Source: an uncultured Dehalococcoidia bacterium (GTDB taxonomy: Bacteria > Chloroflexota > Dehalococcoidia > Lucifugimonadales > UBA3495). Taken from it: a DNA stretch of 64,000 bases. This document shows, piece after piece, positions 1 through 64,000 of the stretch (within the stretch, counting starts at the first letter, position 1; the number at the start of each line of letters is the position of its first letter). The stretch covers positions 2,928,091 through 2,992,090 of the forward strand of contig CATQHB010000002.1 of assembly GCA_958295765.1 (NCBI GenBank). The letters are read 5' to 3'. A program made the translations under genes and the position numbers. Below the pieces are notes generated by a model. That model worked only from the letters and a program-made list of their open reading frames with translations. It was not told the origin of the DNA and did not search any database.

Positions 1-262
1 GCACATGCACCAGGCCCAGAGCGGCACCCAAGGCTCCGCCTCGGACATCCAGATTGCCGCCCGGGAGATTACCCGCCTCCAGGAACGGCTGCGGACAATC
101 CTCTCGGAAAGCACCGGCCAGAGCTACGAGCAGATTTCCATGGACTCGGACCGGGACAACTATATGACCCCGGAACAGGCCAAGGAATACGGCCTGGTGG
201 ATGAAATTCTAGGCGGCGGGGACAAGGCCGCCGACGAGTCGGATTCGGATAAGGCCGCCTAG
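1..262 (+). CDS. clpP: ATP-dependent Clp protease proteolytic subunit ClpP, C-terminal fragment (5' end lies outside the window)
   Basis: The frame of ORF 5..262 is open to the window edge. SASDIQIAAREI..LQERL..ILSESTGQSYEQI..DSDRDNYMTPEQAKEYGLVDEIL matches the conserved ClpP C-terminus. It is followed by clpX, as in the canonical operon. Confidence 0.85.
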   Translation, partial: HMHQAQSGTQGSASDIQIAAREITRLQERLRTILSESTGQSYEQISMDSDRDNYMTPEQAKEYGLVDEILGGGDKAADESDSDKAA

Positions 263-305
263 TCGGGCAAGCCGGCATCACTAAACCCGTTCCCGTACCG
301 GCAAC

Positions 306-365
306 CCGCTCATCCTGAGCTTGTCGAAGGACGGGCGGATGGTTCGACAGGCTCACCATGAGCGG
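306..365. repeat. REP-A hairpin element
   Basis: CCGCTCATCCTGAGCTTGTCGAAGGA..GGTTCGACAGGCTCACCATGAGCGG. Translations give the AHHER / SLSKD pseudo-peptides seen in many spurious ORFs. Confidence 0.9.
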
Positions 366-407
366 ATTTTGGATGAGCGAGTTTTGGATACCGGGTATTT
401 TCATCGG

Positions 408-531
408 GGTAGGGGCGGGTTTGTAACCCGCCCGTCCCGCAATGGCAAACCCGGCTCGGAAAACCGACGCCGCGCCATAGCTGAACCGTCCCGACCTCGG
501 AACGTGGGCGGGTTACAAACCCGCCCCTACC
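408..531. repeat. REP-B element (inner inverted repeats)
   Basis: GGTAGGGGCGGGTTTGTAACCCGCCC ...72 nt... GGGCGGGTTACAAACCCGCCCCTACC. Confidence 0.9.
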
Positions 532-654
532 AGACCAATTAGGTGTAGCTTGGCAAGACAATACCAACAAATGTTGGAAACACCGGCTACCGGCCCGGAT
601 ACCGGGTAGCCGGGCAAAACCCCGGTAGCGACTTTAAGATGGCAGTAGAGAATC

Positions 655-1965
655 GTGACTAGCAGCGATGCCAGAGGCCCCGGCGGTAGAGACGGTGCCC
701 GCCCGATGCAATGCTCTTTCTGCGGAAAGGGCCGGGGGCGCGCCGAGTTGGTGCTGGCCGGCCAGGGCCGGGCCTCGGTCTGCTACGACTGCATCCGGGC
801 CTTGGGCGAGTTGATTGAACCGGAAAGCCCGGAACCGCCCGCACCGTCGCCCCGGGACGGCCCCCTGGTGCCCCGGGAAATCTACGCCAACCTGGACGCT
901 TACGTCATCGGTCAGGAACAGGCCAAAAAGACCCTGAGCGTGGCCGTCTATAATCACTTCAAGCGGGTCTGGGCCGATGCCGGCAACGCCGACGTGGAAC
1001 TGCAAAAGGCCAACATCCTGCTGATGGGGCCTACCGGCTGCGGCAAAACCCTCCTGGCCGAGACCCTGGCCCGCACCCTGGCCGTCCCCTTTGCCGTCTG
1101 CGACGCCACTTCCCTCACCGAGTCCGGCTACGTGGGCGAGGACGTGGAGAACATTCTGCTGCGCCTCATCCAGGCCGCCGACTGGAACATCGCCCGCGCG
1201 GAGCAGGGCATCATTTACATTGATGAGCTGGACAAAATCGCCCGTAAGGAAGGGGTCAACCGCTCCATCACCCGGGACGTTTCCGGCGAGGGCGTGCAGC
1301 AGGAATTATTGAAAATTATTGAGGGCTGCGTGGCTAACGTGCCGCCTCAGGGGGGCCGCAAGCATCCCCAGCAAGAGTTTCTGCAAATCAACACCCGCAA
1401 CGTCCTGTTCATCTGCGGGGGCGCCTTTGAGGGCCTCAGCGACATCATCGCTCGCCGCATCGCCACTCACGGCTCCCAACTGGGCTTTCTGGGCGGCAGC
1501 CGGAGCAAGGCGGACACCGAGGGCAGCATCCTGTCCCAGGTTACGCCGGAGGACTTGCTGGAGTTCGGGTTTATCCCGGAAATGGTGGGCCGCCTGCCGG
1601 TGGTAACCAGCCTGGAACACCTGGACCGGGAGGCCCTGATTCGGGTGCTGACCGAGCCGAAGAACGCCATCGTCAAGCAGTATCAACACCTGTTCAGCAT
1701 TGACGGCGTGGACCTGGAGTTTACGCCGGGGGCGTTAGCGGCGGCGGCGGAACGGGCCTTGAACCACTATACCGGCGCCCGCTGCCTGCGCTACATTGTC
1801 GAGGAGACCCTGCTGGACGCAATGTACGAAATGCCCTCCCTGAACCACATCACCCGCTGCGTAGTTGACCGGGACGCCATCGAGGGACGGGGAGCGCCAA
1901 CCCTGATAACCCAAACCGGCGAAAGCGTCCGCCTCTGCCCCGAACTTTTCCAGCAATCCGCCTGA
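655..1965 (+). CDS. clpX: ATP-dependent Clp protease ATP-binding subunit ClpX
   Basis: 436-aa ORF with an N-terminal zinc ribbon (CSFCGK..CYDC), Walker A GPTGCGKT, Walker [10 protein letters not shown] and an LGF loop. It lies downstream of clpP. ATG 706 is an alternative start. Confidence 0.95.
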
Positions 1966-2084
1966 TTTTTGCCCCGCTTCTCCAGTAATTCCCCCACTTC
2001 GCGCCCGCTTGCCCCGTTTCCTCTAATGGCAGTTGTTAAATTCCGCTTGGGGTAAGCTGGTCTCCCCTGATGGCGAACTTGTCT

Positions 2085-2109
2085 CCGCTCATGGTGAGCC
2101 TGTCGAACC
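2085..2109. repeat. REP-A half element
   Basis: CCGCTCATGGTGAGCCTGTCGAACC only. Confidence 0.7.
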
Positions 2110-2142
2110 ATCCCGACACCGGGGCATAGCAACCTACCCAAA

Positions 2143-2240
2143 CCGTCGTTCCGGCGAAAGCCGGAATCCAGGAAATCCTCAGGGAAAAGAGCGTGCCGGC
2201 TACCGATGGTTCTGGATTCCGGCTTTCGCCGGAACGACGG
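2143..2240. repeat. REP-D hairpin element
   Basis: CCGTCGTTCCGGCGAAAGCCGGAATCCAGG ... CTGGATTCCGGCTTTCGCCGGAACGACGG (PAKAGIQ / FRRKPESR pseudo-peptides). Confidence 0.9.
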
Positions 2241-2350
2241 GTTTATGGTGAGGTTGGCTTGGTTAAGACGCTATTGCCTTGAATCACCCCAATACCGGCT
2301 TGACTAAATGTCAACTATGGTTCACACTTGCCCCGGACTGGAGGTAAGCT

Positions 2351-2638
2351 ATGCCGGAAACATTCACCCGTTGGGATGCCGCAGACCACCTGCGTACCGC
2401 AGAGGATGTTTGCCTTTACCTGGAGGCCTGCGCTGAGGAAGACCCGGGCGACGGCAGCCTGATTCGCGCCGCCCTGAACGATATTGCGCGGGCGCAAAAC
2501 ATGAGCCTACTGGCCCGGGAAGTCGGAATGACGCGCGAAGGGCTTTACAAGGCGTTGTCGGAAAAGGGCAATCCCTCTTTCACCACGGTGATGCGGATTA
2601 CCCGCGCCCTCGGAATGAAATTGCGGATTACGGTGTAG
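2351..2638 (+). CDS. HigA-like addiction-module antidote protein (HTH), apparently orphan
   Basis: 95 aa. IRAALNDIARAQNMSLLAREVGMTREGLYKALSEKGNPSFTTVMRITRALGMKL matches, from memory, the 'probable addiction module antidote' family. GGAGGT lies 5 nt before the ATG. No toxin ORF is found upstream. Confidence 0.8.
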   Translation: MPETFTRWDAADHLRTAEDVCLYLEACAEEDPGDGSLIRAALNDIARAQNMSLLAREVGMTREGLYKALSEKGNPSFTTVMRITRALGMKLRITV

Positions 2639-2675
2639 GGGTAAGCGCCGAACTTGGCCTTGCTGCTAAAGGCGG

Positions 2676-3515
2676 CTACGCCACCCCGTCCGTCGCCATT
2701 GCCCGGTCAATTTCGGCGTCCAGGCACAAACCCTGCGGCATTGTTTCGGCCAGGCGCCGCCCGGTGGCGTCCAGTACCTGCCCGTCCCGGAGGGTGAGCC
2801 GGCCCTCGGACACGGCCCGCAGCGTTTCCAGCAGGAGGTAAGGCTCCCGCCGGTATTCGGCCTGGCGTATCTGCTGGAACAGGGGAAACTCCTCTCCCTG
2901 GGCCGTCCGTACCGCGTCCACATCATGCCCGGCCAGTGCTTGCCAGGCGGGGTCAAAGGCCGGGCCGGTAATGGGGGCGGTGCAGTAGGACAGGGCCGGC
3001 CCCCGGTCCACCTCCTCGGTCGCCAGGTGAATCATGGCGCCGGTGCGGGTGGCCCGCTCCCGAATCAGCGTCCAGATGACTTCCTGCCAGGTTCCGATGG
3101 GGCCGTCGGGCAGGGCCGGGTGCAGGTTCAGCAGGGGATAGCGGCGGCACATTTCCCCGCCCATTATCAGCATATACCCGGCCAGCACGCAAATATCCGG
3201 CGCATAGTCAGCCAGGGCCGCTATTATCTGCCGGTCAAACTCCGGCCGCAACTCGGCCCAAGGCGCTCTGGCGCCGTCCGCCGCGCGGCGGGAACGGCGC
3301 AACTCGGCGGAGGAGCGGGTAATCAGGGGGATGCCGTAGGCGGCGACCAGCCGGAAAAACTCATCGGAGCCTTCCGCCTCGCCCGGCCCCCGGTTGCTGA
3401 ACACGAACCGGATCCGGGCCTCCAGCCGGTTGTCCTCAATTCGGTCCTGGACGAACCGCAGCAGGCCCCGGGAGCCTTCGCCCCGTCCGGTAGAAAACCA
3501 GCCAATGTTCAGCAT
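2676..3515 (-). CDS. formyltransferase-domain protein (PurN-like)
   Basis: 279 aa. N-terminal IGWFSTGRGEGSRGLL...FVFSN and LNLHPALPDG resemble the PurN/formyl_trans_N G-rich loop and the N-x-HPS-LLP motif. The gene starts 3 nt after the xseB stop. Confidence 0.6.
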   Translation of the reverse strand: MLNIGWFSTGRGEGSRGLLRFVQDRIEDNRLEARIRFVFSNRGPGEAEGSDEFFRLVAAYGIPLITRSSAELRRSRRAADGARAPWAELRPEFDRQIIAALADYAPDICVLAGYMLIMGGEMCRRYPLLNLHPALPDGPIGTWQEVIWTLIRERATRTGAMIHLATEEVDRGPALSYCTAPITGPAFDPAWQALAGHDVDAVRTAQGEEFPLFQQIRQAEYRREPYLLLETLRAVSEGRLTLRDGQVLDATGRRLAETMPQGLCLDAEIDRAMATDGVA

Positions 3516-3518
3516 CGG

Positions 3519-3848
3519 TTAAAAGGTCCCGGGCAGGTCTTCTTCCGGCCCCCAATCATCGTCCGGCGGCGGCAACTCCGAATCACCCTGCCAAAGGAGT
3601 CCACCGGGCGCGGCATTGGGCGTGCCGGCGTTATCCCGCACCTGAGAAATCCGCAGTTCGGTCTCCTCCAGCAGTTGGCTGCACCGCCGCACCAGACCCA
3701 TGCCCTGCTCATAAAGCTCGGCCGCCTGTTCCAGAGGCAGGCCGCCGGCCTCCAATGTTTCCGCCACCAACCCCAGCCGGGTAAAGGCTTCCTCAAAGGA
3801 TAGGGACTGAGGATTGGGCAAAGGCGAGTCATTCTGCGTTTCAAGCAT
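3519..3848 (-). CDS. xseB: exodeoxyribonuclease VII small subunit
   Basis: 109 aa. SFEEAFTRLGLVAETLEAGGLPLEQAAELYEQGMGLVRRCSQLLEETELRISQV is the typical XseB helical hairpin. Confidence 0.85.
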   Translation of the reverse strand: MLETQNDSPLPNPQSLSFEEAFTRLGLVAETLEAGGLPLEQAAELYEQGMGLVRRCSQLLEETELRISQVRDNAGTPNAAPGGLLWQGDSELPPPDDDWGPEEDLPGTF

Positions 3849-4032
3849 AGGGCGGTGAAACCTCGGCGATAGGCTGACGGATGGACGTGCTGAAAGGTAC
3901 GGGCGATTGGCCCAATCCAGTGTAACCCGTAATCCGGGCGGTGGAAAGGGCCGAGGAGGGTAAAATGCCCGGCGATTGTAAAGTCAACGCCAATGACGGG
4001 GGGATGTTCGTAGTGGGGGGTATCCTTTTGCG

Positions 4033-4106
4033 CCGCTCATCCTGATCTTGTTGAAGGATTAACCGTCGGACGGGGTAGGGTAGTTCGACAAGCTCACCAT
4101 GAGCGG
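4033..4106. repeat. REP-A element (downstream flank of HEPN cassette A)
   Basis: CCGCTCATCCTGATCTTGTTGAAGGA...GTTCGACAAGCTCACCATGAGCGG. Confidence 0.85.
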
Positions 4107-4136
4107 TTTGAGTAGCGTGTTGGTATTGGTGGGGCA

Positions 4137-4649
4137 TTAGTTCCTGAGGGTCAACAAGACATACACCGCAAAGGCGCGCCGGTCTCTGGCCGGAGTCTGG
4201 TGGAATAGTTCAATGGCTTCCGCGGCAGCGGTTATATCCTGAAAGACGGTCGGCTTGGTAAAAGTTGCTTCCGGGGCATAGTCCGCCCTTTGGCGTTTCT
4301 GCTGCATATCGATGAATTCGGAGGCAAACTTCTGGATTCCATAGGGGAATCCCTCGTTGATTGAAGTCTGGCAACGGCGCCGGGCGGTGCCGTGTTCCAG
4401 CGCCCGGTAAGTTTGCCGCCACGCCGGTTCGCTGCGGTCGGCCCCGGCGCCGCCTACCAGCATATCGGCGCAGCAGGCGGCCAGGCAGTGGAACATAGCG
4501 TAGTAAGCGGTGCTGACGGCCCGGCGCAGATTGGTCTGCCGCGGGCGTCCCCGTTGGCCGGCGGCAATCAGGTCTTGGGCCGTAGTGATTAAATTAGATG
4601 GAGTCAATTTTCCCGCGCCGTAGAAAGTATCGGTACTCGGCTTGGTCAA
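4137..4649 (-). CDS. HEPN-like domain protein, cassette copy A
   Basis: RRAVSTAYYAMFH helix, W.QTYRALEHG and a C-terminal QKRQRADY (R..ADY) resemble the classical non-catalytic HEPN fold. Homologous to 7869..8351 and 8809..9291. The ORF-track start is TTG 4649; TTG 4607 would reproduce the 14-nt overlap seen in copies B and C. Confidence 0.55.
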   Translation of the reverse strand: MTKPSTDTFYGAGKLTPSNLITTAQDLIAAGQRGRPRQTNLRRAVSTAYYAMFHCLAACCADMLVGGAGADRSEPAWRQTYRALEHGTARRRCQTSINEGFPYGIQKFASEFIDMQQKRQRADYAPEATFTKPTVFQDITAAAEAIELFHQTPARDRRAFAVYVLLTLRN

Positions 4650-4911
4650 TGAAGGACGGCGAAGGAAACTCCGTTATACCTGCCGCTTCCAGCTTGGGCC
4701 GAACTTTCAGAATCAAGCCGCCGCCAGTCCAATCCGGCTCCAGCCGCTGCTGGTCCCCGTCATAGACAATCAGGACGCGGAGATAGTCATCCCCGCACCA
4801 GTCCACATCAGGATTGACTACGATGGGGCCGAAAACCACTTCTCCGGCATAGTGTCCATTCAGGGTTTCGGCGAAAATTTCCTTGACCTTTTCCAACCCT
4901 TCCAATGTCAT
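4594..4911 (-). CDS. small partner protein of HEPN-like cassette, copy A (in the MNT position but lacking the MNT signature)
   Basis: 105 aa. VVFGPIVVNPDVDWCGDDYLRVLIVYDGDQQRLEPDWTGGG aligns with FVFDPIIVEPAIDPWGGEYLDVFIIFDGDQKNLDPAWTGG of copies B and C. It overlaps the downstream HEPN-like gene. GGAG lies 10 nt upstream of the ATG. Confidence 0.55.
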   Translation of the reverse strand: MTLEGLEKVKEIFAETLNGHYAGEVVFGPIVVNPDVDWCGDDYLRVLIVYDGDQQRLEPDWTGGGLILKVRPKLEAAGITEFPSPSFIDQAEYRYFLRRGKIDSI

Positions 4912-5025
4912 TGTATCTACTCCAGCGCTCCCCTTGGAAATACTTTAGGAGACCGGGGCCTGGCGTGTCAATCGCCCGCTGTCTGGGCCTCAAGGCGTGT
5001 ACCAAGTCTGCGCTAATAATAAAGT

Positions 5026-5085
5026 CCGCTCATCCTGAGCTTGTCGAAGGATGGGTTGGTGGTTCGACAGGCTCACCATGAGCGG
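5026..5085. repeat. REP-A element (upstream flank of HEPN cassette A)
   Basis: Same orientation as 4033..4106. Confidence 0.9.
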
Positions 5086-5142
5086 ATTTTGTTCTTGGCA
5101 TAGACTTTGCAATCGCCCTAGGGTTGTGCCAGGGTTAGATCT

Positions 5143-6558
5143 CTAAAACAGCCGTTCCATTCCCGGCGGTTCGGCGGGTTTGGGGCGGTTGCGGCGGGTT
5201 GTTCGGGGTGGGGATTGCGGCTCTGGCTCCGGATCAGGGTCGGGAACGGTTTCCGGGGTGGGCGTGTCGGCTACCGAGTCGAGGGTGGTGTCGTTGGAGA
5301 CGGTGGTAGTGGGCGCGGCAATTTCGGGGGTGGCGGATTGGGTTAATTCACTGGCTATTCCGTCAATCACCGTGGCCGGGATGGTGCCGTCGGCCAGGGT
5401 GATGGTCAGGGCGTCGCCGCCGGTTACCTGGCCGGCGGTGGTTATTACCTGGCCGGTGTCGTTGCGCTGCACTACCGAGAAGCCCCGCCGCAGGGTGGCC
5501 GCCGGGTCTAAAGTACGCAGCCGGCGCTCCAGGCCGTCCACTTCCACCCGGGCCAGTTGCAGGCGGTTCCTGAAGCCGCCGCTGACCGCATCGCCCAGGT
5601 CGTCCACCCGGCGTTTCAGGCCGTTCAGGTCGGGCAGGGCGGAGTCCAGGCGGCGAGTCAGGTTTGCCACGTCGCCCCGGTTATTGGCGGCGGTGCGCGC
5701 CACTCCCCGCCAGGCCCGGTCGGCCCATTCGCTTACCGCCTGGCGCAGGGCGGCCTGGTCGGGGACTACCAGTTCCGCCGCCGCCGAGGGAGTGGGGGCG
5801 CGCCGGTCAGCCACGTAGTCGGCGATGGTGAAGTCGGTTTCGTGGCCCACGCCGCTGACTACGGGAATCCGGCTGCCAAAGACGGCCCGGGCCACCGCCT
5901 CCTCGTTGAAGGGCCACAGATCTTCCAGGGAGCCGCCGCCCCGGGCCAGGATGATGACGTCAGCGCTGCCTGCGCCGTCCAGCCGGGCCAGGGCGGCGGC
6001 AATGGACGGGGCGGCGTCCAGGCCCTGAACCTGGGTGGGCGATAGGAGCAGGGCCGCCAGGGGGTAGCGGCGGCGGATGACGTTCTGGATGTCCTGCCAG
6101 GCCGCCCCGGTGGGAGAAGTAACTACGCCGACTACTTGGGGAAACAGGGGAAGGGGCCGCTTGCGGGATTCCTCGAACAGGCCCTCCTGGGACAGCCGGG
6201 CTTTCAGCCGTTCCAACTCCCGGGCCAGTTCGCCCTCGCCCTCCGGCAGCACCCGGTCAACCATAAAGTCGATGGAACCCCGGGGTTCGTAGAAACTCAT
6301 CCGCCCGTGGGTCCGCACCGACTTGCCGTTTTCCAGCAGGGCGGCCCCGCTGCCGACGTTCCCCCGGAAGAGGACGCAGTTCAGCGAGGATACGCTGTCC
6401 TTGAGGGTGAAGTAGGTATGGCCGGCGGGTGAGGCGCGCCGGTTGGAAACCTCTCCGACAATCCACAGGTCGGAGAGAAAGGGATGGCTTTCCAGCAACT
6501 CCCGCAGGTGGGTGGTTACCTGGCTGACGGTGAAGATTTCCTGCTGCGGGTAAGCCAA
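5143..6558 (-). CDS. xseA: exodeoxyribonuclease VII large subunit
   Basis: 471 aa. FTVSQVTTHLRELLESHPFLSDLWIVGEVSN...GHTYFTLKD (OB fold) plus the central catalytic and coiled-coil region. It has a Pro/Thr/Glu-rich C-terminal tail. Confidence 0.9.
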   Translation of the reverse strand: MAYPQQEIFTVSQVTTHLRELLESHPFLSDLWIVGEVSNRRASPAGHTYFTLKDSVSSLNCVLFRGNVGSGAALLENGKSVRTHGRMSFYEPRGSIDFMVDRVLPEGEGELARELERLKARLSQEGLFEESRKRPLPLFPQVVGVVTSPTGAAWQDIQNVIRRRYPLAALLLSPTQVQGLDAAPSIAAALARLDGAGSADVIILARGGGSLEDLWPFNEEAVARAVFGSRIPVVSGVGHETDFTIADYVADRRAPTPSAAAELVVPDQAALRQAVSEWADRAWRGVARTAANNRGDVANLTRRLDSALPDLNGLKRRVDDLGDAVSGGFRNRLQLARVEVDGLERRLRTLDPAATLRRGFSVVQRNDTGQVITTAGQVTGGDALTITLADGTIPATVIDGIASELTQSATPEIAAPTTTVSNDTTLDSVADTPTPETVPDPDPEPEPQSPPRTTRRNRPKPAEPPGMERLF

Positions 6559-6567
6559 GGCGCGGCC

Positions 6568-7134
6568 CTAGCTGACCCGCTCGGTGTACTGGCCGGTACG
6601 GGTGTCCACCCGCACCACCGTGCCGGGGGTGATGAACATAGGGACGTTGACCCGCAGGCCGGTTTCCAGGGTGGCCGGCTTGTTGCCGCCCTGGGCGGTG
6701 TCGCCCCGGAAGGCCGGCGGCGTGTCCACCACCTCCAGGTCCACGTGGATGGGCAGGTTCACGTTGATGGAGTTGCCCTTGTAAAGCACCATCTCCACCA
6801 TCATATTCTCTTTCAGGTAGTCCAGGGTGGAACCCAGTTGGCTCTTGGTAAGCTCATACTGGTCGAAGGTTTCCTGGTCGAGGAAGTAATAATAACTGCC
6901 GTCGGTGTAGAGGTACTGGGTTTCCCGGTTGTCAATCTCTGCCACGGCGAACTCGGTATCGTAACGCTGGAAAGTACGCTCCACCACCGCGCCGGAGATG
7001 AGGTTTTTCATCTTGATGCGGGTAACCGGGGCGCGCTGCTGCATCTTGTGGCGCTCATAGTCCATAATCTGCCAGGGCTGGCCGTCCAGCTCGATAACCA
7101 TATTCCGGCTCAGGTCGCTGAAGTTTATGCTCAT
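6568..7134 (-). CDS. efp: elongation factor P
   Basis: 188 aa, with three-domain EF-P-like sequence throughout (YLYTDGSYYYFLDQETFDQYEL, VDTPPAFRGDTAQGGNKPATLETG). The loop tip reads HKMQQR34AP instead of KPGKG. Confidence 0.9.
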   Translation of the reverse strand: MSINFSDLSRNMVIELDGQPWQIMDYERHKMQQRAPVTRIKMKNLISGAVVERTFQRYDTEFAVAEIDNRETQYLYTDGSYYYFLDQETFDQYELTKSQLGSTLDYLKENMMVEMVLYKGNSINVNLPIHVDLEVVDTPPAFRGDTAQGGNKPATLETGLRVNVPMFITPGTVVRVDTRTGQYTERVS

Positions 7135-7176
7135 TCTTTTCTCCCGATTTATTCGCTGCGGGTTTGCTATGCTAGG

Positions 7177-7620
7177 CTACTCGACCGGTGCGGACTGGCC
7201 CCAAGTCAGGCGGCCCAGGCGGGCTTGCTGGCGGGCGGTTCGGGGAACAAAGCCGCCGTTGGGGGAGCGGCGCGCCCGTTCCAACCTTCGCGTCAATACC
7301 TCTACGGCGTTAATACCTTCCTGAATTGCCGTTTCAGTCAGCCAATCCTCGTAGAAGTTTTTGTGCAGTTCACTGGCCTCTTTGAATAGACGGTCCAGCC
7401 GTTCCCGCCGGCGTTCGTCATTGAGTTGCGCCACCACGTCAAAGAGCAGGCCGTGGTCGTGGTGGTTCCAGTTCCGTGCGGCAGCAACACCTTTAACCGC
7501 CAGGGCGGCGGCGCCCCAAGCCTTTTCCGATGCTTGGCGCAGGTCGCCCCGGTCTAACTCGGCTTGCGCCTGAGTTAGGAGGTTTTGGCTGTCTTCCGTG
7601 TAATGGGCGTATTTCTGCAT
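7177..7620 (-). CDS. PaREP1-like (HEPN-superfamily) protein
   Basis: 147 aa. ASEKAWGAAALAVKGVAAARNWNHHDHGLLFDVVAQL matches, from memory, the PaREP1 signature. It lies directly upstream of efp with a 42-nt gap. Confidence 0.5.
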   Translation of the reverse strand: MQKYAHYTEDSQNLLTQAQAELDRGDLRQASEKAWGAAALAVKGVAAARNWNHHDHGLLFDVVAQLNDERRRERLDRLFKEASELHKNFYEDWLTETAIQEGINAVEVLTRRLERARRSPNGGFVPRTARQQARLGRLTWGQSAPVE

Positions 7621-7721
7621 ATTGTTGCTTCTTGGCGGTGTGCCAGTCCAGTATATACCAACCGGGGGCGATTTTCACCGGGAGGGCGCATCGTTTCAAG
7701 GCTGGTGCAAAGTCCTAAATT

Positions 7722-7806
7722 CGCTCATGGTGAGCTTGTCGAACCACCCTTCCGTATCCGGTGGTTCTTCTTTCAGTTCATCCTTCGACTGGTTCAGGAT
7801 GAGCGG
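7722..7806. repeat. REP-A element, inverted orientation
   Basis: CGCTCATGGTGAGCTTGTCGAACC...CCTTCGACTGGTTCAGGATGAGCGG. Confidence 0.85.
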
Positions 7807-7868
7807 GGAGGTCAACTCGGTCGGCTTTGTACCTACCCTGGCCTCGGTCTGACCGTCTGCCACCGGCC

Positions 7869-8351
7869 TTACTCCCGCCTTCGGAACAGGACGTAAATGG
7901 CAAATTCCCGTCGCTGGCCCCGGTCGGCAGCCTCAAACCCGGCAATAATGCTCACGGCCTGGTCAACCAGTTGCATAACCCGGGTGCGGTCAAAGGTTAC
8001 ACCGGGATCGTAATCGGCAAGATGGCGCTCCCGTTGCAACTCGACGAACAGCCTTCCGAAACGCCGAATTTCCAGCGGGAACCGGCTCATCATGACCCGG
8101 TTAGCGCACTGGTGGCGGGCTAAGCCATGTTCCAAAGCCCGGTAAGTCTGACGCCAACCCGGGCGGGTTCGGTTGACCGGCGTACTGCCGGCCAGCGTAT
8201 CGGCGCAGGATTGGGCCAGGGCGTGAAACAGGGCGTAATAGGCGGCGCTGACCGCTCGGCACAGGTCGGTTTGCCGGGGCCGGCCCCGCCGCCCGCTCAC
8301 CGAACCGGTTGCCAAGTGCCGGGCAATTCTAATCAAATCACCAGAAGTCAT
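7869..8351 (-). CDS. HEPN-like domain protein, cassette copy B
   Basis: 160 aa from ATG 8351 (the ORF track extends to 8432). CRAVSAAYYALFHALA, WRQTYRALEHG, LQRERHLADY. The ATG sits inside the partner's last codons, giving a 14-nt overlap (ATGACTTCTGGTGA). Confidence 0.6.
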   Translation of the reverse strand: MTSGDLIRIARHLATGSVSGRRGRPRQTDLCRAVSAAYYALFHALAQSCADTLAGSTPVNRTRPGWRQTYRALEHGLARHQCANRVMMSRFPLEIRRFGRLFVELQRERHLADYDPGVTFDRTRVMQLVDQAVSIIAGFEAADRGQRREFAIYVLFRRRE

Positions 8352-8664
8352 CGCGCCTCGGGTACTTGCCGTGGTAAACTGCTTGCCACTCGCTCTTTTC
8401 CACGTAGGCAAAGCTCGGAACGCTGGGTACACCTAACCGATCCAGTTCCGGGTCTAGCCGGACTGACAACCCCCCGGTCCAGGCGGGGTCCAGATTCTTC
8501 TGGTCGCCGTCGAATATGATGAAAACGTCCAGGTATTCCCCGCCCCAGGGGTCGATGGCCGGTTCAACGATAATCGGGTCGAACACGAACTCGTCCTTGA
8601 ACCGCTCCCGCAATGCCTTGCCAACTATGCCGGCGAACTCGTCGGCTACCTCCCTGCTAATCAT
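8338..8664 (-). CDS. small partner protein of HEPN-like cassette, copy B
   Basis: 108 aa from ATG 8664 (MISREVADEF...), with GGGAG 7 nt upstream. The ORF-track extension to 8787 has no support from copy A. Confidence 0.6.
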   Translation of the reverse strand: MISREVADEFAGIVGKALRERFKDEFVFDPIIVEPAIDPWGGEYLDVFIIFDGDQKNLDPAWTGGLSVRLDPELDRLGVPSVPSFAYVEKSEWQAVYHGKYPRRDDFW

Positions 8665-8808
8665 TGCCCTACTCCCGCAACGGTTTGAGCGCATATCCCC
8701 AATGGCGTCTCTACGCCGGGGTTTTGTATTCACTTGGATACTCTGAGGGTATGCGGAGATTTTACTTGCCAGGATTACCTGGGGCAAGGGGCGAAGTGCG
8801 CCTTGCCC

Positions 8809-9291
8809 TTACTCCCGCCGTCGGAACAGGACGTAAATGGCAAATTCCCGCCGCTGGCCCCGGTCGGCAGCCTCAAAGCCGGCAATAATGCTCACGGCCT
8901 GGTCAACCAGTTGCATAACCCGGGTGCGGTCAAAGGTTACACCGGGGTCGTAATCGGCAAGGTGGCGCTCCCGTTGCAACTCGACGAACAGTTTTCCGAA
9001 ATCCCGAATTTCTAACGGGAACCGGCTCATCATGACCCGGTTATCGCACTGGCGGCGGGCTAAGCCGTGCTCCAAAGCCCGGTAAGTCTGCCGCCAACCC
9101 GGGCGGGTTCGGTTGACCGGCGTACTGCCGGCCAGCAGATCGGCGCAGGATTGAGCCAGGGCGTGAAACAGGGCATAGTAGGCGGCGCTGACCGCCCGGC
9201 ACAGGTCGGTTTGCCGCGGCCGGCCCCGCCGCCCGCTTACCCCACCGGAGGCCAGATGCCGGGCAATTCTAACCAAATCACCAGAAGTCAT
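8809..9291 (-). CDS. HEPN-like domain protein, cassette copy C
   Basis: 160 aa, with 8 substitutions relative to copy B. Same 14-nt overlap with its partner. Confidence 0.6.
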   Translation of the reverse strand: MTSGDLVRIARHLASGGVSGRRGRPRQTDLCRAVSAAYYALFHALAQSCADLLAGSTPVNRTRPGWRQTYRALEHGLARRQCDNRVMMSRFPLEIRDFGKLFVELQRERHLADYDPGVTFDRTRVMQLVDQAVSIIAGFEAADRGQRREFAIYVLFRRRE

Positions 9292-9604
9292 CTCGCCTCG
9301 GGTACTTGCCGTGGTAAACTGCTTGCCACTCGCTCTTTTCCACGTAGGCAAAGCTCGGACAGCTGGGTACACCTAACCGATCCAGTTCCGGGTCTAGCCG
9401 GCCTGACAACCCCCCGGTCCAGCCGGGATCCAAATTCTTCTGGTCGCCGTCGAATATGATGAAAACGTCCAGATATTCCCCGCCCCAGGGGTCAATGGCC
9501 GGTTCAACGATAATCGGGTCAAACACGAAATCGTCCTTGAACCGCTCCCGCAACGCCTTGCCAACTATGCCGGCGAACTCGTCGGCTACCTCCCTGCTAA
9601 TCAT
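9278..9604 (-). CDS. small partner protein of HEPN-like cassette, copy C
   Basis: 108 aa from ATG 9604, with 4 substitutions relative to copy B. ORF-track 9278..10087 is a read-through extension antisense to the peptidase gene. Confidence 0.6.
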   Translation of the reverse strand: MISREVADEFAGIVGKALRERFKDDFVFDPIIVEPAIDPWGGEYLDVFIIFDGDQKNLDPGWTGGLSGRLDPELDRLGVPSCPSFAYVEKSEWQAVYHGKYPRRDDFW

Positions 9605-9699
9605 TGCCCTACTCCCGCAATGGTTTGAGCGCATATCCCAAATGGCGTCGCTACGCCGGGGTGTTTTATTCACCTGGAGACCCGGATACGCAGGGGTTT

Positions 9700-10767
9700 C
9701 TACTTCCCCGCCTTGCTCAATGGCGTGGCCCCTTCCTCGCCCAAAATCACGATGTCCTCGATGCGGACGCCGCCCCAGCCGGTCAGGTAGATGCCTGGCT
9801 CTACGGTGAAAACCATGCCCGCTTGCAGGGCGTCTTTGCCCCGGGCACTGACCCAGGGTTTTTCGTGGACGACCAGGCCGACGCCGTGGCCCAGGCTGTG
9901 GCCGAAGTTGTCGCCGTAGCCGGCCTCGGTGATTACGTCCCGGGAAAGGGCGTCGCACTCCTCGCCGGTCAGGCCGGGGCGCACGGTGTGGATGGCGGTA
10001 AGCTGGGCGCCCAGCACGATGCCGTAAATCTTGTGGAACATTTCGTCCGGCTCGCCCACCACCACGGTGCGGGTGATGTCGCTGCAATAGCCGCCTACCT
10101 GGGCGCCCATATCAATCACAATCGGCTCCCCGGCCTGGATGACGTAGTCGCTGGGGTGGTGGTGCGCCATGGCGCCGTTAGGCCCGGCGGCCACGATGGT
10201 ATCAAAGCTGATGCAGTCGGCGCCGAACTCCCGCATCGCCACTTCCATTTTCCAGGCTACTTCCTTTTCCGTCATCCCCGCCGCAATGGTGGGGCAGACG
10301 GCCTCCATAGCCTTATCCGAGGCGTCAATGGCCTTTTGCAGTTGGGTCAGTTCCTCTCCATCCTTGAGAATCCGCAACTCCTCGGTGATGCCGGCGGTGG
10401 CGACCAGGGAGGCTTGGCTCAGGGCCTCGTCCTCTTTCAGGGCTTCCAGCACCCGGTTGTAGGAGCCGACGGTGATGTTCTCACTCTCAAAGCCGATGCG
10501 CCGGACGCCGGTTTCCTTCAGCGTATCCAGCAGCCAGTCCCAGCCGGCCCGCACCTGCACCACCTGGAAATGGGGGGACTGATTGGCCGCCTGCTCGGTA
10601 TAGCGGGAGTCGGTGAACAGCACCGACCGCTCCGGGGTAATCAGCAGGTAGCCGGCCGAGCCGGTGAAACCGGACAGGTAGCGGCGGTTCTCCGGGGCGG
10701 AAATCAGCATAGCGTCCAGGTCCCGCTCCGCCAGTTGAGCGGCTAGTTGGGCAGCGCGTTCTTTCAT
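9700..10767 (-). CDS. pepP: Xaa-Pro aminopeptidase/dipeptidase (M24B family)
   Basis: 355 aa with a creatinase-like N-domain and pita-bread C-domain. Metal ligands lie in DMGAQVGGYCSDITRT, HSLGHGVGL.VHE and TVEPG.Y......GVRIED. It sits between aroQ and efp, as in Bacillus-type synteny. Confidence 0.85.
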   Translation of the reverse strand: MKERAAQLAAQLAERDLDAMLISAPENRRYLSGFTGSAGYLLITPERSVLFTDSRYTEQAANQSPHFQVVQVRAGWDWLLDTLKETGVRRIGFESENITVGSYNRVLEALKEDEALSQASLVATAGITEELRILKDGEELTQLQKAIDASDKAMEAVCPTIAAGMTEKEVAWKMEVAMREFGADCISFDTIVAAGPNGAMAHHHPSDYVIQAGEPIVIDMGAQVGGYCSDITRTVVVGEPDEMFHKIYGIVLGAQLTAIHTVRPGLTGEECDALSRDVITEAGYGDNFGHSLGHGVGLVVHEKPWVSARGKDALQAGMVFTVEPGIYLTGWGGVRIEDIVILGEEGATPLSKAGK

Positions 10768-11213
10768 AAGTCCTTCTCCTCATTGATTAGTCCCGCGATG
10801 ATTTCTATAGCGGCAGTATAGCTTCTCCAGCCAAAGCCGGCAATTTGTCCCCGGGCGATGTCGGCGATGACCGAGCGGCGGCGCCACTCCTCCCGGGCGT
10901 GAATGTTGCCCAGATGCACCTCGACGACCGGCACGGCGGCGTCAATCAGGGCATCTTTCAGCGAGTAGCCGTAATGGGTCAGGGCGCCGGGGTTGATGAC
11001 GATGCCCTCGATCCGGCCCCAATTTTCCTGGATGCAGTTGATGATTTCGCCCTCAACGTTGGATTGGTAGAAGGCGACTTCCACCCCCAGGGATTGGGCC
11101 TTTTGGCCGACTTCCCGGTTGACTTCCTCCAGGGTTTTGACGCCGTAAATGCCCGGGTTGCGGCGGCCCAGGATGTTAAGGTTCGGCCCGTTGATAACCA
11201 GTATGCGGGTCAT
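10764..11213 (-). CDS. aroQ: type II 3-dehydroquinate dehydratase
   Basis: 149 aa. ILVINGPNLN.LG.R.P.IYG, FYQSN.EGE.I. and INPGALTHY are AroQ hallmarks. Confidence 0.9.
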   Translation of the reverse strand: MTRILVINGPNLNILGRRNPGIYGVKTLEEVNREVGQKAQSLGVEVAFYQSNVEGEIINCIQENWGRIEGIVINPGALTHYGYSLKDALIDAAVPVVEVHLGNIHAREEWRRRSVIADIARGQIAGFGWRSYTAAIEIIAGLINEEKDL

Positions 11214-11340
11214 AGGTGAGGTTTAGCTCCCGGTTGAGATTGATTTGATTCGCTAAATCTTTTATAAATTGGTCGAAATTGCAAAATTGGTGAAATTCGC
11301 CTTGACTTCACAAACTTATTTTCCTTACGCTTGAGGTGGT

Positions 11341-11413
11341 GCCCCGGTAGCTCAATGGATAGAGCGGTGTTTTGACTGAGCATCAGATGCAGGTTCGAGT
11401 CCTGTCCGGGGCA
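11341..11413 (+). tRNA. tRNA, cloverleaf geometry gives anticodon GAC (Val); anticodon arm atypical
   Basis: 73 nt. Acceptor GCCCCGG/CCGGGGC, D arm GCTC-AATGGATA-GAGC, T arm GCAGG-TTCGAGT-CCTGT, 5-nt variable loop, discriminator A, no encoded CCA. The anticodon arm GTGTT-TTGACTG-AGCAT has two G-U pairs and U at position 37. Confidence 0.7.
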
Positions 11414-11705
11414 CTCTTGAAGATACTCAGCGCTTGGAGTGGAAACTCTAGTTTTATATTTTATATTATATAAAGTATTGACATCATGATATAATATATG
11501 TTTACAATAGGGTTGCTCAGTCAAAGCATTGCAGTCCGTCGAGCAGACCGGTACTGTGCATCAAGGCCGTGGGTTGATGAAAAGACCTGCGGCCTTATTT
11601 AATCCTCTCCCCCGTCCCCCGGTTTGTGCTCCCCTTTGACCGGAAATTACCTCTTCAGTATATACCAATACCCCTAGCCTAGCCTATCAAAACATAACCT
11701 GTTTT

Positions 11706-11736
11706 AAGGGCCGGGAGCATCTTGTTCCCGGCCCTT
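11706..11736 (-). terminator. GC-rich hairpin downstream of the VWA gene (no U-tract on the minus strand)
   Basis: AAGGGCCGGGA-8 nt-TCCCGGCCCTT, an 11-bp stem, 33 nt past the stop at 11769. The T-run is on the plus-strand side only. Confidence 0.4.
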
Positions 11737-11768
11737 GCCACTGCCCGGCAACCGAAATTGTGCCAACC

Positions 11769-13757
11769 CTACCGGCTGTACCCGGAATCCCCAGGCTGGA
11801 ACCCTGCCGCCGGTAACTCCCGGGTAAGGTGTTCCAGCAAAAAGCTGAAGTCGTGATAAGCCGCCAGTTGGCCCAGGTCGCCGGACAAGGGTTCCAGCCG
11901 GTCAGCCAGGGTTGCCAACTCCCAACCTACGCTGTGGGAGTAGGAGTCGCCGGCGTCGGGTAGGCCGCTGTACCGGTCGGCGGACAGGGCCACCAGCGCG
12001 CCCAATTGCAGCAACGAGTCATTGAGGGAGTCAAAACCCCGGTTCCAATGGCCTGAGACGCCGGCCTGCTGCTGCCGGGATTCACCGCTTGCCGGCGCCA
12101 CCCAACGCAGTTCCACGTTGCCCAACTGCGCCGGCGCGGCGCCCCTTTCCCCAGCTTGGCCGGTCAGTTCCAGTTCGTAGAAAACCGTGGTGGCCGCCCC
12201 GGAGGGAATCTCCGCAAACTCTTTGCGGTCTTGGGTGAACAGTTCGTCGGCGGTGATGCGGTTCTCGTACCCGATAATCCGCCACGACCGGACTACCGCC
12301 GGATCCCAGGTTACCTGGGCGCGGGTCTGGTCGGCAAAGGGTATTGACAAGGCCAGCCAGTTGTCCCGGCGGAAGGTGGCCCGCGCCTGGTCGGGGTGGT
12401 CCAGGTAGCGATACCAGCCGTTGCCGTGCTGGGCCAACTGCTCCAGCAGATAGTCATTATAATTGTGTATCCCTACGCCGATGGTGATGAGCCTTAACGG
12501 GTTGTCGCTCCGGTGGTCGCCGGCCGATTCCAGGATGGCAAAGGGATTGGTGGCGTCCACGTTAGCTACGCCGTCGGACATCAGAATGACGTAGTGATAA
12601 GCGTCGGGGCGTTCCTGCCGAATCCGGTCGGCCAGGCGGACGCCCCGGTTGAGGCCGGCCTGCACGTTGGTGGCGCCGTGAGGTTCCAGCCGGCGGATTG
12701 ACTCCGTTACCGCCCCGGCGCCGGGCCGCCGATGTGCCACGGTAAGATGGTCGATAACCGTATCGGTGAAGTGGACTACGGCGATGCGGTCCTGGGGGCG
12801 CAGGCTCTGCCGGAGGCTTTCGGCGGCGGCCCGGGCGATGGCTACCCGATTGCCTTCACCCATAGAACCAGAGGCGTCCAGCACCAGGGTAACATTCAGC
12901 GGCCGGCTGTCATCCCCCAGTTCCGGCGCCTGGAAGGACAGGCGCGCCAGGTGTTTGCCGCCGTCCAGCGGGTGCCGGAAAACCTCGGTGGCAATGGCGA
13001 ACTGGTCAGCCCTTGACGGCTTGGGGTAGCCGTAGTCGAAGGCGTTAATCCACTCCTCGGCCCGCACCGAGTCCGGCGCCACGGTGAACCCCTCTCTGGC
13101 CCAGTTGAGGGCCAGCCGGTAGGAGGCGCGGTCAGTGTCCAGGCTGAAGGTGGATACCCGATCCTGGGCGGTGATGACCGTCGGCGAGCGTTGGTAGTTC
13201 TGGAAGGTGGTAGCCCCCGGTTGCGGTTGAGGCTGGGGCGGGTTATGGCCGCTGACCGAACTGGCCGCCTGAGGCGGTTGGATAGCTGCTCCGGCCGGCA
13301 GGGATTCGGCCTGCACTTGGGGCATAGCGGTAGCTTGCGGCGGCGCAGTGGGGGCCGGCGCCGCCGGAACTGTCTCCCGCTCCACCACCACTTCCCTTAC
13401 TACTTCCAGTTCTAGCACTTCTGATTCCGTTGCCACCGCCGGGCCGACGGGAAACGCCGGCTCTTGCGCCCCGGCTGGCACCGCCGGGCTGGACGGGTCT
13501 GGCGTCTCCTGCGTTTCCGGTTGCTCTGCCGGGGGACGGGTTTCTATCGGGGCCGGTTGCGTATCTACGGCTGATACCGCCGGCGCCAAAGGGGGTTGCG
13601 GCGTTGCCGACGGGGAGGGTTCGGAGACGGTGGCGGGAGATGACGGCGCCGAACCTGGCGGGCCGTCTTCCGGCGGGGCTTGGGCGCCGCAAGCGGCAAA
13701 GGTCAAGGCCAACAGTACGGCCAGGGTAACTATCAAAAGCCGGTGCATCGTGAGCAT
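11769..13757 (-). CDS. von Willebrand factor type A domain lipoprotein (YfbK-like)
   Basis: 662 aa. Signal peptide plus lipobox LALTFAAC, a Pro/Ala/Glu-rich linker, the TFSLDTDRASY...EEWINAFDY module, and a VWA MIDAS motif (DASGSM...SDG). Confidence 0.75.
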   Translation of the reverse strand: MLTMHRLLIVTLAVLLALTFAACGAQAPPEDGPPGSAPSSPATVSEPSPSATPQPPLAPAVSAVDTQPAPIETRPPAEQPETQETPDPSSPAVPAGAQEPAFPVGPAVATESEVLELEVVREVVVERETVPAAPAPTAPPQATAMPQVQAESLPAGAAIQPPQAASSVSGHNPPQPQPQPGATTFQNYQRSPTVITAQDRVSTFSLDTDRASYRLALNWAREGFTVAPDSVRAEEWINAFDYGYPKPSRADQFAIATEVFRHPLDGGKHLARLSFQAPELGDDSRPLNVTLVLDASGSMGEGNRVAIARAAAESLRQSLRPQDRIAVVHFTDTVIDHLTVAHRRPGAGAVTESIRRLEPHGATNVQAGLNRGVRLADRIRQERPDAYHYVILMSDGVANVDATNPFAILESAGDHRSDNPLRLITIGVGIHNYNDYLLEQLAQHGNGWYRYLDHPDQARATFRRDNWLALSIPFADQTRAQVTWDPAVVRSWRIIGYENRITADELFTQDRKEFAEIPSGAATTVFYELELTGQAGERGAAPAQLGNVELRWVAPASGESRQQQAGVSGHWNRGFDSLNDSLLQLGALVALSADRYSGLPDAGDSYSHSVGWELATLADRLEPLSGDLGQLAAYHDFSFLLEHLTRELPAAGFQPGDSGYSR

Positions 13758-13908
13758 AGCGATAAACCTCCTGCCGGTTTATTCAGTATGCCCTTATGAC
13801 GTAGCGACAAGGGTTTTTGTTCCCGGTATATTCCGGTATGGAAGGGGCAATTTGCAGGTATTACCAACATTTGTTGATATTGCTTGCCCGGCCCCGCCGC
13901 CTTGTCCG

Positions 13909-13936
13909 GTAGGGGCGGTTCGCGAACCGCCCCTAC
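13909..13936. repeat. REP-C perfect palindrome
   Basis: GTAGGGGCGGTTCGCGAACCGCCCCTAC. Confidence 0.9.
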
Positions 13937-14054
13937 ACCCGACACCCTGCAATCCACCGGAGCCGTTCCGGGTTATGCGTTACGCAGTTGGTATATCATT
14001 CCGATCGATTGGCAAGTCATTCCTACCGATTAGTCTGTCATTCCGACTTAGTTT

Positions 14055-14140
14055 GTCATTCCGACCGCAGGGAGGAATCTAAAAATCTTGAGCGGAGTCA
14101 AGGGCCGGCATTTTAGATTCCTCCCTGCGGTCGGAATGAC
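14055..14140. repeat. REP-E hairpin element
   Basis: GTCATTCCGACCGCAGGGAGGAATCTAAAAATC...GATTTTAGATTCCTCCCTGCGGTCGGAATGAC-type long inverted repeat. Confidence 0.9.
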
Positions 14141-14230
14141 ACAAAAGGTAGCGGTCGGAATGACATAGAAGGTAGCGGTCGGAATGACATAGAAGGTAGC
14201 GGTCGGAATTCGGAATGACATAGAGGTTAC
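14141..14230. repeat. short tandem array of GGTAGCGGTCGGAATGACATAGAA units
   Basis: Three consecutive ~24-bp units re-using the REP-E terminal GTCGGAATGAC. Further GTCATTCC words occur at 13990-14055. Confidence 0.8.
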
Positions 14231-14264
14231 ATCGTAGCTTGAACCCGTCATTCCGGTCATAAAC

Positions 14265-14362
14265 CCGTCGTTCCGGCGAAAGCCAGAATCCAGAATCCTC
14301 GGTAGCCGGCACGCTCTTTGCCGAGGGGATTTCCTGGATTCCGGCTTTCGCCGGAACGACGG
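14265..14362. repeat. REP-D element
   Basis: Full-length copy. Confidence 0.9.
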
Positions 14363-14461
14363 TTGCATTAGGGACGGTTGCCTTGGTAATGACGGTTGCT
14401 TGGAATGACGGGATTGCCTGGGTTGCCCTGATTAAGGTGCGATTGCCCGGCTGCCCCCGCT

Positions 14462-15562
14462 TTACTCCCCATCCTCATCTGCCTGAACTTCATCCGCGTC
14501 CCCGGCCCGGGGGTGGAAGTTCAGGTAGGCGGCTTTGGCTTCCTGCTTGGTTATGTGGGTGTAGATTTGGGTGGTGGTGGGGCTGGAGTGGCCGAGCAGT
14601 TCCTGGATTACCCGCAGGTCGGCGGCGCCCTCCAGCATATGGCTGGCAAAGGTGTGGCGCAGGGTATGGGGGTGGATGCCGTCCCGCAGGCCGGCCTGGG
14701 CCGCGTGGTGGCGCACCAGCTTTTCAATGCTGCGGCGGGAGAGCCGCTGCCCGTAGCGGTTGAGGAACAGGGCCGCCGATGCTGCCGGCCGCCCCTCGGG
14801 AGCGCCTTCCAAAAGCCGGGGCCGGGCCTCCTGGATATAACGCTGCAAGACCTCCCCGGTGGGTTGGCCGAAAAGCACCCAGCGTTCCTTGGAACCCTTG
14901 CCCTCCACCAGTATCTGCCGCTGGGTAAAGTTGATGTCGGGCAAGTCCATGCCGGCGATTTCGGCCAGGCGGACGCCGCAGGAGTAGAGGACTTCCAGGA
15001 TGGCCCGGTCGCGCAGGCCGTAGCCGTCATCCTCGGTGGGGGTTTCCAGCAGGCGTACCGCCTCCTGCTTGCCGATGAAGGAGGGCAGGGGCTTTTCCAC
15101 CTTGACTTGCAGGCTGCGGCCCGAAGGCACCGGGCTGTGCTTGAACCGCCCCTGCTGCACCAGGAACTGGTAAAAGGAGCGCAGGGCGGTCAGCTTGCGG
15201 ACGATGCTGACCCGGGCGTAGCCCCCTTTCAGCTTGCGGCCCGAATAGGGATGCACCGTCTCCCGGGCCTCGGTAGCCAGCCAGGCCAGATAGCTGCGGG
15301 CCAGCCGCCGGTTCATAGCGTCCAGGGAATGGCCTTCCTGGGCCAGGTAGCGTTGGAAGGAACCCAGGTCGTCCAGATAGACCCGGACGGTGTTGTCGGA
15401 CAGCCCCCGTTGTCCCCGCAGGTAGGTTTCGTACCGCTCCAGCAGTTCGGCCATTTCAGCGACGGGACTGGTATCGGCGGCATCAGTAGTGTCAATAGCA
15501 TCAATAGCATCAATGGTATCGGCGGCAAGGGCGGCAGGGGCGGCAGTAGTAGCGGTGGACAC
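14462..15562 (-). CDS. xerC: tyrosine recombinase XerC/XerD family
   Basis: HTLRHTFASHML..GADLRVIQELLGHSSPTTTQIYTH catalytic box plus an N-terminal SAM-like core-binding domain. Start set at GTG 15562 (GGAGGT 5 nt upstream); ATG 15454 is an alternative. The ORF-track extension to 15730 runs into repeats. Confidence 0.85.
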   Translation of the reverse strand: MSTATTAAPAALAADTIDAIDAIDTTDAADTSPVAEMAELLERYETYLRGQRGLSDNTVRVYLDDLGSFQRYLAQEGHSLDAMNRRLARSYLAWLATEARETVHPYSGRKLKGGYARVSIVRKLTALRSFYQFLVQQGRFKHSPVPSGRSLQVKVEKPLPSFIGKQEAVRLLETPTEDDGYGLRDRAILEVLYSCGVRLAEIAGMDLPDINFTQRQILVEGKGSKERWVLFGQPTGEVLQRYIQEARPRLLEGAPEGRPAASAALFLNRYGQRLSRRSIEKLVRHHAAQAGLRDGIHPHTLRHTFASHMLEGAADLRVIQELLGHSSPTTTQIYTHITKQEAKAAYLNFHPRAGDADEVQADEDGE

Positions 15563-15747
15563 GCTGTACCTCCGGCGGGTAAAGGTGTCTTGAGCATACC
15601 CTTTCCGCCGGGGGGATTGCGTTGCTGGCGGTTTTCTGCTTTGGTGGTTTTCTTGCCTTGGAGAGCCGGTGGTGGGCCGGGATTCGCCGGGGAGAAAAGC
15701 CGGTGTTCCCAACATTTGTTGGTATTTCAAGCCCCGCTTGGTTGTTC

Positions 15748-15869
15748 GGTAGGGGCGGGTTTGTAACCCGCCCTGGGTTCAACGGCGAATTCGGCTCGGA
15801 GAACCGACGCCGCCGTATCTGAACGGTATTAACGCCGGAACGCGGGCGGGTTTGTAACCCGCCCCTACC
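15748..15869. repeat. REP-B element
   Basis: Inner inverted repeats present. Part of tandem unit 1 between xerC and topA. Confidence 0.9.
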
Positions 15870-16093
15870 CCGATGGAAATGCCAACAAGCGTTGAAAATA
15901 CCCCAAAACCCGGCGGCCGTCGCGGAGAGTTAGTCGCCGATTTCGCCGGGGGGATTGCGTTGCTGGCAATTTTCCGCTTTGGAGGTTTTCTCACCCGGAG
16001 AATATCGGCGTGTATCCAAGTCTCAATGTCTATGAGTGAGAAAAGCCGGTATTCCCAACATTCGTTGGTATTTCAAGCCCCGCTTGGTTGTTC

Positions 16094-16215
16094 GGTAGGG
16101 GCGGGTTTGTAACCCGCCCTGGGTTCAACGGCGAATTCGGCGCTGAGAACCGACGCCGCCATATCTGAACGGTACTAACGCCGGAACGTGGACGGGTTAC
16201 AAACCCGCCCCTACC
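16094..16215. repeat. REP-B element
   Basis: Part of tandem unit 2. Confidence 0.9.
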
Positions 16216-16228
16216 CGGTGAAAGGCCG

Positions 16229-16256
16229 GTAGGGGCGGTTCGCGAACCGCCCCTAC
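16229..16256. repeat. REP-C palindrome
   Basis: GTAGGGGCGGTTCGCGAACCGCCCCTAC. Confidence 0.9.
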
Positions 16257-16331
16257 ACCGTTGAAAATGCCAACCCAACAAGCATTGAATATACCGAAAA
16301 ACCCGGCGGCAGTCGCCGAGGGTTAGTTGCG

Positions 16332-18989
16332 TTAGTCGCCGACTCCCGCCGGTTCCGGCTCGGCGTTGGGCTGGCCTTTCCAGGCGCAGACGGTGCAGGC
16401 CGTCCCGGTCCGGTTGTCCTGAACCATCAGGCCGGAACACTCCGGGCAGGGTTCGGGCAGCGGGCGCCGGTTGATGGTGAAATCACATTCCGGGTACTTG
16501 GAACAGCCGTAGAAAGTCCCGCTCCGGCCCCGACTCCGCCGCTCCGCCAAGTCGCCGCCGCACTTGGGGCAGGCCACCCCCAGGGGCATGGGCCGGGTGC
16601 TCTTGCATTGGGGATAGCCGGTACAGGCCAGAAACTTGCCGTAACGCCCGGTCTTGACCACCATAGGCTTGCCGCACTGGTCGCAAACCTCATCGGTTGC
16701 CACGTCCTCAGCGGACGCTCCCTCAGCCCCGTCCTCGCCGGTTTTAACGGGATGGGTGGTGCGGCACTTGGGGTAGCCGGTGCAGGCGACGAAACGGCCA
16801 AAGCGGCCGGCCTTGATGACCATGGGACTGCCGCAGTTTTCGCAGATTTCGTCGGTGGCCTCGTCGGCCGGCTTGTCATTGGGCATATTGGCCTTGGCCG
16901 ATTCCAGGTCTTTGGCGAAGGGGGTATAGAACTCCCACAGCATCGGCACCCACTCCCGTTCTCCCTGAGACACCTCATCCAGCTTTTCCTCCATCCGGGA
17001 GGTGAAGTCCGGGTTCATCAGGTCGGCGAAAAACTCGGTCAGCCGGTCGGATACGGTAAAGCCCAACTTGGTGGGGTGCAGGCTGTTCTGCTCTTTGGAC
17101 ACATAGTTGCGGGCCAGCAGCACGCCGATGGTGGGGGCGTAGGTGCTGGGGCGGCCAATGCCCTTTTCCTCCATGCCCTTAACCAGCGTGGCCTCGGTGA
17201 ACCGGGGCGGCGGCTGGGTAAAGTGCTGGGACGCGGCCAACTGCGGGCAGTTCAGCCGGTTGCCGACGGCCAACTCCGGCAGGGACTTGCGATTTTCCTC
17301 AGCATCCCCCTCATCCCGGCTTTCCAGGTACAGGGTGCGGAAACCGGGGAACTTGAGCACTGAGCCGGTGGCCCGGAAGTTATAGACCGGGGGCGCCGAA
17401 GTTGCGTCAGCGCCGCTATCAATTGAATTAGCGGCCTGGCAGTTGGCGTCAATATCCACCGTGGTGGCGTCGGAACGGGCGTCGGCCATCTGGCTGGCTA
17501 ACATCCGGCCCCAGATGAGGTTGTAAAGCCGGTGCTGCTCCGGGGTCAGGTGCGCTTTCAGCGACTCCGGGTCCCGGCTGATGGCGGTGGGCCGGATGGC
17601 TTCGTGGGCTTCCTGGGCCGACTTGGTACGGGTGCGGTAGGTTCGGGGCTGATCCGGCAGGTAGTCCTTGCCATACTTGGCCTGGATGTAGTCCCGGGCT
17701 TCCTGCACTGCCGGTTGCGCCACCTGGGTGGAGTCGGTACGCATATAGGTAATCAGGCCCACCGAACCTTCGGCGCCGAGGGCCAGCCCTTCGTAAAGCT
17801 GCTGGGCCACCGCCATCGTGCGCTGGGCGGTGAAACGCAGCTTGCGGCCGGCCTCCTGCTGGAGGGTGCTGGTGGTGAAGGGGGCGGTGGGCCGCTGCCG
17901 CACTTCCCGCTTACGCACCGCGGCCACCGTATAGGCGGCGTCCTGCAACTCCCGCTCATAGCGGCGGGCGTCGGCCTCGACCGGGATGTTCAGCCGGTTG
18001 CGGCTACCCTTGACCGAGTGGAGGGTGGCGGAGAACAACTCGGCCTGGTCGGGCGGGTCGGTTTCCTTATGCAGTTGGGCGTCCAGCGTCCAGGACTCCA
18101 CCGGCACGAAGGCCAGGATTTCCCGCTCCCGGTCGGTAACCAGCCGCAGGGCCACCGACTGGACGCGCCCGGCGGACAGGCCCCGCTGGACCCGCTGGCC
18201 CAGCAGGGGGCTAATCTGGTAGCCCACCAGCCGATCCAGGATGCGGCGGGCCTGCTGGGCGTTCACCAGTTGCATATCAATTTCCCGGGGATGCTGAAAG
18301 GCTTCCTGCACCGCGTCCTTGGTGATTTCGTGAAAGACTACCCGCTGCGGCGGCTGGGGTTGCTGGTCCCAACCGGCGGCGGTTTGCAGGTGCCAGGAGA
18401 TGGCCTCGCCCTCCCGGTCCGGGTCGGTTGCCAGGTAGATTTGGGTGGCCTCATCGCCGGCCCTTTTCAGTTCCTTGACCAGGGGCATCTTGTCCCGCAT
18501 GGTTACATAGGAAGGCGCAAAGTCCTGCTCCAGGTCAACGCCCATCTTGCCCTTGGGCAAATCCCGCACGTGGCCCAGGGACGCGGCGACCACGTAGCGG
18601 TTGCCCAGAATCTGGCCGACGGTGCGGGCCTTGGCCGGGGACTCTACGATTACCAGACGCTTGCCGGCGGTCTTGCCCAGCCCCCGGACCGGTTGAGCCG
18701 CGCCCTTGCCCCCGTTCTTACTGGTGGCGGCTTTGCTAGTGGTTTTGCCGGTAGCTTTACCGGCGGCCTTGCCAACGGCGGCTTTACCGGTGGTTTTGCC
18801 AGTAGCTTTACTGGCAGCTTTTCCGGCAGCTTTGCCGGTAGCCTTGCCGGCGGCGGCCTTGGCCTTGGTTGACTTGGCCTTGACCGTGCGGGCGGTCTGA
18901 TTGTCCGGGCCTTTCCGGGCGGCGGTTTTAGCCGGCGCCTTGGCGGCCTTGGAAGTCTTGGAAGCCTGGGTTGTTGCCTTACCTGCCAT
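16332..18989 (-). CDS. topA: DNA topoisomerase I with N-terminal Lys/Ala-rich extension
   Basis: 885 aa. TOPRIM LVIVESPAKA, a type IA core, three full CxxC...CxxxxxC zinc ribbons plus one short one. The first ~110 aa are K/A/T/G low complexity. No ATG, GTG or TTG start lies near the TOPRIM motif. Confidence 0.95.
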   Translation of the reverse strand: MAGKATTQASKTSKAAKAPAKTAARKGPDNQTARTVKAKSTKAKAAAGKATGKAAGKAASKATGKTTGKAAVGKAAGKATGKTTSKAATSKNGGKGAAQPVRGLGKTAGKRLVIVESPAKARTVGQILGNRYVVAASLGHVRDLPKGKMGVDLEQDFAPSYVTMRDKMPLVKELKRAGDEATQIYLATDPDREGEAISWHLQTAAGWDQQPQPPQRVVFHEITKDAVQEAFQHPREIDMQLVNAQQARRILDRLVGYQISPLLGQRVQRGLSAGRVQSVALRLVTDREREILAFVPVESWTLDAQLHKETDPPDQAELFSATLHSVKGSRNRLNIPVEADARRYERELQDAAYTVAAVRKREVRQRPTAPFTTSTLQQEAGRKLRFTAQRTMAVAQQLYEGLALGAEGSVGLITYMRTDSTQVAQPAVQEARDYIQAKYGKDYLPDQPRTYRTRTKSAQEAHEAIRPTAISRDPESLKAHLTPEQHRLYNLIWGRMLASQMADARSDATTVDIDANCQAANSIDSGADATSAPPVYNFRATGSVLKFPGFRTLYLESRDEGDAEENRKSLPELAVGNRLNCPQLAASQHFTQPPPRFTEATLVKGMEEKGIGRPSTYAPTIGVLLARNYVSKEQNSLHPTKLGFTVSDRLTEFFADLMNPDFTSRMEEKLDEVSQGEREWVPMLWEFYTPFAKDLESAKANMPNDKPADEATDEICENCGSPMVIKAGRFGRFVACTGYPKCRTTHPVKTGEDGAEGASAEDVATDEVCDQCGKPMVVKTGRYGKFLACTGYPQCKSTRPMPLGVACPKCGGDLAERRSRGRSGTFYGCSKYPECDFTINRRPLPEPCPECSGLMVQDNRTGTACTVCAWKGQPNAEPEPAGVGD

Positions 18990-20112
18990 AGGTTGGGGTT
19001 GCCTCCCCTATCCGAATATAGTGCATCCCGCCCACCTGCTTGACCTGTCCTTTAAGTTCCAGCATGGTCAACAGGCTGCCCACCAGGGCGACGGGCAGGC
19101 GGGCCGCTCTCCGAATATCGTCAATATGCATTGGTTCATGGTTAAGACAGCGGAGCAGGTCGGCCTCGCTGTCGGCGTCCGGGCTGGGCGGTAAATCCTC
19201 GTTCAGGCGCAGTTCAATCTGGCGCGCCACCACGCTCAGGTTCAGTTCCTCCAGGATGTCGGTATGGCTGGCGACCAGCTTGGCCCCCTCCTGGATGAGG
19301 CGGTTGGTCAAGCGGCTGGCCGGGGAAAAGATGCTGCCCGGCACGCAAAAGACCTCCCGGTTCTGTTCCAGGGCGTGCTGCACGGTCCAGCCGGCGCCGC
19401 TGTTCTCACCGGCCTCCACCACCAGCGTACCCAAGCTCATCCCGCTTATCAACCGGTTGCGCCGGGGAAAATTGCGGGAATCGGGGCGCGCGCCCAGGGG
19501 ATACTCACTGACCACGGCCCCCTGCTCGGCGATTTGGCCGGCCAACCCGGTATGGTCTTTAGGATAAACAATATCCAGGCCGCTGGCTACCACCGCGATG
19601 GTGCGTCCGCCCCGGGCCAGGGTGGTGCGGTGGGCGATGCCGTCAATGCCCAGGGCCAGGCCGCTGACGATGGTAATGCCGCAGCGGGCCAGGTCGCCGG
19701 CCAGGGCGGCGCCGGCCTCCCGGCCATAGCTGGTCGGGCTGCGGGTGCCGACCACCGCCACCGCAACCTCATCCTCAGGAATCAGGCTACCCTTAACGTA
19801 AAGCAGCGGAGGCCGTCCGTCAATCTGCTTGAGCCGGGGCGGGTACTCCGGATCGTGCCAGGTAACGGGGCGGACGCCGGCCCGTTCCAGCCGTTCCAGT
19901 TCAGCGTCGGGAGAGACCTGACGGCGGGCCTCCACCACGGCGGTTGCGCTGCGAGCGTCCAGCCCGGCGGCCCGCAGCGACCCGATGCCGGCGCTCCAGG
20001 CGTGTTCCAAGTCCCCGAAAAAAGTCTCCAACTTCCTGAACCGGGTCGTCCCCAAGCGGGGAACCCGGTTCAGGGCGACCCAGAACTTAATCTGCTCCGT
20101 CGGCATCTGCAT
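18979..20112 (-). CDS. dprA: DNA processing protein DprA (Smf)
   Basis: 377 aa from ATG 20112 (MQMPTEQIKFWVALNRVPRLG). Rossmann-like core GTRSPTSYG...SGLALGIDG.AH and a C-terminal wHTH. The ORF-track extension to 20562 is repeat-derived. The stop overlaps the topA start by 11 nt. Confidence 0.85.
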   Translation of the reverse strand: MQMPTEQIKFWVALNRVPRLGTTRFRKLETFFGDLEHAWSAGIGSLRAAGLDARSATAVVEARRQVSPDAELERLERAGVRPVTWHDPEYPPRLKQIDGRPPLLYVKGSLIPEDEVAVAVVGTRSPTSYGREAGAALAGDLARCGITIVSGLALGIDGIAHRTTLARGGRTIAVVASGLDIVYPKDHTGLAGQIAEQGAVVSEYPLGARPDSRNFPRRNRLISGMSLGTLVVEAGENSGAGWTVQHALEQNREVFCVPGSIFSPASRLTNRLIQEGAKLVASHTDILEELNLSVVARQIELRLNEDLPPSPDADSEADLLRCLNHEPMHIDDIRRAARLPVALVGSLLTMLELKGQVKQVGGMHYIRIGEATPTYGR

Positions 20113-20209
20113 ACCGGCGATTCTAGCACAAGGTGGAAAAGGGTAACAATAAGGCAATGTCAGGGATATAGCAATCACAGCATAAGCCACCGTCGTTCCG
20201 GATAAGCAA

Positions 20210-20307
20210 CCGTCGTTCCGGCGAAAGCCGGAACCCAGAACGGTCGGTAGCCGGCGAGCTCTTTTCCTGGAGGATTTCCTGGATTCCGGCTTTCGCCGGA
20301 ACGACGG
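20210..20307. repeat. REP-D element
   Basis: Full-length copy upstream of dprA. Confidence 0.9.
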
Positions 20308-20412
20308 TGGTTTGGGTTGTCGGTTGTCAGGGTTGCCAATGACGGTTGCCTGGGCCGCCCTGGTTAAGACGTGATTGCCTGGCCCTCTCCCCAAGGCAAT
20401 CGTAGCATAAAC

Positions 20413-20509
20413 CCGTCGTTCCGGCGAAAGCCGGAATCCAGAACGGTCGGTAGCCGGCACGGTCTTTTCCTTGAGGATTTCCTGGATTCCGGCTTTCGCC
20501 GGAACGACG
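20413..20509. repeat. REP-D element
   Basis: Second copy, 106 bp from the previous one. Confidence 0.9.
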
Positions 20510-20648
20510 TTGGCCCTGGTGTCCGGGAACCGCCCAAAACTTGACGCTTTTGGCGGCGTCAACTACACTTGCCTTTGGATTTTTCCGGGCAGCCGGGCTG
20601 ATTGATAAGGCCCGCGTTGCGCTATTTTGAGGCAATGCCTTTACTTAT

Positions 20649-21413
20649 ATGCCATCCGCAATTGAATGGACTGATGAAACGTGGAATCCGGTAACCGGTT
20701 GCACTCGGGTATCGCCCGGTTGTGATAACTGTTATATGTTCGCGCTGTACCCGCGCCTGAAGCGGATGGGCGTTGTGGGCTACGGTGATTCCCCGGACCG
20801 GGTTCACGTTTTGTCGGAGCGGTTGCCGGTTCCCCTGTCCTGGAAAAAACCGAGACTGGTTTTCGTCAACAGTATGTCCGACCTGTTCCATCCCGATGTT
20901 CCTTTTGAGTTCGTCTTTCAGACATTCGAGGTTATGCAACAGGCGGCGTTGCAACGAGGCCACGTATTTCAGATACTAACGAAAAGGCCGGGGCGAGCCG
21001 TTGCCTGGTGGAAGCAATATGAGGAACATTTCCCCGACGGCTGGCATCCCAATATATGGATTGGCACATCGGTGGAAAATCAAAAGTACGCCCCGCGTCT
21101 TACGGTACTGGCAAGGCTGCCCGCGCCGGTTCGTTTTGTATCCGCCGAGCCTTTGCTGGAACAAATCGAACTGACCCCCTGGCTGGATGACGGGGTTCTG
21201 CAATGGGTAATCGCCGGAGGAGAAAGCGGCATTGGGGCCAGGCCAATGGATTTGCGCTGGGCGCGTAGTCTGCGCGACCAGGCGGTCAGAGCGGAAGTCC
21301 CGTTCTTTCTGAAGCAGTTGGGCGGGGTACGAAATAAACGCAGCGGCGATGCAGCTATCCTGGATGGCCTCCCTTGGAAGCAAATGCCTTGGGAGGAATT
21401 GCTCACCCGATGA
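20649..21413 (+). CDS. DUF5131 / phage Gp37-Gp68 family protein (three-Cys motif)
   Basis: 254 aa. IEWTDETWNPVTGCTRVSPGCDNCY at the N-terminus and WVIAGGESG...VPFFLKQLGG at the C-terminus are the family hallmarks as I recall them. Spot counts give 45-53% GC. Confidence 0.75.
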   Translation: MPSAIEWTDETWNPVTGCTRVSPGCDNCYMFALYPRLKRMGVVGYGDSPDRVHVLSERLPVPLSWKKPRLVFVNSMSDLFHPDVPFEFVFQTFEVMQQAALQRGHVFQILTKRPGRAVAWWKQYEEHFPDGWHPNIWIGTSVENQKYAPRLTVLARLPAPVRFVSAEPLLEQIELTPWLDDGVLQWVIAGGESGIGARPMDLRWARSLRDQAVRAEVPFFLKQLGGVRNKRSGDAAILDGLPWKQMPWEELLTR

Positions 21414-22261
21414 CCGGCGCACTTTTCGGTGGCACCTGGACTCAAGAGAAGCTGAATATACTGGAGCGGTATTTAGACGCCTATACTACCGCCTTGAAAA
21501 ATCGGCCCTTCCAACTGATTTACGTTGACGCTTTCGCCGGAGAAGGCACATATCGGGCTGGTTCGGACTACGCGGAAGACTATGGGGATTTTCAAGAGGT
21601 TCGGGATGGTTCGCCCCGCATCGCGCTGGGGGTGCTAGATAAACCGTTTGACCGGCTTATTTTTATTGAGAAAGACCCCGCACGCTGCGAATCTCTGACC
21701 GGACTGCAAGAGGAGTTCCCGAACAGGAACATCGAAATTCGGAACATAGATTCCAATGATGCCCTGCCGGATTTCTGCGACGCTCTCGGCGCTTATGACC
21801 GGGCAGTGGTGTTTCTTGACCCGTTCGCTACTCAAGTTTCCTGGGACACCGTGGCAAAACTGGCTCAGACGGAGAAGATAGACTGCTGGATACTGTTCCC
21901 GTTGATGGCGATAGCGCGAATGATGCCTACCGATAGAGAACCGACGGCAGAGTTGGCCGGTCAGTTAGACCGAATTTTTGGCGGACGCAATCATTGGAGA
22001 GACTTTTATAGCGAGGCGCGGCAACAGCAGCTTCCAATGTTCGGCGCTGAACCGTTGCAGGAAAGGCACCGGGGCAGCGGCCAAATTGCCGTTCGTTACC
22101 GCCAACGCCTTGAGTCGGTATTCACCAGGGTAGCCGCAACGCCGAGGACGTTCAGGAATTCAAGGAACTCACCGATGTTCGAACTGTTCTTTGCTGCTGG
22201 CAATCCGGTCGGCGCACCCATCGCCGTGAATATAGCCGACCATATACTAAACAACTGGTAA
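21410..22261 (+). CDS. TcmP-like (three-Cys-motif partner) protein with methyltransferase-like motifs
   Basis: 283 aa from ATG 21410, with an ATGA overlap on the upstream stop. FGGTWTQEKLNILERYLDAYTTAL, then YVDAFAGEG (motif I-like) and VVFLDPFATQ (motif IV-like). Family assignment is from memory. Confidence 0.6.
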   Translation: MTGALFGGTWTQEKLNILERYLDAYTTALKNRPFQLIYVDAFAGEGTYRAGSDYAEDYGDFQEVRDGSPRIALGVLDKPFDRLIFIEKDPARCESLTGLQEEFPNRNIEIRNIDSNDALPDFCDALGAYDRAVVFLDPFATQVSWDTVAKLAQTEKIDCWILFPLMAIARMMPTDREPTAELAGQLDRIFGGRNHWRDFYSEARQQQLPMFGAEPLQERHRGSGQIAVRYRQRLESVFTRVAATPRTFRNSRNSPMFELFFAAGNPVGAPIAVNIADHILNNW

Positions 22262-22315
22262 ATTATCAAGTCTTTGTGATATATAATTTACCCATCCAAC
22301 AAACGGGGCGCCCTT

Positions 22316-22828
22316 ATGAACCTTAAAGATTTTATCCGCGACATTCCTGACTTTCCCCAGCCGGGGATTCTGTTTCGGGACATTACTCCCCTGCTGCGCA
22401 ACGCCGCCGCTTTTAACTATGCCGTTGACCAGTTGGCCGAGCGGTATCAGGGGCAGCCGCTGGACGCTATTGTCGCCGTGGAGTCCCGCGGCTTTCTCTT
22501 TGGCGCGCCCCTGGCCTGCCGGATGCGCACGCCGCTGATTACCGTGCGCAAGCCGGGGAAACTGCCCGGCGCTACCATTTCCGTCGAGTATGACCTGGAG
22601 TACGGCTCCAACGTGATGGAAATGCACGCCAGCGACGTGGCCGCCGGCGATAAGGTGCTGCTCTTGGATGACCTGCTGGCGACCGGCGGGACGCTGGCCG
22701 CCGCCGCCAAGCTGGTGGAACAAGCCGGCGGCCAGGTGGCCTCTATTGCCCTGGTCATTGAACTGGAGGCTTTGGCCGGCCGTCAGGCGTTGGGAGATTA
22801 CGACATTTTCTCCCTGATTCAGTATTAG
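22316..22828 (+). CDS. apt: adenine phosphoribosyltransferase
   Basis: 170 aa. DFPQPGILFRDITPLL, ESRGFLFG and the PRPP loop VLLLDDLLATGGT. Confidence 0.9.
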   Translation: MNLKDFIRDIPDFPQPGILFRDITPLLRNAAAFNYAVDQLAERYQGQPLDAIVAVESRGFLFGAPLACRMRTPLITVRKPGKLPGATISVEYDLEYGSNVMEMHASDVAAGDKVLLLDDLLATGGTLAAAAKLVEQAGGQVASIALVIELEALAGRQALGDYDIFSLIQY

Positions 22829-22959
22829 GCCGGACGCTATCCCCCCACTCCCGCCCTTTTCCCCAAGGGAACGGGCCGGGGCGAGGGGCAAACCGCGACA
22901 TCTTAAGCAACTAAAACACCCGGCATTAACCCAAACCCAGGACAGGAAGGGAGAGATAA

Positions 22960-23832
22960 ATGGCAGAGAAAACGACGATTGGCGATTACGAGGTTACGGC
23001 AGTCATAGATATGGTGCCGCCGCCCCGGCCCACCTCGGCGATGTTCCCGGACGTGCCGGAAAGCGCCTGGGGAGAGTATCAGGACGTGCTGGAGGACGGC
23101 CAACTCCAGCTTTACTACGGCGTCTTTGTGGTGCGCTCCGAAAATCAGGTGGTGCTGGTGGACACCGGCATGGGGCCTGGCCCGCATCCGACCCGGGGCA
23201 ACCTGGTGGGCAACCTCTACGAGGAACTGCGGCCCATTATGCTGCCCCCCAACGTGGACATCATCAATACCAACGTTTCCCCCTCAGACCAGGTGAACTT
23301 TGTGGTGCATACCCACCTCCACCCCGACCACGTCGGCTGGAACCTGCGCTACTCCGGCGGGATGCCGGCGCCCAACTTCCGGCGCGCCCGCTACATCATC
23401 CCCAAGGATGACTACGACTACTTCACCCAGCCGGAAATCCTGGCCGAGAACCCTCACGTGCAGCAGCAGATTATGCCCCTGCGCCGCCTGCGCTTGCAGC
23501 AGATTGTGGAGGGGGAGTATTCCGTTACCGAAGGCATATCCACTATGCCGGCCGCCGGGCATACCCCCGGCCACCAGGTAGTGCTGGTCAACTCCGGCGG
23601 GCAGAAGGCCATGCTGGTGGGCGACCTGCTGCACTGCATCGCCCAGGTATCCGAACCCAGTTGGTGCGCCTCGGTGGACTACGACAAGGCGCAAAGCCAG
23701 GCCAACCGGGAGATGCTCTTGGAAAAGGCGGAAAGCGAGGATTGGATTGTCGCCGCCGGCCACTTCCCGCCGGGCAAGCAAATCGGCAAGGTAGTTACCG
23801 AGGGCGGCAAGCGGCGGTGGGTGTCCCTGTAA
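22960..23832 (+). CDS. MBL-fold metallo-hydrolase
   Basis: 290 aa with the HTHLHPDHVGWN (HxHxDH) motif and a later GHTPGH. Confidence 0.75.
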   Translation: MAEKTTIGDYEVTAVIDMVPPPRPTSAMFPDVPESAWGEYQDVLEDGQLQLYYGVFVVRSENQVVLVDTGMGPGPHPTRGNLVGNLYEELRPIMLPPNVDIINTNVSPSDQVNFVVHTHLHPDHVGWNLRYSGGMPAPNFRRARYIIPKDDYDYFTQPEILAENPHVQQQIMPLRRLRLQQIVEGEYSVTEGISTMPAAGHTPGHQVVLVNSGGQKAMLVGDLLHCIAQVSEPSWCASVDYDKAQSQANREMLLEKAESEDWIVAAGHFPPGKQIGKVVTEGGKRRWVSL

Positions 23833-23866
23833 CCGCCGCCGGTTCCCGCCGCCGAAGTAAATAATT

Positions 23867-24130
23867 CCGCTCATCCTGAGCCGGCCGCGCCAACCGCTCA
23901 TCCTGAGCCTGTCGAAGGAAGGGATAGGGGTGGTTCGACAAGCTCACCATGAGCGGTTTTAGTTATCCACCCGTCTCACCATGAGCGGATTTTGTTATGA
24001 ACCCGTCCCGCCCATCCTGCGCCGGCCGCGCCAACCGCTCATCCTGAGCTTGTCGAAGGAAGGGGATAGGGATGGTTCGACAAGCTCACCATGAGCGGAT
24101 TTTGTTATGAACCCGGCTCACCATGAGCGG
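23867..24130. repeat. REP-A cluster (two full elements plus extra half arms)
   Basis: Repeated CCGCTCATCCTGAGC..GTCGAAGGA..GGTTCGACAAGCTCACCATGAGCGG with CACCATGAGCGGATTTTGTTAT tails. Confidence 0.85.
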
Positions 24131-24198
24131 ATTTTGTTATCCACCCGTGAGCGTTGTTGTTATTAGCGCCGACTTTGCGCCGGCCCGGTCCCTGGCTT

Positions 24199-24435
24199 GG
24201 GTATTCTCAACGTGGGGTGGTATTACTCCGGGTAGGGGCGGGTTTGTAACCCGCCCGACACGCCGGGGCAAGGTCATCTTATAGAACGGATACCGCCATA
24301 TCTGGCATACCCTTGCCCTGGAGCCAGGGCGGGTTACAAACCCGCCCCTACCATCCAACATCCAACCATTCACCGGGGCAACCATTCGCCGGGGCCGGTA
24401 CGGGTAAGGAACACCGGCAAAGGTTGGAAATAACC
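24199..24435. repeat. REP-B full-length MITE-like element (outer plus inner inverted repeats)
   Basis: Outer GGTATTCTCAAC..GTGG / CCAAC-like..GGTTGGAAATAACC arms enclose the inner GGTAGGGGCGGGTTTGTAACCCGCCC pair (24231..24352). Confidence 0.75.
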
Positions 24436-24494
24436 CATAACCAAACCTGTAATCGTCCTGACCGTCATACCGGCCGGGCAACCGCAGCATAAAA

Positions 24495-24591
24495 CCGTCG
24501 TTCCGGCGAAAGCCGGAATCCAGAATCCTCGGTAGCCGGCCCGCTCTTTTCCGGGGGATTTCCTGGATTCCGGCTTTCGCCGGAACGACGG
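24495..24591. repeat. REP-D element
   Basis: Full-length copy. Confidence 0.9.
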
Positions 24592-24835
24592 TTATGTGGT
24601 GGAATGACGGTTCTGTGCCGGAATGACGGTTCTATGGGTTATCCCGGTTAAGCCGTGATTGCCCTAACTCGGTGGCTACCGTTGCGTGAATTAACCGGCC
24701 GCTGTGGTATTATGTGAAGGTAGTCTGAAATGCCGGGCGACTTGATTCGGCCTTTCAACCACAGAATCCAACCGGCGGTTAATTCCCCTCGGGAAGCATT
24801 AAGTTTATAACGATGTTCGATAGAGTTTCTCTTAT

Positions 24836-26362
24836 ATGCGATTGCCCTCCGCCCCGCTCTCCCCGGCTTTAAGCCGTTACTACGCTGATGTATTCAAGTT
24901 TATATTCGCCGGGCTGCTGATTGCGCTGGCTTTTGCGGCGACTTACACCTCATCCCCGGCGGCCTTTTCCGAGGCGGATTTCCGGCAGATTGTCTTATTC
25001 GGCTTGGCGGTCAATGCCGTCCTGCTGCTGGTGGCGGCGCTGCTGCACCTGCGGTTCCGGCTGGCCGCAAACGTCTTGCTGACCCTGGTGGTGCTGGTCG
25101 GCGCCGGGACGGCGTACATCATTCACACCGACCTGTACCTCACCGGAAACCGGGTCGTGCTCATCCTGCTGTTTGCCTCCTTCAGCGCCGGGCTGTTCGT
25201 GGCCTTTCAGGTCATTGACCAGGGACGCTGGGCCGGCGTTGGCCTAGCGGCGGCGGCGTTAGTGGCCCTGGGGATTATTGCCGGCGGTCAGTTGGCGGCC
25301 GGCAGTACTGTGAAGGGAGACGTTGCCAACGTCCGGGACATCACCTTTCAAGATACGCCGAACCTGTATTTCATCTCTTTCGACGGAGTGGCGCCCCTCC
25401 CGGTACTCAACAGATACCTGGACTTGGAAGCTACCGAGTTTCACGATTTATTTGAGGCAAACTTCCGGCGGTTCCCCAATTTTTTCTCCAACTCGGTCAA
25501 TACCGCTCACTCTCTCAACACCCTTTTTTCGCTGGACGTGGACATTTATACTTCGCTGTTGGAGGAGTTACATCGGCAAGGCGCCGAACCCAACCCTTAC
25601 CTGATTGCCGGCCAGAACCCCAGCCCGCTGCTCAACGTCCTGGCCCGGAACGGCTACGAAACCACCGCCATCTACGTTGACAACTACTTCGGGAGCCGCC
25701 AAGGCCCGTATATCGACCACTACATCACCTTTGAGGAAAACACCGCCTGCAATCTGTTGGATGACGGCATCAAAGGAATGGCCTTCTGGGGCTACTGCCG
25801 CTTTTTTGACGGAAGTTACAATTGGGATAACCAGCTTACCGTCGAGCAGATTACCAAAGTGAACGTCAACGGCGGGCCGCAATTCGTGATGGCCCACCTG
25901 TATGCGCCGGGACACGCGGACGCATCATTCCGGTACGATAACGCCGAGGAGCGGAAAAAATTCGGGGCTAAATACCTGGAGGAAAGCGAAAAAGCGGCCG
26001 GCTACCTGGAGTCAATCCTCGGCCATTTGCAGGAAAACGACCCGGAGGCCATCCTGTTCGTGTACAGCGACCACGGCGCTTTGCTGTCCCAGGGGCTGGC
26101 TTTCCGGGACGCCCCGGCGTTTGTCGTCCAGGACAATTACGGCATCCTGGGCGGCATCTATCCCCCGGACGCCTGCGCCGCCGAGTTGGACGAAGCCTCA
26201 GCCCGGGGCTATATGACTACGCTGGACGCCGCTCACGCCCTGCTCCGCTGCTTGTCCGGCGGGGCCAGCGTCCTCATCGACCCGCCGCCCTATACCCGCC
26301 CGGCCTACGGCCCGATTCCCTGGGAGGCCCAACTTGACTACAAGGAGTTTCTGTATGAGTGA
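24836..26362 (+). CDS. polytopic membrane protein with C-terminal alkaline-phosphatase/sulfatase-like domain (tentative)
   Basis: 508 aa with about 5 N-terminal hydrophobic helices. The soluble part has FISFDGV and VYSDHGALL motifs, reminiscent of LTA-synthase or phosphoethanolamine-transferase type enzymes. Confidence 0.4.
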   Translation: MRLPSAPLSPALSRYYADVFKFIFAGLLIALAFAATYTSSPAAFSEADFRQIVLFGLAVNAVLLLVAALLHLRFRLAANVLLTLVVLVGAGTAYIIHTDLYLTGNRVVLILLFASFSAGLFVAFQVIDQGRWAGVGLAAAALVALGIIAGGQLAAGSTVKGDVANVRDITFQDTPNLYFISFDGVAPLPVLNRYLDLEATEFHDLFEANFRRFPNFFSNSVNTAHSLNTLFSLDVDIYTSLLEELHRQGAEPNPYLIAGQNPSPLLNVLARNGYETTAIYVDNYFGSRQGPYIDHYITFEENTACNLLDDGIKGMAFWGYCRFFDGSYNWDNQLTVEQITKVNVNGGPQFVMAHLYAPGHADASFRYDNAEERKKFGAKYLEESEKAAGYLESILGHLQENDPEAILFVYSDHGALLSQGLAFRDAPAFVVQDNYGILGGIYPPDACAAELDEASARGYMTTLDAAHALLRCLSGGASVLIDPPPYTRPAYGPIPWEAQLDYKEFLYE

Positions 26363-26582
26363 AACTGTACCGGTTATCCTGGCCTACATTGACCCCGGCT
26401 CGGCCAGTTTCGTCATCCTGTCGGTGTTGGGGTTTATGGCGGCCGTCGGGTACGTCGTGCGGGGCTGGCTCAGCCAGTTGAAACAGTCGATATTCCGCCG
26501 CCGGCCGGTCGCCTCAGCAAGCAAAAAGCGCAAGGCCAGGCCCGCCGGCCGGGCCGGACGCGCCGGACGCGCCGGGCGTTAA
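26355..26582 (+). CDS. small membrane protein
   Basis: MSETVPVILAYIDPGSASFVILSVLGFMAAVGYVV has one TM helix, followed by a basic tail ending in AGR repeats. It overlaps the upstream stop. Confidence 0.35.
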   Translation: MSETVPVILAYIDPGSASFVILSVLGFMAAVGYVVRGWLSQLKQSIFRRRPVASASKKRKARPAGRAGRAGRAGR

Positions 26583-26587
26583 AGGGG

Positions 26588-28006
26588 ATGTTGAACGCTG
26601 ACGGCGGCTCTTTCAAGGATCCCGCCGGCCGGGTCTATCGGGTTGCGGATGCGACCGGGGAGGGCCGCATCCTGCGCGGGCTGAACGGCGATGCGGCGGC
26701 CACGCTGGAAAAGCTGCTGGCCGAGCCGTTTTTCCGCAGTCTGGCCGCCGCCGGGGACGTAGCGGCGACGACCCTGTTGGATGACCAGGACAGCGCCGCC
26801 CGTAGCGTGCTGGCCGAGGGTTGGGCGGCGGTAGCGGAACACCAAGCCGTAGATTTCCTTACCTGGCCCTACGAGTGGCCCTTTTCAATGCTCCAGGACG
26901 CGGCCCTGCTGCAACTGCGCCTGCTGGAAACCAGCGTGCGGCACGGCTGGATCCTCAAGGACGCGACGCCGTTCAATATCCAATGGCCGGGGGCGCGGCC
27001 GGTTTTCATCGACGTGCCGTCCTTCGTTCCCTGGGCGGAGGGCGAATACTGGCAAGGCTATCGCCAGTTCTGCGCTACTTTTCTGACGCCGCTGCTGCTG
27101 GCGGCGCACCTGGGCATCCCCTTTCAGCCCCTGCTCCGCTCCCGGTTGGAGGGCATCCCGCCGGAGGAGGCGGTGAAGTATTTCTACGGGTTGCGGCGGT
27201 TCAAGCGGGGCGTCCTGTCCCACGTATGGTTTCCGGCTAAGGCGGAACGCCGGGCGCAAAGGCGCGCCGGCCGGGGCCGCCCGGCCCAGGAGAACGCCCG
27301 GCGCCGGCAGCCGACTACGATGCTGCTGGCCCTGCTGGACAGCCTGAAACGGCTGATAACCGGCCTGTCCTACGGGCCGGCCGGTTCGGATTGGGCGCGG
27401 TACGCGGAAACCCACTCTTACCCGCCGGAGGATTTTGCGCGGAAACAGGACTTCGTTGAAAGGCACACGGCGGCGCGGCGTCCCGGCCTGACCTGGGACT
27501 TGGGCGCAAATACCGGGGCCTTTTCCCGCATTGCGGCCCAACACTCCCGGCTGGTGGTGGCGGTGGACGGCGACCAGGACGCGGTGGAAAGGCTCTACCG
27601 CGAGGCCCGGGACGGCGGGCCGGAGAACATCATCCCCCTGGTGATAGACTTGTCCAACCTATCGCCCGGCCAGGGTTGGGCCGGCGGGGAGCGCGCCGCC
27701 TTTGACCGGCGGGCCAAGCCGGACCTGGCCCTCTGCCTGGCCCTGGTGCATCACCTCCGCGTCTCCGCCAACATCCCCCTGCCCCTGTTTATCGGCTGGC
27801 TCCGCAGCCTGGACGCGGCGGTCATCATCGAGTTTGTCGGGCGCGACGATGAGATGTTTCAGGCGCTGCTGGAGAACAAGCGGGAGAACTATGCGGACTA
27901 TACCGCCGAGAACTTTGCCAGCGAACTAGGCCGCCACTTCGCAGTGCGCGACCAACTGACCCTGAAAGGCGGCGCGCGGGAACTGTTTATGCTGGAGCCG
28001 GCTTGA
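26588..28006 (+). CDS. class I SAM-dependent methyltransferase with large N-terminal domain
   Basis: 472 aa. C-terminal TWDLGANTGAFSRIAA...VVAVDGD is a motif I/II-like pattern. The N-terminal FKDPAGRVYR region is typical of this two-domain family. Confidence 0.5.
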   Translation: MLNADGGSFKDPAGRVYRVADATGEGRILRGLNGDAAATLEKLLAEPFFRSLAAAGDVAATTLLDDQDSAARSVLAEGWAAVAEHQAVDFLTWPYEWPFSMLQDAALLQLRLLETSVRHGWILKDATPFNIQWPGARPVFIDVPSFVPWAEGEYWQGYRQFCATFLTPLLLAAHLGIPFQPLLRSRLEGIPPEEAVKYFYGLRRFKRGVLSHVWFPAKAERRAQRRAGRGRPAQENARRRQPTTMLLALLDSLKRLITGLSYGPAGSDWARYAETHSYPPEDFARKQDFVERHTAARRPGLTWDLGANTGAFSRIAAQHSRLVVAVDGDQDAVERLYREARDGGPENIIPLVIDLSNLSPGQGWAGGERAAFDRRAKPDLALCLALVHHLRVSANIPLPLFIGWLRSLDAAVIIEFVGRDDEMFQALLENKRENYADYTAENFASELGRHFAVRDQLTLKGGARELFMLEPA

Positions 28007-28102
28007 TTGGAACCCGGATTGATGGCAACCGCCGGTAGCGGGGGAAACCGGCCCCACAGGGCAATCGCCTTTTAACCAGGACAACCCTGGCAACCCAAGG
28101 AA

Positions 28103-28199
28103 CCGTCGTTCCGGCGAAAGCCGGAATCCAGAATCCTCAGTAGCCGGCCCGTTCTTTCCCCGGGGATTTCCTGGATTCCGGCTTTCGCCGGAACGACGG
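28103..28199. repeat. REP-D element
   Basis: Full-length copy. Confidence 0.9.
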
Positions 28200-28287
28200 T
28201 TTTGTTGCCGGCGGTTCTGCTACCGAAGGCTATGTATCCCGGCCGGCGCCGGAATGACGGGTTTATGGTGCGATTGCCCTGAACGGA

Positions 28288-28536
28288 TGGTTCGACAGGC
28301 TCACCATGAGCGATATTGTTCTCACCATGAGCGGGTATTGTCGGTTTCCCTGCCTACCCGTCCCGCTCATCCTGAGCTTGTCGAAGGGCTGAATTGGGGT
28401 GGTTCGACAGGCTCACCATGAGCGATATTGTCGGTTGCCCTGCCTACCCGTCCCGCTCATCCTGAGCTTGTCGAAGGATGGTGTGCCGGTGGTTCGACAG
28501 GCTCACCATGAGCGATATTGTTCTCACCATGAGCGG
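28288..28536. repeat. REP-A cluster (about three elements)
   Basis: GGTTCGACAGGCTCACCATGAGCG / CCGCTCATCCTGAGCTTGTCGAAGG alternate three times. Confidence 0.85.
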
Positions 28537-28544
28537 ATATTGTC

Positions 28545-28758
28545 GGTATTCTCAACCGGTGTAGGTGTTCCTTGCCCGGCTTTAGTGCATTGTAGGGGCG
28601 GGTTTATAACCCGCCCTGGTTCCGGGGTAAGGATGTGTCGGATACGATGTATCCGTTACTTAAATGATTTTGCCGTTGTTGCCAGGGCGGGTTACAAACC
28701 CGTCCCTACCGGCCGCCGGAGTATTCCGGCCAGAGCGCCAACTCCTGTTGAGAATACC
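28545..28758. repeat. REP-B full-length MITE-like element
   Basis: Outer GGTATTCTCAACCGGTGTAGG ... CCTGTTGAGAATACC arms; inner pair at 28592..28710. Confidence 0.8.
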
Positions 28759-28881
28759 CGCCCGGATTCAACCCTTGTATATCCCCGTTTCCTTTGCTAC
28801 AATCGCCCCCGTAGTCCGGTCAGCCGGATTATGCCCTAAAGTTAGAAAATGGCTTAAAGTGTGACAGGAGGAGGTAGCATT

Positions 28882-29661
28882 ATGCCATCGTTTTGGGAGA
28901 ATCTGAGGTTTGCCGGCGACCGGGAGTTTGACGACCTGCACGGATACCAGGGGTTGGATATGGTCGCCTACGTCAGCCATCCCGCGCCCAGCGAAGGCGT
29001 CAGTTGGCCGGCGGTGATAGTAGTTCAGGAGGCTTTCGGGGTCAACGACCACATCCAGAAGGTATGCGACCGTTTCGCCGCCAACGGCTACGTCGCCATC
29101 GCGCCGTCGGTGTTCCACCGGGAGCATCCCAACCCCAAGCTCGGCTACACCGAGCAGGATATGAACGTGGCGATTAACCAGTATATGGCCGCCCTGCGCG
29201 ACAATGAACTGGTTGACGACATCAACGCTACCATCAAGTTCGTCCAGAGTGAGTACCAGCGCACCGTCGGCCAGAAGGTGGGCATCGTCGGCTACTGCGT
29301 GGGCGGGCGGATAACCTACCTGGCGGCCACCAGTTGCCCCGGCCTCAGCGCCGCCGTGGCCTACTACCCCGGTCGGGTGCTGGTGCCTTTCGGCGACGGC
29401 CCGGCCCCCATTGACCTGACCGGGAACATCAGCATCCCGCTGATGGGGCAGTTCGGCGACCAGGACGCCAACCCGACGCCGGAGGACGTGGCGGTCATTG
29501 AGGAACGGGTGAAGGCCGCCGGCATAACCTACGATTTCAAGATGTACGAGGGCGCCGGCCATGGTTTCAACTGCGACGAGCGGGGCAGCTATGACGCCGC
29601 CGCCGCCGAGGACGCCTGGAGCCGTACCCTGGGCTGGTTCGACCAGTACCTGAAGAACTAA
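28882..29661 (+). CDS. dienelactone hydrolase family protein
   Basis: 259 aa from ATG 28882 (AGGAGGAGG 7 nt upstream). VIVVQEAFGVNDHI, nucleophile elbow GYCVGG, and C-terminal GAGHGF. Confidence 0.8.
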   Translation: MPSFWENLRFAGDREFDDLHGYQGLDMVAYVSHPAPSEGVSWPAVIVVQEAFGVNDHIQKVCDRFAANGYVAIAPSVFHREHPNPKLGYTEQDMNVAINQYMAALRDNELVDDINATIKFVQSEYQRTVGQKVGIVGYCVGGRITYLAATSCPGLSAAVAYYPGRVLVPFGDGPAPIDLTGNISIPLMGQFGDQDANPTPEDVAVIEERVKAAGITYDFKMYEGAGHGFNCDERGSYDAAAAEDAWSRTLGWFDQYLKN

Positions 29662-29723
29662 GGGGAGTTTTGTCCCCGAACCGGCAGAAGGTTCACCGAT
29701 GCGGGGATAAGGAGATAAGGGGA

Positions 29724-29758
29724 GGCCCGGCTGCGTTAAGCGTAGCCGGGCCTTTTTG
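29724..29758 (+). terminator. rho-independent terminator of the dienelactone hydrolase gene
   Basis: GGCCCGGCT-11 nt-AGCCGGGCC followed by TTTTTGTT. Confidence 0.75.
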
Positions 29759-29846
29759 TTGTGGGGCCTCATTATCGGTTAGGTCAAGTTACTGACCCTG
29801 ATTAAATTAACCCAACCCCCATTGAAATAATTAAGGGTATCCGGAC

Positions 29847-30434
29847 TCACCCGATAACTATTTCCGGGCCTATTTCCAGCAGTTCCTCCGGTATTCGCCA
29901 CCAGATTTGCCAACTCATTGATGGACGGAGAGAAAACTTGACGCCGTACTGGTTCGTCTGCTCCCAAGCGGCGCCAGCTTGTTCCCATCGGTTACTTCGT
30001 AAACCAGTCAAATGCTCAGCATTGGCGTAAACAATTCGATAGTGATGATGCCTTCCGTTGTCATCATCAACTTTTCGGTAAGGAACCGAGATAATTTCTG
30101 AACTGTTATTGTTCAGGTATTGGGTGATGCGCTGAAAGTCCCCGTCAAATCTCCCAAGCCTATGGCCTGACAAGGTGAGGTGGCCTGCCCTAATTGAGCC
30201 AGACTTTATTTGCAGGAGAGAAACGTCGCCATTGGTGCGGACTCGTATGTCGGCTGCATCGTCGTGTCCAGCTTCTTTCCAAAAGGCGTGGTGCTGAGCG
30301 CGGTTGTCCGATTGGATAGCACGGAAAATTAACTCCTCCAATTCCCAGCCAGAACACCGGCCAGAAAACAGAGCATGGTATTGCTCCAAATCTTGCCGGA
30401 GATGCTGCTGCATTATTGCCGTCAAACGGTACAT
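29847..30434 (-). CDS. putative type II restriction endonuclease
   Basis: 195 aa with no family I recognise. It starts 2 nt after the stop of the adjacent DNA methyltransferase, in the same AT-rich islet. Candidate PD-(D/E)xK-like pattern: DIRVRTNGDVSLLQIKS. Confidence 0.5.
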   Translation of the reverse strand: MYRLTAIMQQHLRQDLEQYHALFSGRCSGWELEELIFRAIQSDNRAQHHAFWKEAGHDDAADIRVRTNGDVSLLQIKSGSIRAGHLTLSGHRLGRFDGDFQRITQYLNNNSSEIISVPYRKVDDDNGRHHHYRIVYANAEHLTGLRSNRWEQAGAAWEQTNQYGVKFSLRPSMSWQIWWRIPEELLEIGPEIVIG

Positions 30435-30436
30435 AA

Positions 30437-31468
30437 CTACTCCCTCCGATTATGCTTGACCCATTGCCTAGCGAAATAGGCATATTCGGGGTTTATCTCA
30501 ATCCCCAAAAATTCTACGCCCAACTCTTGAGCTACAACGCACTCAGCCCCGGAGCCGGCAAAAGGAATCAGCACCTTACCGCCAGATCCGTTTATCCGGG
30601 ACAAAATCAGCCGCTTGGTTAGTTCCATAGGTTTCTGCGTTGGATGTTTGAGAACGTCGTGGCTACGGTGGTTTTTCAGGGCAGCGGGCGGATACAGCGT
30701 CATATCGCAGGAACGGCAGACAAACCAACGCTCTGAGCGTCCAGCGCCACCGGCGAGTGCTGGAACCTTCATAACGTCCCGTGGTAGAGCGCCACCAGCG
30801 TGGGCATTGTAGATAGTGGCCTTGCCATTGGCACCAAAACGAGACGGCGTCCCTCGACGTTCCTTGCCGGCGCATTTCAGGTAATTCTTGGTGTAAGGTT
30901 CCCGTATCTGGTCGACTTCCAAGTCGGGCCGATGTTCACCAGGTCGCCACAGGCACAGGATTGTTTCGTGCGACCGCTGCCAGAACCGGCCGGCCGGCAC
31001 GGTCTTGTTGGTGTAGTGCCAGACCAGCCACCGTTGTTCTTCGATTGGATAATGCGCTGCTACTCGGGCGATTATCTCAGGGAACCCGTACAGGTAGATT
31101 AACCCGCCCTCGGTCAAAAGCTGAAAACAGTCTGACAACCAGTTTTTAGTCCACTCGATATATCGCCCGATTGGCATTGTGTCTTGATTATTACCGAAGT
31201 CCTTGCCGATATTATACGGGGGGTCAGCGATGATAATGTCGAATGATTCCTTGGCGTTCCGTAGTTGCTGCAAAACATCGGCGGCATCGCCGGTAATTAT
31301 GCCGTTCTCGGCCCGGGTAATGACTGAAGTATCGGCATTATAGGTTTGACGGATTTCGTGCTCGCCGTTAGACGTGCTATTGTGTCCCGGCCAGAACTTG
31401 CCGTTCAGTTTCTCCTGCTCCGCCCGGCTTATCCGAGGCTCGTTGATGAAGCCTTCTGTGGTGGTCAT
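30437..31468 (-). CDS. DNA methyltransferase, beta-class N4/N6 (N6_N4_Mtase type)
   Basis: 343 aa. Motif IV IIADPPYN lies N-terminal, and HPTQKP plus motif I IPFAGSGAE lie C-terminal (order IV to I). Spot counts are about 40% GC. Confidence 0.85.
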   Translation of the reverse strand: MTTTEGFINEPRISRAEQEKLNGKFWPGHNSTSNGEHEIRQTYNADTSVITRAENGIITGDAADVLQQLRNAKESFDIIIADPPYNIGKDFGNNQDTMPIGRYIEWTKNWLSDCFQLLTEGGLIYLYGFPEIIARVAAHYPIEEQRWLVWHYTNKTVPAGRFWQRSHETILCLWRPGEHRPDLEVDQIREPYTKNYLKCAGKERRGTPSRFGANGKATIYNAHAGGALPRDVMKVPALAGGAGRSERWFVCRSCDMTLYPPAALKNHRSHDVLKHPTQKPMELTKRLILSRINGSGGKVLIPFAGSGAECVVAQELGVEFLGIEINPEYAYFARQWVKHNRRE

Positions 31469-31510
31469 TCCATCACTCCGACATTACCTTCGTTGGGAGC
31501 ATAATATATT

Positions 31511-31539
31511 GGCCGTTGACCTGTGGTCAACGGCCTTTT
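31511..31539. terminator. 11-bp hairpin between the TPP-decarboxylase operon and the R-M islet
   Basis: GGCCGTTGACC-tgt-GGTCAACGGCC followed by TTTT on the plus strand and an A/T-rich run on the minus strand. Confidence 0.45.
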
Positions 31540-31553
31540 GACATCGGCTGTTG

Positions 31554-32114
31554 TTATTTTGAGACGCCAAAACTCCCCCGGAACCGGTACAGCGTCATTT
31601 CCGGCTCTATGGGCGCCACCGGCATATACTCCGTTTCCTCAATCTTGGCGACGATGAACCAGGGGCCGGGGGTTTCCAGGGCCTGGCGGAACACCCCTTC
31701 CAAGTCTTCCAGGTTGTTGACGGTGGCCGTTTGGGGGATGCTGCAACTCTGGGCCACCTTTTCCAGGTCGGTTCCCAGCGCGGTGTGGCTGGACTGGTGG
31801 CCGGTCTGCCCCCACTCCTCGTTGTCCCACACCACCACCACCAGGTTTTGGGGCTGTTCCCGCCCGATGCTGGCGATGGTGCCCAGGTTCATCAACAGCG
31901 ACCCGTCCCCGTCCAGGGAAATCACCTGCTCCTCGGTGGAGAGGGCCATGCCCAGGGCAATGGATGAGCAAAGGCCCATGTTGCCGTAGGTGTAAAAGTT
32001 GCGGTCCCGGTGGCCGGCGTGCCATAACTCGTCGGTGGTCGGCCCCAGGTTGCTGACGATGGGCCGGTTTTCGGCGTGGCGCAGAATTAGCTGGGTAGCT
32101 TCAAACCTATGCAA
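31554..32114 (-). CDS. comE: sulfopyruvate/phosphonopyruvate decarboxylase-like TPP enzyme, beta subunit
   Basis: 186 aa with the TPP-binding motif LDGDGSLLMNLG...VVWDNEEWGQTG. Confidence 0.7.
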   Translation of the reverse strand: MHRFEATQLILRHAENRPIVSNLGPTTDELWHAGHRDRNFYTYGNMGLCSSIALGMALSTEEQVISLDGDGSLLMNLGTIASIGREQPQNLVVVVWDNEEWGQTGHQSSHTALGTDLEKVAQSCSIPQTATVNNLEDLEGVFRQALETPGPWFIVAKIEETEYMPVAPIEPEMTLYRFRGSFGVSK

Positions 32115-32613
32115 GTTTGCCTCCGTGGAGCAATTGGGTCAGGCAGATGGCGACCGGCTGGCGGTTGGCGTGGCACAGCTTCAGCGCGCCATCCACTATC
32201 TTGTCCATATTGTATTCGTCATCCAGGGTAAAATGCACCAGGCCCAGCACGTCCAGAATGGGCCGGGTGCCGCGGCCCATGGGCACCTGGGCGATGTTGA
32301 ACTCGCCGGGGCCGCCCCGCAGGTTGATAAAGATGGGTATGGGCGTGCGGGCCGGGATGCACAGGCTGGCGAGGGCGTTGATGCTGTTGCCGAAGCCGCT
32401 GGACTGCATAAAGACGGCGGAGTTGCGGCCGGTGGCGTAGGCGCCTACCGCCACGCCGAGGGCCTCCTCCTCCCGAGTGGCCGAAACCAGGTGAAAGAAG
32501 GGGTCGTCGTCAATCAGGGTGGTAACCCGGTCAATGGATACGTCCGGCACGTAAGCCACCAGAGACGTATCCCAATTCTTCAACCCCTGAACAATAATGT
32601 CAGTCCAAGCCAT
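32107..32613 (-). CDS. comD: sulfopyruvate/phosphonopyruvate decarboxylase-like TPP enzyme, alpha subunit
   Basis: About 168 aa from ATG 32613 (MAWTDIIVQGL). Pyrimidine-binding-domain pattern SATREEEALGVAVGAY..GR.SAVFMQSSGFGNS. It overlaps the beta subunit gene by 8 nt. Confidence 0.7.
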   Translation of the reverse strand: MAWTDIIVQGLKNWDTSLVAYVPDVSIDRVTTLIDDDPFFHLVSATREEEALGVAVGAYATGRNSAVFMQSSGFGNSINALASLCIPARTPIPIFINLRGGPGEFNIAQVPMGRGTRPILDVLGLVHFTLDDEYNMDKIVDGALKLCHANRQPVAICLTQLLHGGKLA

Positions 32614-32750
32614 AGCCCATTTACCCCCGATACCGGTCTGGATGCCCTGCAAAACCGCAATCCAAGATAGCAGTATTGTACGGGTATGTCAAAGTTGCGT
32701 GGTTTTGGGCAGGCCGGGCAACTGCGTCTTAACCAGGTCAACCCAAGCAA

Positions 32751-32780
32751 CCGTCGTTCCGGCGAAAGCCGGAACGACGG
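32751..32780. repeat. REP-D minimal form
   Basis: CCGTCGTTCCGGCGAAAGCCGGAACGACGG: only the terminal stem closed by a GAAA loop, with no internal segment. Confidence 0.85.
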
Positions 32781-32898
32781 GTTTATGATGCGATTGACCG
32801 GCGAATTTCAGGGACTGCCGCAAAAAGGTGATACGGCCGGCTTTTGCCGCAGAAAGTTTCGTGACTTGGTGCAGTTGGGGTATCTGCCCAGGGGATTG

Positions 32899-33768
32899 TC
32901 AGTTTTCCGGGGAGATGACGACGGTAACGCCGTTGGCGTCGGCCAGGTCGATGCGCTCCTGGTCTATCTGGACGCCGATGACGACGGGCAACACGGTTTG
33001 GCCGATCGCCGAGGACAGTATGGCGGCGCGCTGCTGGGCGCGGGTGATGTCATCGTCTCCGATAGTTACGGACAATTCGGCGACTACGTACGGTTCAGTT
33101 TGGTCAGAACGGCGGTGGCCGGTGAAAATAAGGTCGGCCCTTTCCAGTTCATGCACCTGTTCTTCAGTGATGATTCCGTTATTTTCAGCGGCGTAGATCG
33201 AATTAAAGAAATCCTGATTGGCCTGGTATCCTCTCAGAATATGGATTAAGCGTATTCCTAGGTGTTGTCCGGCGATGCTCGAGATGTTCTTTTCGATCTT
33301 GAACTCGTAGTTCATTCCCAACCCGTTGTCCAGTCTCCCGTCGAGCCGGTCAAATCGGCTGTCGATACCGTCGAATCTGCTGTCCATTCGGTCCAGCCGG
33401 CCGTCGATGCTATCTAATCTGCCGTCGGTGTGGTCCTGCCGGCCGTCGATGCTGTCCAATCTGCCGTCGATGCGGTCCAGCCGACCGAAAACCATTTGGA
33501 AGTTCCGGTCAGTGGCTTCAATGAATTCATCCAGCCGCTGGTTGGTCGCGGCCAGGGCCGTTTCCAGGCTGGACACACCGGCTTTCAGTTCAGTCAATCG
33601 CTCGTTGGCGATACGGTTGTTTTCCCGGGTCAGTTGGACGAACTCGTTGAACCGCTCCGGCAGGCTCAACAGTTCTTCGCTCAGCAAGGCGCCGCGCACG
33701 GCTTCGGCCCATTCGGGCTGTTCCTTGATGATACGCAGCAGGTCGGCGATGTCGTTGATGGTGGTCAT
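32899..33768 (-). CDS. coiled-coil protein with tandem heptad repeats and nuclease-like C-terminal domain (paralogue 1)
   Basis: 289 aa from ATG 33768 (MTTINDIADLL, matching the paralogue's start). Seven DGRLDSI-type heptads are encoded by 21-bp repeats (33325..33486). C-terminal ADLIF..(13)..VVAELSVTIGDDDITRAQQRA. Confidence 0.6.
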   Translation of the reverse strand: MTTINDIADLLRIIKEQPEWAEAVRGALLSEELLSLPERFNEFVQLTRENNRIANERLTELKAGVSSLETALAATNQRLDEFIEATDRNFQMVFGRLDRIDGRLDSIDGRQDHTDGRLDSIDGRLDRMDSRFDGIDSRFDRLDGRLDNGLGMNYEFKIEKNISSIAGQHLGIRLIHILRGYQANQDFFNSIYAAENNGIITEEQVHELERADLIFTGHRRSDQTEPYVVAELSVTIGDDDITRAQQRAAILSSAIGQTVLPVVIGVQIDQERIDLADANGVTVVISPEN

Positions 33769-33775
33769 AGCGTTG

Positions 33776-33804
33776 ATTTTACACTGCCTTGACGGTTTTG
33801 TCAT
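33776..33804 (-). promoter_or_regulatory. leaderless-type promoter of paralogue 1
   Basis: On the minus strand: ATGACA, 17 nt, TAAAAT, 7 nt, ATG. The same architecture occurs upstream of paralogue 2. Confidence 0.55.
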
Positions 33805-33931
33805 CAGTCCGGTTGCCGGGGCAGAATGACGGGTTTATGCTGCGGTTGCCCGGCGGACTCTCCTCCTATAATTGGCATCGCGGTGGCTCGGTGTTAAAAT
33901 CGCCCCAATTTATGGTTTGGGAGGTGCGACT

Positions 33932-34540
33932 TTGCAGATTGACCCCCGCAGCTTTGGCAACTTTTACCGGGTGCTTACCGGGGTGGTGGTGCCGCGCCCC
34001 ATTGCCTTTGTTTCCACCGTGTCGGCGGACGGCGTGGCAAACCTGGCGCCCTTTTCCTTCTTTAACGCCGTGGCCCCCGACCCGCCTACCGTCGTCTTCT
34101 CTTCCTCCCGCCACGCCGGGCGCAAGGACAAGGATACGTTGACCAACGTGGAGGCTACCGGGGAGTTTGTGGTGAACGTGGTGGTGGATGATATTGCCGA
34201 GGCGATGAACCGAACCGCCGCCGAGTATCCCGCCGAGGCCAACGAGTTTGCAATCGCCGGGCTGACCGAGGCGCCCTCCAGCATCGTCAAGGCGCCCCGG
34301 GTAGCCGAATCGCCGGTAAATATGGAGTGCCGCTTAAACCGGGTAATCGACATCGGGGAGGGCGACCACCAGCACGGCCTGGTCATCGGTGAGGTTGTTC
34401 TGCTGCACATCCGGGACGACCTGATTGACGGCCACCGGATTAACCACCAACGGCTCAAGCCCACCGGCCGCCTGGCCGGAAGTATGTACTGCCATACCGC
34501 CGACACCTTTGAGATGGTGCGCCCGGTGTATGAGCCGTAG
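33932..34540 (+). CDS. flavin reductase family protein (FMN-binding split barrel)
   Basis: FYRVLTGVVVPRPIAFVSTVSADGVANLAPFSFFNAVAPDPP. Start set at TTG 33932 (GGGAGGTG 5 nt upstream); the ORF-track start is 33872. Confidence 0.75.
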   Translation: MQIDPRSFGNFYRVLTGVVVPRPIAFVSTVSADGVANLAPFSFFNAVAPDPPTVVFSSSRHAGRKDKDTLTNVEATGEFVVNVVVDDIAEAMNRTAAEYPAEANEFAIAGLTEAPSSIVKAPRVAESPVNMECRLNRVIDIGEGDHQHGLVIGEVVLLHIRDDLIDGHRINHQRLKPTGRLAGSMYCHTADTFEMVRPVYEP

Positions 34541-34639
34541 TCGGTCTTTCACTCTTGGGGCGTAAAGGGCCACCGAAGGAACCGGGAGATTCACAGTGAA
34601 TCTCCCGGTTTAGCTGCGCCTTTGAGGGAAAACTCCCGG

Positions 34640-35299
34640 TCAGTAAAGGGGGCGGTGTTCCGGGGTTTGTGGGGTATCATCCTCAGGTTTGGCGTCCGCC
34701 GTTTCCGTAGCAGGACTTTCCGGGGCGTCGGACTCGCTGGCGTAGTAGTCGCCGTCCGCCTCGGATTGGGGCGGGGTTTCTTCCGGCGCGGCAATGGCGT
34801 CAGTGGCGGCGGTGGCGGCCGGGGCGTCAATTACCGCTACCGCGTCGGGCGCAACCGGCGCCGCATATTCCGGGTTAGCGTCGCGAAAGGCGTTCAGCGC
34901 CGATTCCAGTTGTTCGTAAAACGCCTCCGGGTCCTTGGCTAATAGTATCTGCCGGCGTCCCTTGATGGGCCGGACGCGCAGCCGGTCCGGGGTGGCTAAT
35001 GACCCCATCTCCACCGCGGCGATGTTGCTGAAATGGATAATTTTCACCCGGGGCTTGCCATAGACGACACACAGGGAGTCGGCGTAAACCAGATATATAC
35101 GCGGGCTGGTAACCCAGGTGTAAATCGCCACCCCAATGCCCAGGACGAAGATGATTGACGGGTTGCCGCCCATATCCCACAGCCCGAAAGTTCCCCCGGC
35201 CCCCCAGGCGGCGATTCCCAGGGCCAGAATCAAGGTCAGGTTAACCGGAATCCGGTGCTTGTCCCAATAGAGGGGCTGGTTCTGTTGCGCTTGTTCCAT
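34640..35299 (-). CDS. membrane protein, possible bacterial PH-like domain, acidic Ala/Pro-rich tail
   Basis: 219 aa. Two TM helices, then IYLVYADSLCVVYGKPRVKIIHFSNIAAVE...LRVRPIKGRRQILL. No firm family assignment. Confidence 0.35.
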   Translation of the reverse strand: MEQAQQNQPLYWDKHRIPVNLTLILALGIAAWGAGGTFGLWDMGGNPSIIFVLGIGVAIYTWVTSPRIYLVYADSLCVVYGKPRVKIIHFSNIAAVEMGSLATPDRLRVRPIKGRRQILLAKDPEAFYEQLESALNAFRDANPEYAAPVAPDAVAVIDAPAATAATDAIAAPEETPPQSEADGDYYASESDAPESPATETADAKPEDDTPQTPEHRPLY

Positions 35300-35405
35300 T
35301 TATTACCTTTATTCCTTATCCTGGCGAAGTATTTGCTTGCCGGCATTATACCCTATTGTCCGGGCAGTAACCACTACCGGATAGGGAATTGGCGCTCTCA
35401 TATTG

Positions 35406-35434
35406 ATGACAAAACTACCCGCAAAGATTAAAAT
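35406..35434 (+). promoter_or_regulatory. leaderless-type promoter of paralogue 2
   Basis: ATGACA (35406-35411), 17 nt, TAAAAT (35429-35434), 6 nt, ATG 35441. Confidence 0.55.
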
Positions 35435-35440
35435 ACTGAT

Positions 35441-36358
35441 ATGACCACGATAAATGACATTGCGGACATCGCCCGCATCCTGAGAGAGCAGCCCGAATGG
35501 AATGACACCATCCGGGGCATCCTGCTGAGCCGGGAACTCTTGGAACTGCCCGAAAAATTTGCCGAGTTCGCCCAATCAACCAGTGAACGGCAAGACCAGT
35601 TGGAAGCCAGTCTTAATGAGTTTACCCAGGCTACCAACCGGAACTTTCAACTGGCCTCTGAACGAACGGATCGGTTGGAAACCCGGCTTGACGAGTTTAT
35701 CCAAGCTACCAACCGGAACTTTCAACTGGCTTCTGAACGAATGGGCCGGCTGGAAACCCGGCTTGACGAGTTTATCCAGGCCACCAACCGGAACTTTCAA
35801 CTGGTCTATGAGCGAATGGATCGGTTGGAAGCCGGGATAGCCGACCTAAATACTCGAACGGGCCAGTTGGAAATTGGGGTGTCTGCCCTCAATACTCGAA
35901 TGAACCGGATGGAAGGCAAGCTGGATAACGCTATAGGCGCAAACTACGAACGTAAGGTAGCTAAAGTCATCCACAGTTTGCTGGGTAGCTTGAACCTGCG
36001 CCGCACCAAAATTTTGAGAGGCTACCTCGTCGGAGTGAGCCAGGAGTTTACCGACTTGGTGGATGATGCCGAAGACAACGGCCTGATTACCGAAGCACAG
36101 CACAACGATATTATGCAGGCAGATCTGGTTTGCTGGGGTCGGAACCGGTACGAAGGCTGGGAGCAGTACGTGGCCGGCGAGATTTCCGTAACTATCGGCG
36201 ACTCGGACATCACCAGGGCGGTGCAACGTGCCTCTATACTGTCCGCCATTGTAGGGCAGACGGTACAGCCTGCCGTTGTTGGCGCCTACATCGACGACGA
36301 GCGTACTGCCCTGGCGTCCGCCCAAGGCGTTGTCGTCCTGCTGTCGCCCGAAGACTGA
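35441..36358 (+). CDS. coiled-coil protein with 3 x 25-aa tandem repeats and nuclease-like C-terminal domain (paralogue 2)
   Basis: 305 aa. MTTINDIADIARILREQPEW, then 75-bp repeats at 35612..35836 (L[ND]EF[TI]QATNRNFQL...RLE..). C-terminal ADLVC..(13)..YVAGEISVTIGDSDITRAVQRA. Confidence 0.6.
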   Translation: MTTINDIADIARILREQPEWNDTIRGILLSRELLELPEKFAEFAQSTSERQDQLEASLNEFTQATNRNFQLASERTDRLETRLDEFIQATNRNFQLASERMGRLETRLDEFIQATNRNFQLVYERMDRLEAGIADLNTRTGQLEIGVSALNTRMNRMEGKLDNAIGANYERKVAKVIHSLLGSLNLRRTKILRGYLVGVSQEFTDLVDDAEDNGLITEAQHNDIMQADLVCWGRNRYEGWEQYVAGEISVTIGDSDITRAVQRASILSAIVGQTVQPAVVGAYIDDERTALASAQGVVVLLSPED

Positions 36359-36391
36359 ACGGATACACCCATAACCGCCGGCCAACAACTA

Positions 36392-36476
36392 CCCGCTCAT
36401 GGTGAGCTTGTCGAACCACCTTTCCATATCCGGCGATTTCTCTCCGCTCATCCTGAGCCAGTCGAAGGATGAGCGG
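36392..36476. repeat. REP-A element, inverted orientation
   Basis: CCGCTCATGGTGAGCTTGTCGAACC...CCGCTCATCCTGAGCCAGTCGAAGGATGAGCGG. Confidence 0.85.
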
Positions 36477-36518
36477 AGTATTTACCCCAGCAGCGAGAAC
36501 CTAAAGGCTAGGCCACCC

Positions 36519-37652
36519 CTACCCCAACTGCGGTATCTCCCCCGGCATATACCAGGTGCAGCGGAATACCCGGTTATCATCGTAGCCGTCGGTGCCCTGC
36601 GGGAAATAGGGGTTGATATACTCCCACACCACTTCCCCCGCCGGCGTTACCTGGAACATCCGGCCAAACATCCCCTCGGTAATCAGCGTGTTGCCGTTGG
36701 GCAGGCGGCGCGCGCCGGAGATGCGGGAACTGTAAAAGTTGAAGTAGGGGTTGTCCCGGTACTCCCAGACTATTTGATTGGTGGCCGGGTCAACCTCCAC
36801 CACCCGGGAAAAGATGCGCACGTCGTCCTGCCGCCGCTCCCCGTTATCGAAAATCAGGACGTTGCCGTTGGGCAGCAGGCTGGGGTCGTGCTGGCGGGAA
36901 ATAACGTCCCAGCCCAACTTCCAGGTAATATCTCCCGACTTCTTGTCAATCATCAGCACCGTGGAGATGTTGCGGAAGCTGACCAGCACCCGGTCATCGT
37001 CCAGGGGGACGATGGTATTGCCGTGGCTCCACTCGTGGCGCGGCTCGCCGGGGGTGATGATGTCGGTGGCCGGGTCCAGGTGCTGGTAGGCGTGCCAGTC
37101 CCAAACCTGATTGCCCTGCGCGTCCACCTCAATCAAATGGTCAGCCCACATATAGGTAGTCGCCGTCTGCCCGCCCTCGTGGTCGGCCTCCATCCCGCTG
37201 CCCGGCTGCCCGCCCTGCACCTGGTCGGCCACCGCCGAAGGGATGGCCTCCAAAGTCAGGAAAATGGCGCCGCCGGACTCGGTGCGGCGGGCGTCGTGAT
37301 GCTGGGCCGGGTTGATATGCTGCCAGACGATATTGCTGTCCCAGTCCACCTCCAGCAGCCAGCCGCCGACAAAGTTGGTCGCCGGCATCGCCCGCTGGCC
37401 GGTCTGGTCGGCCTTCGCCATAAAGAAAAGGTTGCCGCTGGGCAGCAGGTAGCCCCAGGAGCCGGGCGGGGTGGGCAGATGCCACCGATGCACCTCATTG
37501 CCCTCCAGATCCAGCAAAAAAGTTACCCCCTTCCCGGTTCCGTCGCCGTTATACGGGGAATAACAGAAATATCCGGGACAAGCCTGTTCCCGGTCCAAAG
37601 CGGTCAATCCGGTACGGCCCACCCGCCGCCAGGTTTGTTGGTCAACGCTCAT
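36519..37652 (-). CDS. arylsulfotransferase (ASST)-like beta-propeller protein
   Basis: 377 aa from ATG 37652 (GGGAGG 4 nt upstream). Recurring LPSGN / LPNGN / W.H.N / RLPNGNTLITEG..GR.F.VT..GE.VWEY pattern, typical of the Arylsulfotran_2-type family as I recall it. Confidence 0.65.
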   Translation of the reverse strand: MSVDQQTWRRVGRTGLTALDREQACPGYFCYSPYNGDGTGKGVTFLLDLEGNEVHRWHLPTPPGSWGYLLPSGNLFFMAKADQTGQRAMPATNFVGGWLLEVDWDSNIVWQHINPAQHHDARRTESGGAIFLTLEAIPSAVADQVQGGQPGSGMEADHEGGQTATTYMWADHLIEVDAQGNQVWDWHAYQHLDPATDIITPGEPRHEWSHGNTIVPLDDDRVLVSFRNISTVLMIDKKSGDITWKLGWDVISRQHDPSLLPNGNVLIFDNGERRQDDVRIFSRVVEVDPATNQIVWEYRDNPYFNFYSSRISGARRLPNGNTLITEGMFGRMFQVTPAGEVVWEYINPYFPQGTDGYDDNRVFRCTWYMPGEIPQLG

Positions 37653-37745
37653 ACGTCCTCCCGTATCTGCCGAATACCGCCCATTATCAGCCAAACCGCC
37701 ATGGCTGTAAACCGGGGAGTGGGGTTACCTTGGGGACGGTAAGGT

Positions 37746-38942
37746 TCACCGGCTTTCTTTCCAGGGGAATTCCACGTGCCAGAGATGGTTGTAACCGCCG
37801 CCCACCAGCACATACTGGCCGGTACTGACGCGGTCAATGGCATACTCCGGGAGAACCACCTCCACTATACATTTCCCGTCAAATATCTCGCCGCGCCAGC
37901 CAAATTGGAAATCCGGGTTGCCAAACCCGTAGCGCTGGCGATGGGCCGGCAGGTCGTTCACGTCAACCGGGTACAGGTGGAGAAAGAACGTCGCCTCAGT
38001 GTCCGCCGGGGCGCACCGCTCTTTAACGTAGGTCAGCGTGTTCTCATTCAGATATAGGTCAAAGTCGGAGCGGGCTATGGGTTCGTCGGATACCACCGCC
38101 GCGTATTCGGCGCGGGCCGCCGCTGCTCGATCGGCAGCTATGGGGTTGAAATACTGAAAAACGATCAACCCGATACTGCCGGCAATTACCAGGGAGCCGG
38201 TCAACAGCCACCAGGGAATCCGCCAGCCCGGCAGTTGCCAGCTACGGAGTGGCGCCGGCGCGATTGTCGCTAACCGTCCCGGCGCCTGAGCCAGCGCCAG
38301 CTCCAGAGCATAGAACAGGCAGCCGAGGCCGAACAGATACTCCCGTGTCTCCTGTATCCTGGGCCACCGGGCGATATTCTGGTCGTACACACTATGGTAG
38401 TTCACATAGGAGAGCGCAAAAACGAGGGCCAGGGTCGCCACCACCGCAATGACCAATTTGATTTGTCGCGAAAACAGGGCGAATATCAGCAATAGCAGCA
38501 GCAGCCCACTCTCCTTCAATACAGTAAAGTGTAATAAATCTCTGAGGCCCGATACTGAGTGATGGGAAAGTATCACCAGAAAGCCCAATGTCAGCAGGAT
38601 TGACGGGAAGGGAATCCCCAACAGCCGGTCTTTCCGAAAAAAGAAAGCCGCGCTGGTTGCCAGACACAGCAGAAACGCGCCGTTCCGGTAGATGGGGTCA
38701 AACCCTCGATCGCTGATATTGTGGACATTGAATTCTTTCTGATAATTCCAGGGCAGCAGGAAGTCGGGCGTCGCAAACCCGAAGATGCGCTGTCCCCAAC
38801 TGATTTCCTCGCCGGCGGCAAACACCATCGCCATACCGCCCAGCAGATAGACGCCGCGCCGGAAGAAGTTCGGCTCCAGCCAGGCCGTGCCGAACAGCAG
38901 AAAGCCGGCCAGGAGAAACCAGACCGCGGTGAGATACTCCAC
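37746..38942 (-). CDS. polytopic membrane protein with shared C-terminal ~105-aa domain (body downstream of a frameshifting C13 tract)
   Basis: 398 aa from GTG 38942. Multiple TM helices. The C-terminus FDLYLNENTLTYVKERCAPADTEATFFLHLYPVDVNDLP... is homologous to the C-termini of 39392..41668 and 41823..44120. Confidence 0.6.
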   Translation of the reverse strand: MEYLTAVWFLLAGFLLFGTAWLEPNFFRRGVYLLGGMAMVFAAGEEISWGQRIFGFATPDFLLPWNYQKEFNVHNISDRGFDPIYRNGAFLLCLATSAAFFFRKDRLLGIPFPSILLTLGFLVILSHHSVSGLRDLLHFTVLKESGLLLLLLIFALFSRQIKLVIAVVATLALVFALSYVNYHSVYDQNIARWPRIQETREYLFGLGCLFYALELALAQAPGRLATIAPAPLRSWQLPGWRIPWWLLTGSLVIAGSIGLIVFQYFNPIAADRAAAARAEYAAVVSDEPIARSDFDLYLNENTLTYVKERCAPADTEATFFLHLYPVDVNDLPAHRQRYGFGNPDFQFGWRGEIFDGKCIVEVVLPEYAIDRVSTGQYVLVGGGYNHLWHVEFPWKESR

Positions 38943-39102
38943 CCAGTAGTCTTCCAGGGTCAGATTACGGAAGGTCTCCGGGGCGGCGACGATGAGAAAG
39001 CTGAAGAAAAATACGTTCAGACTCAGCAGGAGGTAGGCAAGGACGGAAACCTTGTTGTCCAGACCCCTTGCGGGGGGGGGGGGGCAGAATTCTGGTGTTC
39101 AT
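38943..39102 (-). other. 5' segment of the same membrane-protein gene, out of register with the body
   Basis: ATG 39102 (MNTRIL) runs into C13. The body frame stays open from 39100 down to 38943 with no start codon and encodes a clean TM helix (VSVLAYLLLSLNVFFFSFLIVAA). A tract of 12 or 15 C would fuse ATG 39102 to the body. Confidence 0.6.
39072..39084. repeat. homopolymeric G13 (C13 on the coding strand)
   Basis: Counted directly: 9 + 4 G across two sequence blocks. It encodes the PPPP run after MNTRIL. Confidence 0.9.
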
Positions 39103-39310
39103 AGGATGATTCCGGCGTACCTGCTCCGCGCTGTTCCCTTGTTCCTGGCTCAGACATCCCGACTCCTGCCCTATGGCGCGGCTTGTTCTCATTATGTCGG
39201 CGCCAGGGCGATTGTCAAGGTTGAAAAGGCCGGGCAACCCGGACAACCTTACCAGGTCAACCCGGACAACCGCCCTATGGCAACCTAACAACCGTCGGCA
39301 ACCCAAGCAA

Positions 39311-39346
39311 CCGTCGTTCCGACGAAAGCCGGAATCCAGGAAATCC
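39311..39346. repeat. REP-D left half
   Basis: CCGTCGTTCCGACGAAAGCCGGAATCCAGGAAATCC with no right arm. Confidence 0.7.
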
Positions 39347-39391
39347 CCGGAAAAGAGCGGGCCGGCTACCGAGGGTTGGGGGCGGAAAGGT

Positions 39392-41668
39392 TCACCTGCT
39401 TTCGCTCAAGCGAATCTCCCCCTCCCACAAATGCTCGAAACCGCCTTCCACCAGCACGTACTGGCCGACGTAGATGGAGGTAATGGCGTATTCCGGGAGC
39501 GGCAGCGCCACCAGGCAGAAATCGCCGAATCTATTGCCATACTGGTCAAAGGTAAAATCCAGGCTGTCAAACCCGTATTGCTGGCGCGGTTCGGGCAGGT
39601 CTTTCACCTCAACCGGCTCCAGGTGCGCAAAGAACCGGGGATCCAGGTCGGCGGGGGCGCACGGCTCCTTTACGTAGATAAGTTGGTTTTCGACCAGATA
39701 TACGTCAAAGTCGGCGGAGAGCGCCGGTTGGTGGTCGCCGACCAAATCCGCCAGGTAATCGCTGGCCGTCATCGCTTTCCCCTGCACCGGCGGGGCGGCA
39801 TCGTGGGGCAGGACGGTGACCGCTACGCATAACCCGGTTTGCGTTTGCGTCCAGGCTTGGCGGTCGGTTGCGGCCCCGGCGCCGCTCCACTCCCACAATA
39901 TAAACTCTTCCGGCCGGCAATCCGGGGCAAACGCCTGCGCCAACCGCCCGTCCACCAGCAGCCCGACGCCGTCGGCCTGATAGTCAAAGTGCGGTTCCAT
40001 TCTTTCCCAGAACCAGGCGACGGGGTCAACAACTTCCGTTGCGCCGACCGGCCAGATCCTGAATTGGATTTCGCCGTTTACGGGGTGGAAAAATGACGGG
40101 CCTTTGTACAGAATCGCGTCCTCCTGATGGCCGACGCCTCGGAGGTTGGCAAAGTGGGTAATCCCATAACGGGGATAGAACTCGGTCTCGGTTCCCCGCT
40201 TTCGGGCGTGAAAATAGGCGTAGGAATTCACCAACCCGTCCAGGTTCACCACCGGAAAGCGGGAGAAATACCCGATAACCCCGGCGTCATACGACCCAAT
40301 CACGCTGCCCTCAGGCAGCGCCGCGTTCACCACCGGCGTACCCATATAGGAAGTAACATCCCAATTCCGCTCGGTTGACTGGCTTTTCCACTCAACCCAC
40401 CGGAACGGCCCGGTGAAATCCGCCCCGGTGAACAGCCAGACTGCGCCGACCACCAGGATAACCCCGCTCACCCCATTGGCCGCCAGCGCCGACCTCGGCC
40501 CAAGGAAACGGCGCAGAAAGTGAATGGCAACGTAACAAATCAGGGGAACGACCAGCGCCAGCATCAGGTACGCCGGGACGAAATACCAACCATAATCCCC
40601 GGCGTAACGATCCACCTGGAGGACGGTTTGCGCGAACTTGGCGATATGCCCCACCGCCAGGCTGAACCCGCCCACCAGAAAGGCCAGCAGCAGCCACTCC
40701 TCCCGGCTCCGGGAGCGGCGGCCCAGCCACCAAACCAGCAGCAGCAGCAGGAAACCGGCGCAGATTGCCAACGCCGTCAGCAGCGTCTCATTATGGAAAA
40801 CTTCGATTTGCCGGATCTCCTGGAAGTTCTGAGTCAGGCGGTAGCCGTCGGCGTTCTCCCACCGAGTTTGCGACCACCACCGCTTGCTGGCCCCGCTGAC
40901 CGGCACGATGCCGCCGAACACCAGCTTGTTGTAGGCAAAGTAGGCCAGGATGCCGGCAATTGCGCTGATTATTGGCGCAAAGGTTCGTGCCGGGGTAGAA
41001 ATCAGGGCAGCCCGCCAGGACACGTCGGCCGGCCGCTCCCGCCGCAACCACTCCATCAGCAGCAGCGCCGCCGTGGCGGTCAGCGATATGGCGATATACT
41101 CCAGGCGTACCCAGGGCAGGGCAAAGGCCACTACCGCCAGCGGCCAAGTCCACCGCTCCGGGTTGCGGGCATACAGCAGCAACGCCAGGAACAGCAGCCC
41201 CAGCATAAACAGCGCGGCGGCGGCCTCCAAGCCCACAAACAGGTTGCGCTGCTGATAGAGTATCGGCAGCAGGGCAAACAGCAGATACCAGGGCAGCCGG
41301 GCCAGCCGCGCCGCCACCGCAATTAACGCCACCGCCCCGGCAATGAGCATTATCTCCAGGGCTTTGATGGCAAACAGCGCCGTTTCCTTGTCAAACATCC
41401 AGTAGAAAGGGGTAATCAGCAGCAGCCAGATCGGATGGTAGCCATTAGTTCGGCTGATGCCGCCGTCAAAAGTGGAGAACCGCCCCTCGGAAAGGTGGTA
41501 GGCTATCTGAAAGTAGTAGAAAGAATCATCGCCGTTCACGTCCCGCAGCAGATTGACCAGGTCAAAGTTGACCAGCAGATACCCGGCAAAGGCGGCGCCA
41601 TAGGCCAGAATACCGCCAATAAACAAGGCAAACAGGGCGTGGCGCAAAGGTGCGGGCAGGGTGAACAT
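39392..41668 (-). CDS. GT-C-like polytopic membrane glycosyltransferase candidate with shared C-terminal domain (paralogue 1)
   Basis: 758 aa from ATG 41668 (MFTLPAPLRHALF). First-loop motif DDSFYYFQIAYHLSEGRFSTFDGGISRTNGYHPIW and more than 10 TM helices. The ORF-track extension to 42001 overlaps the next gene and repeats. Confidence 0.5.
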   Translation of the reverse strand: MFTLPAPLRHALFALFIGGILAYGAAFAGYLLVNFDLVNLLRDVNGDDSFYYFQIAYHLSEGRFSTFDGGISRTNGYHPIWLLLITPFYWMFDKETALFAIKALEIMLIAGAVALIAVAARLARLPWYLLFALLPILYQQRNLFVGLEAAAALFMLGLLFLALLLYARNPERWTWPLAVVAFALPWVRLEYIAISLTATAALLLMEWLRRERPADVSWRAALISTPARTFAPIISAIAGILAYFAYNKLVFGGIVPVSGASKRWWSQTRWENADGYRLTQNFQEIRQIEVFHNETLLTALAICAGFLLLLLVWWLGRRSRSREEWLLLAFLVGGFSLAVGHIAKFAQTVLQVDRYAGDYGWYFVPAYLMLALVVPLICYVAIHFLRRFLGPRSALAANGVSGVILVVGAVWLFTGADFTGPFRWVEWKSQSTERNWDVTSYMGTPVVNAALPEGSVIGSYDAGVIGYFSRFPVVNLDGLVNSYAYFHARKRGTETEFYPRYGITHFANLRGVGHQEDAILYKGPSFFHPVNGEIQFRIWPVGATEVVDPVAWFWERMEPHFDYQADGVGLLVDGRLAQAFAPDCRPEEFILWEWSGAGAATDRQAWTQTQTGLCVAVTVLPHDAAPPVQGKAMTASDYLADLVGDHQPALSADFDVYLVENQLIYVKEPCAPADLDPRFFAHLEPVEVKDLPEPRQQYGFDSLDFTFDQYGNRFGDFCLVALPLPEYAITSIYVGQYVLVEGGFEHLWEGEIRLSESR

Positions 41669-41674
41669 AGGGAA

Positions 41675-41683
41675 ATTGTAGCA
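41675..41683 (-). promoter_or_regulatory. extended -10 (TGCTACAAT) placed 6 nt before the ATG: leaderless-type promoter
   Basis: The minus strand reads ATATATGCTACAAT-ttccct-ATG. The same box occurs at 44129..44137 and 45951..45959. Confidence 0.5.
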
Positions 41684-41757
41684 TATATGGGGGGATTTTC
41701 CGCAGGGAGAGGCGGATAGGGTCAGGGCAACCCAGGCAACCGTCGGCAACACAAGAA

Positions 41758-41787
41758 CCGTCGTTCCGGCTTTCGCCGGAATCCAGG
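41758..41787. repeat. REP-D variant (rearranged core)
   Basis: CCGTCGTTCCGGCTTTCGCCGGAATCCAGG. Confidence 0.7.
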
Positions 41788-41822
41788 GTTTATGCTGCGA
41801 TTGCCCTGAGGGACGGGAATGT

Positions 41823-44120
41823 TCACCTGCTTTCTTTCCAAGAAAACTCCCCCTCCCATAAATGCTCGGAACCGTCCTCCACGGGCACATACTGGCCGGT
41901 GCGGATGGTGGCAATCTCATATTCCGGGAGCGGAACCATCGCCAGGCAGAGGTCGTCGAATTTATTGCCATGCCAGTCAAAGTTAAAGTCCAGGCTGTCA
42001 AACCCGTGTTGCTGGCGCAGTTCGGGCAGGTCCTTCACCTCAACCGGGTCCAGGTGTAGAAAGAACCAAGCCTCCAAGTCCGCCGGCTGGCACTGCTCCT
42101 TTGCGTAGATAAGTCGGTTTTCGACCAGATATACGTCAAAGTCGGTGGAGATTGCCGGTTGGCGGTCAACTATCAGGCTTGCCAAGTAATCGCTGGTCAT
42201 CATACCTTTTACTTGCACCGGTGGGATGGCATCGGGGGGCAGGATGATGACCGCTGCGCATAACCCGGTTTGCGTTTCCGTCCAGGCTTGGATGGCAGTG
42301 GTAGGCTCGGGGCCGCCCCAGTTCCATACTAGCAACTCTTCCGGCCGGCAACCCTGGGCAAATGCCTGGGCCAACCGCCCGTCCACCAGCAGCCCTACGC
42401 CGTCCGCTTGATAGTCAAAGTGCGGTTCCACCCTTCGCCAGAACCAAGCATCCGGGGCGGCTTCTTCGCTGGGCGGCGTACCGGCCGACCAGAAATTGAA
42501 CCTTCTTTCTTTAGAGGATTGTGGCCCCTCATAAAGCAGCTCACCATCAAAGCCCATTCTGGCAAGGTTGGCAAAGTGAGTTATTCCTAACTCTTGATAG
42601 ATCGGCCTGAATTCTTCCTTCCAAATGGCATATCCGTCCCGATCTGCGTTTGTCGCGTGAAAATAGTCATAAGAATTCACCACCCCGTCCAGGTTCACTA
42701 CCGGAAAGCGGGAGAAGTACCCGATAATCCCGGAGTCCCACGACCCAATCACGCTGCCCTCGGGCAGCGCCCGGTTCATAACCTGCGTCCCCCCATAAAA
42801 CACACCAAGCCATTCTTCGTGACTGACGGTTGAATCACTCCGCGATTCAATGAACCGGAAAGGCGCAGCGAAATCCGCCTTGGTCAGCAGAAAAACGGCG
42901 CTGACAACGACAATCCCGACGGCGAGGACATTGGCCGCCGGCGCCGACCTCGGCCCAATGAAACGGCGCAGAAAGTGAATGGCGACGTAACAGCCAAAGG
43001 GGACCGCCAGCGCCAACATTAAGTACGCCGGGACAAAATACCAGCCAAATGTCCCTTGGATAAAGGGATGCACTTGAAGGACGGTCTGGACGAACTTGGC
43101 GATATGCCCCACCGCCAGGCTGAACCCGCCCACCATAAAGGCCAGCAGCAGCCAGTCCTCCCGGCTCCGGGAGCGGTGGGCCAGCCACCCCACCAACAGG
43201 AAACCGATGCAGATTGCCAACGCCGTCAGCAGCGTCTCATTATTGAAAACATCGATTTGCCGGACCGCCTGGAGGTTCTGGAACAGGCTGTAGCCGCCTT
43301 CCTCCTCAAAGCGGACCTGCGACCACGCCTGCTTGCTGGCCCCGCTCACCGGCACGATGCCGCCGAATACCAGCTTGTTGTAGGCGAAGTAAGTCAGGAT
43401 GCCGGCAAGGGCGCTGATTATTGGCGCAAAGGTTCGGCGGGCCGGGATAGCAGTCAAGGCAGCGCGCCAGGACGCGCCGGGCGTCCGCTCTTGCCGCGAC
43501 CATTCCATCAGCAGCAGCGCCGCCGTGGCGGTCAGCGATATGGCAATATACTCCAGCCTGACCCAGGGCAGGGCAAAGGCTACGCCGGCCAGCGGCCAAG
43601 TCCACCGCTCCGGGTTCCGGGCGCAGAGCAGCAAGGCCAGGAACAACAGCCCCAGCATAAACAGCGCGGCGGCGGCCTCCAGCCCATGAAAGATGATGCG
43701 AGTTTGATAGAGTATCGGCAGCGGGGCAAACAACAGAATCCAGGGCAGACGGGCCAGCCGCGCCGCTACCGCGATAAGGGCTACCCCGCCGGCGATGAGC
43801 ATAATCTCCAGGGCTTTGATGGCAAACAGCGCCCCTTCCTTGTCAAATATCCAGTAGAAGGGAGTTATCAGCAGCAACCAGAGGGGATGGTAGCCGTTAG
43901 TTTGAGTGATGCCGCCGTCAAAGGTGGAGAACTTTCCCTCGGCCAGGTGATAGGCTATCTGGAAGTAGTAGAAAGCATCATCATGGGTCAGATCCCGCAG
44001 CAGGTTGATGACGTCGAACTTGACCAGCACATAACCGGCAAAGGCGGCGCCGTAGGCCAGAGTACCGCCAATAAACAAGACAAACAGGGCGTGGCGCAAA
44101 AGAGCAGTCAGGGTGAACAT
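41823..44120 (-). CDS. GT-C-like polytopic membrane glycosyltransferase candidate with shared C-terminal domain (paralogue 2)
   Basis: 765 aa from ATG 44120 (MFTLTALLRHALF). HDDAFYYFQIAYHLAEGKFSTFDGGITQTNGYHPLW. Collinear with paralogue 1 throughout. Confidence 0.5.
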   Translation of the reverse strand: MFTLTALLRHALFVLFIGGTLAYGAAFAGYVLVKFDVINLLRDLTHDDAFYYFQIAYHLAEGKFSTFDGGITQTNGYHPLWLLLITPFYWIFDKEGALFAIKALEIMLIAGGVALIAVAARLARLPWILLFAPLPILYQTRIIFHGLEAAAALFMLGLLFLALLLCARNPERWTWPLAGVAFALPWVRLEYIAISLTATAALLLMEWSRQERTPGASWRAALTAIPARRTFAPIISALAGILTYFAYNKLVFGGIVPVSGASKQAWSQVRFEEEGGYSLFQNLQAVRQIDVFNNETLLTALAICIGFLLVGWLAHRSRSREDWLLLAFMVGGFSLAVGHIAKFVQTVLQVHPFIQGTFGWYFVPAYLMLALAVPFGCYVAIHFLRRFIGPRSAPAANVLAVGIVVVSAVFLLTKADFAAPFRFIESRSDSTVSHEEWLGVFYGGTQVMNRALPEGSVIGSWDSGIIGYFSRFPVVNLDGVVNSYDYFHATNADRDGYAIWKEEFRPIYQELGITHFANLARMGFDGELLYEGPQSSKERRFNFWSAGTPPSEEAAPDAWFWRRVEPHFDYQADGVGLLVDGRLAQAFAQGCRPEELLVWNWGGPEPTTAIQAWTETQTGLCAAVIILPPDAIPPVQVKGMMTSDYLASLIVDRQPAISTDFDVYLVENRLIYAKEQCQPADLEAWFFLHLDPVEVKDLPELRQQHGFDSLDFNFDWHGNKFDDLCLAMVPLPEYEIATIRTGQYVPVEDGSEHLWEGEFSWKESR

Positions 44121-44128
44121 AGGGGGTA

Positions 44129-44137
44129 ATTGTAGCA
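44129..44137 (-). promoter_or_regulatory. extended -10 (TGCTACAAT) 8 nt before the ATG
   Basis: The minus strand reads TATATGCTACAAT-taccccct-ATG. Confidence 0.5.
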
Positions 44138-44245
44138 TATACGCCGGGCTTTTTCGCAGGGAAACGCCTGAAGGGTCAGGGCAACCGTCGGTAACCCGGG
44201 GGCCGGGAATGTTCCCTTGTTTTCCTGGTAGTCGGCGGCCCGCGC

Positions 44246-45829
44246 CTAGCGAAAATGTTTGACGGCTTCCCTGGCGTTCGCAATCAGCGATACGTGGAGT
44301 TCTCCCGCAACAATGACCGGCTCAACCGGAACCGGCTCGCCCAACGCCTCTAATTCCTCCGGTGATACGCGCTCATGGACCAGGTAGATTCTATTGGGGG
44401 CCTCCGGGAGCGCGCGGACTAAACCTCCCATCTCCCGGAGACAATCTGCAAAATCAGTCCAGCAGCCTTTCCTGCCATAGTGGTAGTTGCTCGGTTTTTC
44501 CGCTTGATGGAACTTTATCGTATGGGTGGCGTAACGGGTTACAAAAACCAGGTCTCCGGTTTCCCCATTCTCTTGCAGATAGGCGAGCACGGCCTGGGCG
44601 TTGTGGGGTTTCTCATAGGGACTATCGCGCAGCAGGTCGCCCACCCCGGCGATGACGATGGCGCCGGCCGCCGCGACGGTCAGCGCCGGCGCCAGCCACC
44701 CCCGCCGCGTCAGCCCGGCCAGACTTTTCGCCGCCCAATGGATGGCGACGCCGGCGGCCAGAAAGATGACCGGCCCCAGATAGATGTTCTGGCGACTCCC
44801 GCCCAGGGGATAAAAGGTCAGCAGGGCGGCGATAAGGGCGATACCCACAGCCAGCAGGGCCAGGATTGCAACGGGATTGAGTCGCCGCCGTTTCAGAGAT
44901 ACCACCAGCAGCAGGGCCAAGGCGACCAGCGCCGCTACCGCCACCACTTCCGGCAAGTGATAGGTCAATAAACGCCAAACCCGCGTAATCGAAAAATCCA
45001 GGAGCGCCGCCGGCTCAGCGAAGCCTCCCTGATAGCGATTATCCGGGTTGACAGTCGGCCCATAGCCCCAACGCTCCCACTGATAGCTCAAAGTAAGCAC
45101 GTAGGTCAGGGCGCACCCGACCATCAGGCACGCCTCCGGCCAGACCAGGTCGGCGCGCGCCTTGAGCCAATTAAGAACCCGGTTTAGGAACGAACTCCCT
45201 GCCGGCACCGCCAAAGTCGGGGAGCGGGGTAGAACTATCGCCGCGACCAGTACGGCGCCGGCGAACAGCACCAAGCCGTACTGGAGCAGCGGGGCCACGA
45301 ACAGCGCCACGCAGAGCAGGACTTTCTTGCCGTCCCGCAGATACCATAGCAACCCGGCAATCAGCAGCACCGCCAGCAATGCGTCAATGGAGTATTCCCG
45401 CGCATCCTGGGCGTGATAGATTGCGGCCACGGAAAGCGTCGCCAGCAGGGCCGCCAGAAACGCGGCCCACCGGTTCACTCCCAGGCGGGGCAGCAAGAAT
45501 AACAGCACCGCCACGGTCAGGACGCTGGCCGCCGCCGGCAGAACGCGGATGCTGAAGGTCGAGATGCCCGGTTTCTGCACCGCCCACAACGCCAGGGGAT
45601 ACAGGATGGGCGAGGAGTTCCGGCTGCGGGTAATGGGTAATACCTCAGAGAAGGCGCCGCTCACATTATCGGAGGCAATGGCTTCGTCATACCACACCGA
45701 CTGCCTCGGCAGGTCATAAAAGCGCAGCGCCACCGCCACCAGCAGCAGGCCCACGAACAACCCCGCCAGGGCCAGCCGTTCCGGGGAAACGCGCCCGCTG
45801 CGGGAAAGGACGGGAAGGTTAATTTTCAT
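44246..45829 (-). CDS. glycosyltransferase family 39 / ArnT-PMT-like membrane protein
   Basis: 527 aa from ATG 45829 (MKINLPVLS). ALRFYDLPRQSVWYDEAIAS is the W-DE-A first-loop motif typical of the PMT_2/ArnT type, with many TM helices. The ORF-track extension to 46093 is repeat-derived. Confidence 0.6.
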   Translation of the reverse strand: MKINLPVLSRSGRVSPERLALAGLFVGLLLVAVALRFYDLPRQSVWYDEAIASDNVSGAFSEVLPITRSRNSSPILYPLALWAVQKPGISTFSIRVLPAAASVLTVAVLLFLLPRLGVNRWAAFLAALLATLSVAAIYHAQDAREYSIDALLAVLLIAGLLWYLRDGKKVLLCVALFVAPLLQYGLVLFAGAVLVAAIVLPRSPTLAVPAGSSFLNRVLNWLKARADLVWPEACLMVGCALTYVLTLSYQWERWGYGPTVNPDNRYQGGFAEPAALLDFSITRVWRLLTYHLPEVVAVAALVALALLLVVSLKRRRLNPVAILALLAVGIALIAALLTFYPLGGSRQNIYLGPVIFLAAGVAIHWAAKSLAGLTRRGWLAPALTVAAAGAIVIAGVGDLLRDSPYEKPHNAQAVLAYLQENGETGDLVFVTRYATHTIKFHQAEKPSNYHYGRKGCWTDFADCLREMGGLVRALPEAPNRIYLVHERVSPEELEALGEPVPVEPVIVAGELHVSLIANAREAVKHFR

Positions 45830-45942
45830 AAATCCCCCGTCAAGCGCCCCGCGCCCCCGGCAAAGGCGGCGCCATAGGCCAGCATACCGCCAATAAACAA
45901 AACAAACAGGGCGTAGCGCAAAGGTGCGGGCAGGGTGAACAT
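45826..45942 (-). pseudogene. 38-codon upstream ORF, a relic 5' end of a third GT-C paralogue with its promoter
   Basis: MFTLPAPLRYALFVLFIGGMLAYGAAFAGGAGRLTGDL*. The first ~29 codons and ~60 nt of upstream sequence are near-identical to the 5' ends at 41668 and 44120. Its TGA overlaps ATG 45829 (TTATGA). Confidence 0.65.
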
Positions 45943-45950
45943 AGGGGGTT

Positions 45951-45959
45951 ATTGTAGCA
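45951..45959 (-). promoter_or_regulatory. extended -10 (TGCTACAAT) 8 nt before the relic ATG
   Basis: The minus strand reads ATATATGCTACAAT-aaccccct-ATG. Confidence 0.45.
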
Positions 45960-46052
45960 TATATGGGGGGCTTTTCCCGCAGAGGCGCAGAGTAACCGGG
46001 GCCGATACAAAGTCTGCGCCAAATCCAGAATCCGCTCCGCCAAATCCAGCAT

Positions 46053-46077
46053 CCGCTCATGGTGAGCTTGTCGAACC
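46053..46077. repeat. REP-A half element
   Basis: CCGCTCATGGTGAGCTTGTCGAACC. Confidence 0.75.
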
Positions 46078-46126
46078 ACGCCCCCGGTGTCATTGAAAGG
46101 TCAATGTCATCCCGAGAAAGGTTAAT

Positions 46127-46212
46127 GTCATTCCGACCGCAGGGAGGAATCTAAAAATCTTGAGCGGAGTCAAGGGCCGGCATTTTAGATTCCTCCCTCC
46201 GGTCGGAATGAC
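46127..46212. repeat. REP-E element
   Basis: Near-identical to 14055..14140. Confidence 0.9.
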
Positions 46213-46321
46213 ACAAGGGTTGGTAGGCCGGAATGGCGTAGGGGCTGGTCGGAATGACATAAGGGCTGGGCGGAATGGTGGGGTTTATGCTGCGATTGAC
46301 TTGGCTGACCTGCCACCGGCG

Positions 46322-46350
46322 TTGACAACGACATTCCCTATTGTTAGACT
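46322..46350 (+). promoter_or_regulatory. sigma-70-like promoter upstream of rhodanese 1
   Basis: TTGACA (46322-46327), 17 nt, TAGACT (46345-46350). Confidence 0.5.
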
Positions 46351-46420
46351 GGGCGCAACAAAACCCATCAGGAACTTTCTGTCTGAAGGGGCAAATTGAA
46401 GTGTCCTGATTAACTATACT

Positions 46421-46452
46421 TCAGGGGTGCTTATGCACCCCTGAAACTTTTT
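46421..46452 (+). terminator. intrinsic-terminator-like hairpin inside the rhodanese-1 leader
   Basis: TCAGGGGTGC-ttat-GCACCCCTGA followed by AACTTTTT. It ends about 30 nt before ATG 46484. There is no plus-strand gene upstream. Confidence 0.5.
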
Positions 46453-46483
46453 GTGCAAGTTGTAATAACGAAAAGCAGGCTTT

Positions 46484-47368
46484 ATGGTTACTGAAACAAG
46501 TTTTGCCCGCCCGGAGTACCTGGTTGACCCGGCGGGTCTGCAAGAACGATTGGGCCGGCCGGACGGCGCTAATCTGGTGGTGGTGGACCTGGACGCCGCG
46601 GCCGGCTACGCGCGGGGCCACGTCCCCGGAGCGGTTCACCTGCCGGATAACTACGAGCGGAACCCGGCTACCGGCTGGGTCAACACCCTGCCCCCGGATA
46701 AGTTCGCCGCCGTCTGCCAGAGCCTGGGCATCGGCGACGCTACCCAAGTGGTGGCCTACGACAACAACCTGAGCCTCTACGCCGCCCGTTTCTGGTGGAC
46801 GCTGAACTACTACGGCCATACCAACGTCCAAGTGCTGGACGGGGGCTGGCGGCGCTGGGCTGCCGAGGGCGGCCCCGTCAGTTTTGACCCCCCGGCGGCC
46901 CCCGCTGTGGCCCCCACCGGCGCCGAATTTACGCCCCGGATTGACCCGTCCTTGCTGGTCGGGTTTGACGAAGTTAAGGCCGGCTGCCTCCTGGAGGGCG
47001 CGGCCAGCGCCGGTAGTGCAGATACGGTTATCTGGGACACCCGCAGCGCCGGCGAGTATTCCGGCGCCGTCAACCGGGGCAATCAGCGGGCCGGACACAT
47101 CGCCGGGGCGGTGCATCTGGATTGGCTGGATTTGATGGATCGGGAAAGCCACCGTTTCAAGCCGGCGGGAGAAGTCCGGCGCATCCTCAACGCCAAAGGC
47201 ATCACTCCCGACAAGGCCGTCTTTGCCTATTGACAGGCCGGCCTCCGTGCGGCGCACGGCGTCTTTCTGCTGAACCTGCTGGGCTATCACCGGGCCAGCA
47301 ACTACGACGCGTCCATGTTCGAGTGGGCCAACCGGGAGGACGCGCCGATGGAAGGGGGGGACAATTAA
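46484..47368 (+). CDS. two-domain rhodanese sulfurtransferase with TGA (probable selenocysteine) at the catalytic position, copy 1
   Basis: ORF-track 46484..47233 stops at TGA 47231-47233. The same frame continues QAGLRAAHGVFLLNLLGYHRASNYDASMFEWANRED... to TAA 47366-47368, supplying the missing active-site loop [Cys]-Q-x-G-x-R-A and C-terminus. Confidence 0.7.
47245..47259 (+). promoter_or_regulatory. candidate SECIS hairpin, copy 1
   Basis: CCGTGC-GGC-GCACGG begins 11 nt after the TGA. It is identical in copy 2 although the flanking nucleotides differ. Confidence 0.45.
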
Positions 47369-47384
47369 GAATTAGGAATTAAGG
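47363..47384. repeat. REP-F AT-rich element (overlaps the rhodanese-1 stop codon)
   Basis: AATTAAGAATTAGGAATTAAGG. Confidence 0.8.
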
Positions 47385-47444
47385 TGGAATCTGATGATGA
47401 CGGTTGCTTGGCCCTGCAATGCCCTTCGGCGCATCGACGCCGGC

Positions 47445-47476
47445 AATTCTTAATTCCTAATTCCTAATTCTTAATT
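47445..47476. repeat. REP-F AT-rich element (just upstream of the rhodanese-2 RBS)
   Basis: AATTCTTAATTCCTAATTCCTAATTCTTAATT, inverted relative to 47363..47384. Confidence 0.8.
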
Positions 47477-47492
47477 ATAAAAAGGGGGTTTT

Positions 47493-48323
47493 ATGACTAC
47501 TGGAGCAGGGTTTGCCTACCCGGAGTACCTGGTGGATGCGGAGTGGGTGGCGGGCCACCTGGATGACCCGGACGTGGTGGTGGTGGACGGCGACGTGGAG
47601 GCCGGCTACCTGCGGGGCCATATCCCCGGCGCGGCGCTGGTGCCGGACAACTATGAGAAAGACCCGGATACCGGCCGGGTTCACATCCTGCCGCCGGACA
47701 AGTTCGCCGCAATGTGCCAGAACCTGGGCATCGGCGACGCAACGCTGGTGGTGGCTTATGACAACAATCAGAGCCTCTACGCCGCGCGCCTCTGGTGGGC
47801 GTTGAATTACTACGGCCATAGCAACGTCAAGGTGCTGGACGGGGGCTGGCGGCGCTGGGTTGCCGAGGGCCGCCCCATTGCCTTTGACCGCCCGGCGCCC
47901 CGGGCCGGCGCCGCCTTCACCCCCCAAATCGACGACTCTCTGATGGTCAAGGTGGACGAGTTGAAGGAGGCTTGCAGTCTCTCCGACTCCCTGATTTGGG
48001 ACGTGCGCAGCGACGGCGAATATACCGGGGCCAATGACCGGGGCAATAAGCGGGCCGGCCACATCCCCGGCGCGGTTCACCTGGAATGGTTCAACGTGAT
48101 GGAGCGGGACAGCCACCGTTTCAAGCCGGCGGAGGAAATCCGGCAGATGCTCAACGCCAAAGGCATCACCCCGGACAAGGCGGTCTTTGCCTATTGACAG
48201 GGCGGCATCCGTGCGGCGCACGGCGCATTTCTGCTCAAGCTGTTGGGCTACGACCGGGCCAAAAACTACGACGCCTCAATGGGCGAGTGGGCCAACCGGG
48301 AGGATACGCCCCTGGAGGTTTAG
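47493..48323 (+). CDS. two-domain rhodanese sulfurtransferase with TGA (probable selenocysteine) at the catalytic position, copy 2
   Basis: ORF-track 47493..48197 stops at TGA 48195-48197. The frame continues QGGIRAAHGAFLLKLLGYDRAKNYDASMGEWANREDTPLEV to TAG 48321-48323. Confidence 0.7.
48209..48223 (+). promoter_or_regulatory. candidate SECIS hairpin, copy 2
   Basis: CCGTGC-GGC-GCACGG begins 11 nt after the TGA. Confidence 0.45.
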
Positions 48324-48371
48324 GGCGGCCCGCTACCCGGCCATTGTAAAGTCAATACCACTGGCAATACC

Positions 48372-48597
48372 GGTATTCTCAACAGGTGTTGGTGTTCTGG
48401 TCGGAATACTTCAACTGCCGGTAGGGGCGGGTTTGTAACCCGCCCGGCCCGCAACGGCAGAATCATTAGAATCATTTGGGTAACGGAGCCATTGTATCCG
48501 ACACATCCTTGTACCGGAACCTGGGCGGGTTATAAACCCGCCCCTACCATCCACCGAAACCGGGCCGGCAGGATTGTCAACACCGGTTGAGAATACC
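48372..48597. repeat. REP-B full-length MITE-like element
   Basis: Outer GGTATTCTCAACAGGTGTTGG ... CAACACCGGTTGAGAATACC arms; inner pair at 48420..48548. Confidence 0.85.
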
Positions 48598-48605
48598 AGC
48601 AATAC

Positions 48606-48731
48606 CCGCTCATGGTGGAACAATATCGCTCATGGTGCGCACGATACCCGCTTATGGTGCGCACAACATCCGCTCATGGTGAGCCGGTCGAACCATCCCA
48701 ATTCCGTCCTTCGACAAGCTCAGGGTGAGCG
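48606..48731. repeat. REP-A cluster
   Basis: Three CGCT[CT]ATGGTG half arms, then a full element ending CTTCGACAAGCTCAGGGTGAGCGG. Confidence 0.8.
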
Positions 48732-48847
48732 GGACGGGTAGGACATAGCCATCGCAGCATAAACCCGTCGTTCCTGCAAGAAAAGCCCCCGGATACATCC
48801 GGGGGCTTTCTGCATAGTCCGGGATGGGGCCGCGCCGGCCCCGGGGG

Positions 48848-49441
48848 TCAGCCGTCGTAGGACGGGTTGCTGGGCATCTTCTCCAGGGGGACGACGTGCG
48901 ATAAGATGAACTGGGCCACGTCCCGGCGCATGGGGTCTTCCAGGTCGCAGTCCTTCAGGTAGCTGAACCCCGGGAAGGACTCTTCCATCATTTTCTTGAC
49001 CCGTATCTGGCCGTGCCGGGAGGCAATCAGGTACTCAACGCTGCTGGGGTCGCGGCCCATATGCGCCTGTTCCGCTTCGGCGTCGGCCAACTCGGCCTCG
49101 TAATCCACCCGGTCCACGACGGCCATATACTCCGTAGCCTCGCGGCGCTGGGTCTCTATCTCCTTGAACAGGTGGTAGAGCGCGGACACCAGGGTGGAGA
49201 CCTCATCCAGCATCTGGGGAACCCGGCCCTGCTTTTCGCTGACCAGGGTCATCTTCCGCTGGGACTCTTCCAGGGCCTGCTTCCGGGCCTTGTCCCAGCC
49301 GTGCTGCCGCTGGGCGCGGGCCAACTCGACCCGCAAAGTGGGGGCTTCCGCAGCCAGACCCCCCAGCTTTTGCACCGCATTTTCGGCCTCCTCGGCCTTG
49401 CGCAACCGTTCCTGTAGATCCAGGTTCACTCGACTTACCAT
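48848..49441 (-). CDS. hypothetical protein (helical, charged)
   Basis: 197 aa from ATG 49441 (MVSRVNLDLQERL). No family recognised. Codon usage and GC are consistent with a real gene. Confidence 0.4.
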   Translation of the reverse strand: MVSRVNLDLQERLRKAEEAENAVQKLGGLAAEAPTLRVELARAQRQHGWDKARKQALEESQRKMTLVSEKQGRVPQMLDEVSTLVSALYHLFKEIETQRREATEYMAVVDRVDYEAELADAEAEQAHMGRDPSSVEYLIASRHGQIRVKKMMEESFPGFSYLKDCDLEDPMRRDVAQFILSHVVPLEKMPSNPSYDG

Positions 49442-49934
49442 AATAATGCGACTCCTTATCTGAAAATCTGGCAATGACCTTGGGCGATGAGGAGCGGCGG
49501 TTAGTTCCGGCGGCTGCCGACGCCGGCGCAACGCCGGGTCAATGATTGAAGGCCGGCCGGTTATCGGCAGGGATTATAGATTGAATAATTGCTGGTTCCG
49601 TGCTGTCGGGAACGTGGCACGCTCCTCTGGTTGCTTGTGTATTTGGTTTACCTGGTGTTTATACTGCTCACCTCCTTACATCTCCCGACATTTTCCCCAG
49701 CCCGGTGGCCCTCAACCTCACTGCCAACACCACTGCCCCGGCCCACGATTTGGGGTAGTCCGCCCATTTAACCCCAGCGGCGGGAAATGTTGCAAGGCGG
49801 TTATGAGCCGAAAATCGGGGATTTTGAGACGCCGGCGGCTCGGTAGGAAAAACCCCCGTCATCCCTTATAATGCCCCGGAACAAACCCTATCCTGTAAAT
49901 CCTGTATATCAATGTTAAAAATAGGAGAGATATT

Positions 49935-50843
49935 ATGCCGATTGAGCAGCTATCCCCGGAACTGGCGGAGCTGATTGACCTGGACGCGGAGATACGGGAG
50001 TTGGGCAGCGGCTACGGCGGCGGCAACGGCCCGGCGGAAGGCCCCCTGTGGTGGCACGAAGGCGACTATCTCCTCTTCAGCGACATTCACAACGACCGGC
50101 GGATGAAGTGGGCCGAGGGCGAAGGCGTTACCCTTTTCTCCGAGCCGACCAACCGGGCCAACGGCCTGACCAGGGACTTGCAGGACCGCCTGCTGGCCTG
50201 CGAACACGATGGCCGCCGGGTGAGCCGCCTGAGCCGGGACGGAGAGCGCATTACCGTCATCGCCAACAGCTTTCAGGGCCGCCAGCTTAACCGCCCCAAT
50301 GACGTGGTGGTCAAGTCCGACGGCAGCATTTACTTCACCGACCCCTGGACTTTTCCCCGCCCGGCCAATCAGTGGGAGCAGCCCTTTTCCGGGGTTTATC
50401 GCGTCTCTCCCGACTTGGGAACTTTGACCCTGCTGGCCGCCGACTTCACCCTGCCCAACGGGTTGGCCTTCTCCCCGGACGAAAGCATCCTCTACGTCAA
50501 CGACTCCCGGCGGCGGCACATCCGGGCCTTTGAGGTGCTGCCCACCGGCGGCCTGTCCCTGGCCTCGGACCGGGTCTTTGCCGACCTGGGCGGGGCGCGG
50601 CCCGGCGTTCCCGACGGGATGAGGGTGGACGTGCAGGGCAACGTCTATTGCGGCGGTTCCGGCGGCCTGTGGATTCTGGACGCCGCCGGCCAGCACCTGG
50701 GAACCGTAGTTCACGGCCACGAGGCCACCACCAACCTGTGCATGGGCGGCGCCGACTGGCAAACCCTGTTCTTTACCACCCGCAACACCCTGGGCAGCGT
50801 GCGCCTGAAAATCGCCGGCATCCCGGCGCCTACGGATAGGTAA
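49935..50843 (+). CDS. SMP-30/gluconolactonase/LRE family protein (copy 1)
   Basis: 302 aa. AEGPLWW, RPNDVVVKSDGSIYFTDP, PNGLAFSPDES.LYV.DS and PDGMRVD.QGNVY. Confidence 0.85.
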   Translation: MPIEQLSPELAELIDLDAEIRELGSGYGGGNGPAEGPLWWHEGDYLLFSDIHNDRRMKWAEGEGVTLFSEPTNRANGLTRDLQDRLLACEHDGRRVSRLSRDGERITVIANSFQGRQLNRPNDVVVKSDGSIYFTDPWTFPRPANQWEQPFSGVYRVSPDLGTLTLLAADFTLPNGLAFSPDESILYVNDSRRRHIRAFEVLPTGGLSLASDRVFADLGGARPGVPDGMRVDVQGNVYCGGSGGLWILDAAGQHLGTVVHGHEATTNLCMGGADWQTLFFTTRNTLGSVRLKIAGIPAPTDR

Positions 50844-50922
50844 CATGGATATACAGGATAAACAGGATATATTTTGTTTCCCTTAAATCAAATTATCCTG
50901 TGAATCCTGTATATCCATGTTA
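50841..50922. promoter_or_regulatory. perfect 19-bp inverted repeat spanning the stop of copy 1 and the 5' UTR of copy 2
   Basis: TAACATGGATATACAGGAT (50841-50859) pairs with ATCCTGTATATCCATGTTA (50904-50922). A nested ACAGGATA/TATCCTGT pair lies inside. Only the right half also precedes copy 1 (about 49886-49913). Confidence 0.5.
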
Positions 50923-50943
50923 AGAAAATAAAGGAGGGATATT

Positions 50944-51840
50944 ATGGCGATTGAACAGTTATCCCCGGAACTGGTGGAACTGATTGACCTGGATGCGGCG
51001 ATAACCGAACTGGGCAGCGGCTACGGCGGCGATGCCGGGCCGGCGGAAGGCCCCCTGTGGTGGCAGGAAGGCGGCTATCTTCTGTTCAGCGACATCGGCA
51101 ACAACCGCCGGATGAAGTGGGCCGCGGGGGAAGGGGTCAGCCTGGTTATGGAGCCGACTAACCGGGCCAACGGCCTGACCCGCGACCCTAAAGGCCGCCT
51201 GCTGGCCTGCGAACACGAAACCCGCCGGGTTACTCGCACCGAACCCGACGGCAGTATAACCGTCGTCGCCAGCAGCTACCGGGGCCGTCGCCTGAACCGG
51301 CCCAACGACGTAATCGTCAAGTCTGACGGCAGCATCTACTTCACCGATCCCGGCTTTCCGGCGCCGGGCCTGGACCTGGACGTGAACGGCGTCTATCACG
51401 TTACCCCCGACCTGGGAACTATCACCCTGATTGTCTGGGACTTCACCCGCCCCAACGGGCTGGCCCTTTCCCCGGATGAGAGCGTGCTGTATATCAACGA
51501 CACCCGCCGCCGCCACATCCGGGCCTTTGACCTGGAACCCAACGGGATGCCCCTGCTGGCGACCGACCGGGTTTTCTGCGACCTGAACGGAGAGCGGCCC
51601 GGCAACCCGGACGGGATGAAGGTGGATAGCGCCGGCAACGTCTATTGCGGCGGCGCCGGCGGCATCTGGGTCACTGACTCGTCCGGCAAACCCCTGGGCA
51701 TTATCGACCACGGGGCGCCCGGAACGACCAACGTAGCCTTTGGCGGCGCCGACTTGCAGACCCTATTTTTCACCACCCGCCACACCCTGGGCAGCGTCCC
51801 GGTAAAGGTAGCGGGAATACCGGTGCCTGCCGGGGGCTAA
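50944..51840 (+). CDS. SMP-30/gluconolactonase/LRE family protein (copy 2)
   Basis: 298 aa, carrying the same motifs as copy 1. RBS AAAGGAGGG. Confidence 0.85.
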   Translation: MAIEQLSPELVELIDLDAAITELGSGYGGDAGPAEGPLWWQEGGYLLFSDIGNNRRMKWAAGEGVSLVMEPTNRANGLTRDPKGRLLACEHETRRVTRTEPDGSITVVASSYRGRRLNRPNDVIVKSDGSIYFTDPGFPAPGLDLDVNGVYHVTPDLGTITLIVWDFTRPNGLALSPDESVLYINDTRRRHIRAFDLEPNGMPLLATDRVFCDLNGERPGNPDGMKVDSAGNVYCGGAGGIWVTDSSGKPLGIIDHGAPGTTNVAFGGADLQTLFFTTRHTLGSVPVKVAGIPVPAGG

Positions 51841-51894
51841 AACTCCCGGCGTAGTTCCGCGCATAGGGACAAAACCCGCACCCGGTAACAAAAT

Positions 51895-52211
51895 CCGCTC
51901 ATGGTGAGCTTGTCGAACCAGTGCCGGCATACCATCCTTCGACAGGCTCAGGATGAGCGGGGGTTAGGGACAAAATCCGCGCCCGGTAACAAAATCCGCT
52001 CATGGTGAGCTTGTCGAACCAGCACCGGCATACCGTCCTTCGACAGGCTCAGGATGAGTGGGGAGAGGGACAAATCCGATCATGGTGAGCGGGGGCCAGG
52101 AACAAAACCCGCTCTAGGAACAAAATCCGCGCCCGGTAACAAAACCCGCTCATGGTGAGCTTGTCGAACCAGCGCCGGCATACCATCCTTCGACAGGCTC
52201 AGGATGAGCGG
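51895..52211. repeat. REP-A cluster (three full elements in ~120-bp tandem units)
   Basis: AAAATCCGCTCATGGTGAGCTTGTCGAACCAG..CCTTCGACAGGCTCAGGATGAG[CT]GG occurs three times. Confidence 0.9.
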
Positions 52212-52259
52212 GGTGAGGATACCCCCGGCTTGGCGCCGGTAAATTGCAGAGGTTAATTT

Positions 52260-52988
52260 ATGAAATCCGGTTTAACCCGTTACCTGCTTGGCCTGGCGCT
52301 GGTGGTTGTCGGCGTTCTGTGGCTGCTGGACAGCATCGGCGTGCCGGGCCTGGAGTGGATGGGCTGGAGCTTGGCGGGAACTTACTGGCCCCTGTTGCTT
52401 GTGGCTTGGGGCTTGTGGGGTTTGGTGGCCGGCGGTTTCCGGTTCCGCAGCTGGGCCGTCATCGTGCTGCTGCTGGGCGTCGCCTTCCAGCTATCCGAGT
52501 TGGGTATTTGGAATTGGAGTTTCGGCCAGCTTTGGCCGGCTCTCATTGTGATTGCCGGGCTGTTTCTCCTGCTGGGCCGGCGGGGACGGCGGGGTTTGCG
52601 CCGCCGCCCGGACGCCACCGCTGCCACCGTTACCACCGCCAGGGGCGATGATTCCCGGTGGAGCAGCGCGTATGTATTCAACGCCGGCGAGGAGCAGGTT
52701 ATCGACCAGGACTTTCCGGGCGGCGAGGCGGTAGCCGTGTTCGGCAGTCTGGCCCTGGACTTGCGGGGGGCGGCGCTGGCCGGCGGGGCGGCCCGGCTGG
52801 AAGTTACCGCTGTCTTTGGCGGGGTGGAGCTTAAAGTTCCCCCCGGCTGGCGGGTGAACCGGCACAACTTTACCGCCGTGCTGGGCAGCGTGGAGCAGAG
52901 CCGTCAGGAACCGGCCCCGGAGCAAGCCACCGGCGAATTAACCCTCACCGGCACCGTGCTGCTCGGCAGACTGGGGATTACCGACTAA
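52260..52988 (+). CDS. LiaF-like cell-envelope stress protein (DUF2154-type C-terminus)
   Basis: 242 aa with about 4 TM helices. C-terminal AVAVFGSLALDLRGAAL...LEVTAVFGGVELKVPPGW is the LiaF-type beta repeat. Confidence 0.65.
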   Translation: MKSGLTRYLLGLALVVVGVLWLLDSIGVPGLEWMGWSLAGTYWPLLLVAWGLWGLVAGGFRFRSWAVIVLLLGVAFQLSELGIWNWSFGQLWPALIVIAGLFLLLGRRGRRGLRRRPDATAATVTTARGDDSRWSSAYVFNAGEEQVIDQDFPGGEAVAVFGSLALDLRGAALAGGAARLEVTAVFGGVELKVPPGWRVNRHNFTAVLGSVEQSRQEPAPEQATGELTLTGTVLLGRLGITD

Positions 52989-53079
52989 CCGGGGGAGTTC
53001 ACCGGGAGACGCCGAGTTTCACCGCATCCCCTGGTGAAAATCCCCGAAAGCAAAAAGTTCACCGGGAGGTCAAGCCAAT

Positions 53080-53568
53080 ATGCCGCCACCGGAAAGGTAC
53101 AACACCGGCTATAACCTGGGCGTCGGGGGCGCCGTGGTGCGGGAGGGACGGCTGCTGCTGGTGCGGCGGGCCAGTCGGCGGGGCCGGGGCAACTGGCAGA
53201 TTCCCGGCGGCTTTGTAGAGCAGGATGAGACCATTGAGGCGGCGGTGGTGCGCGAAGTGGCCGAGGAGTCCGGCGTAGTGGCCGAGGTGGAGGGCGTGCT
53301 GGGCATCCGCAACCGCTACGACCCGGACAACGGCAACAGCGTGTACGTCATCCTGGCCCTCCGCCCGGTGAGCGGCGAACCGACTCCCGACGCCCGGGAG
53401 GTTGACCGGGCCGGCTACTTCTCCCTGGCTGAGATAGACCAACTGGAACAGGTGCCGGCCATCAACCGGGAAGTAGCCCGCCGCGCCCTGAACCCGGAGC
53501 GGTTTCTGTTAGACCCGCAAGAGGTAACGCAGCCCACCGGGATTACCTACACCCTGTTTATTGGGTAG
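53080..53568 (+). CDS. NUDIX hydrolase
   Basis: Nudix box GGFVEQDETIEAAVVREVAEESGV (GX5EX7REUXEEXGU). Confidence 0.85.
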   Translation: MPPPERYNTGYNLGVGGAVVREGRLLLVRRASRRGRGNWQIPGGFVEQDETIEAAVVREVAEESGVVAEVEGVLGIRNRYDPDNGNSVYVILALRPVSGEPTPDAREVDRAGYFSLAEIDQLEQVPAINREVARRALNPERFLLDPQEVTQPTGITYTLFIG

Positions 53569-53602
53569 GCGGCGTTCAATTACCAACCGGGAATTGCCAA
53601 CG

Positions 53603-53634
53603 GGCCGTTGCGTTCAAGCCGGCGCAACGGCCCG
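53603..53634 (+). terminator. 11-bp GC hairpin after the NUDIX gene (no U-tract)
   Basis: GGGCCGTTGCG-10 nt-CGCAACGGCCC. Confidence 0.35.
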
Positions 53635-53638
53635 AATT

Positions 53639-53710
53639 CGCTCCTGGTGAGCCGGTCGAACCACGTCCCTTTGTCCCGTAGGCATCCTTCGACAAGCTCA
53701 GGATGAGCGG
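53639..53710. repeat. REP-A element
   Basis: CGCTCCTGGTGAGCCGGTCGAACC...CCTTCGACAAGCTCAGGATGAGCGG. Confidence 0.85.
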
Positions 53711-53750
53711 ATTTCGGACTTTGCCCCCGCCTTGCACTTGCGGGCCGGCC

Positions 53751-53790
53751 AATTGCCAATTGATAATTCTTAATTCCTAATTCCTAATTC
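53751..53790. repeat. REP-F AT-rich element (abuts the stop of the Ddn-like gene)
   Basis: AATTGCCAATTGATAATTCTTAATTCCTAATTCCTAATTC. Confidence 0.8.
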
Positions 53791-53794
53791 CCGC

Positions 53795-54229
53795 CTACGC
53801 CGGCTCGGCCACGAACACCGGGATTTGCCGCGTCGTCCGGGCCTGGTACTCCTCATAAGGCGGGTAGGCCGCCACTGCCAACTCCCACAGCCGGGCGCGC
53901 TCCTCGGCGCTCTCAACCTCGCGAACCTGCATCCGGTACACCTCGGCCTGGTCCCGAATCTCCACGCTGCCGTCGGCCCGCAGGTTATAGACCCACACCG
54001 GGTTTTTCGGCGCGCCGCCCATAGAACCCACCAGCACGTAGTTATCCCCGTCCTTCACCCGCATCAGCGGCGTCTTGCGGACGGCGCCGCTCTTGTTCCC
54101 CTGATTGGTTACAATGATGACCGGCAGCCCGGTATCCCGCAGGGTAGTTCCCTCGGCGCCGTCGCTGCCTTCGTAAAGTTCCACCTGCTCCCGCACCCAA
54201 TCCCTGGTTGACGGTATGTATTCGGCCAT
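53795..54229 (-). CDS. deazaflavin (F420)-dependent nitroreductase/quinone reductase family protein (Ddn-like)
   Basis: 144 aa. LPVIIVTNQGNKSGAVRKTPLMRV.DGD.YVLVGSMGGAPKNPVWVYNLRA and YQARTTRQIPVFV match the family pattern as I recall it. Confidence 0.75.
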   Translation of the reverse strand: MAEYIPSTRDWVREQVELYEGSDGAEGTTLRDTGLPVIIVTNQGNKSGAVRKTPLMRVKDGDNYVLVGSMGGAPKNPVWVYNLRADGSVEIRDQAEVYRMQVREVESAEERARLWELAVAAYPPYEEYQARTTRQIPVFVAEPA

Positions 54230-54343
54230 AGTCCCCTCCTTTCCTTGATTTTGCCGGTTATATTACCATACCTTGCTTACCGTATCTGACATTCGGTAAT
54301 TTCCGGTAGGGCAATGGTGCCTTAACCGTGGCAATCCAAGCCA

Positions 54344-54441
54344 CCGTCGTTCCGGCGAAAGCCGGAATCCAGGAAATCCTCCCGGAAAAGAGCGTGCCGG
54401 CTATCTAACATTCTGGATTCCGGCTTTCGCCGGAACGACGG
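54344..54441. repeat. REP-D element
   Basis: Full-length copy. Confidence 0.9.
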
Positions 54442-54521
54442 TTTTATGTTGCGATTGTCTTGCAATTTCCGCCACTCGTTGTTATTCCCTACCCGTACCG
54501 GCTCCGGCGGATGTTTGGCCG

Positions 54522-54549
54522 GTAGGGGCGGTTCGCGAACCGCCCCTAC
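54522..54549. repeat. REP-C palindrome
   Basis: GTAGGGGCGGTTCGCGAACCGCCCCTAC. Confidence 0.9.
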
Positions 54550-54611
54550 TCAGGGCCAGGATAGTTCGGCTACGGCAACCCGTTTTCCGGCGTTTCCTTG
54601 CCGTTGCGGAC

Positions 54612-54637
54612 CGGGCGGGTTATAAACCCGCCCCTAC
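54612..54637. repeat. REP-B right arm only
   Basis: GGGCGGGTTATAAACCCGCCCCTAC. Confidence 0.75.
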
Positions 54638-54658
54638 GTTGATGATAATGCCGACAAA

Positions 54659-56116
54659 TCACCCGGCCCCGGTCGCCGGGCCTCGGCTGGGCCGCCCCCG
54701 CAGGGCCGACAGTACCATTGCCACCAGCAGCATCCCGGTCATGGTCAGGTAGGTGTAGCGCAGCCCTAAAGTGAAGGCTTGCCCGACGCCGCCATTGCCC
54801 TGCTGCACCGCCGCCAGGCTGGGTTCGTAGCCCATAGACCCCATGGTCGCGGTAACTATCGCCGTGGCAATCGCTACGCTGGTTACGTGGCCCGAATTGC
54901 GTACCAGGTTCAGGAAGGCCGATATTACCCCGAAACTTTCCCGCTCCACCGAGCTTAACACCGAACTGACGTTGGGCGAGTAGAACAGCCCCATGCCGCA
55001 GCTTTGCAGAATCAACGCCGGGATCACCAGATACAGGGTAGAGTCGGCGGTCAGCCGGGAAAAGATGAACAGGCTGATGGCCGACAGCAGCAGTCCGCCC
55101 ACCGTAAAGGGCCGCCAGCCGAACTTGTCGGACAACCGCCCGCTGACCGGCCCCAAGACCAGCATACACACCGCCCCCGGCACCAGTACCAGGCCGGCGG
55201 CGGCGGGGCTGTAGCCGAGAACCCGCTGCAAGTAAAAGGGCGTCAGGAAAAATATGGACGTTCCGCCCAGGAAGGTCAGGAACCCGGCGGAAACGCCAAA
55301 GGAGAAAACCATCCGCTTGAAGTGGCGCAACTCCAGCATGGGCGCCGGCGTCCGCAGTTCCCACCAGATAAAGCCGGCCAGCAACGCCGCCGCGCCGACC
55401 AATGCCCCCAGGATGAAGGGGGAAGTCCAGCCGTAGCGGTTGGCGCTGGTCAGGGCCAGCAGGAAGACCAGCAGCGCCCCGGTGGACAGGGCGGCGCCCA
55501 GCCAGTCGAACCCGGCCCGCCGCTGCCCCGCCTCCGGGCGCCGCTCGGTCAGCACGGCCAGGCTCAGGCCAATGGCAAGGGTCATCAGCGGGACGTTGAC
55601 GAAGAACACCGACCGCCAGCCGAAGAAATCCACCAGAAAGCCGCCCAATGCCGGGCCGACGATGGCCCCGCTGCCGACGACCGCCATCATAAAGCCGATG
55701 GCCTTGCCCCGTTCATTGGCGGGAAAGGCGGCGGCGATTATCGCCATTCCGGTGCCTTGGGTCATCGCCGCCCCGATACCCTGGGCTACCCGGGAGCCAA
55801 TCAGCCAGCCCAGGCTGGTGGACATCCCGGAGGACAGGGCGAACAGGGCAAAGACCAGGGAGCCGAGGATATAGACCCGTTTCAGGCCGATAATGTCCGA
55901 CAGCCGGCCCATAGGCAGCAGCAGGGCGCTGATGGTCAAAATGTAGCTGATGACCACCCACTGCACCGTCGGCAGGTCGCTGACGAAGTAGCTGGAAATG
56001 GGGGGCAGCGCCACGTTGACGCTCACCTGGTCGGCCACCGACGCAAAGGTGCCCACCGCCACGGCCCCGAAGGCCCACCACTTATAGTTGGTTCTTTGCG
56101 CTATCGTTGCAATCAT
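54659..56116 (-). CDS. MFS transporter, DHA2 (EmrB/QacA-like, 14-TMS) type
   Basis: 485 aa. The LPMGRLSDIIGLKR motif sits between TM2 and TM3, with about 14 hydrophobic segments. Confidence 0.8.
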   Translation of the reverse strand: MIATIAQRTNYKWWAFGAVAVGTFASVADQVSVNVALPPISSYFVSDLPTVQWVVISYILTISALLLPMGRLSDIIGLKRVYILGSLVFALFALSSGMSTSLGWLIGSRVAQGIGAAMTQGTGMAIIAAAFPANERGKAIGFMMAVVGSGAIVGPALGGFLVDFFGWRSVFFVNVPLMTLAIGLSLAVLTERRPEAGQRRAGFDWLGAALSTGALLVFLLALTSANRYGWTSPFILGALVGAAALLAGFIWWELRTPAPMLELRHFKRMVFSFGVSAGFLTFLGGTSIFFLTPFYLQRVLGYSPAAAGLVLVPGAVCMLVLGPVSGRLSDKFGWRPFTVGGLLLSAISLFIFSRLTADSTLYLVIPALILQSCGMGLFYSPNVSSVLSSVERESFGVISAFLNLVRNSGHVTSVAIATAIVTATMGSMGYEPSLAAVQQGNGGVGQAFTLGLRYTYLTMTGMLLVAMVLSALRGRPSRGPATGAG

Positions 56117-56120
56117 CTTT

Positions 56121-56187
56121 TTAATTAGGAATTAGGAATTAAGAATTACTAATTGATAGATGACCGGCAGTTCTTAATTCCTGATTC
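56121..56187. repeat. REP-F AT-rich element pair (starts 5 nt upstream of the MFS start codon)
   Basis: TTAATTAGGAATTAGGAATTAAGAATTACTAATTGA ... TTCTTAATTCCTGATTC, an internal inverted pair. Confidence 0.8.
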
Positions 56188-56293
56188 TGTAGGAGTTACG
56201 CCCTTGAATAGGAAACGCTATCCGCGACCGGCCATTCCGAATCCGCGACAAGTTATTCCGAATCTGCGACAAGTCATCCCGAATCCGATATAT

Positions 56294-56387
56294 GTCATTC
56301 CGAGCGCAGTGAGGAATCTAAAATCCCCGCCATCCCGAACCCTTCTTGTTGCCAGGATTTTAGACCCTTCACTCCGTTCAGGGTGAC
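56294..56387. repeat. REP-E variant element
   Basis: GTCATTCCGAGCGCAGTGAGGAATCTAAAATCC...GGATTTTAGACCCTTCACTCCGTTCAGGGTGAC. Confidence 0.85.
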
Positions 56388-56462
56388 ACCTAACCGGGCA
56401 AAGCTGTCTCTGTCAGGGCAAGGAAACGCTATCCGCGACAAGTCATTCCAAATCCGATATAT

Positions 56463-56556
56463 GTCATTCCGAGCGCAGCGAGGAATCTAAAATCCCCGCC
56501 ATCCCAAACCTTTCTTATTGCCAGGATTTTAGACCCTTCACTCCGTTCAGGGTGAC
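56463..56556. repeat. REP-E variant element (second copy of a ~170-bp tandem unit)
   Basis: Near-identical to 56294..56387, including the flanking AGGAAACGCTATCCGCGAC and CACCTAACCGGGCA. Confidence 0.85.
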
Positions 56557-56583
56557 ACCTAACCGGGCATTGTTCCAACTGCG

Positions 56584-56620
56584 TAATTCCTAATTCCTAA
56601 TTCTTAATTCTTAATTTAAT
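56584..56620. repeat. REP-F AT-rich element (overlaps the stop codon of MFS 56616..57935)
   Basis: TAATTCCTAATTCCTAATTCTTAATTCTTAATTTAAT. Confidence 0.8.
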
Positions 56621-57935
56621 TTAGCTCCCGCACGCTGCGGAAAGTCAGGGCTTGCAGGATGGCTATGCCCAGGCTTACGGCGGCGATTACGGTGAAGGCG
56701 CCGGAGGGGTTCCACAGGTGGATGAACAGGCCAATCAGCAGGGTCGCCAGGGGCGTCAACCCGTGATCCAGCATATAAATGCTCATCACCCGGCCGCGCA
56801 GCGAGTCCGGCACCACCGTCTGCAACAACGTGCTGTTCGCCACCCGGAAAACGTACTGGCTGAAACCCAATCCCATCAACATCGCAAAGGAAATCGCCAT
56901 CCACTGGGATTGGGCAAAGAGCAGGACAAAGATACATCCCCCCACCAGGCCGAGAAAGGTAGCCGTGCCTTTCTTGGTGATATAGCCGACCAGGGCGATG
57001 AATATGGCGGCGATCAGTCCGCCCACGCCCACCGCAGCGGCCAGCGCGCCGCCGGAGCCGGCCCCCCGATCCAGCACCTCGGTGGTGAAAACCGGCAGCA
57101 CGAAAATCAGCGGCTGAAATACCAGGTTGGGGATGAGGGCCATAACGATAAGCTGGAGAATACTCCTTTCGTTCTTTACGTAACGCAGCCCCGCCAGCAT
57201 ACTGGCAAAGACCGAGGTATGCTCCCGGGGGCCGCTGCTGCGGTAGGGCAGGCGCACCGGCAGCATCAGCAGCACGATAATCAGGTATAACGCCGCCTCC
57301 AGAAAGAAGTTCCACTTGAACCCCAATGTGGCAATCAGCAGGCCGCCCAGGGCCGGGGCGATGATGCGGGTGCTGGGGTACACCATCCCGTTCAACGCCA
57401 GGGCGCTGGCTAATGCCTGGCGCGGCACCGTGTTGGCGACCATTGCCTGGCGTACCGGCTGAATGATGGAGTGGGCCACGCCGGCGATAATCATATACAC
57501 GAAGGGGTGCCACCACCGCAGCGGCCCGGCGGGAACCTCGGCCTCCAGGTCGGTGGCAATGACCAGAAAGGCGAAAAGGGCGGCGGCCACGGCCATGGCG
57601 GCCTGAGTAATCATCACCAGCTTGCGCCGATCCACCCGGTCGGCCAGCACGCCGGCCCAGGGGCCGATGACCAGCACCGGCAGGGCGCGGATGCCCACCA
57701 CCGTTCCGGTAAGCAGGGCGTTGCCGTCGGTAAGTTCCAGCACCAGCCAGCCGATGGTCAGCAGTTGCAGCCACTGGCCGCTGATGGCAAAAAAGTTCCC
57801 CACCCAGATGTAGCGGAAGTCTTTGTAGAGCTTGGCGGTAGAAAAGGCGCTTAAACCGGGAACCCGGCCCCGGCGGGGGTTAGCGGCGGCGGTTTCCATT
57901 TCCTGCCGGGGCGTGTTACTTGCCATATACGACAA
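56616..57935 (-). CDS. MFS transporter (12-TMS)
   Basis: 439 aa. GPWAGVLADRVDRRK is an MFS motif-A-like loop, with about 12 hydrophobic segments. Confidence 0.75.
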   Translation of the reverse strand: MSYMASNTPRQEMETAAANPRRGRVPGLSAFSTAKLYKDFRYIWVGNFFAISGQWLQLLTIGWLVLELTDGNALLTGTVVGIRALPVLVIGPWAGVLADRVDRRKLVMITQAAMAVAAALFAFLVIATDLEAEVPAGPLRWWHPFVYMIIAGVAHSIIQPVRQAMVANTVPRQALASALALNGMVYPSTRIIAPALGGLLIATLGFKWNFFLEAALYLIIVLLMLPVRLPYRSSGPREHTSVFASMLAGLRYVKNERSILQLIVMALIPNLVFQPLIFVLPVFTTEVLDRGAGSGGALAAAVGVGGLIAAIFIALVGYITKKGTATFLGLVGGCIFVLLFAQSQWMAISFAMLMGLGFSQYVFRVANSTLLQTVVPDSLRGRVMSIYMLDHGLTPLATLLIGLFIHLWNPSGAFTVIAAVSLGIAILQALTFRSVRELN

Positions 57936-58099
57936 TGCCGGCCAAATTGCTTCACCTGTCCAATAGTTCCGGGGGCAACTTTACGATACTAGCACAAACC
58001 GCCCCATTTCACCACAAAGACCGGGGCCGGGGAGCAGGGTAATTGCGTCTCAACCGGGCCAACCAAGCCAACCCGGTCAACCGTCGGCAACCCAAGCCA

Positions 58100-58197
58100 C
58101 CGTCGTTCCGGCGAAAGCCGGAACCCAGAACCCTCGGTAGCCGGTACACGCTTTTCCGTGAGGATTTCCTGGATTCCGGCTTTCGCCGGAACGACGG
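58100..58197. repeat. REP-D element
   Basis: Full-length copy. Confidence 0.9.
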
Positions 58198-58272
58198 TGG
58201 TTTGGAATGACGGGTTTATGATGCAATCGCCTTGCCCACGTTGGGCAACCGCCGGTACTCTCAAAGGGTGCC

Positions 58273-58451
58273 GGTATATGGTGTTGGCATCACGATTGGT
58301 AGGGGCGGGTTTGTAACCCGTCCGACGTTCAACGGCAAGGAAATACGGGAAAACCGGTATGCCTTGTCCGACCTATCTCTGCCCTAGAGCCAGGGCGGGT
58401 TACAAACCCGCCCCTACGCCGATGATAATACAGACAAGCGTTGAGAATACC
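58273..58451. repeat. REP-B full-length MITE-like element
   Basis: Outer GGTATATGGTGTTGG ... CAAGCGTTGAGAATACC arms; inner pair at 58298..58417. Confidence 0.8.
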
Positions 58452-58501
58452 GAGACACCGGGATGGCCGGGGTCGGGGCAAGTCTGCGCCAAGAACAAAA
58501 T

Positions 58502-58561
58502 CCGCTCATGGTGAGCTTGTCGAACCATCATTACATCCTTCGACAAGCTCACCATGAGCGG
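58502..58561. repeat. REP-A element
   Basis: CCGCTCATGGTGAGCTTGTCGAACC..CCTTCGACAAGCTCACCATGAGCGG. Confidence 0.9.
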
Positions 58562-58591
58562 ATAGGTCAACTCAGGCGACTTTGACCTACT

Positions 58592-58984
58592 TTATCCCCG
58601 ATTCCGCACTACCCGGGTGCCGCCGATGCGGTCGTGCCAGCCGCGCCTTTCCGTGTCGGCCAGGGCGCCGAAGATGCCTACTATCCCGATTAACTCCCGC
58701 AGCAGTAGCGGGCCAAAGCCGGGCTTGCCGCCTTGTCCGTCCACTACCCGCAACCGCAGCAGCATTTTGCCCGGCGTCCGGCCCAGGGCGGCGATCAGGA
58801 TGACGTGGTACAGGTAGAGAAATACGGGAGTACCGAAGGTCTGAATGTTCTGGTTGGGAATAATCCCGGTGCTGCGCTCAAAAGCGAAAGTCGCCAGCAA
58901 GACCGCCGCGTACACGATAACCGCGTCAATCAGGAAAGCCGCCACCCGCAGCCAGAAACTTGCGCCGTTACTGGATTGAGCCAT
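58592..58984 (-). CDS. RDD family membrane protein
   Basis: 130 aa. FWLRVAAFLIDAVI...GKMLLRLRVV...GWHDRIGGTRVV is the typical RDD-domain layout. Confidence 0.7.
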   Translation of the reverse strand: MAQSSNGASFWLRVAAFLIDAVIVYAAVLLATFAFERSTGIIPNQNIQTFGTPVFLYLYHVILIAALGRTPGKMLLRLRVVDGQGGKPGFGPLLLRELIGIVGIFGALADTERRGWHDRIGGTRVVRNRG

Positions 58985-59092
58985 TGCTGCAACTCCTTGG
59001 CGAAATTGGGCCTACTGGCGGGGGCAGCCACCGGGCCGGTGGACGGCATTTTAGACGGGCGCCGTTACGCTGTCAAACCCGGCTTTAACCGG

Positions 59093-60052
59093 CTAAATAC
59101 CCAGCAAACTCTCCAGGTTTTTCCAGAGAATGGCCTCCTTTTCCGCCTGGGTCAGGCTGGACAGGCCCAGCACCCAGGACACCGGCCAGTCAATCCGCAT
59201 ATTGGCCGGCCAGTCGGTGCCCAGTACCACCCGGTCGGCGCCCACGGTGTCAATCAACATTCGCAGCGCCGGCTCGCTGTGGGTCAGGCAGTCGTAGTAG
59301 AAACGCCGCAGGTAGGCGCTGGGCGGTTGGCTGATGTTGGCCCGCGCCTCGGCGCGCACCTGCCAGCCCCGATCCATCCGGCCAATGCCGAAGCAGGTAT
59401 AGCCGCCGCCGTGGGCCAGGCAAACCTTCAAGTCCGGGCATTGATCCAGCACGCCGCCGTAGGCAAAGGACGCGAAGGTAATGGCCCGATCCGCCAGGTT
59501 GCCGATGGTATTGGGCAGGTGCCAGCTTTCGGTGCGCGCCTCAACCACCGTCGGGTCGCCCTGGTGAATGAAAATCAGCGCGCCCAACTGCTCGGCGGCC
59601 TGCCAGAAGGGTAGAAAGGCCGGGTCATCGTAGGTCTTTTCGTTGACCTTGTCATCAATCATCGCCCCCACCATCCCCAACTGGCTCACCGCCCGGTCCA
59701 GTTCGGCGATGGCCGCCGGGATGTCCTGCATCGGCAGGGTGGCAAACCCCTTGAACCGCTCCGGGTGGTCCATCGTCAGTTGGTGAACCTCGTCATTGCA
59801 GTCCCGGGCAATGGCAAGGGCGGTGTCCGGCGCCCGGTCGTACATATAAAAGGCGGAACTGGTGGAAACCACCTGCACGTCCACGCCCAGCGAGTCCATA
59901 TCGGCGATCCGCTGCTCCGGCGTCCACATCTCCATCGGGTCAATATCCGCCTCGTCGCTCTCCGCCGTCAGCCCGTGCCAGGACTGGCCGGCCCGGACTG
60001 CCCGCTGAAAACATTGGGGTTCCTGGTGCGCGTGAATGTCAATAGCCCGCAC
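59093..60052 (-). CDS. amidohydrolase-2 (ACMSD-like) family metal-dependent hydrolase/decarboxylase
   Basis: Start set at GTG 60052 (AGGAGG 8 nt upstream), giving VRAIDIHAH at the N-terminus as is usual for this family. ATG 60109 is an alternative. The ORF-track start at 60289 is not credible. Confidence 0.7.
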   Translation of the reverse strand: MRAIDIHAHQEPQCFQRAVRAGQSWHGLTAESDEADIDPMEMWTPEQRIADMDSLGVDVQVVSTSSAFYMYDRAPDTALAIARDCNDEVHQLTMDHPERFKGFATLPMQDIPAAIAELDRAVSQLGMVGAMIDDKVNEKTYDDPAFLPFWQAAEQLGALIFIHQGDPTVVEARTESWHLPNTIGNLADRAITFASFAYGGVLDQCPDLKVCLAHGGGYTCFGIGRMDRGWQVRAEARANISQPPSAYLRRFYYDCLTHSEPALRMLIDTVGADRVVLGTDWPANMRIDWPVSWVLGLSSLTQAEKEAILWKNLESLLGI

Positions 60053-60278
60053 GGTTGTTGCCTCCTGTGTCGGTGTAGGGTGGGGTTGAGTGGGATTGAA
60101 TTGAAACATACCCGGTTGGGCGGTGGTAGTCAACCAGGATACGGGTATAGGCAGTCGGAAAAGGCGTATAAATCGAGGTTTCCAGTTTGTAATCCAATGC
60201 CGTTTGACTTGCCGATTGCCGATTAGTATTATCAACGAAGCGATAGTTAACTCAAACATCATTCGTAGAGGATACGCT

Positions 60279-61103
60279 ATGCCTACCAAAGGAAAGCTGC
60301 CTACCGCCAGAGAGATGGAAGGCCAAATCCTGGCTGCCCTCCATCAGTTGAATGGAGACGCTCATTACAAAAACATCGACGAACAAGTCAGGGAAAACCT
60401 GGATTGGGTGTACGTCAGAGAGTTCAGGAAAGAAACGCAGGATTTTTGGGGAACGAGTTTCTCCAGCAAATGCGCCCAAGCCCGGCGCTCCTTGAGAAAG
60501 CAGGGGAGCTTGAGCCGGGGAGTCAAGATGGGGCATTGGCGGCTTAACGTAGTTCCCCCGCCTGAACCCTCCAAAATCAGGAAACCGGGGACTAGCCGGG
60601 TAGAGAACTTTGCGGCGGAATCATTAGAACGGTTGGAAAGCAAGGGAGTCTCCCCTGACGCCATCAACGCCATCAGGGAGTTGTGGCAGGAGTTTCAGAT
60701 GGCTACCCCTGCGCCAAGCCCGGACGCTGGAGCGAATAGGGAGGTAGAGGAGAAGGCGCTCAAGTTTATCCAGGAGAAGGAGAAAGGTTGGCGCCGTCCG
60801 GCTAATTCCAACAACAAAGGTTTTGACCTGTACCAGACCGAATCCGGCCGGAAGAACGGGAAGATAATCCGCTGGTGCGAGGTCAAAAGCCTCAGCGGTA
60901 AGTTTAACCGAGTCTCATTGACCAAGGCCGAGTTCGAGTGTGCGCAGGAACACGGAGAAAACTATTGGCTCTATATAGTCGAGAATGTTGCCTTGCTGGA
61001 CCAAGGCGGTGAGCCGAGCTTAATCAGGATTCAGAACCCGGCCGGCAAAGCAGAGCGGTTTTCTTACGGGAATTCAGATTGGCGTAAAGCGGCTCAGCGA
61101 TAA
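60279..61103 (+). CDS. DUF3883-type restriction-endonuclease-fold protein with N-terminal winged-helix (Mrr-like architecture)
   Basis: 274 aa from ATG 60279. C-terminal KGFDLYQTE...(17)...RWCEVKSL...LTKAEFECA...YWLYIVEN (D..EVK core). The N-terminus GQILAALHQLNGDAHYKNIDEQV is wHTH-like. A spot count gives about 45% GC. Confidence 0.6.
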   Translation: MPTKGKLPTAREMEGQILAALHQLNGDAHYKNIDEQVRENLDWVYVREFRKETQDFWGTSFSSKCAQARRSLRKQGSLSRGVKMGHWRLNVVPPPEPSKIRKPGTSRVENFAAESLERLESKGVSPDAINAIRELWQEFQMATPAPSPDAGANREVEEKALKFIQEKEKGWRRPANSNNKGFDLYQTESGRKNGKIIRWCEVKSLSGKFNRVSLTKAEFECAQEHGENYWLYIVENVALLDQGGEPSLIRIQNPAGKAERFSYGNSDWRKAAQR

Positions 61104-61116
61104 CGGCAGCCGGGCG

Positions 61117-62037
61117 CTACACCCCCTCCCACCCCAAAATTTCCCGCAGCAGGGCAAAGAACCGGGCCGCGTCCACCCGCTCCACCACCGCCACCGGGCC
61201 GTCCGGGGCGGTAACCCGGCTGGCGGCCCATTCCGGCCCGGCGGCGGTTGCCACCGACACGGCGGCCCGGCGGGTGGTCAACACCTCCGGGGCGATGGCG
61301 GCGGCCAGGGCCAGCGGATCATAAAACTCGAACCGTTCCCGCCGCGCCTCCCGCCGGAACCAGTTTTGCGCCAGTTGCGCCGCCAGTTGGCCCAGCCGAT
61401 TGCCCGGAGCGCGCAAGTTGGCGGCGGCCTCACGTCCGATGGCAACCTGCCGGCAGGCGGCCAGGTCAACCAGGGTCAGGGGAACGCCGCAAGTCAGAAC
61501 CTCCTGCGCCGCCGCCGGGTCGCTGTAAAAGTTGAACTCGGCATAGGGGGTGCTGTTGCCGGGGGCGTCCACTGCGCCGCCCATTACTACGATGGACGCC
61601 GCTTGGGACAGGGCGCCGGGGCGCTGCCGCTCCAGCCGGGCCAGGTTGGTCAGCGGCCCCAGGGCGGCAATGTGAACCTGTCCGGGCGCCGCGTCCAGTT
61701 GGGCCGCCAGGAAGTCCACCGCGCCGCCGGCGGCCGGACGGTTACGGGGTTTGGGCAAGCGGCGGGACAGTCCGCTCCAGCCGTGAAAGTGGTGGGCGTA
61801 GGGAAATTTCCCGTTGCCCTGGCCTGGCAAGGGGCGGGAACTGCCCCGCAATACCGGCACATCCCCTTGCCCGGCGTACTCCAGCAGGGCCAGGGCGTTG
61901 CGGACGCCCCGGGCCTGCGGCACGTTGCCGCCCACGACGGTCAGCCCGGCCACCTCCAGCGCAGGACAAGCCAGGGCCAGCAAAATGGCAATGGCGTCAT
62001 CCACGCCGGGGTCGGTGTCAATAATGATTCGGGCCAT
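61117..62037 (-). CDS. nucleoside hydrolase (IUNH family)
   Basis: 306 aa with the N-terminal IIDTDPGVDDAIAILLAL aspartate cluster. Confidence 0.85.
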   Translation of the reverse strand: MARIIIDTDPGVDDAIAILLALACPALEVAGLTVVGGNVPQARGVRNALALLEYAGQGDVPVLRGSSRPLPGQGNGKFPYAHHFHGWSGLSRRLPKPRNRPAAGGAVDFLAAQLDAAPGQVHIAALGPLTNLARLERQRPGALSQAASIVVMGGAVDAPGNSTPYAEFNFYSDPAAAQEVLTCGVPLTLVDLAACRQVAIGREAAANLRAPGNRLGQLAAQLAQNWFRREARRERFEFYDPLALAAAIAPEVLTTRRAAVSVATAAGPEWAASRVTAPDGPVAVVERVDAARFFALLREILGWEGV

Positions 62038-62076
62038 TGCTTGAATCCCTTGGCTATGCCGATATACGCCCTCTCC

Positions 62077-62808
62077 CCGCTCATCCTGAGCCTGTCGAAG
62101 GATGCCGGCAAGGTAAGGGGGCGTGGTTCGACAAGCTCACCATGAGCGGGCTTGTTCTTGTGAGCCGAATTCTGGTGAGCGGATTTTATTACCACTCCCC
62201 GCTCATCCTGAGCCTGTCGAAGGATGGCCGGAAGGTAAGGGGCGTGGTTCGACAAGCTCACCATGAGCGGACTTCGTTCTCCGGTATATCCGGTTAAGCC
62301 ATTGCTGGTATCCCGGCTAAACCTCGGTCAGGTTGGGCGACTCCTCCACTCCCCGCTCATTCTGAGCCTGTCGAAGGATGCCGGCAAGGTAAGGGGGCGT
62401 GGTTCGACAAGCTCACCATGAGCGGACTTAATTCTCTCCCCGCTCATTCTGAGCCTGTCGAAGGATGCCGGCAAGGTAAGGGGGCGTGGTTCGACAAGCT
62501 CACCATGAGCGGACTTAATTCTCTCCCCGCTCATTCTGAGCCTGTCGAAGGATGCCGGCAAGGTAAGGGGGCGTGGTTCGACAAGCTCACCATGAGCGGA
62601 CTTAATTCTCTCCCCGCTCATTCTGAGCCTGTCGAAGGATGCCGGCAAGGTAAGGGGGCGTGGTTCGACAAGCTCACCATGAGCGGACTTGTTCTTGTGA
62701 GCCGAATTCTGGTGAGCGGATTTTATTATCACTCCCCGCTCATCCTGAGCTTATCGAAGGATGCCGGCAAGGTAAGGTGGCGTGGTTCGACAAGCTCACC
62801 ATGAGCGG
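62077..62808. repeat. REP-A super-cluster: 87-bp tandem array (4 units, 62354..62701) nested in a ~538-bp direct duplication
   Basis: Unit starts at 62354, 62441, 62528 and 62615. The flanking segments ~62100-62340 and ~62639-62880 are near-identical. Confidence 0.9.
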
Positions 62809-62854
62809 ACTTCGTTCTCCGGTATATCCGGTTAAGCCATTGCTGGTATCCCGG

Positions 62855-63862
62855 CTAAACCTCGGTCAGGTTGGGCGACGCTTCTTCCAGGTAGAAATCG
62901 TTGGCCCACAGGTCGTCCAGTAGGGCCTGCTCCCCGTCGGTCAAGTCCGGCGTGTCCACCGCGTCGGTGTAGTGGCGCAATTCCTCCAGGTTGGTGAAGT
63001 TGGGCAGCACCGAGGTTATGGCCGGCGGGTAGAGGGCGAACTTGATGGCGGCCTGGGCCAGGGTGCGGCCGGTCTCCTCGCCGGCCAGGAACTTCACCTG
63101 CTCCACCTTGCGCAGCGCCTCCCGCAGCCACTCGGCCCGCCGGTGAGAGCGGTGGTCGCTTTCGTCAAAGGTAGGGGCCTCGGTATAGCGGCCGGTCAGC
63201 GCCTCCGAGGCGTGGGGCACCCGGGAGAGCAGCCCCACCTGGCAGTCCCGGGCGATGGGAAAGAAGTCTTTGGCCGGGTCCTGTTCCAGGATGCTGTAGA
63301 TGATTTGCAGGCTGCTGACCTGGCGCTCCCGCATGGCGGCCTCGCCCTCCTCGAACCAGCCGATGTCCGGCCCCAGGGCCACGCCGTAGTAGCGGATTTT
63401 GCCCTCGGCCCGCAACTGCTCCAGCGTCTCGAACAGCTCGTCCCGCTCCAGGGCGTCAATGCGGGGGTTATGCACCTGGTAGAGGTCGATGTAGTCGGAG
63501 TTGAGGCGGCGCAGGCTCTGTTCGCAGGCAAAGCGGACAAAGTCGGGGTCGAACTTCTGGGGCCGTTCCTGGTGGCCGATGCGGGGCGTGAGCTTGTCGT
63601 AGAAGTCGTAGCCGAACTTGGTGGCGATGACCAGGTCGTGGCGGCGGTGGCCCAGGACTTTCGCCAGGATTTCCTCGCCGTAGCCCTCGCCATAGGTATC
63701 GGCGGTATCGAAAAAGTTGACGCCCAGTTCGACGGCATTCTCCAGCAGGGCGGCCCGCTGCTCCTCGGGAATCTTGCCCCACCAGGTAGTAGCCACCGTC
63801 CAGACGCCAAAGCCCACCTCGGAAAGGGAAAGCTCGGTGCGGGGAAGGAGTCGGTATTTCAT
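62855..63862 (-). CDS. aldo/keto reductase
   Basis: 335 aa from ATG 63862 (MKYRLLPRT). GFGVW, FFDTADTYG.G..EE.L and LYQVHNP motifs. Confidence 0.85.
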   Translation of the reverse strand: MKYRLLPRTELSLSEVGFGVWTVATTWWGKIPEEQRAALLENAVELGVNFFDTADTYGEGYGEEILAKVLGHRRHDLVIATKFGYDFYDKLTPRIGHQERPQKFDPDFVRFACEQSLRRLNSDYIDLYQVHNPRIDALERDELFETLEQLRAEGKIRYYGVALGPDIGWFEEGEAAMRERQVSSLQIIYSILEQDPAKDFFPIARDCQVGLLSRVPHASEALTGRYTEAPTFDESDHRSHRRAEWLREALRKVEQVKFLAGEETGRTLAQAAIKFALYPPAITSVLPNFTNLEELRHYTDAVDTPDLTDGEQALLDDLWANDFYLEEASPNLTEV

Positions 63863-64000
63863 AGTTGTCGTTCCTTTTGTTGAGGGTTTGGGTTTGGGGC
63901 GGCGTCGAATCAAGTAGCAGGATAAACCGCATCAGGCTTAACGGATTTGGCTAATGCTGTCGCTGCCGAGGCTTTATCCTCCGCAGTCAGCGTCGCCATA

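What the first reader, a model, noticed from the sequence alone, without database searches (positions are those of the whole stretch)
4033..5085. HEPN-like plus small-partner two-gene cassette wedged between xseA and xseB and bracketed by two same-orientation REP-A hairpins
xseA (5143-6558) and xseB (3519-3848) are co-directional and encode the two subunits of one enzyme. Here they are separated by 1.3 kb holding two overlapping genes on the same strand.

The first gene (4594-4911) encodes a 105-aa protein. The second (4137-4649, or 4137-4607 from the alternative start) encodes a 156-170-aa protein with RRAVSTAYYAMFH, W.QTYRALEHG and QKRQRADY. I read this pattern as the classical HEPN four-helix fold.

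The layout, a small gene first with a stop/start overlap, is that of MNT-HEPN toxin-antitoxin pairs. Both canonical signatures are absent, however: there is no Rx4-6H RNase motif in the HEPN-like protein and no GS..DxD nucleotidyltransferase motif in the partner. The partner does have a conserved D-[VL]-hhhh-DGD strand and a W.GG motif.

If the HEPN-like gene starts at TTG 4607, the overlap (TTGACTCCATCTAA, 14 nt) is the same length as in copies B and C.

REP-A elements at 4033-4106 and 5026-5085 flank the cassette in the same orientation. GC is host-like, about 60% in a spot count of the copy B partner gene.
Basis: partly seen in the sequence, partly recalled or inferred. Interest (0 to 1): 0.65.

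Follow-up and report, generated by a model that had tools for sequence, protein, structure and literature searches.

The report
HEPN-like toxin–antitoxin-type gene pair
Between the two exonuclease VII genes sits a tightly coupled two-gene module: a small acidic protein of unclassified fold followed by a divergent HEPN (RNase-type) protein. It looks like an undescribed toxin–antitoxin family that lacks the usual nucleotidyltransferase antitoxin.

Summary
xseA and xseB are real and are separated by two overlapping same-strand genes: a small partner (4594-4911) and a HEPN-like gene (4137-4607, TTG start). REP hairpins flank them.

The downstream protein is a divergent HEPN of the AF0298/UPF0332 type. 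It keeps the Arg and has D-Y where the canonical motif has His. It also has the alternative conserved His that was described for that subfamily in 2013.

The upstream protein is acidic (pI 4.6), with a confident alpha-beta-beta-alpha-beta-alpha model. No relative and no nucleotidyltransferase signature was found.

The two genes are obligately linked:
- 80 of 80 HEPN-like loci from several phyla have the partner directly upstream.
- All three distant partners checked are followed by a HEPN-like gene.
- 60 of 83 pairs overlap by exactly 14 nt, mostly with TTG or GTG starts.

The module is multi-copy (three in this window), varies in copy number between strains, has lost its HEPN gene in one strain lineage, and also sits on conjugative Rhizobium plasmids.

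The REPs are incidental, and the xseA–xseB position is ancestral to a Dehalococcoidia clade. The best reading is a toxin–antitoxin-like module neutralised by binding. Toxicity is untested.

The parts
4594..4911 (-). Small partner gene, copy A. 105 aa, ATG start with GGAG 8-11 nt upstream. Acidic, pI 4.6. Predicted antitoxin-like subunit.
   Evidence: ORF. AF2 model has pLDDT 94.5 with topology a-b-b-a-b-a. The family has 445 clusters at 50% identity. No Pfam, NCBIfam, PADLOC or PDB-sequence hit. Only synonymous changes among strains, 11-13 syn and 0 nonsyn, though the look-up was by identical protein. pI.
4137..4607 (-). HEPN-like gene, copy A. 156 aa from TTG 4607. Basic, pI 9.5. Divergent AF0298/UPF0332-type HEPN and predicted toxin or effector. 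Key residues are R105, D109, Y110, H72, the GRPRQ loop and DRRAFAVY.
   Evidence: Homologues are about 157 aa. The 14 extra codons of the long ORF change nonsynonymously between strains while being synonymous in the partner's frame. AF2 model is all-helical, pLDDT 87. PDB profile hits 2hsb and 9xbd. Foldseek. Conservation.
4594..4607 (-). 14-nt start/stop overlap (TTGACTCCATCTAA), implying translational coupling with a weak start codon.
   Evidence: Sequence. Across the family 60 of 83 pairs overlap by exactly 14 nt. Start codons are TTG 44, GTG 21, ATG 18.
4942..4971 (-). Promoter-like site TTGACA-18-TAAAGT, about 30 nt upstream of the small gene.
   Evidence: 10 of 12 consensus match. The stretch is conserved in all strain variants, including L001 whose upstream flank differs. 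This is a consensus match only.
5026..5085 (.). REP hairpin between xseA and the cassette. A genome-wide repeat, not part of the module.
   Evidence: Absent at this place in strain L001.
4033..4106 (.). REP hairpin between the cassette and xseB. A genome-wide repeat, not part of the module.
   Evidence: Precisely absent in L001, L002 and L005.
7869..8664 (-). Copy B of the module: small gene 8338-8664 and HEPN-like gene 7869-8351, with a 14-nt overlap.
   Evidence: tblastn (35% and 46% identity to copy A). ORFs. B-type orthologues at the same pepP-efp position in L029, L017, L021 and L170.
8809..9604 (-). Copy C: small gene 9278-9604 and HEPN-like gene 8809-9291. Tandem duplicate of B with a 940-nt period and about 95% identity.
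   Evidence: Strains carry 2 or 3 tandem copies.
5143..6558 (-). xseA, exonuclease VII large subunit (context).
   Evidence: TIGR00237 at 5e-132, plus PF02601.
3519..3848 (-). xseB, exonuclease VII small subunit (context).
   Evidence: TIGR01280 at 5e-17, plus PF02609.

Best explanation
This is a self-contained two-gene operon of the toxin–antitoxin type. It has its own promoter-like site.

The first gene makes a small acidic alpha/beta protein from a good ATG and Shine-Dalgarno sequence. The second gene starts at a weak TTG inside the last 14 nt of the first, so it is translationally coupled and made in smaller amounts. It encodes a basic, arginine-rich HEPN protein of the AF0298/UPF0332 subtype.

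In that subtype the canonical Rx4-6H site is replaced by R...DY plus an alternative His. Here these are R105, D109-Y110 and H72.

The inferred mechanism is that the acidic partner binds and masks the HEPN protein, giving type II-like neutralisation by binding. This differs from the AMPylation used by MNT antitoxins. When the partner is depleted, the HEPN protein would act on RNA and stop growth.

Shown: gene structure, HEPN relationship, obligate linkage, co-divergence, multi-copy and plasmid occurrence, and strain-level loss of the HEPN gene.

Inferred: physical binding, RNase activity, toxicity, and which protein is the toxin.
For: - **Linkage:** 80 of 80 HEPN-like loci from Dehalococcoidia, Latescibacterota, Vicinamibacterales, Spirochaetia and Proteobacteria have the partner directly upstream on the same strand. 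All three distant partners checked (seven contigs) are followed by a HEPN-like ORF.
- **Gene coupling:** a conserved 14-nt overlap, with 65 of 83 non-ATG starts.
- **Co-divergence:** Mantel r = 0.78 against a maximum of 0.23 in 999 permutations. The partner diverges faster, mean p-distance 0.58 against 0.42.
- **Charge complementarity:** pI 4.7 against 9.8.
- **HEPN relationship:**. The motif pattern matches the AF0298-type HEPN described in PMC3710099.
- **Selfish-element behaviour:** three copies in 6 kb; 2 or 3 tandem copies among strains; several genomes with two or more loci; 30 Rhizobium plasmids, 20 of them conjugative, with one pair 3 kb from repC; unrelated housekeeping neighbours.
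- **Gene loss:** in strains L002 and L005 the HEPN gene is deleted after about codon 22 while the partner stays intact.
- **Selection:** both genes are under purifying selection where intact.
Against: - No toxicity, binding or RNase data exist for any member of either family.
- The AF0298 subtype has, to my knowledge, never been shown to cleave RNA, and its His-less site may be inactive.
- The partner has no recognisable DNA-binding domain, unlike most type II antitoxins.
- Both cassettes have been kept at the same two positions across several species. That is more stable than many chromosomal TA loci and would fit a domesticated role.
- Foldseek E-values for HEPN are weak (best 0.07, TM 0.39-0.56) and no Pfam model reaches its cut-off.
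- Disruptions elsewhere are not clearly one-sided: the HEPN gene is split in L021, L059 and L061, and the partner is split in L008.
Confidence: 0.6

Rival explanations
1. The pair is a domesticated, non-toxic heterocomplex, for example an RNA-binding or regulatory pair. In this Dehalococcoidia clade it would have become a stable accessory of the aroQ-pepP-efp-xseA-xseB-purN housekeeping cluster. The HEPN domain would act as a binding module, not as a nuclease.
For: A-type and B-type cassettes sit at the same two positions in several species whose xseA is only 75-79% identical. Both genes are under purifying selection. The canonical catalytic His is missing. The cassettes are co-directional and tightly packed inside operons here and elsewhere, for example DUF58-DUF4129 in at least 10 loci and cytochrome c-CcmH.
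Against: Other family members lie in unrelated contexts and on conjugative plasmids near repC. Copy number varies between strains, and the HEPN gene is deleted in one lineage with no change to its neighbours. Distribution across phyla is patchy. R105, H72 and Y110 are invariant or nearly so, which suggests an active site more than a scaffold.
Confidence: 0.2
2. This is a type VII-like system in disguise. The small partner would be an extremely reduced nucleotidyltransferase descendant. It would either still modify the invariant Tyr110 of the R..DY motif or have lost catalysis and kept only binding.
For: The gene order and overlap are those of MNT-HEPN pairs. The partner has a nearly invariant D-G-D at the end of strand 2 and an F-G/D-P turn. 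Four of 72 members give weak hits to PF03445, the DUF294 nucleotidyltransferase family, best E = 0.003. PDB entries 9xbd and 9xbc differ in the aligned stretch by Y to F at the equivalent Tyr, which suggests the depositors consider it functionally important. Its order of helices and strands resembles an MNT core without helix 2; this last point is from memory and is a lead only.
Against: There is no hG[GS] motif and no DxD on a strand-2 start. No PDB chain is matched by the partner profile even at E = 10. No nucleotidyltransferase appears among the top 50 Foldseek PDB matches, although many MNT structures exist. An equally weak hit count goes to the unrelated DUF3640.
Confidence: 0.08
3. The cassette is a REP-bounded mobile unit that recently transposed into the xseA-xseB spacer.
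For: Two same-orientation REP hairpins flank it. Its GC3 is lower than that of its neighbours.
Against: The REP half-site occurs 47 times in 64 kb, in many intergenic spaces. Strain L001 has the cassette without either REP, and L002 and L005 lack the downstream one. Orthologous cassettes occupy the same site in other species. Copies B and C are not bracketed in this way.
Confidence: 0.03

Closest known systems
AF0298-like (UPF0332) HEPN proteins of the classical HEPN family, Pfam PF05168 (PDB 2hsb; also 9xbd)
   Same: The alignment is colinear over helix 2 (STAYYAMFH in both) and helix 3 (R-x-x-[AS]-D-Y). The Arg of the motif is kept and the His is replaced. An alternative conserved His lies in the insert between helices 2 and 3, as described in PMC3710099. 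One family member is named 'UPF0332 family' by JGI.
   Different: It is about 30 residues longer, with an invariant GRPRQ loop and a C-terminal DRRAFAVY helix. Similarity is below Pfam's cut-off (best E = 0.003, 7 of 34 members). The partner is not a nucleotidyltransferase.
Type VII HepT/MntA (HEPN-MNT) toxin-antitoxin systems, e.g. Shewanella HepT-MntA and Legionella HEPN-MNT (PMC11586414)
   Same: A small antitoxin-position gene comes first and a HEPN gene second, with a start/stop overlap. The modules are multi-copy and horizontally spread. HEPN toxin structures are among the best Foldseek matches: 8xeh, 8xdj, 8yuf, 7bxo, 6m6w.
   Different: The partner lacks the G[SG] and DxD nucleotidyltransferase motifs and has no detectable MNT similarity. 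The HEPN protein lacks Rx4HxY. Neutralisation by AMPylation is therefore unlikely.
HEPN toxins with non-MNT protein antitoxins, e.g. RnlA-RnlB and LsoA-LsoB (PMC8266594)
   Same: The concept is the same: a HEPN RNase held inactive by direct binding of a small, unrelated protein antitoxin.
   Different: RnlA is a large multidomain protein and its toxin gene comes first. No sequence or fold relationship to RnlB was seen.

Membership tests
HEPN superfamily (classical HEPN, PF05168, AF0298/UPF0332 subtype) | Detectable sequence-profile similarity to established HEPN proteins | tested here: met
   Family profile against all PDB chains: the three best hits are all HEPN. They are 2hsb (E=0.0016), 9xbd (E=0.0091) and 9xbc (E=0.058), and the alignments are colinear (earlier profile). 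PF05168 is the top weak family, with 7 of 34 members and best E = 0.003.
HEPN superfamily (classical HEPN, PF05168, AF0298/UPF0332 subtype) | Score above Pfam's gathering threshold for a HEPN-clan model | tested here: not met
   The window protein gets no Pfam hit even at E = 1. Other members give only sub-threshold PF05168 hits.
HEPN superfamily (classical HEPN, PF05168, AF0298/UPF0332 subtype) | All-alpha up-down helical bundle with an insert between core helices 2 and 3 | tested here: inconclusive
   The AF2 model (pLDDT 87) has helices at 3-15, 24-51, [60-69, 72-82], 89-110, 118-137 and 140-151. HEPN structures fill ranks 1-6 and 8-11 of the Foldseek PDB list, but the best E is 0.07 and TM is 0.39-0.56.
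HEPN superfamily (classical HEPN, PF05168, AF0298/UPF0332 subtype) | Canonical Rx4-6H motif at the end of helix 3 | tested here: not met
   R105 is invariant, but the following residues are A108-D109-Y110 with no His.
HEPN superfamily (classical HEPN, PF05168, AF0298/UPF0332 subtype) | AF0298-subtype signature: Arg kept, His replaced, alternative conserved His in the helix 2-3 insert (PMC3710099) | tested here: met
   R105 is invariant, D109 and Y110 are invariant, and H72 is at least 90% conserved within the insert, at the start of helix 72-82.
HEPN superfamily (classical HEPN, PF05168, AF0298/UPF0332 subtype) | RNA cleavage activity | not testable with these tools
   Needs biochemistry.
Type VII MNT-HEPN (MntA/HepT) toxin-antitoxin | Partner is a minimal nucleotidyltransferase with hG[GS] and DxD motifs | tested here: not met
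   No Pfam, NCBIfam or PDB-sequence hit. The model topology is a-b-b-a-b-a. No nucleotidyltransferase is in the top 50 Foldseek matches. The conserved residues are F27, P29, D37, G40, G52-D53, D58, W61 and P83.
Type VII MNT-HEPN (MntA/HepT) toxin-antitoxin | Antitoxin gene upstream and overlapping the HEPN gene | tested here: met
   14-nt overlap here and in 60 of 83 pairs.
Type VII MNT-HEPN (MntA/HepT) toxin-antitoxin | Toxin neutralised by NMPylation of a Tyr next to the active site | not testable with these tools
   Y110 is invariant, but no transferase is evident.
Type II-like toxin-antitoxin module (generic) | Two small co-directional, coupled genes that always occur together | tested here: met
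   80 of 80 loci, and all 3 distant partners checked (7 contigs), in the reverse direction. Mantel r = 0.78.
Type II-like toxin-antitoxin module (generic) | Patchy, multi-copy, horizontally mobile distribution, including plasmids | tested here: met
   Five or more phyla. Three copies in the window. Strain copy-number variation. Thirty Rhizobium plasmids, 20 of them conjugative.
Type II-like toxin-antitoxin module (generic) | Antitoxin carries a DNA-binding domain for autoregulation | tested here: not met
   No HTH, RHH or AbrB hit. The model is a compact alpha/beta fold.
Type II-like toxin-antitoxin module (generic) | Toxicity of one product, rescued by the other | not testable with these tools
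   Needs expression experiments. The only indirect hint is deletion of the HEPN gene with the partner retained in L002 and L005.

The most novel reading that the evidence does not exclude
The small acidic protein founds a previously unrecognised antitoxin fold family, with about 445 clusters at 50% identity and no curated model. It would be dedicated to one HEPN subtype whose RNase activity uses the non-canonical Arg plus alternative-His site proposed in 2013 and, as far as I know, never tested. The pair would then be a new HEPN toxin-antitoxin type, neutralised by binding and without an MNT. It would also give a tractable system to test whether AF0298-type 'His-less' HEPN domains are real nucleases.
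Probability: 0.4. Interest if true: 0.6.

Novelty: new variant of a known kind. Interest (0 to 1): 0.45.

Why it matters
HEPN domains are among the most widespread RNase toxin and defence modules. The AF0298/UPF0332 subtype lacks the catalytic His, and its activity is only a prediction.

This module pairs that subtype with a partner that is not the usual nucleotidyltransferase. It would therefore add a new antitoxin family and a different way of controlling a HEPN protein.

It is abundant in Dehalococcoidia and other poorly studied soil and sediment phyla, and also on Rhizobium plasmids, where it is annotated only as hypothetical. A curated family model would improve annotation of TA and defence inventories in these genomes.

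The finding does not overturn any concept. It extends a known one.

Tried and rejected
- **Family libraries.** Pfam, NCBIfam and PADLOC scans of both proteins gave nothing at E <= 1 apart from noise.
- **Partner against PDB sequences.** The partner profile matched no chain even at E = 10.
- **Partner against structures.** Foldseek against PDB and BFVD gave only heterogeneous weak matches: OsmC/Ohr, Era and RbfA KH-like domains, CzrB, and uncharacterised phage proteins. All had E >= 0.008, so no fold assignment was made.
- **HEPN family against the neighbouring PaREP1 protein.** hhalign found no relationship, probability 0.1%.
- **Building an MNT profile.** I tried to make an MNT alignment from the fetched loci for a profile-profile test of the partner. 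Two MNT-signature regex scans over about 1.3 Mb found no MNT gene, so the test could not be run.
- **Apparent HEPN truncation in L003 and L004.** The 119-aa and 108-aa gene calls are caller artefacts from the TTG start. The ORFs are intact.
- **REP-bounded mobile cassette.** Rejected.
- **A conserved third gene or defence-island context.** Neighbours are heterogeneous housekeeping genes.
- **Phages and RNA families.** No phage genome hit and no Rfam family in 3000-10000.
- **Literature.** Searches found no paper on this pair.
- **Other insertions between xseA and xseB.** Those in distant loci (L089, L092, L116, L134) carry nothing related.
Full report
**1. Observation**

- xseA (5143-6558, minus strand) matches TIGR00237 at 5e-132, and xseB (3519-3848) matches TIGR01280 at 5e-17.
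- Between them lie a 105-aa ORF (4594-4911) and a 170-aa ORF (4137-4649) on the same strand. All the quoted peptide strings are present.
- The REP hairpins at 4033-4106 and 5026-5085 are real and lie in the same orientation. Their 23-nt half-site occurs 47 times in the window against 0 expected.
- Two further copies of the cassette lie at 7869-8664 and 8809-9604. They form a 940-nt tandem duplication with about 95% identity. Their identity to copy A is 35% for the small protein and 46% for the HEPN-like protein.

**2. Start codon**

The HEPN-like gene starts at TTG 4607, not at 4649. Three results support this.
- Homologues are about 157 aa long.
- Among strain variants, the 14 extra codons of the long ORF carry nonsynonymous changes (K3R, D7G, A12V). 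The same changes are synonymous in the small gene's frame.
- Across the family, 60 of 83 pairs overlap by exactly 14 nt. The start codon is TTG in 44, GTG in 21 and ATG in 18.

A strong ATG with a Shine-Dalgarno sequence for gene 1, and a weak start embedded in the end of gene 1 for gene 2, is a conserved design.

**3. The downstream protein**

No curated model matches the window protein. Several independent results nevertheless point to a HEPN relationship.
- A family profile searched against all PDB sequences finds HEPN proteins as its three best hits: AF0298 (2hsb, E=0.0016), 9xbd (E=0.009) and 9xbc (E=0.058). The alignments are colinear over STAYYAMFH in helix 2 and R-x-x-[AS]-D-Y in helix 3.
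- Seven of 34 members give sub-threshold hits to PF05168 (HEPN), which is the commonest weak family. JGI names one member 'UPF0332 family'.
- The AF2 model (pLDDT 87) is an all-helical bundle. HEPN structures fill ranks 1-6 and 8-11 of its Foldseek PDB list: 2hsb, 4nqf, the Legionella HEPN toxin and 1wty. HepT appears further down. E-values are weak, with the best at 0.07.

The missing Rx4-6H motif has a published explanation. Anantharaman et al. 2013 (PMC3710099) describe the AF0298-type HEPN-T family. It keeps the Arg, lacks the His, and has a second conserved His in the insert between helices 2 and 3 that could form an alternative active site.

That pattern is seen here. R105, D109 and Y110 are invariant. 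H72 is at least 90% conserved and lies in the insert.

I therefore file the protein as a divergent member of the HEPN superfamily, closest to the AF0298/UPF0332 subtype. The caveats are that it falls below Pfam's threshold and that the structural match is only suggestive.

**4. The upstream protein**

- It is acidic: pI 4.6, family median 4.7, net charge about -7. The HEPN-like protein is basic: pI 9.5, median 9.8.
- The AF2 model is confident (pLDDT 94.5). Its topology is a1(3-21)-b1(26-36)-b2(42-51)-a2(59-76)-b3(82-89)-a3(90-98).
- Nearly invariant residues are R20, F27, P29, I30, D37, G40, G52-D53, L57-D58, W61 and P83.
- No PDB chain matches its profile even at E = 10.
- Foldseek gives only weak, mixed hits and no nucleotidyltransferase in the top 50.
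- It lacks the hG[GS] and DxD-strand motifs of MNT antitoxins.
- A full-library HMM search finds 445 clusters at 50% identity, so this is a sizeable family with no curated model.
- Four of 72 members weakly hit the DUF294 nucleotidyltransferase model. I could not locate the aligned region, and an unrelated family scores equally. I treat this as an unexplained hint only.

**5. Linkage of the two genes**

- A scan of one genome per species found 207 relatives of the HEPN-like protein. All of the best 80 have the partner directly upstream on the same strand. By record title these are about 52 Dehalococcoidia, 12 Latescibacterota, 7 Vicinamibacterales or Vicinamibacteria, 3 Spirochaetia, 4 Proteobacteria and 2 other Chloroflexota.
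- In the reverse direction, all three most distant partners I looked up are followed by a HEPN-like ORF, including loci where gene callers missed it.
- Pairwise distances of the two proteins co-vary. Mantel r is 0.78 against a maximum of 0.23 in 999 permutations. The partner diverges faster. Part of this correlation reflects shared species history.

**6. Population and evolutionary behaviour**

- Five strain-level contigs, about 5% divergent in DNA, carry 2 or 3 tandem B-type copies.
- In L002 and L005 the copy-A HEPN gene is deleted after about codon 22 and replaced by unrelated sequence. The partner gene there remains intact.
- Where intact, both genes show mostly synonymous change: partner 11-13 syn and 0 nonsyn, HEPN 12-14 syn and 2-6 nonsyn. 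The partner figure is biased because the loci were retrieved by an identical-protein look-up.
- The family also occurs on 30 Rhizobium plasmids, 20 of them conjugative. One pair lies about 3 kb from repC. All are annotated as hypothetical.
- No phage genome carries it.
- Neighbours elsewhere are unrelated housekeeping genes, and the cassette often sits co-directionally inside operons. Examples are DUF58-DUF4129 in at least 10 loci and cytochrome c-CcmH.

**7. The xseA-xseB position and the REPs**

- The A-type cassette lies between xseA and xseB in four other Dehalococcoidia species: L008, L017, L021 and L029. Their xseA is 75-79% identical to the window's. In the three where I compared the HEPN protein (L008, L017, L029) it is 63-68% identical.
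- The B-type cassette lies between pepP and efp in L029, L017, L021 and L170.
- Both positions are therefore ancestral to a clade. The cassette genes evolve faster than their neighbours.
- In 80 more distant xseA loci the cassette is absent. In 39 of the 45 loci with a downstream xseB, the two genes are less than 150 nt apart. The split xse operon is thus a derived, clade-specific state.
- The REPs are unrelated to the cassette. L001 keeps the cassette without either REP, and L002 and L005 lack the downstream one.

**8. Mechanism**

The best-supported reading is a toxin-antitoxin-type module. An abundant acidic partner would bind and mask a basic HEPN effector that is made in smaller amounts through coupled, weak-start translation. 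The effector would act on RNA through the R105/H72 site when freed.

Shown: architecture, HEPN affinity, obligate linkage and selfish-element-like distribution.

Inferred: binding, RNase activity, toxicity, and the assignment of toxin and antitoxin roles.

Rivals:
- A domesticated non-toxic complex. The long syntenic retention and the missing His favour it (confidence 0.2).
- A cryptic type VII-like system in which the partner is a reduced nucleotidyltransferase acting on Tyr110 (confidence 0.08).
- A REP-bounded mobile unit, which the data contradict (confidence 0.03).

**9. Novelty**

The pair has no name, no curated model and no paper that I could find.

It is a new variant of a known kind: a HEPN module with an undescribed non-MNT partner family. 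It is moderately interesting. It is worth a family definition and a toxicity and rescue test, but it does not shift any concept.

Noticed in passing
window 7177-7620 (-): A 147-aa PaREP1-family gene (PF05942, a HEPN-clan family described mainly from archaea) lies between efp and cassette copy B. It is truncated to 48 aa in strain L004 and absent at this position in the related species L029. hhalign shows no relationship to the cassette's HEPN-like family.
   Followed up: partly
window 7869-9604; L001-L004: The B/C tandem duplication (940-nt period, about 95% identity) varies in copy number between closely related strains. There are two copies in the window, L001, L003 and L004, and three in L002.
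   Followed up: partly
window 2351-2638 (+): A 95-aa HigA-like HTH antitoxin gene (PF21716 dnstrm_HI1420 and HTH_3 in the strain loci) has no upstream partner in the window. L001 and L004 have an adjacent 103-aa gene there, which is absent in L002, L003 and L005. A REP half-site lies at 2085-2107. This looks like a second case where an adjacent partner gene has been lost and the antitoxin-like gene kept.
   Followed up: no
window 62077-62808, also 28291-28515 and 51895-52211: REP hairpins occur in arrays. Seven hairpins lie in 62077-62808, four of them at an exact 87-nt period (62353, 62440, 62527, 62614). Translated, the repeat gives the 'MVSLSNH...RQAQDER' pseudo-ORFs seen at 3841-4137 and 4990-5112.
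   Followed up: no
L007 3314-4002, L075 3200-3963, L170 2063-2833; P0228 (215 aa): Some loci carry two partner genes in tandem ahead of a single HEPN-like gene. Some database proteins are fusions of two partner domains, or carry an extra N-terminal region of about 125 aa with no Pfam match (P0236, P0243, P0249, P0269, P0295).
   Followed up: no
L010, L013, L023, L024, L026, L036, L045, L047, L057 (about 2300-5900): In at least nine Dehalococcoidia genomes the cassette sits co-directionally, with almost no spacer, between a DUF58 gene and a DUF4129-containing gene. In L168 it lies between a cytochrome c gene and ccmH. Placement inside an operon seems to be a habit of this module.
   Followed up: partly
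PDB 9xbd and 9xbc: In the stretch aligned to this family, the two recently deposited 'HEPN domain-containing protein' chains differ by Y to F at the Tyr of R-N-R-S-D-Y. This is the residue equivalent to the invariant Y110 here, which suggests the depositors regard it as functionally important. No paper was found.
   Followed up: no
A3 members: Four of 72 small-partner proteins give weak Pfam hits to PF03445 (DUF294, putative nucleotidyltransferase; best E = 0.003). Four others hit DUF3640. I could not see which members or which region, so the meaning is unknown.
   Followed up: no
window 5143-5200; L001 5712-5935: The 3' end of xseA encodes a Pro/Asp/Glu-rich low-complexity tail. This tail and the spacer after it are replaced by different sequence in strain L001, whose xseA is 469 aa against 471 aa. 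The cassette promoter region from about 4985 onward is conserved.
   Followed up: no
L006 7646-10480: One A-type relative (the P0004 locus) lies about 2 kb from genes for GmrSD_N, HEPN_RiboL-PSP and DUF4276 plus an AAA_15/AAA_21 ATPase (an OLD/Gabija-like context). This defence-type neighbourhood was not seen in the other loci annotated.
   Followed up: no

Follow-up and report, generated by a model that had tools for sequence, protein, structure and literature searches.

A candidate poly-C contingency locus at the 5' end of a polytopic membrane-protein gene in an uncultured Dehalococcoidia bacterium

An uncultured Dehalococcoidia bacterium has a polytopic membrane-protein gene with 13 consecutive cytosines close to its start, and this run is very probably a simple-sequence contingency locus, which gates the gene by its reading frame. 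The run lies in the window analysed here, a 64-kb stretch of DNA (C2:2928091-2992090) from a genome assembled into two contigs (3.42 Mb, 61.5% G+C), which falls in the Dehalococcoidia by its RpoB relatives. The slipped-strand reading proposed in an earlier note on this DNA has held up well: the length of the tract varies from 13 to 22 C between strains, both in-frame and out-of-frame alleles are found at the syntenic position, and about 20 similar tracts are present in the genome. Mechanistically, the locus appears to be a classic homopolymeric contingency locus of the kind found in Campylobacter, Neisseria and Helicobacter. As far as our searches show, a slipped-strand contingency locus is new for Dehalococcoidia.

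Reading frames, promoter and start codons around the tract

The tract occupies positions 39072..39084 of the window and reads C13 on the coding (minus) strand and G13 on the plus strand. No other homopolymer run of at least 10 nt occurs within the 64 kb. Within the gene the run spans codons 25-29, and its length exceeds the instability threshold of mononucleotide tracts (about 7-8 or more). It can be regarded as the predicted hypermutable element of the gene.

Most of the local description given in the earlier note was reproduced. There are exactly 13 C at 39084-39072 on the minus strand, preceded by ATG AAC ACC AGA ATT CTG from 39102; translation from ATG 39102-39100 reads MNTRIL and closes at TAA 38967-38965. 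Upstream of its annotated start the membrane-protein body does have an open frame, with the trivial difference that the limit is 39098 and not 39100, because a TGA occupies 39101-39099. Between 39098 and GTG 38942 this frame contains no ATG, GTG or TTG. The GTG (38940..38942) is the start used by gene callers for a 398-aa product (P0005), which ends at the stop at 37746 and would be missing TM helix 1. The helix itself is encoded in the body frame 5' of 38942 as PPPPARGLDNKVSVLAYLLLSLNVFFFSFLIVAAPETFRNLTLEDYW, a hydrophobic segment with a KD score of 2.45. Taken from the 3' end of the tract, the body (37746..39071, minus strand) consists of 441 codons and a stop, with no internal stops.

Orthologues lacking the coding potential for this helix had been named as an observation that would speak against a frame switch. 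Orthologues without a tract do keep the helix and place it directly behind an ordinary Shine-Dalgarno-linked ATG, as in a Latescibacteria MAG (AGGAGcgcgtATG-SPEK-GLDNKVSVLGYL...) and in a Dehalococcoidia MAG (GGGAGGgcaaATG...). By this comparison the upstream TM helix belongs to the protein, and the proposed refutation does not apply. What gene callers report as the 398-aa GTG product is an artefact created by the OFF frame; analogous truncated calls (398-409 aa, starting with MEYLTAVWF) recur for OFF alleles in other assemblies.

Further upstream, a putative sigma-70-like promoter is located at 39191..39218 on the minus strand, with the -35 element TTGACA (39218-39213), a 16-nt spacer and the -10 element CATAAT (39196-39191); it scores 11 of 12 matches in a consensus scan. 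It is followed by a Shine-Dalgarno sequence AGGAG (39163..39167), positioned 5 nt upstream of ATG 39157-39155 and unchanged in all five paralogues and all ten syntenic alleles. This ATG opens a 24-codon leader, MSEPGTREQRGAGTPESSYEHQNS(A), which runs into the tract (39085..39157, minus strand) and with which intact homologues begin. According to the alignment, promoter, AGGAG, ATG, 24-codon leader and poly-C form a module common to five paralogues in the genome, and conservation sets in abruptly at the -35 hexamer. The module is present even in the paralogue whose body is just 41% identical to the window protein; in this copy (C24) the Shine-Dalgarno-linked ATG reads through the tract into a 282-aa body. 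Homologues found elsewhere by protein search start with MSEPGTREQRGAGTPE..NSA-P(4-8)-A[RT]GLDNKVSV, including P0003 and P0004 (99% and 94% identical, respectively), and the same leader start is seen in P0126 and in many paralogue alleles of other assemblies. The conservation of this arrangement points to the promoter- and Shine-Dalgarno-linked ATG 39157 as the probable principal start. As intact homologues carry the leader that begins at 39157, the main ON lengths should be those with n = 2 mod 3 (11, 14, 17, 20).

The following scheme can be proposed. Transcription would start at the conserved TTGACA/CATAAT promoter and translation at the AGGAG-linked ATG 39157, whose 24-codon leader would then enter the tract. 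Reading on from the leader into the 441-codon body would require a tract of n = 2 mod 3 (11, 14, 17, 20 and so on). Tracts of n = 0 mod 3 would connect the body solely to the weak ATG 39102, which has no Shine-Dalgarno sequence, while n = 1 mod 3, the class of the assembled C13, would be off for both starts and yield a 44-aa peptide. The peptide, MSEPGTREQRGAGTPESSYEHQNSAPPPPQGVWTTRFPSLPTSC*, corresponds to 39023..39157 on the minus strand when translated from ATG 39157. Since poly-C encodes poly-proline in every frame and lies in an N-terminal tail predicted to be disordered, gained or lost prolines would be tolerated.

The earlier note had taken ATG 39102 as the start, with the gene ON at C12, C15 and so on. 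The frame arithmetic of this model is correct: the ATG 39102 frame (38965..39102, minus strand; MNTRIL-PPPP...) is fused to the body at n = 0 mod 3. Moreover, a C21 allele (L102) has been called from this codon as a 459-aa product (P0132), and the codon is homologous to the start found in distant relatives, ATGAACGCCAAT ('MNAN'), which there follows a GAGGAG and stands four codons before the tract ('MNAN-Pn'). However, ATG 39102 lacks a Shine-Dalgarno sequence (ggaatcatcctATG), and in three of the five paralogues an in-frame TAA comes after ATGAACACC, as the fourth codon, so the equivalent ATG cannot be a general start there. Intact homologues carry the ATG 39157 leader, and ATG 39157 reads full length in four of the ten syntenic alleles and through the tract in a fifth, while ATG 39102 is in frame in one of the ten. 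We therefore think it unlikely that ATG 39102 is the main start, and the main ON class is probably the one reached via ATG 39157. For tracts of n = 0 mod 3, ATG 39102 may still provide a second, weaker start.

Two other ideas were dropped in the course of the analysis. A conserved 'ATGAACACCTAAATT' was considered as a -10 element that would place the tract at the transcription start; for the family of the window gene this was rejected because a better promoter and a Shine-Dalgarno-linked ATG are located upstream and intact homologues translate across the tract. Tracts that seemed 'one too long' with respect to ATGAACACC had suggested +1 frameshifting or an assembly bias of +1; this impression disappeared once the correct start was used, the offsets then lying in both directions.

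Tract length among strains

The window was compared with nine contigs carrying the syntenic locus, from two ENA metagenome assemblies. The contig names in one of them, ERZ19489113 (ptg...c / ptg...l), point to hifiasm-meta and thus to PacBio HiFi data. Over about 4 kb the syntenic contigs share 93.5-97.4% identity with the window and have few other indels (for example, two gap openings in 3968 nt for L104), and all of them keep the upstream 758/795-aa gene and the downstream arylsulfotransferase gene.

The comparison of orthologous tracts, which the earlier note had recommended, gave lengths of 13, 13, 14, 14, 17, 17, 20, 20, 21 and 22 C for the ten alleles, that is, length polymorphism between conserved flanks. 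The window allele and L103 (C13, contig 97.2% identical) both have a 44-aa ORF from the Shine-Dalgarno-linked ATG and are OFF. L100 and L101 (C14) are ON with 475 aa; their leader is identical to that of the window, they have exactly one C more and they are intact. The two C20 alleles are likewise ON (472 aa in L097, 473 aa in L098). OFF alleles are further represented by L104 (C17 followed by GCCCC, 47 aa), L099 (C22, 47 aa) and L102 (C21, 66 aa), the last being in frame from ATG 39102. In L105 (C17 followed by GCC) the frame is maintained across the tract and broken at 190 aa; some decay also happens, as this downstream break shows. Overall, the ORF from the Shine-Dalgarno-linked ATG measures 472-475 aa in four of the ten alleles and 44-66 aa in five. 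Tract length thus flips the gene between a truncated product (44 aa at C13) and full-length ones (472-475 aa at C14 and C20). We suppose that slipped-strand mispairing during replication alters the tract length and that it would do so reversibly and within a clone; the polymorphism observed is one between strains.

Sequencing error, which the earlier note had put forward as an equally plausible source of the frameshift, could account for at most a small part of this picture. Length gaps of 7 to 9 nt between strains are not consensus errors, whereas a 1-nt miscall in the window allele is conceivable. In that case the true or modal tract would be C14 and the gene ON, or the assembled sequence would be a consensus of a mixed population. 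The two contigs of the assembly overlap each other at both ends with 99.7-99.9% identity over 17.5 and 19.7 kb, and the 17.5-kb overlap contains five indels, all of 1 nt in homopolymers (a G16 versus G15 tract and four runs of 4-6 nt), so C13 could be off by one. The intact C14 alleles L100 and L101, with identical leader and flanks, fit the same explanation. On the other hand, the 19.7-kb overlap has no indels at all, and L103, an independent strain contig, is also C13, which argues that this length exists in nature. Other out-of-frame lengths (22, 17+5, 21) are held by further contigs, and truncated calls form the majority over paralogues and genomes, which would demand very frequent errors. 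A miscalled C14 is a real but somewhat unlikely possibility, and for the window strain we take C13 to be the modal length. This question concerns the window allele alone, and the tract could be a switch under either answer.

The gene could also be a plain pseudogene, dead and decaying, with an incidental tract; it is out of frame in the assembly and L105 has an additional downstream break. This option, likewise raised in the earlier note, is highly improbable: the 441-codon body is stop-free and shares 99% identity with P0003, which is intact; in-frame alleles are frequent among sister strains; promoter, Shine-Dalgarno sequence and leader are perfectly conserved; and other members of the protein family show this design of tract as well. 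Another alternative is recoding, in which slippage of RNA polymerase or -1 ribosomal slippage of tRNA-Pro would restore the frame whatever the length of the DNA tract. Long homopolymers do promote transcriptional slippage and CCC-C runs are shift-prone. However, programmed recoding sites have one fixed length that requires the shift, while the orthologous tracts here have anything between 13 and 22 C, and the full-length protein is encoded directly by four of the ten alleles. Recoding in place of a DNA switch is therefore very unlikely, although it might add some leakiness to it.

A DNA-level switch also agrees with the behaviour of the other paralogues. Their clusters at 90% identity, which cover roughly ten conspecific genomes of 3.37-3.40 Mb, mix full-length (467-480 aa) and truncated (398-409 aa) calls. 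Judged by product length there are roughly 16 ON and 26 OFF alleles, and the combinations vary from genome to genome. A ratio of about 16:26 is close to the 1/3 expected if the tract phase randomises faster than the strains diverge.

The membrane protein and its neighbourhood

The body contains multiple predicted TM helices, six according to a hydropathy scan of the window protein and more in the model of its orthologue, and an invariant GEEISWGQ loop (G-E-E-x-x-W-x-Q). Being 99% identical to the body of the ON orthologue P0003, it can be described with the help of an AlphaFold model of the latter (106 sequences, pLDDT 73). The model predicts a disordered N-terminal tail composed of the leader and poly-Pro, a helical membrane core and a C-terminal beta-sandwich that looks extracytoplasmic. 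In the window gene the beta-sandwich domain of about 120 aa corresponds to 37749..38111 on the minus strand, its strands being modelled with pLDDT of about 85-93. The domain has 38 copies in the genome, the matches covering mostly residues of about 310-450. The copies are mostly located at the ends of polytopic membrane proteins of 700-880 aa, including the products of the two genes directly upstream. The sole resemblance of the domain in PDB is to generic FN3/Ig-like folds, at E values no better than 0.04. Pfam and NCBIfam assigned the window membrane protein to no family, and Foldseek comparison of the P0003 model with PDB found no fold that convincingly resembles the membrane core. The membrane location combined with variable expression suggests a surface-related role.

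The two upstream paralogous ORFs (39392-42001 and 41823-44138, both on the minus strand) code for polytopic membrane proteins with the same C-terminal domain. The downstream gene (36519..37694, minus strand) codes for an arylsulfotransferase (ASST; Pfam PF05935, E = 1.6e-26), which is syntenic at all orthologous loci. The earlier note had placed the gene in a glycosyltransferase-like cluster, and we could not substantiate this. Pfam and NCBIfam gave no family for the 869- and 771-aa upstream neighbours, and for the GT-C idea phmmer against PDB and family scans of the neighbours were negative or sub-threshold. The one hint of a glycosyltransferase is a sub-threshold Agl23-like hit of a 615-aa neighbour (21.9 bits versus a cut-off of 126).

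Genome-wide tracts, known systems and implications

The C13 run belongs to a conspicuous set. Runs of C/G in the genome number 1308 of 6 nt, 178 of 7, four of 8 and three of 9, followed by 20 runs of 11 to 25 nt. Compared with an i.i.d. model, runs of at least 8 nt are 14-fold fewer than expected (27 vs 381), while 19 runs of at least 13 nt (13-25 nt) were observed vs 1.05 expected and 15 of at least 15 nt vs 0.10. With runs of 8 nt and more depleted and long ones in excess, the length distribution is bimodal. The longest A/T run in the genome is 8 nt or less. In nearly all of the tracts C is on the sense strand, and the tracts fall into paralogous groups with conserved flanks.

The genes linked to the tracts, with Pfam confirming the LRR, ASST, GSDH, GLUG and DNA methylase assignments, cluster among surface-type and restriction-modification functions typical of contingency loci: lipoproteins, membrane proteins and a DNA methylase. 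The family of the window membrane protein has five tract-bearing copies, one of which is ON. Two arylsulfotransferase lipoproteins (C19 and C16) are both ON. Two LRR lipoproteins share the arrangement taAGGAG-N8-ATGCCnGGAATTTTA-Cn, one being ON (C25) and the other OFF (C18). A GLUG-motif secreted protein (C13) is ON, three large membrane proteins with mid-gene tracts are all OFF, an N6/N4 DNA methylase gene has C17 at its 5' end (G000 C2:488375), and a GSDH lipoprotein gene has poly-G on the sense strand. The window gene would thus be one of about 20 switches, together a 'phasome'. With about 20 switches across surface-type genes, each strain would display its own combination of surface proteins.

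The phenomenon is not limited to this strain. In same-genus genomes the corresponding site of the homologues is occupied by C18 and C17, and tracts in sister strains reach about 30 nt. Of 41 relatives across the order, 29 have runs of at least 12 nt. Ten of the twelve relatives without them are assemblies of at least 20 contigs, probably short-read ones, and so the phenomenon would be visible only in long-read MAGs. Among 120 homologues, the GLD[NS][KT]V motif is as a rule directly preceded by a poly-Pro run of variable length. A few long tracts also occur in homologue-bearing MAGs from other phyla; in a Binatia MAG, ATGAATTCTA-C13 and -C10 stand ahead of homologous genes, next to a decayed fixed-ON copy.

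Phase variation by homopolymer slippage is textbook knowledge for a handful of host-adapted pathogens; to our knowledge, environmental or mutualistic bacteria offer hardly any documented cases. Our searches of the accessible literature found no report of phase variation for Chloroflexota, Dehalococcoidia, SAR202 or sponge symbionts. The closest parallel is Campylobacter jejuni with its about 30 intragenic and intergenic poly-G/C tracts, which affect capsule, LOS, flagellar-glycosylation and restriction-modification genes. As in Campylobacter, G/C tracts with bimodal run lengths are distributed genome-wide, lie at the 5' ends of surface genes and of a DNA methylase gene, and gate the frame by their length, giving strain-specific ON/OFF combinations. 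The tracts here are longer, 13-25 nt and up to about 30 nt in sister strains versus about 8-13 nt; the cargo gene families differ and the host is uncultured. Campylobacter, as far as we know, is devoid of MutS and MutL, whereas both are encoded in the Dehalococcoidia genome, so missing mismatch repair was ruled out as the cause of the tracts. MutS and MutL should damp 1-nt slippage, though long tracts may compensate for this. The unusual tract length may supply useful slippage rates in a repair-proficient cell.

Poly-G tracts in the glycosyltransferase genes lgt and pgtA of Neisseria (PMC2192423, PMC2193922) and the SSR phasome of N. meningitidis (PMC5084427) provide a second parallel. Common features are the 5' intragenic homopolymer, a multi-gene family that modifies the envelope and translational ON/OFF control, which in the present case is predicted from sequence. 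The window gene differs in having no recognisable glycosyltransferase domain and in the position of its tract, which lies in a conserved leader module common to paralogues. A third parallel is given by phasevarions, whose mod DNA methyltransferases are phase-variable, ModM of Moraxella being an example (PMC6902483). The C17 sister tract at the 5' end of the N6/N4 DNA methylase gene resembles them, but the repeat unit is a single nucleotide and not four or five, and the tract belongs to a locus separate from the C13 gene. Finally, expanded families of surface-protein paralogues with poly-G tracts are represented by the pmpG family of Chlamydia and tpr of Treponema (PMC4488443, PMC7864442). There, as here, every paralogue has its own homopolymer, which results in combinatorial expression; the tracts of pmpG and tpr are shorter, many are located in promoters and the hosts are pathogens, in contrast to the environmental or symbiotic Chloroflexota considered here.

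Several traits set the present locus apart: its Dehalococcoidia host, tracts of 13 to about 30 nt, intact mismatch repair and a module of promoter, Shine-Dalgarno sequence, leader and tract that extends across diverged paralogues. A set of roughly 20 loci with long poly-C could be followed, with strain-resolved ON/OFF combinations, within one metagenome assembly. There is also a practical consequence, as gene callers systematically annotate such genes as 5'-truncated, with 398-405-aa products that lack the first membrane helix.

We speculate, with considerable reserve, that long poly-C phasomes extend across the order and into other phyla despite mismatch repair, that they rely on a portable switch module and that some of the switches have three states. 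The module (promoter, Shine-Dalgarno sequence, leader and poly-C) would exceed the genes under its control in conservation and span non-orthologous genes, and it may pass between genes, possibly even between phyla, by recombination or horizontal transfer. As two starts precede the tract in two frames, some copies may be three-state (strong, weak and off).

Latescibacteria, Binatia and Chloroflexota HiFi MAGs occurring together are typical of sponge metagenomes (PMC12648040). If the source is indeed a sponge microbiome, as the accompanying MAG taxa suggest, stochastic variation of LRR 'eukaryote-like' lipoproteins would take place in a mutualistic symbiont. Overall, our results suggest that bet-hedging at the cell surface against phages, host cells or grazers also operates in such uncultured lineages.

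Contig overlaps and homopolymer length

The two contigs of the genome holding the window (G000), C1 and C2, overlap at both ends, outside the window: C1:4861-24605 matches C2:1-19745 with 99.87% identity, and C1:309659-327117 matches C2:3066909-3084362 with 99.66% identity. The genome is therefore probably a single circle of about 3.38 Mb. One of these overlaps contains five indels, each of them a 1-nt homopolymer difference in which the C1 copy is always the longer one. A long tract is among them (G16 vs. G15 between the contigs).

Methyltransferase and lipoprotein genes with tracts

Outside the window, a gene for an N6/N4 DNA methyltransferase, whose product matches PF01555 (E = 6e-42), has a C17 tract (C2:488375-488391) at its 5' end, which marks the gene as a candidate phasevarion. 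The start codon of this gene is ambiguous because ATGAACATATAA stands 5' of the tract. An N6_N4 methylase gene without a tract is located within the window (30437-31468, minus strand).

Tracts in G000 are also found in the genes of two lipoproteins whose LRR repeats ("LSGEIPAELGNLSNLT") are of the plant type: C18 at C2:953111-953128, which places the gene out of frame (OFF), and C25 at C2:988881-988905, which places it in frame (ON). In both, an SD-ATG-MPGIL-polyC switch is positioned ahead of the lipoprotein signal peptide. The two are eukaryote-like repeat proteins, predicted to be under stochastic control.

Sequences around the tracts and upstream of the promoter

Throughout G000, tracts of otherwise unrelated genes have similar flanks. 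The 5' flank is A/T-rich (AATTCTG, GAATTCTA, GAATTTTA, TTAATTA), and the 3' flank of most tracts opens with GA (GACTTT, GAGAAA, GAGATT). The same flanks are found in the Binatia MAG L002, at L002:933-945 and L002:4886-4895. Such likeness could reflect a portable module of common ancestry, a requirement of slippage or the avoidance of stop codons.

A conserved hairpin, TTCCGGC-TTTC-G(T/C)CGGAA (39317-39334, minus strand), is located about 100 nt upstream of the window gene promoter and is followed by GGTTG-rich repeats. It is present in four of the five paralogues, as well as upstream of a C11 tract at C2:2604529. The hairpin may be the terminator of the upstream gene or else a regulatory element.

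Expansion and possible spread of the families

Dozens of large polytopic membrane proteins without family assignment end in a beta-sandwich domain of about 120 aa (D[FY]D[VL]YL..N.L.YVKEPC...FF[LA]HL.PV...DLP...GFDN.DF). This C-terminal domain occurs in 38 places in G000, including 39392-39790 and 41823-42220 of the window (both minus strand), and its many copies are a lineage-specific expansion.

Two genomes of the same family, G005 and G016, contain 947 and 753 overlapping 12-mer C/G windows, respectively, vs. 115 in G000, so their tracts must be far longer or many more. Orthologues of the window gene in L002 and in the Latescibacteria MAG L001 share 73–77% protein identity with the Dehalococcoidia gene of the window; as these MAGs are labelled as belonging to phyla other than that of the window, this suggests that the window gene family moved by horizontal transfer inside one community.

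Follow-up and report, generated by a model that had tools for sequence, protein, structure and literature searches.

Tandem rhodanese genes of a Dehalococcoidia bacterium with a predicted selenocysteine codon at the catalytic position

Two adjacent genes, A and B, in a 64,000-nucleotide stretch of DNA from an uncultured Dehalococcoidia bacterium (the whole stretch is referred to below as the window) carry UGA at the position of the catalytic cysteine of two-domain rhodaneses, followed by a hairpin that fits the model of a bacterial selenocysteine insertion sequence (SECIS). Both genes very probably encode rhodaneses of the thiosulfate/3-mercaptopyruvate-sulfurtransferase type in which the catalytic cysteine is replaced by selenocysteine (Sec). 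The evidence for this assignment includes the alignment of the full translations with cysteine-containing rhodaneses, the conservation of the UGA and of the downstream frame among relatives, and the constraint acting on the hairpin.

Two rhodanese genes interrupted by UGA and their relatives

The called open reading frames (46484-47233 and 47493-48197) both terminate at KAVFAY-TGA and would give proteins of 249 and 234 aa, respectively. Translation revealed that each frame is open through the TGA, for 44 further codons in gene A, up to a TAA at 47366-47368, and for 41 in gene B, up to a TAG at 48321-48323. A previous reading of this DNA from the sequence only had proposed the same limits, and every coordinate proved right, with the peptides as quoted. 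The peptides spanning the UGA are AVFAY-U-QAGLR (A) and AVFAY-U-QGGIR (B), and a peptide from the C-terminal part, beyond the UGA, reads NYDASMGEWANR. Positions of the features are collected in Table 1.

Table 1. Predicted features of the tandem rhodanese locus (positions in the window).
Feature	Position	Strand	Remarks
Gene A, two-domain rhodanese selenoprotein (predicted)	46484..47368	+	294 aa, U at residue 250, loop U-Q-A-G-L-R-A
Gene A Sec codon UGA (predicted)	47231..47233	+	TGA in 22/22 A-type genes; aligned with catalytic Cys in family alignment
Gene A hairpin CCGUGC-GGC-GCACGG, candidate SECIS	47245..47259	+	11 nt after UGA
A-B intergenic AT-rich inverted repeat, AATTAGG/AATTAAG heptads	47363..47476	.	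inverted pairs I6 and I7
Gene B, two-domain rhodanese selenoprotein (predicted)	47493..48323	+	276 aa, U at residue 235, loop U-Q-G-G-I-R-A
Gene B Sec codon UGA (predicted)	48195..48197	+	TGA in 81/81 B-type genes
Gene B hairpin CCGUGC-GGC-GCACGG, candidate SECIS	48209..48223	+	11 nt after UGA

The Pfam Rhodanese domain (PF00581) was matched twice in each protein (E = 7e-30 for A and 7.7e-34 for B), in keeping with the two-domain organization that had been read from the sequence. Full-length alignment to the rhodanese of Thermus thermophilus (PDB 1uar) spans residues 6-274, and residue X235 of gene B is in register with the catalytic Cys of 1uar, 1e0c, and 3hwi. Alignment of the full translations with Cys homologues of solved structure therefore confirmed two earlier proposals, that the TGA occupies the catalytic-Cys codon and that the read-through part supplies the active-site loop and last helix which the called frames lack. 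The six-residue active-site loop of TST-type enzymes, C-[R/Q]-x-G-x-[R/T], is matched by U-Q-G-G-I-R in B and by U-Q-A-G-L-R in A; this type of loop may also indicate the substrate subtype. The best NCBIfam model, PRK11493 (3-mercaptopyruvate sulfurtransferase), gave 130 bits for B and 101 bits for A, below its equivalog cut-off of 250 bits. NCBIfam holds no dedicated selenoprotein model for the Sec rhodanese family.

The two genes were compared with 101 genes from 80 further species representatives of Dehalococcoidia/SAR202-type bacteria, giving a set of 103 genes (22 A-type and 81 B-type) in which related genes reach down to about 64% identity. The codon at the catalytic position was TGA in 103/103 genes (81 genomes) and TGC or TGT in none. 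Orthologues of the A type with TGA were found in 21 genomes besides that of the window, and the tandem A and B pair in 22 genomes. In B-type genes the codon before the UGA is TAT (81/81) and the nucleotide after it is invariably C. The tandem pair goes back to an old duplication, and both copies have kept the recoding signal. The neighbours vary between genomes and no conserved operon partners were found. In 37 loci, a protein of ~700 aa without family match is encoded about 3 kb upstream.

The inverted repeat between genes A and B overlaps the stop codon of gene A, and tracts resembling it are present at three more gene ends within the window. It showed no conservation among relatives, where the gaps between A and B range from 27 to 1092 nt, and it belongs outside the recoding signal.

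Proposed decoding of the UGA codon in the lineage

We propose that, when the ribosome reaches the UGA, a 15-nt hairpin of 6 bp with a GGC loop located 11 nt downstream would recruit SelB-GTP-Sec-tRNA(Sec), so that Sec would be inserted instead of termination. Translation would go on to the end of the extended frame, adding the loop U-Q-[A/G]-G-[L/I]-R-A and the last helix. During transfer, the enzyme would hold sulfur (or selenium) on Se, in a selenenyl-sulfide-type intermediate; ordinary rhodaneses form a cysteine persulfide intermediate. This chemistry and the physiological substrate of the enzyme are inferred, and selenium is presumably incorporated in the protein.

The genome is expected to encode SelB, tRNA-Sec, SelA, and SelD. 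The corresponding genes were found neither within the 64-kb window nor in ~1.7 Mb of related loci, and tblastn with SelA, SelB, and SelD of E. coli against the window and the related loci (1.75 Mb) returned nothing below E = 0.09. A tRNA-SeC called by ARAGORN at L050:23-117 was rejected as a false positive: Rfam was empty both at the gathering score and at E ≤ 1, and the candidate lies inside an esterase-like ORF, begins with CAAGG, and folds no better than shuffled sequences. Elsewhere in these groups, COGs for SelA, SelB, and SelD occur in 5/5 sponge SAR202 bins (PMC5649159, Table S4) and tRNA-Sec is reported from Chloroflexi (PMC5389517), for which an 8/4 form of this tRNA has been described.

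A second family supports Sec decoding by the lineage. A gene of the UGSC (seleno)protein family (PF24696, NCBIfam NF041046; 152.7 bits, with the domain spanning its TGA) is present in four rhodanese-bearing loci, and another UGSC gene lies elsewhere on the chromosome of L050. As in the rhodanese genes, the UGSC genes are borne by Dehalococcoidia chromosomes and have TGA at a predicted Sec position, here the U of UGSC. The hairpin, UCGUGCA-GUG-UGCACGA, which was read in L052, L072, and L081, has the core CGUGC...GCACG in common with that of the rhodanese genes and is located 12 nt downstream of the TGA, versus 11 nt in the latter. UGSC is unrelated to rhodanese and has no copy in the window, its support being limited to Sec decoding by the lineage. 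No sel genes adjoined the UGSC genes in five further loci.

The UGA could also be decoded as cysteine, by a tRNA-Sec-like tRNA-Cys with a UCA anticodon acting with a SelB-type factor and the same hairpin. The UGA, the hairpin, and the conserved frame would then be just as observed here, and a tRNA-Cys(UCA) of this kind, selC*, has been described in Deltaproteobacteria together with an adjacent second copy of selB (PMC5389517). We consider this reading very unlikely, since the genomes harboring selC* all have complete Sec machinery (PMC5389517), since there is no obvious gain over a TGC codon, which none of the 103 genes uses, and since UGSC, a recognised selenoprotein family, is found on the same chromosomes.

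Constraint on the frame and on the hairpin downstream of UGA

The preferred reading, insertion of Sec, requires that the codons located past the UGA be translated. The frame following the TGA was open in 103/103 genes, with no additional stops. The pN/pS ratio of B-type genes was 0.24 past the UGA versus 0.33 ahead of it, and that of A-type genes was 0.32 on both sides. The frame is therefore considered to be translated, because it is under purifying selection. Orthologues with the same TGA and an unconserved downstream frame were absent among the 103 genes. These results bear out the earlier view, formed on the two copies of the window, that the open downstream frame is conserved and that the genes are not decaying pseudogenes.

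With this degree of constraint, it is scarcely credible that the TGA is a true stop and that the genes encode dead truncated rhodanese-like proteins or are pseudogenes followed by a leftover frame. Public gene calls do all end at the TGA: the best 120 database homologues stop at 233-234 aa, calls such as MYC29924.1 and MBM3943124.1 are each a 'sulfurtransferase' of 234 aa, and some termination at UGA is expected for any Sec gene. However, constraint on the 41-44 codons past the TGA is no weaker than upstream, these codons encode exactly the missing loop and last helix, and an unselected sequence would have gained stops and frameshifts at a synonymous divergence of about 0.58.

The hairpin had been described as identical in the two genes, 11 nt after each TGA, and it was found at these places. 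Its MFE is -8.0 kcal/mol and its pair probability is about 0.9 in context (gene A). Published criteria for bacterial SECIS elements, as set out in Fig. 2 of PMC13188914, comprise an apical loop of 3-9 nt, an upper stem of 4-16 bp, G in the first two loop positions, a distance of 16-37 nt between UGA and loop, and an MFE ≤ -7.5 kcal/mol. With its 3-nt loop (GGC) starting with G, its 6-bp stem, and its loop 17 nt from the UGA, the hairpin falls within all of these limits, in agreement with the resemblance to bacterial SECIS elements that had been pointed out from the sequence.

The hairpin is constrained at the RNA level, and this constraint goes with the UGA. The hairpin is fully paired in the 103 TGA genes (100 distinct sequences, 100% of pairs). 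Codons +4 to +8 (ATC CGT GCG GCG CAC) do not vary in 81 species, and the third positions of CGT, GCG, GCG, and CAC are invariant in 81/81 or 72/72 genes. No synonymous change was seen within the hairpin in the 103 genes; synonymous divergence (pS) is 0.000 there versus about 0.58 in the flanks, where it is near saturation, and the entropy at neighbouring fourfold sites is 1-1.8 bits. CGT is uncommon at another conserved Arg codon (codon -18, 4/74). In nine genes belonging to one clade, a G-C pair is replaced by U-A, a compensatory change accompanied by the change of the peptide from RAAHG to RSANG; the variant hairpin alone has an MFE of -5.8 kcal/mol, short of the -7.5 threshold. This covariation concerns one pair and probably represents one evolutionary event. 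Two relatives with Cys (TGC) at the catalytic position, P0289 and P0291, have the peptide Y-C-QGGIRAAH and an Arg codon, CGG or CGC, that breaks the stem (n = 2). An AT-rich TGA relative retains CGT GCG GCG CAC. RNAalifold predicted the 6-bp hairpin alone; an extended lower stem (pairing of alignment columns 19-21 with 40-42) was rejected as not conserved since it is paired in only 37-91% of the sequences.

The sequence-only reading had raised the concern that coding constraint might account for the hairpin. According to this explanation, Sec or another residue would be inserted and the hairpin would be a by-product of the peptide (I/L)RAAHG rather than a recoding signal. Conserved active-site codons do form the hairpin, five of its six pairs are invariant and are therefore silent on coding versus RNA constraint, and the single-sequence fold was not distinguished from dinucleotide shuffles (z about 0), a result which is uninformative because the DNA is GC-rich (61% GC). 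Judged comparatively rather than from one sequence, the hairpin is far beyond chance. The explanation is hardly tenable: the invariant third positions are beyond the reach of peptide conservation, the two Cys forms encode the same peptide without the stem, the paired A-to-S and H-to-N change keeps the stem, and in the unrelated UGSC gene the stem core recurs with almost the same spacing. The concern is thus answered by the absence of synonymous change, the compensatory clade, and the Cys forms.

Genome-wide reassignment of TGA to sense, of the code 4 or code 25 type, has a negligible probability, since the W shown by one source at the UGA codon of relative P0290 is an artefact of that source's translation table, the DNA of P0290 reading TGA, and since 16 of the 39 longest ORFs of the window terminate with TGA, among them an MFS transporter gene supported by Pfam (54659-56116), with no credible in-frame TGA in any other gene of the window.

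Implications and relation to known systems

We tentatively suggest, as a possibility that goes well beyond the assignment of the two genes, that the rhodanese of this lineage depends on selenium and that a compact SECIS consensus peculiar to the lineage, CGUGC-loop-GCACG located 11-12 nt past the UGA, is common to unrelated genes. In most selenoprotein families, Cys forms dominate. If the suggestion were true, the presence of UGA in all 103 genes, in both paralogues, and in at least 80 species would point to chemistry beyond that of Cys, such as a selenenyl-sulfide carrier in the trafficking of organosulfur compounds, thiosulfate, or selenium. The public records examined end at the UGA, with a length of about 234 aa (99 aa in the case of UGSC), and lack the active site. 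Since no NCBIfam model rescues them, these enzymes are overlooked or misinterpreted when the metabolism of SAR202-type bacteria, a group abundant in the ocean and in sponges, is reconstructed, and selenium use is underestimated. The invariant 15-nt hairpin, its 11-nt spacing, and the core common to UGSC provide a lineage-specific SECIS pattern for genome-wide selenoprotein mining, and the Sec rhodanese offers a natural test of the effect of selenium on persulfide-transfer chemistry. Current understanding is not overturned.

The element resembles the SECIS of E. coli fdhF, in which the UGA is also followed by C and, after exactly 11 nt, by a short stem-loop with a G opening the loop. The fdhF element differs by its sequence, GGUUGCAGGUCUGCACC, its bulged U, and its larger loop, whereas genes A and B have a perfect 6-bp stem and a GGC triloop, without a conserved lower stem. 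According to Liu et al. in 1998, the minimal E. coli SECIS is reportedly a 17-nt upper stem-loop located 11 nt from the UGA.

Among Cys-containing thiosulfate sulfurtransferases, the T. thermophilus rhodanese (1uar; E = 1.5e-47; loop C-R-I-A-E-R-S) and RhdA of Azotobacter vinelandii (PDB 1e0c; E = 2.1e-38; loop C-Q-T-H-H-R-S) have, by sequence, the same two-domain fold. In these enzymes a persulfide is formed on Cys; genes A and B use UGA and, as predicted, Sec.

A rhodanese-related sulfurtransferase of COG2897 from the Sargasso Sea was predicted to be a selenoprotein in 2005 (PMC1088965), and the Sec rhodanese family appears in the 2022 and 2026 catalogues of prokaryotic selenoproteins, with the entry 'PF00581, UxxG' (PMC13188914). 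The published sequences given in two of the metagenomic reports are few, the Sargasso Sea contributing 3 and GOS 8 (PMC1088965, PMC2398784). The earlier statement that the class is rare but already known from marine metagenomes was right (PMC1088965, PMC2398784, PMC13188914). As described in these sources, the family (COG2897/cd01449) consists, as here, of two-domain rhodanese/TST proteins that have Sec in place of the catalytic Cys, the motif UxxG, a SECIS hairpin shortly after the UGA, and numerous Cys homologues. The proteins of the window likewise show UxxG on a PF00581/COG2897-type protein, as U-Q-G-G in B and U-Q-A-G in A; the match was made by motif and family description. Published examples of the family are AACY01016424, MCY3690685.1, and MBM9537886.1, and cluster look-ups led to other accessions, MYC29924.1 and MBM3943124.1. 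In comparison with the published Sec rhodaneses, our analysis adds a placement in Dehalococcoidia/SAR202-type bacteria, a predicted Sec fixed in at least 80 species, a tandem duplicate in 22 genomes, and a defined invariant SECIS. Genes A and B are thus well-supported additions to a family that was already predicted in 2005.

Genes A and B and their genomic setting

Genes A and B each carry an in-frame TGA, past which the frame continues as QAGLRAAHGVFLLNLLGYHRASNYDASMFEWANREDAPMEGGDN in gene A and QGGIRAAHGAFLLKLLGYDRAKNYDASMGEWANREDTPLEV in gene B. The TGA positions, read-through frames, stop codons and hairpins described in the sequence-only reading were all present in the window. With U (selenocysteine, Sec) replaced by C, both proteins matched PF00581 (Rhodanese) twice in a Pfam search (E=7e-30 for A and 7.7e-34 for B). 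A search of solved structures aligned the gene B protein end to end with the Thermus thermophilus rhodanese 1uar (E=1.5e-47), the other matches being Azotobacter RhdA (1e0c) and the mycobacterial 3hwi. Residue 235 of gene B (X) occupies the position of the catalytic Cys in these three structures, as anticipated for U, with the active-site loop in register (Y-C-R-I-A-E-R-S and H-C-Q-T-H-H-R-S in known rhodaneses, Y-X-Q-G-G-I-R-A in gene B). In agreement with the earlier proposal, this alignment indicated that the segment 3' of the TGA encodes the missing active-site loop and last helix. Thus, a product truncated at the TGA would be devoid of the catalytic centre. NCBIfam had no model at its cut-off, the best being 3-mercaptopyruvate sulfurtransferase (130 bits for a cut-off of 250), and a dedicated selenoprotein model for the rhodanese family was not found there.

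By far the most probable reading is that SelB-dependent insertion at the UGA would place Sec at the catalytic position in a rhodanese of the TST type. We infer that such an enzyme would use selenenyl-sulfide carrier chemistry, and its physiological substrate would likewise have to be inferred. No conserved operon partner pointing to a pathway was found around the rhodanese genes. It is improbable that a selC*-type tRNA inserts Cys at the UGA; the cited study (PMC5389517) describes such decoding in Deltaproteobacteria and a handful of additional contigs, and not in Chloroflexi.

The sole partly conserved neighbour in the 80 related loci was a protein of ~700 aa without a Pfam family, encoded on the opposite strand ~3 kb upstream from the rhodanese gene in 37 of them. 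A conserved promoter, TTGCCC-N17/18-TACAAT, precedes gene A in 20 of the 21 related genomes (upstream of A-type genes, the orthologues of gene A, in L002-L029); it ends 8-10 nt from the ATG, which suggests a leaderless mRNA. This promoter was absent upstream of gene A of the window (regions 46322-46350 and 46420-46454). Several repeats were also observed. AATTAGG/AATTAAG heptads gave 13 matches for 0.01 expected in this 61% GC genome; those between A and B form a 19-21 nt inverted repeat overlapping the gene A stop codon, and the other tracts likewise lie at gene ends. A short intergenic repeat containing CCGCTCATGGTGAGC, often arrayed, looks like a REP-type element (51 copies in 64 kb for 0.19 expected); it generates many spurious small ORFs, and oppositely oriented copies flank the rhodanese pair. 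An element similar to the GGTAGGGGCGGGTTTGTAACCCGCCC copies, GGGGCGGGTTT..AAACCCGCCCC, was present upstream of A-type genes in L011-L015.

Features of the window and of related loci (L numbers)
Feature	Coordinates	Strand	Remarks
Gene A	start 46484; KAVFAY-TGA 47231-47233; TAA 47366-47368	+	294 aa, U = residue 250
Gene B	start 47493; KAVFAY-TGA 48195-48197; TAG 48321-48323	+	276 aa, U = residue 235
Hairpin CCGTGC-GGC-GCACGG	47245-47259 (gene A); 48209-48223 (gene B)	+	exactly 11 nt 3' of each TGA
Similar 5' regions	46463-46532 (gene A); 47472-47541 (gene B)		
11-bp hairpin with U-run	46420-46454		5' of gene A
GGTAGGGGCGGGTTTGTAACCCGCCC, inverted 26-nt copies	48420-48445; 48523-48548		just 3' of gene B; each a hairpin
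AT-rich heptad tracts	47363-47476; 53757-53789; 56123-56155; 56584-56616		AATTAGG/AATTAAG
CCGCTCATGGTGAGC repeat	e.g. 46047-46080; 48600-48732; 23867-24130; 28299-28536; 62077-62808		last is a periodic array
Four large consecutive ORFs	37746-46093	-	398, 869, 771 and 615 aa; directly upstream of the rhodanese pair, opposite strand; no Pfam match at E<=0.001
~700-aa protein	e.g. L033:1908-4025; L001:3349-5466	- (L033)	
UGSC genes	L081:13385-13927 (TGA 13682); L052 TGA 14007; L072 TGA 13676; L056 ~15439; L085-L091		
Cys (TGC) relatives (n=2) and AT-rich TGA relative	L092:3-266; L093:703-975; L094:155-517		DNA read

Conservation of the TGA and of the downstream frame

At 69-98% identity to gene B, the best 120 homologues in the database were 232-237 aa long; a few were longer, owing to insertions or long N-termini, and still ended at the TGA position. 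These homologues cover 83-85% of the query, indicating that they end at the same place, and their public names are of the type 'sulfurtransferase' (e.g. MYC29924.1 and MBM3943124.1, both 234 aa). Scanning relatives with one genome per species gave 80 loci (64-89% identity), all from Dehalococcoidia, Chloroflexota or SAR202-cluster metagenome-assembled genomes, and the matches ran through the stop in all 80. Counted from DNA with the window included, 81 B-type genes (orthologues of gene B) and 22 A-type genes had TGA at the site in 103 of 103 cases, and TGC or TGT in none. The A-then-B tandem order was kept in 22 genomes, with a gap of 27-1092 nt, and the recoding signal was retained in both copies. 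Identity between A and B (~0.60) was lower than that of B genes compared across distant clades (0.685), indicating that the duplication is old or that A evolves faster.

Nei-Gojobori counts on the codon alignment gave pN/pS ratios of 0.33 before and 0.24 after the UGA for B-type genes (0.23 without the hairpin codons), and of 0.32 both before and after it for A-type genes. Since unselected sequence at the synonymous divergence of the flanks (~0.58) would lose an open frame in 103 genes, the frame 3' of the TGA appears to be translated. The sequence-only reading had held that this frame is conserved, unlike that of a decaying pseudogene, and the ratios of 0.24-0.32 after the UGA bear this out. 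That the TGA is a real stop, or that the genes are pseudogenes, is contradicted by the clade-wide fixation of the TGA and by the constraint on the frame that follows, and we consider it very unlikely.

Conservation of the hairpin at the RNA level

Folding of single sequences was uninformative because the hairpin region had a z score of ~0 against shuffles in this GC-rich DNA. In B genes, the codons TAT (-1, counted from the TGA), TGA, ATC (+4), CGT (+5) and GCG (+7) were each present in 81/81 cases, GCG (+6) and CAC (+8) in 72/72, and CAG (+1) in 78/81. Codon entropy was 1-1.8 bits at neighbouring fourfold-degenerate codons, and at codon -18, where Arg is likewise conserved, CGT was rare (4/74). 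Synonymous divergence was 0.000 in codons +4 to +8. Among 100 distinct 75-nt segments, the six pairs of the stem were formed in all 100 (18-64% paired in slid-partner controls), pair 5 being G-C in 91 and U-A in 9. The U-A variant, CCGUUC-GGC-GAACGG, turns the peptide RAAHG into RSANG; one base pair was thus preserved at the expense of two substitutions in the protein, probably in a single evolutionary event. RNAalifold predicted the 6-bp hairpin as the sole structure. A proposed lower stem was not conserved and was rejected.

Cys forms of the protein provided a natural control. When a 69-residue stretch including the site was used as a query, only three database proteins spanned the site, two of which were Cys forms (P0289 and P0291, 72% and 60% identity). 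They share the Y-C-QGGIRAAH peptide, with TAC before the site and CGG or CGC for Arg, which breaks the U-A pair of the stem. The third is a TGA form whose source printed the TGA as W, apparently through use of genetic code 4. It comes from an AT-rich genome (GTA TTA GCA TTA nearby) and keeps CGT GCG GCG CAC GG. The hairpin-forming synonymous choices were present in 104/104 TGA genes and in 0/2 TGC genes, a small Cys sample, and thus go with the TGA.

Together, these comparisons strongly support the hairpin as a putative RNA-level signal. They answer the caveat, raised initially, that coding constraint might explain its conservation: a mere by-product of coding is contradicted by the invariant synonymous sites, the compensatory pair and the loss of the stem in Cys forms, and is as hard to sustain as a true stop. 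Reassignment of TGA throughout the genome (a code change) is contradicted and has a negligible chance, since TGA terminates 16 of the 39 longest ORFs of the window, including a Pfam-supported MFS transporter gene, and credible in-frame TGA codons are confined to genes A and B within the window.

Sec decoding in the lineage and known selenoproteins

The window contains one tRNA (Val); tRNA-Sec was not found in its 64 kb, and E. coli SelA, SelB and SelD queries had no match in either the window or the related loci (1.7 Mb). An ARAGORN tRNA-SeC call (anticodon tca, L050:23-117), which could mislead a hunt for the Sec machinery, was discarded as a false positive: it lies inside an esterase-like ORF, is unlike a tRNA-Sec, and Rfam finds no tRNA there even at E<=1.

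All loci were scanned for TGA codons that lie in frame, have a coding signature on either side and are accompanied by a SECIS-like hairpin. A second TGA gene was found in four relatives (L052, L056, L072 and L081), 3-5 kb from the rhodanese gene (...CDVMIHATAE-U-GSCTSCSVHD...). It belongs to UGSC, a catalogued selenoprotein family (Pfam PF24696, 152.7 bits, the match running through the TGA from residue 11 to residue 177; NCBIfam 'UGSC family (seleno)protein', 111 bits, below the cut-off of 125), with the TGA at the U of UGSC. In gene calls it is broken up into one part of 99 aa and another of 65-69 aa. The best 120 UGSC homologues were 99-106 aa long, almost all 99-100, and cover about half of the query, indicating that these records are also cut at the TGA; two of them share a chromosome with a Sec-rhodanese (3,420,922 bp and 4,599,130 bp). 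The UGSC hairpin (UGA + 12 nt + UCGUGCA-GUG-UGCACGA, read in L052, L072 and L081) and that of the rhodanese genes have the CGUGC...GCACG core in common, which would be expected of two signals recognised by a single SelB. The UGSC genes and the literature provide good indirect evidence for Sec decoding by the lineage: SelA, SelB and SelD COGs occur in five of five sponge SAR202 bins (PMC5649159 Table S4), Chloroflexi tRNA-Sec species have been reported (PMC5389517), and a 2006 study gave counts of selenoproteins in Chloroflexi (PMC1794560). Separately, a TGA in L076 (position 207, minus strand) interrupts an ABC-transporter-like C-terminus (...GTHAELLER-TGA-GIYTRLYAEQ...); the codon does not occupy a Cys position, a coding signature flanks it on either side, and a small hairpin follows. 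This TGA may reflect a faulty assembly or a further recoding site.

Sec rhodaneses had been noted as predictions from marine metagenomes, and the accounts of the family in three sources confirm this: a 2005 Sargasso Sea study (PMC1088965) predicted 15 new selenoprotein families, among them 'Rhodanese-related sulfurtransferase' (COG2897), and shows a SECIS figure, the GOS analysis gives cd01449 with 8 Sec sequences for 3,367 Cys homologues (PMC2398784), and a 2026 catalogue has a PF00581 form with the motif UxxG (PMC13188914). Genes A and B, which carry this motif and architecture, are new members of an already predicted selenoprotein family. To this family our analysis adds a lineage of Dehalococcoidia/SAR202 type, fixation of the predicted Sec in at least 80 species, a conserved A-B tandem pair, a defined, minimal and invariant putative SECIS whose core is common to UGSC, and systematic truncation in public annotation.

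The bacterial SECIS model in Fig. 2 of PMC13188914 has an apical loop of 3-9 nt, an upper stem of 4-16 bp, G in the first two loop positions, 16-37 nt from UGA to apical loop and an MFE of at most -7.5 kcal/mol. The rhodanese hairpin agrees with each of these features, as its placement had suggested: a 3-nt GGC loop with G within the first two positions, a 6-bp stem, 17 nt from UGA to apical loop and an MFE of -8.0 kcal/mol. In E. coli fdhF, the in-frame UGA is codon 140 and is followed by CACGGCCCAUC (11 nt) and then GGUUGCAGGUCUGCACC. The minimal E. coli SECIS, reportedly defined by Liu et al. in 1998, is a 17-nt stem-loop 11 nt from the UGA. Genes A and B have the same 11-nt spacing as fdhF and, like it, a C directly 3' of the UGA.
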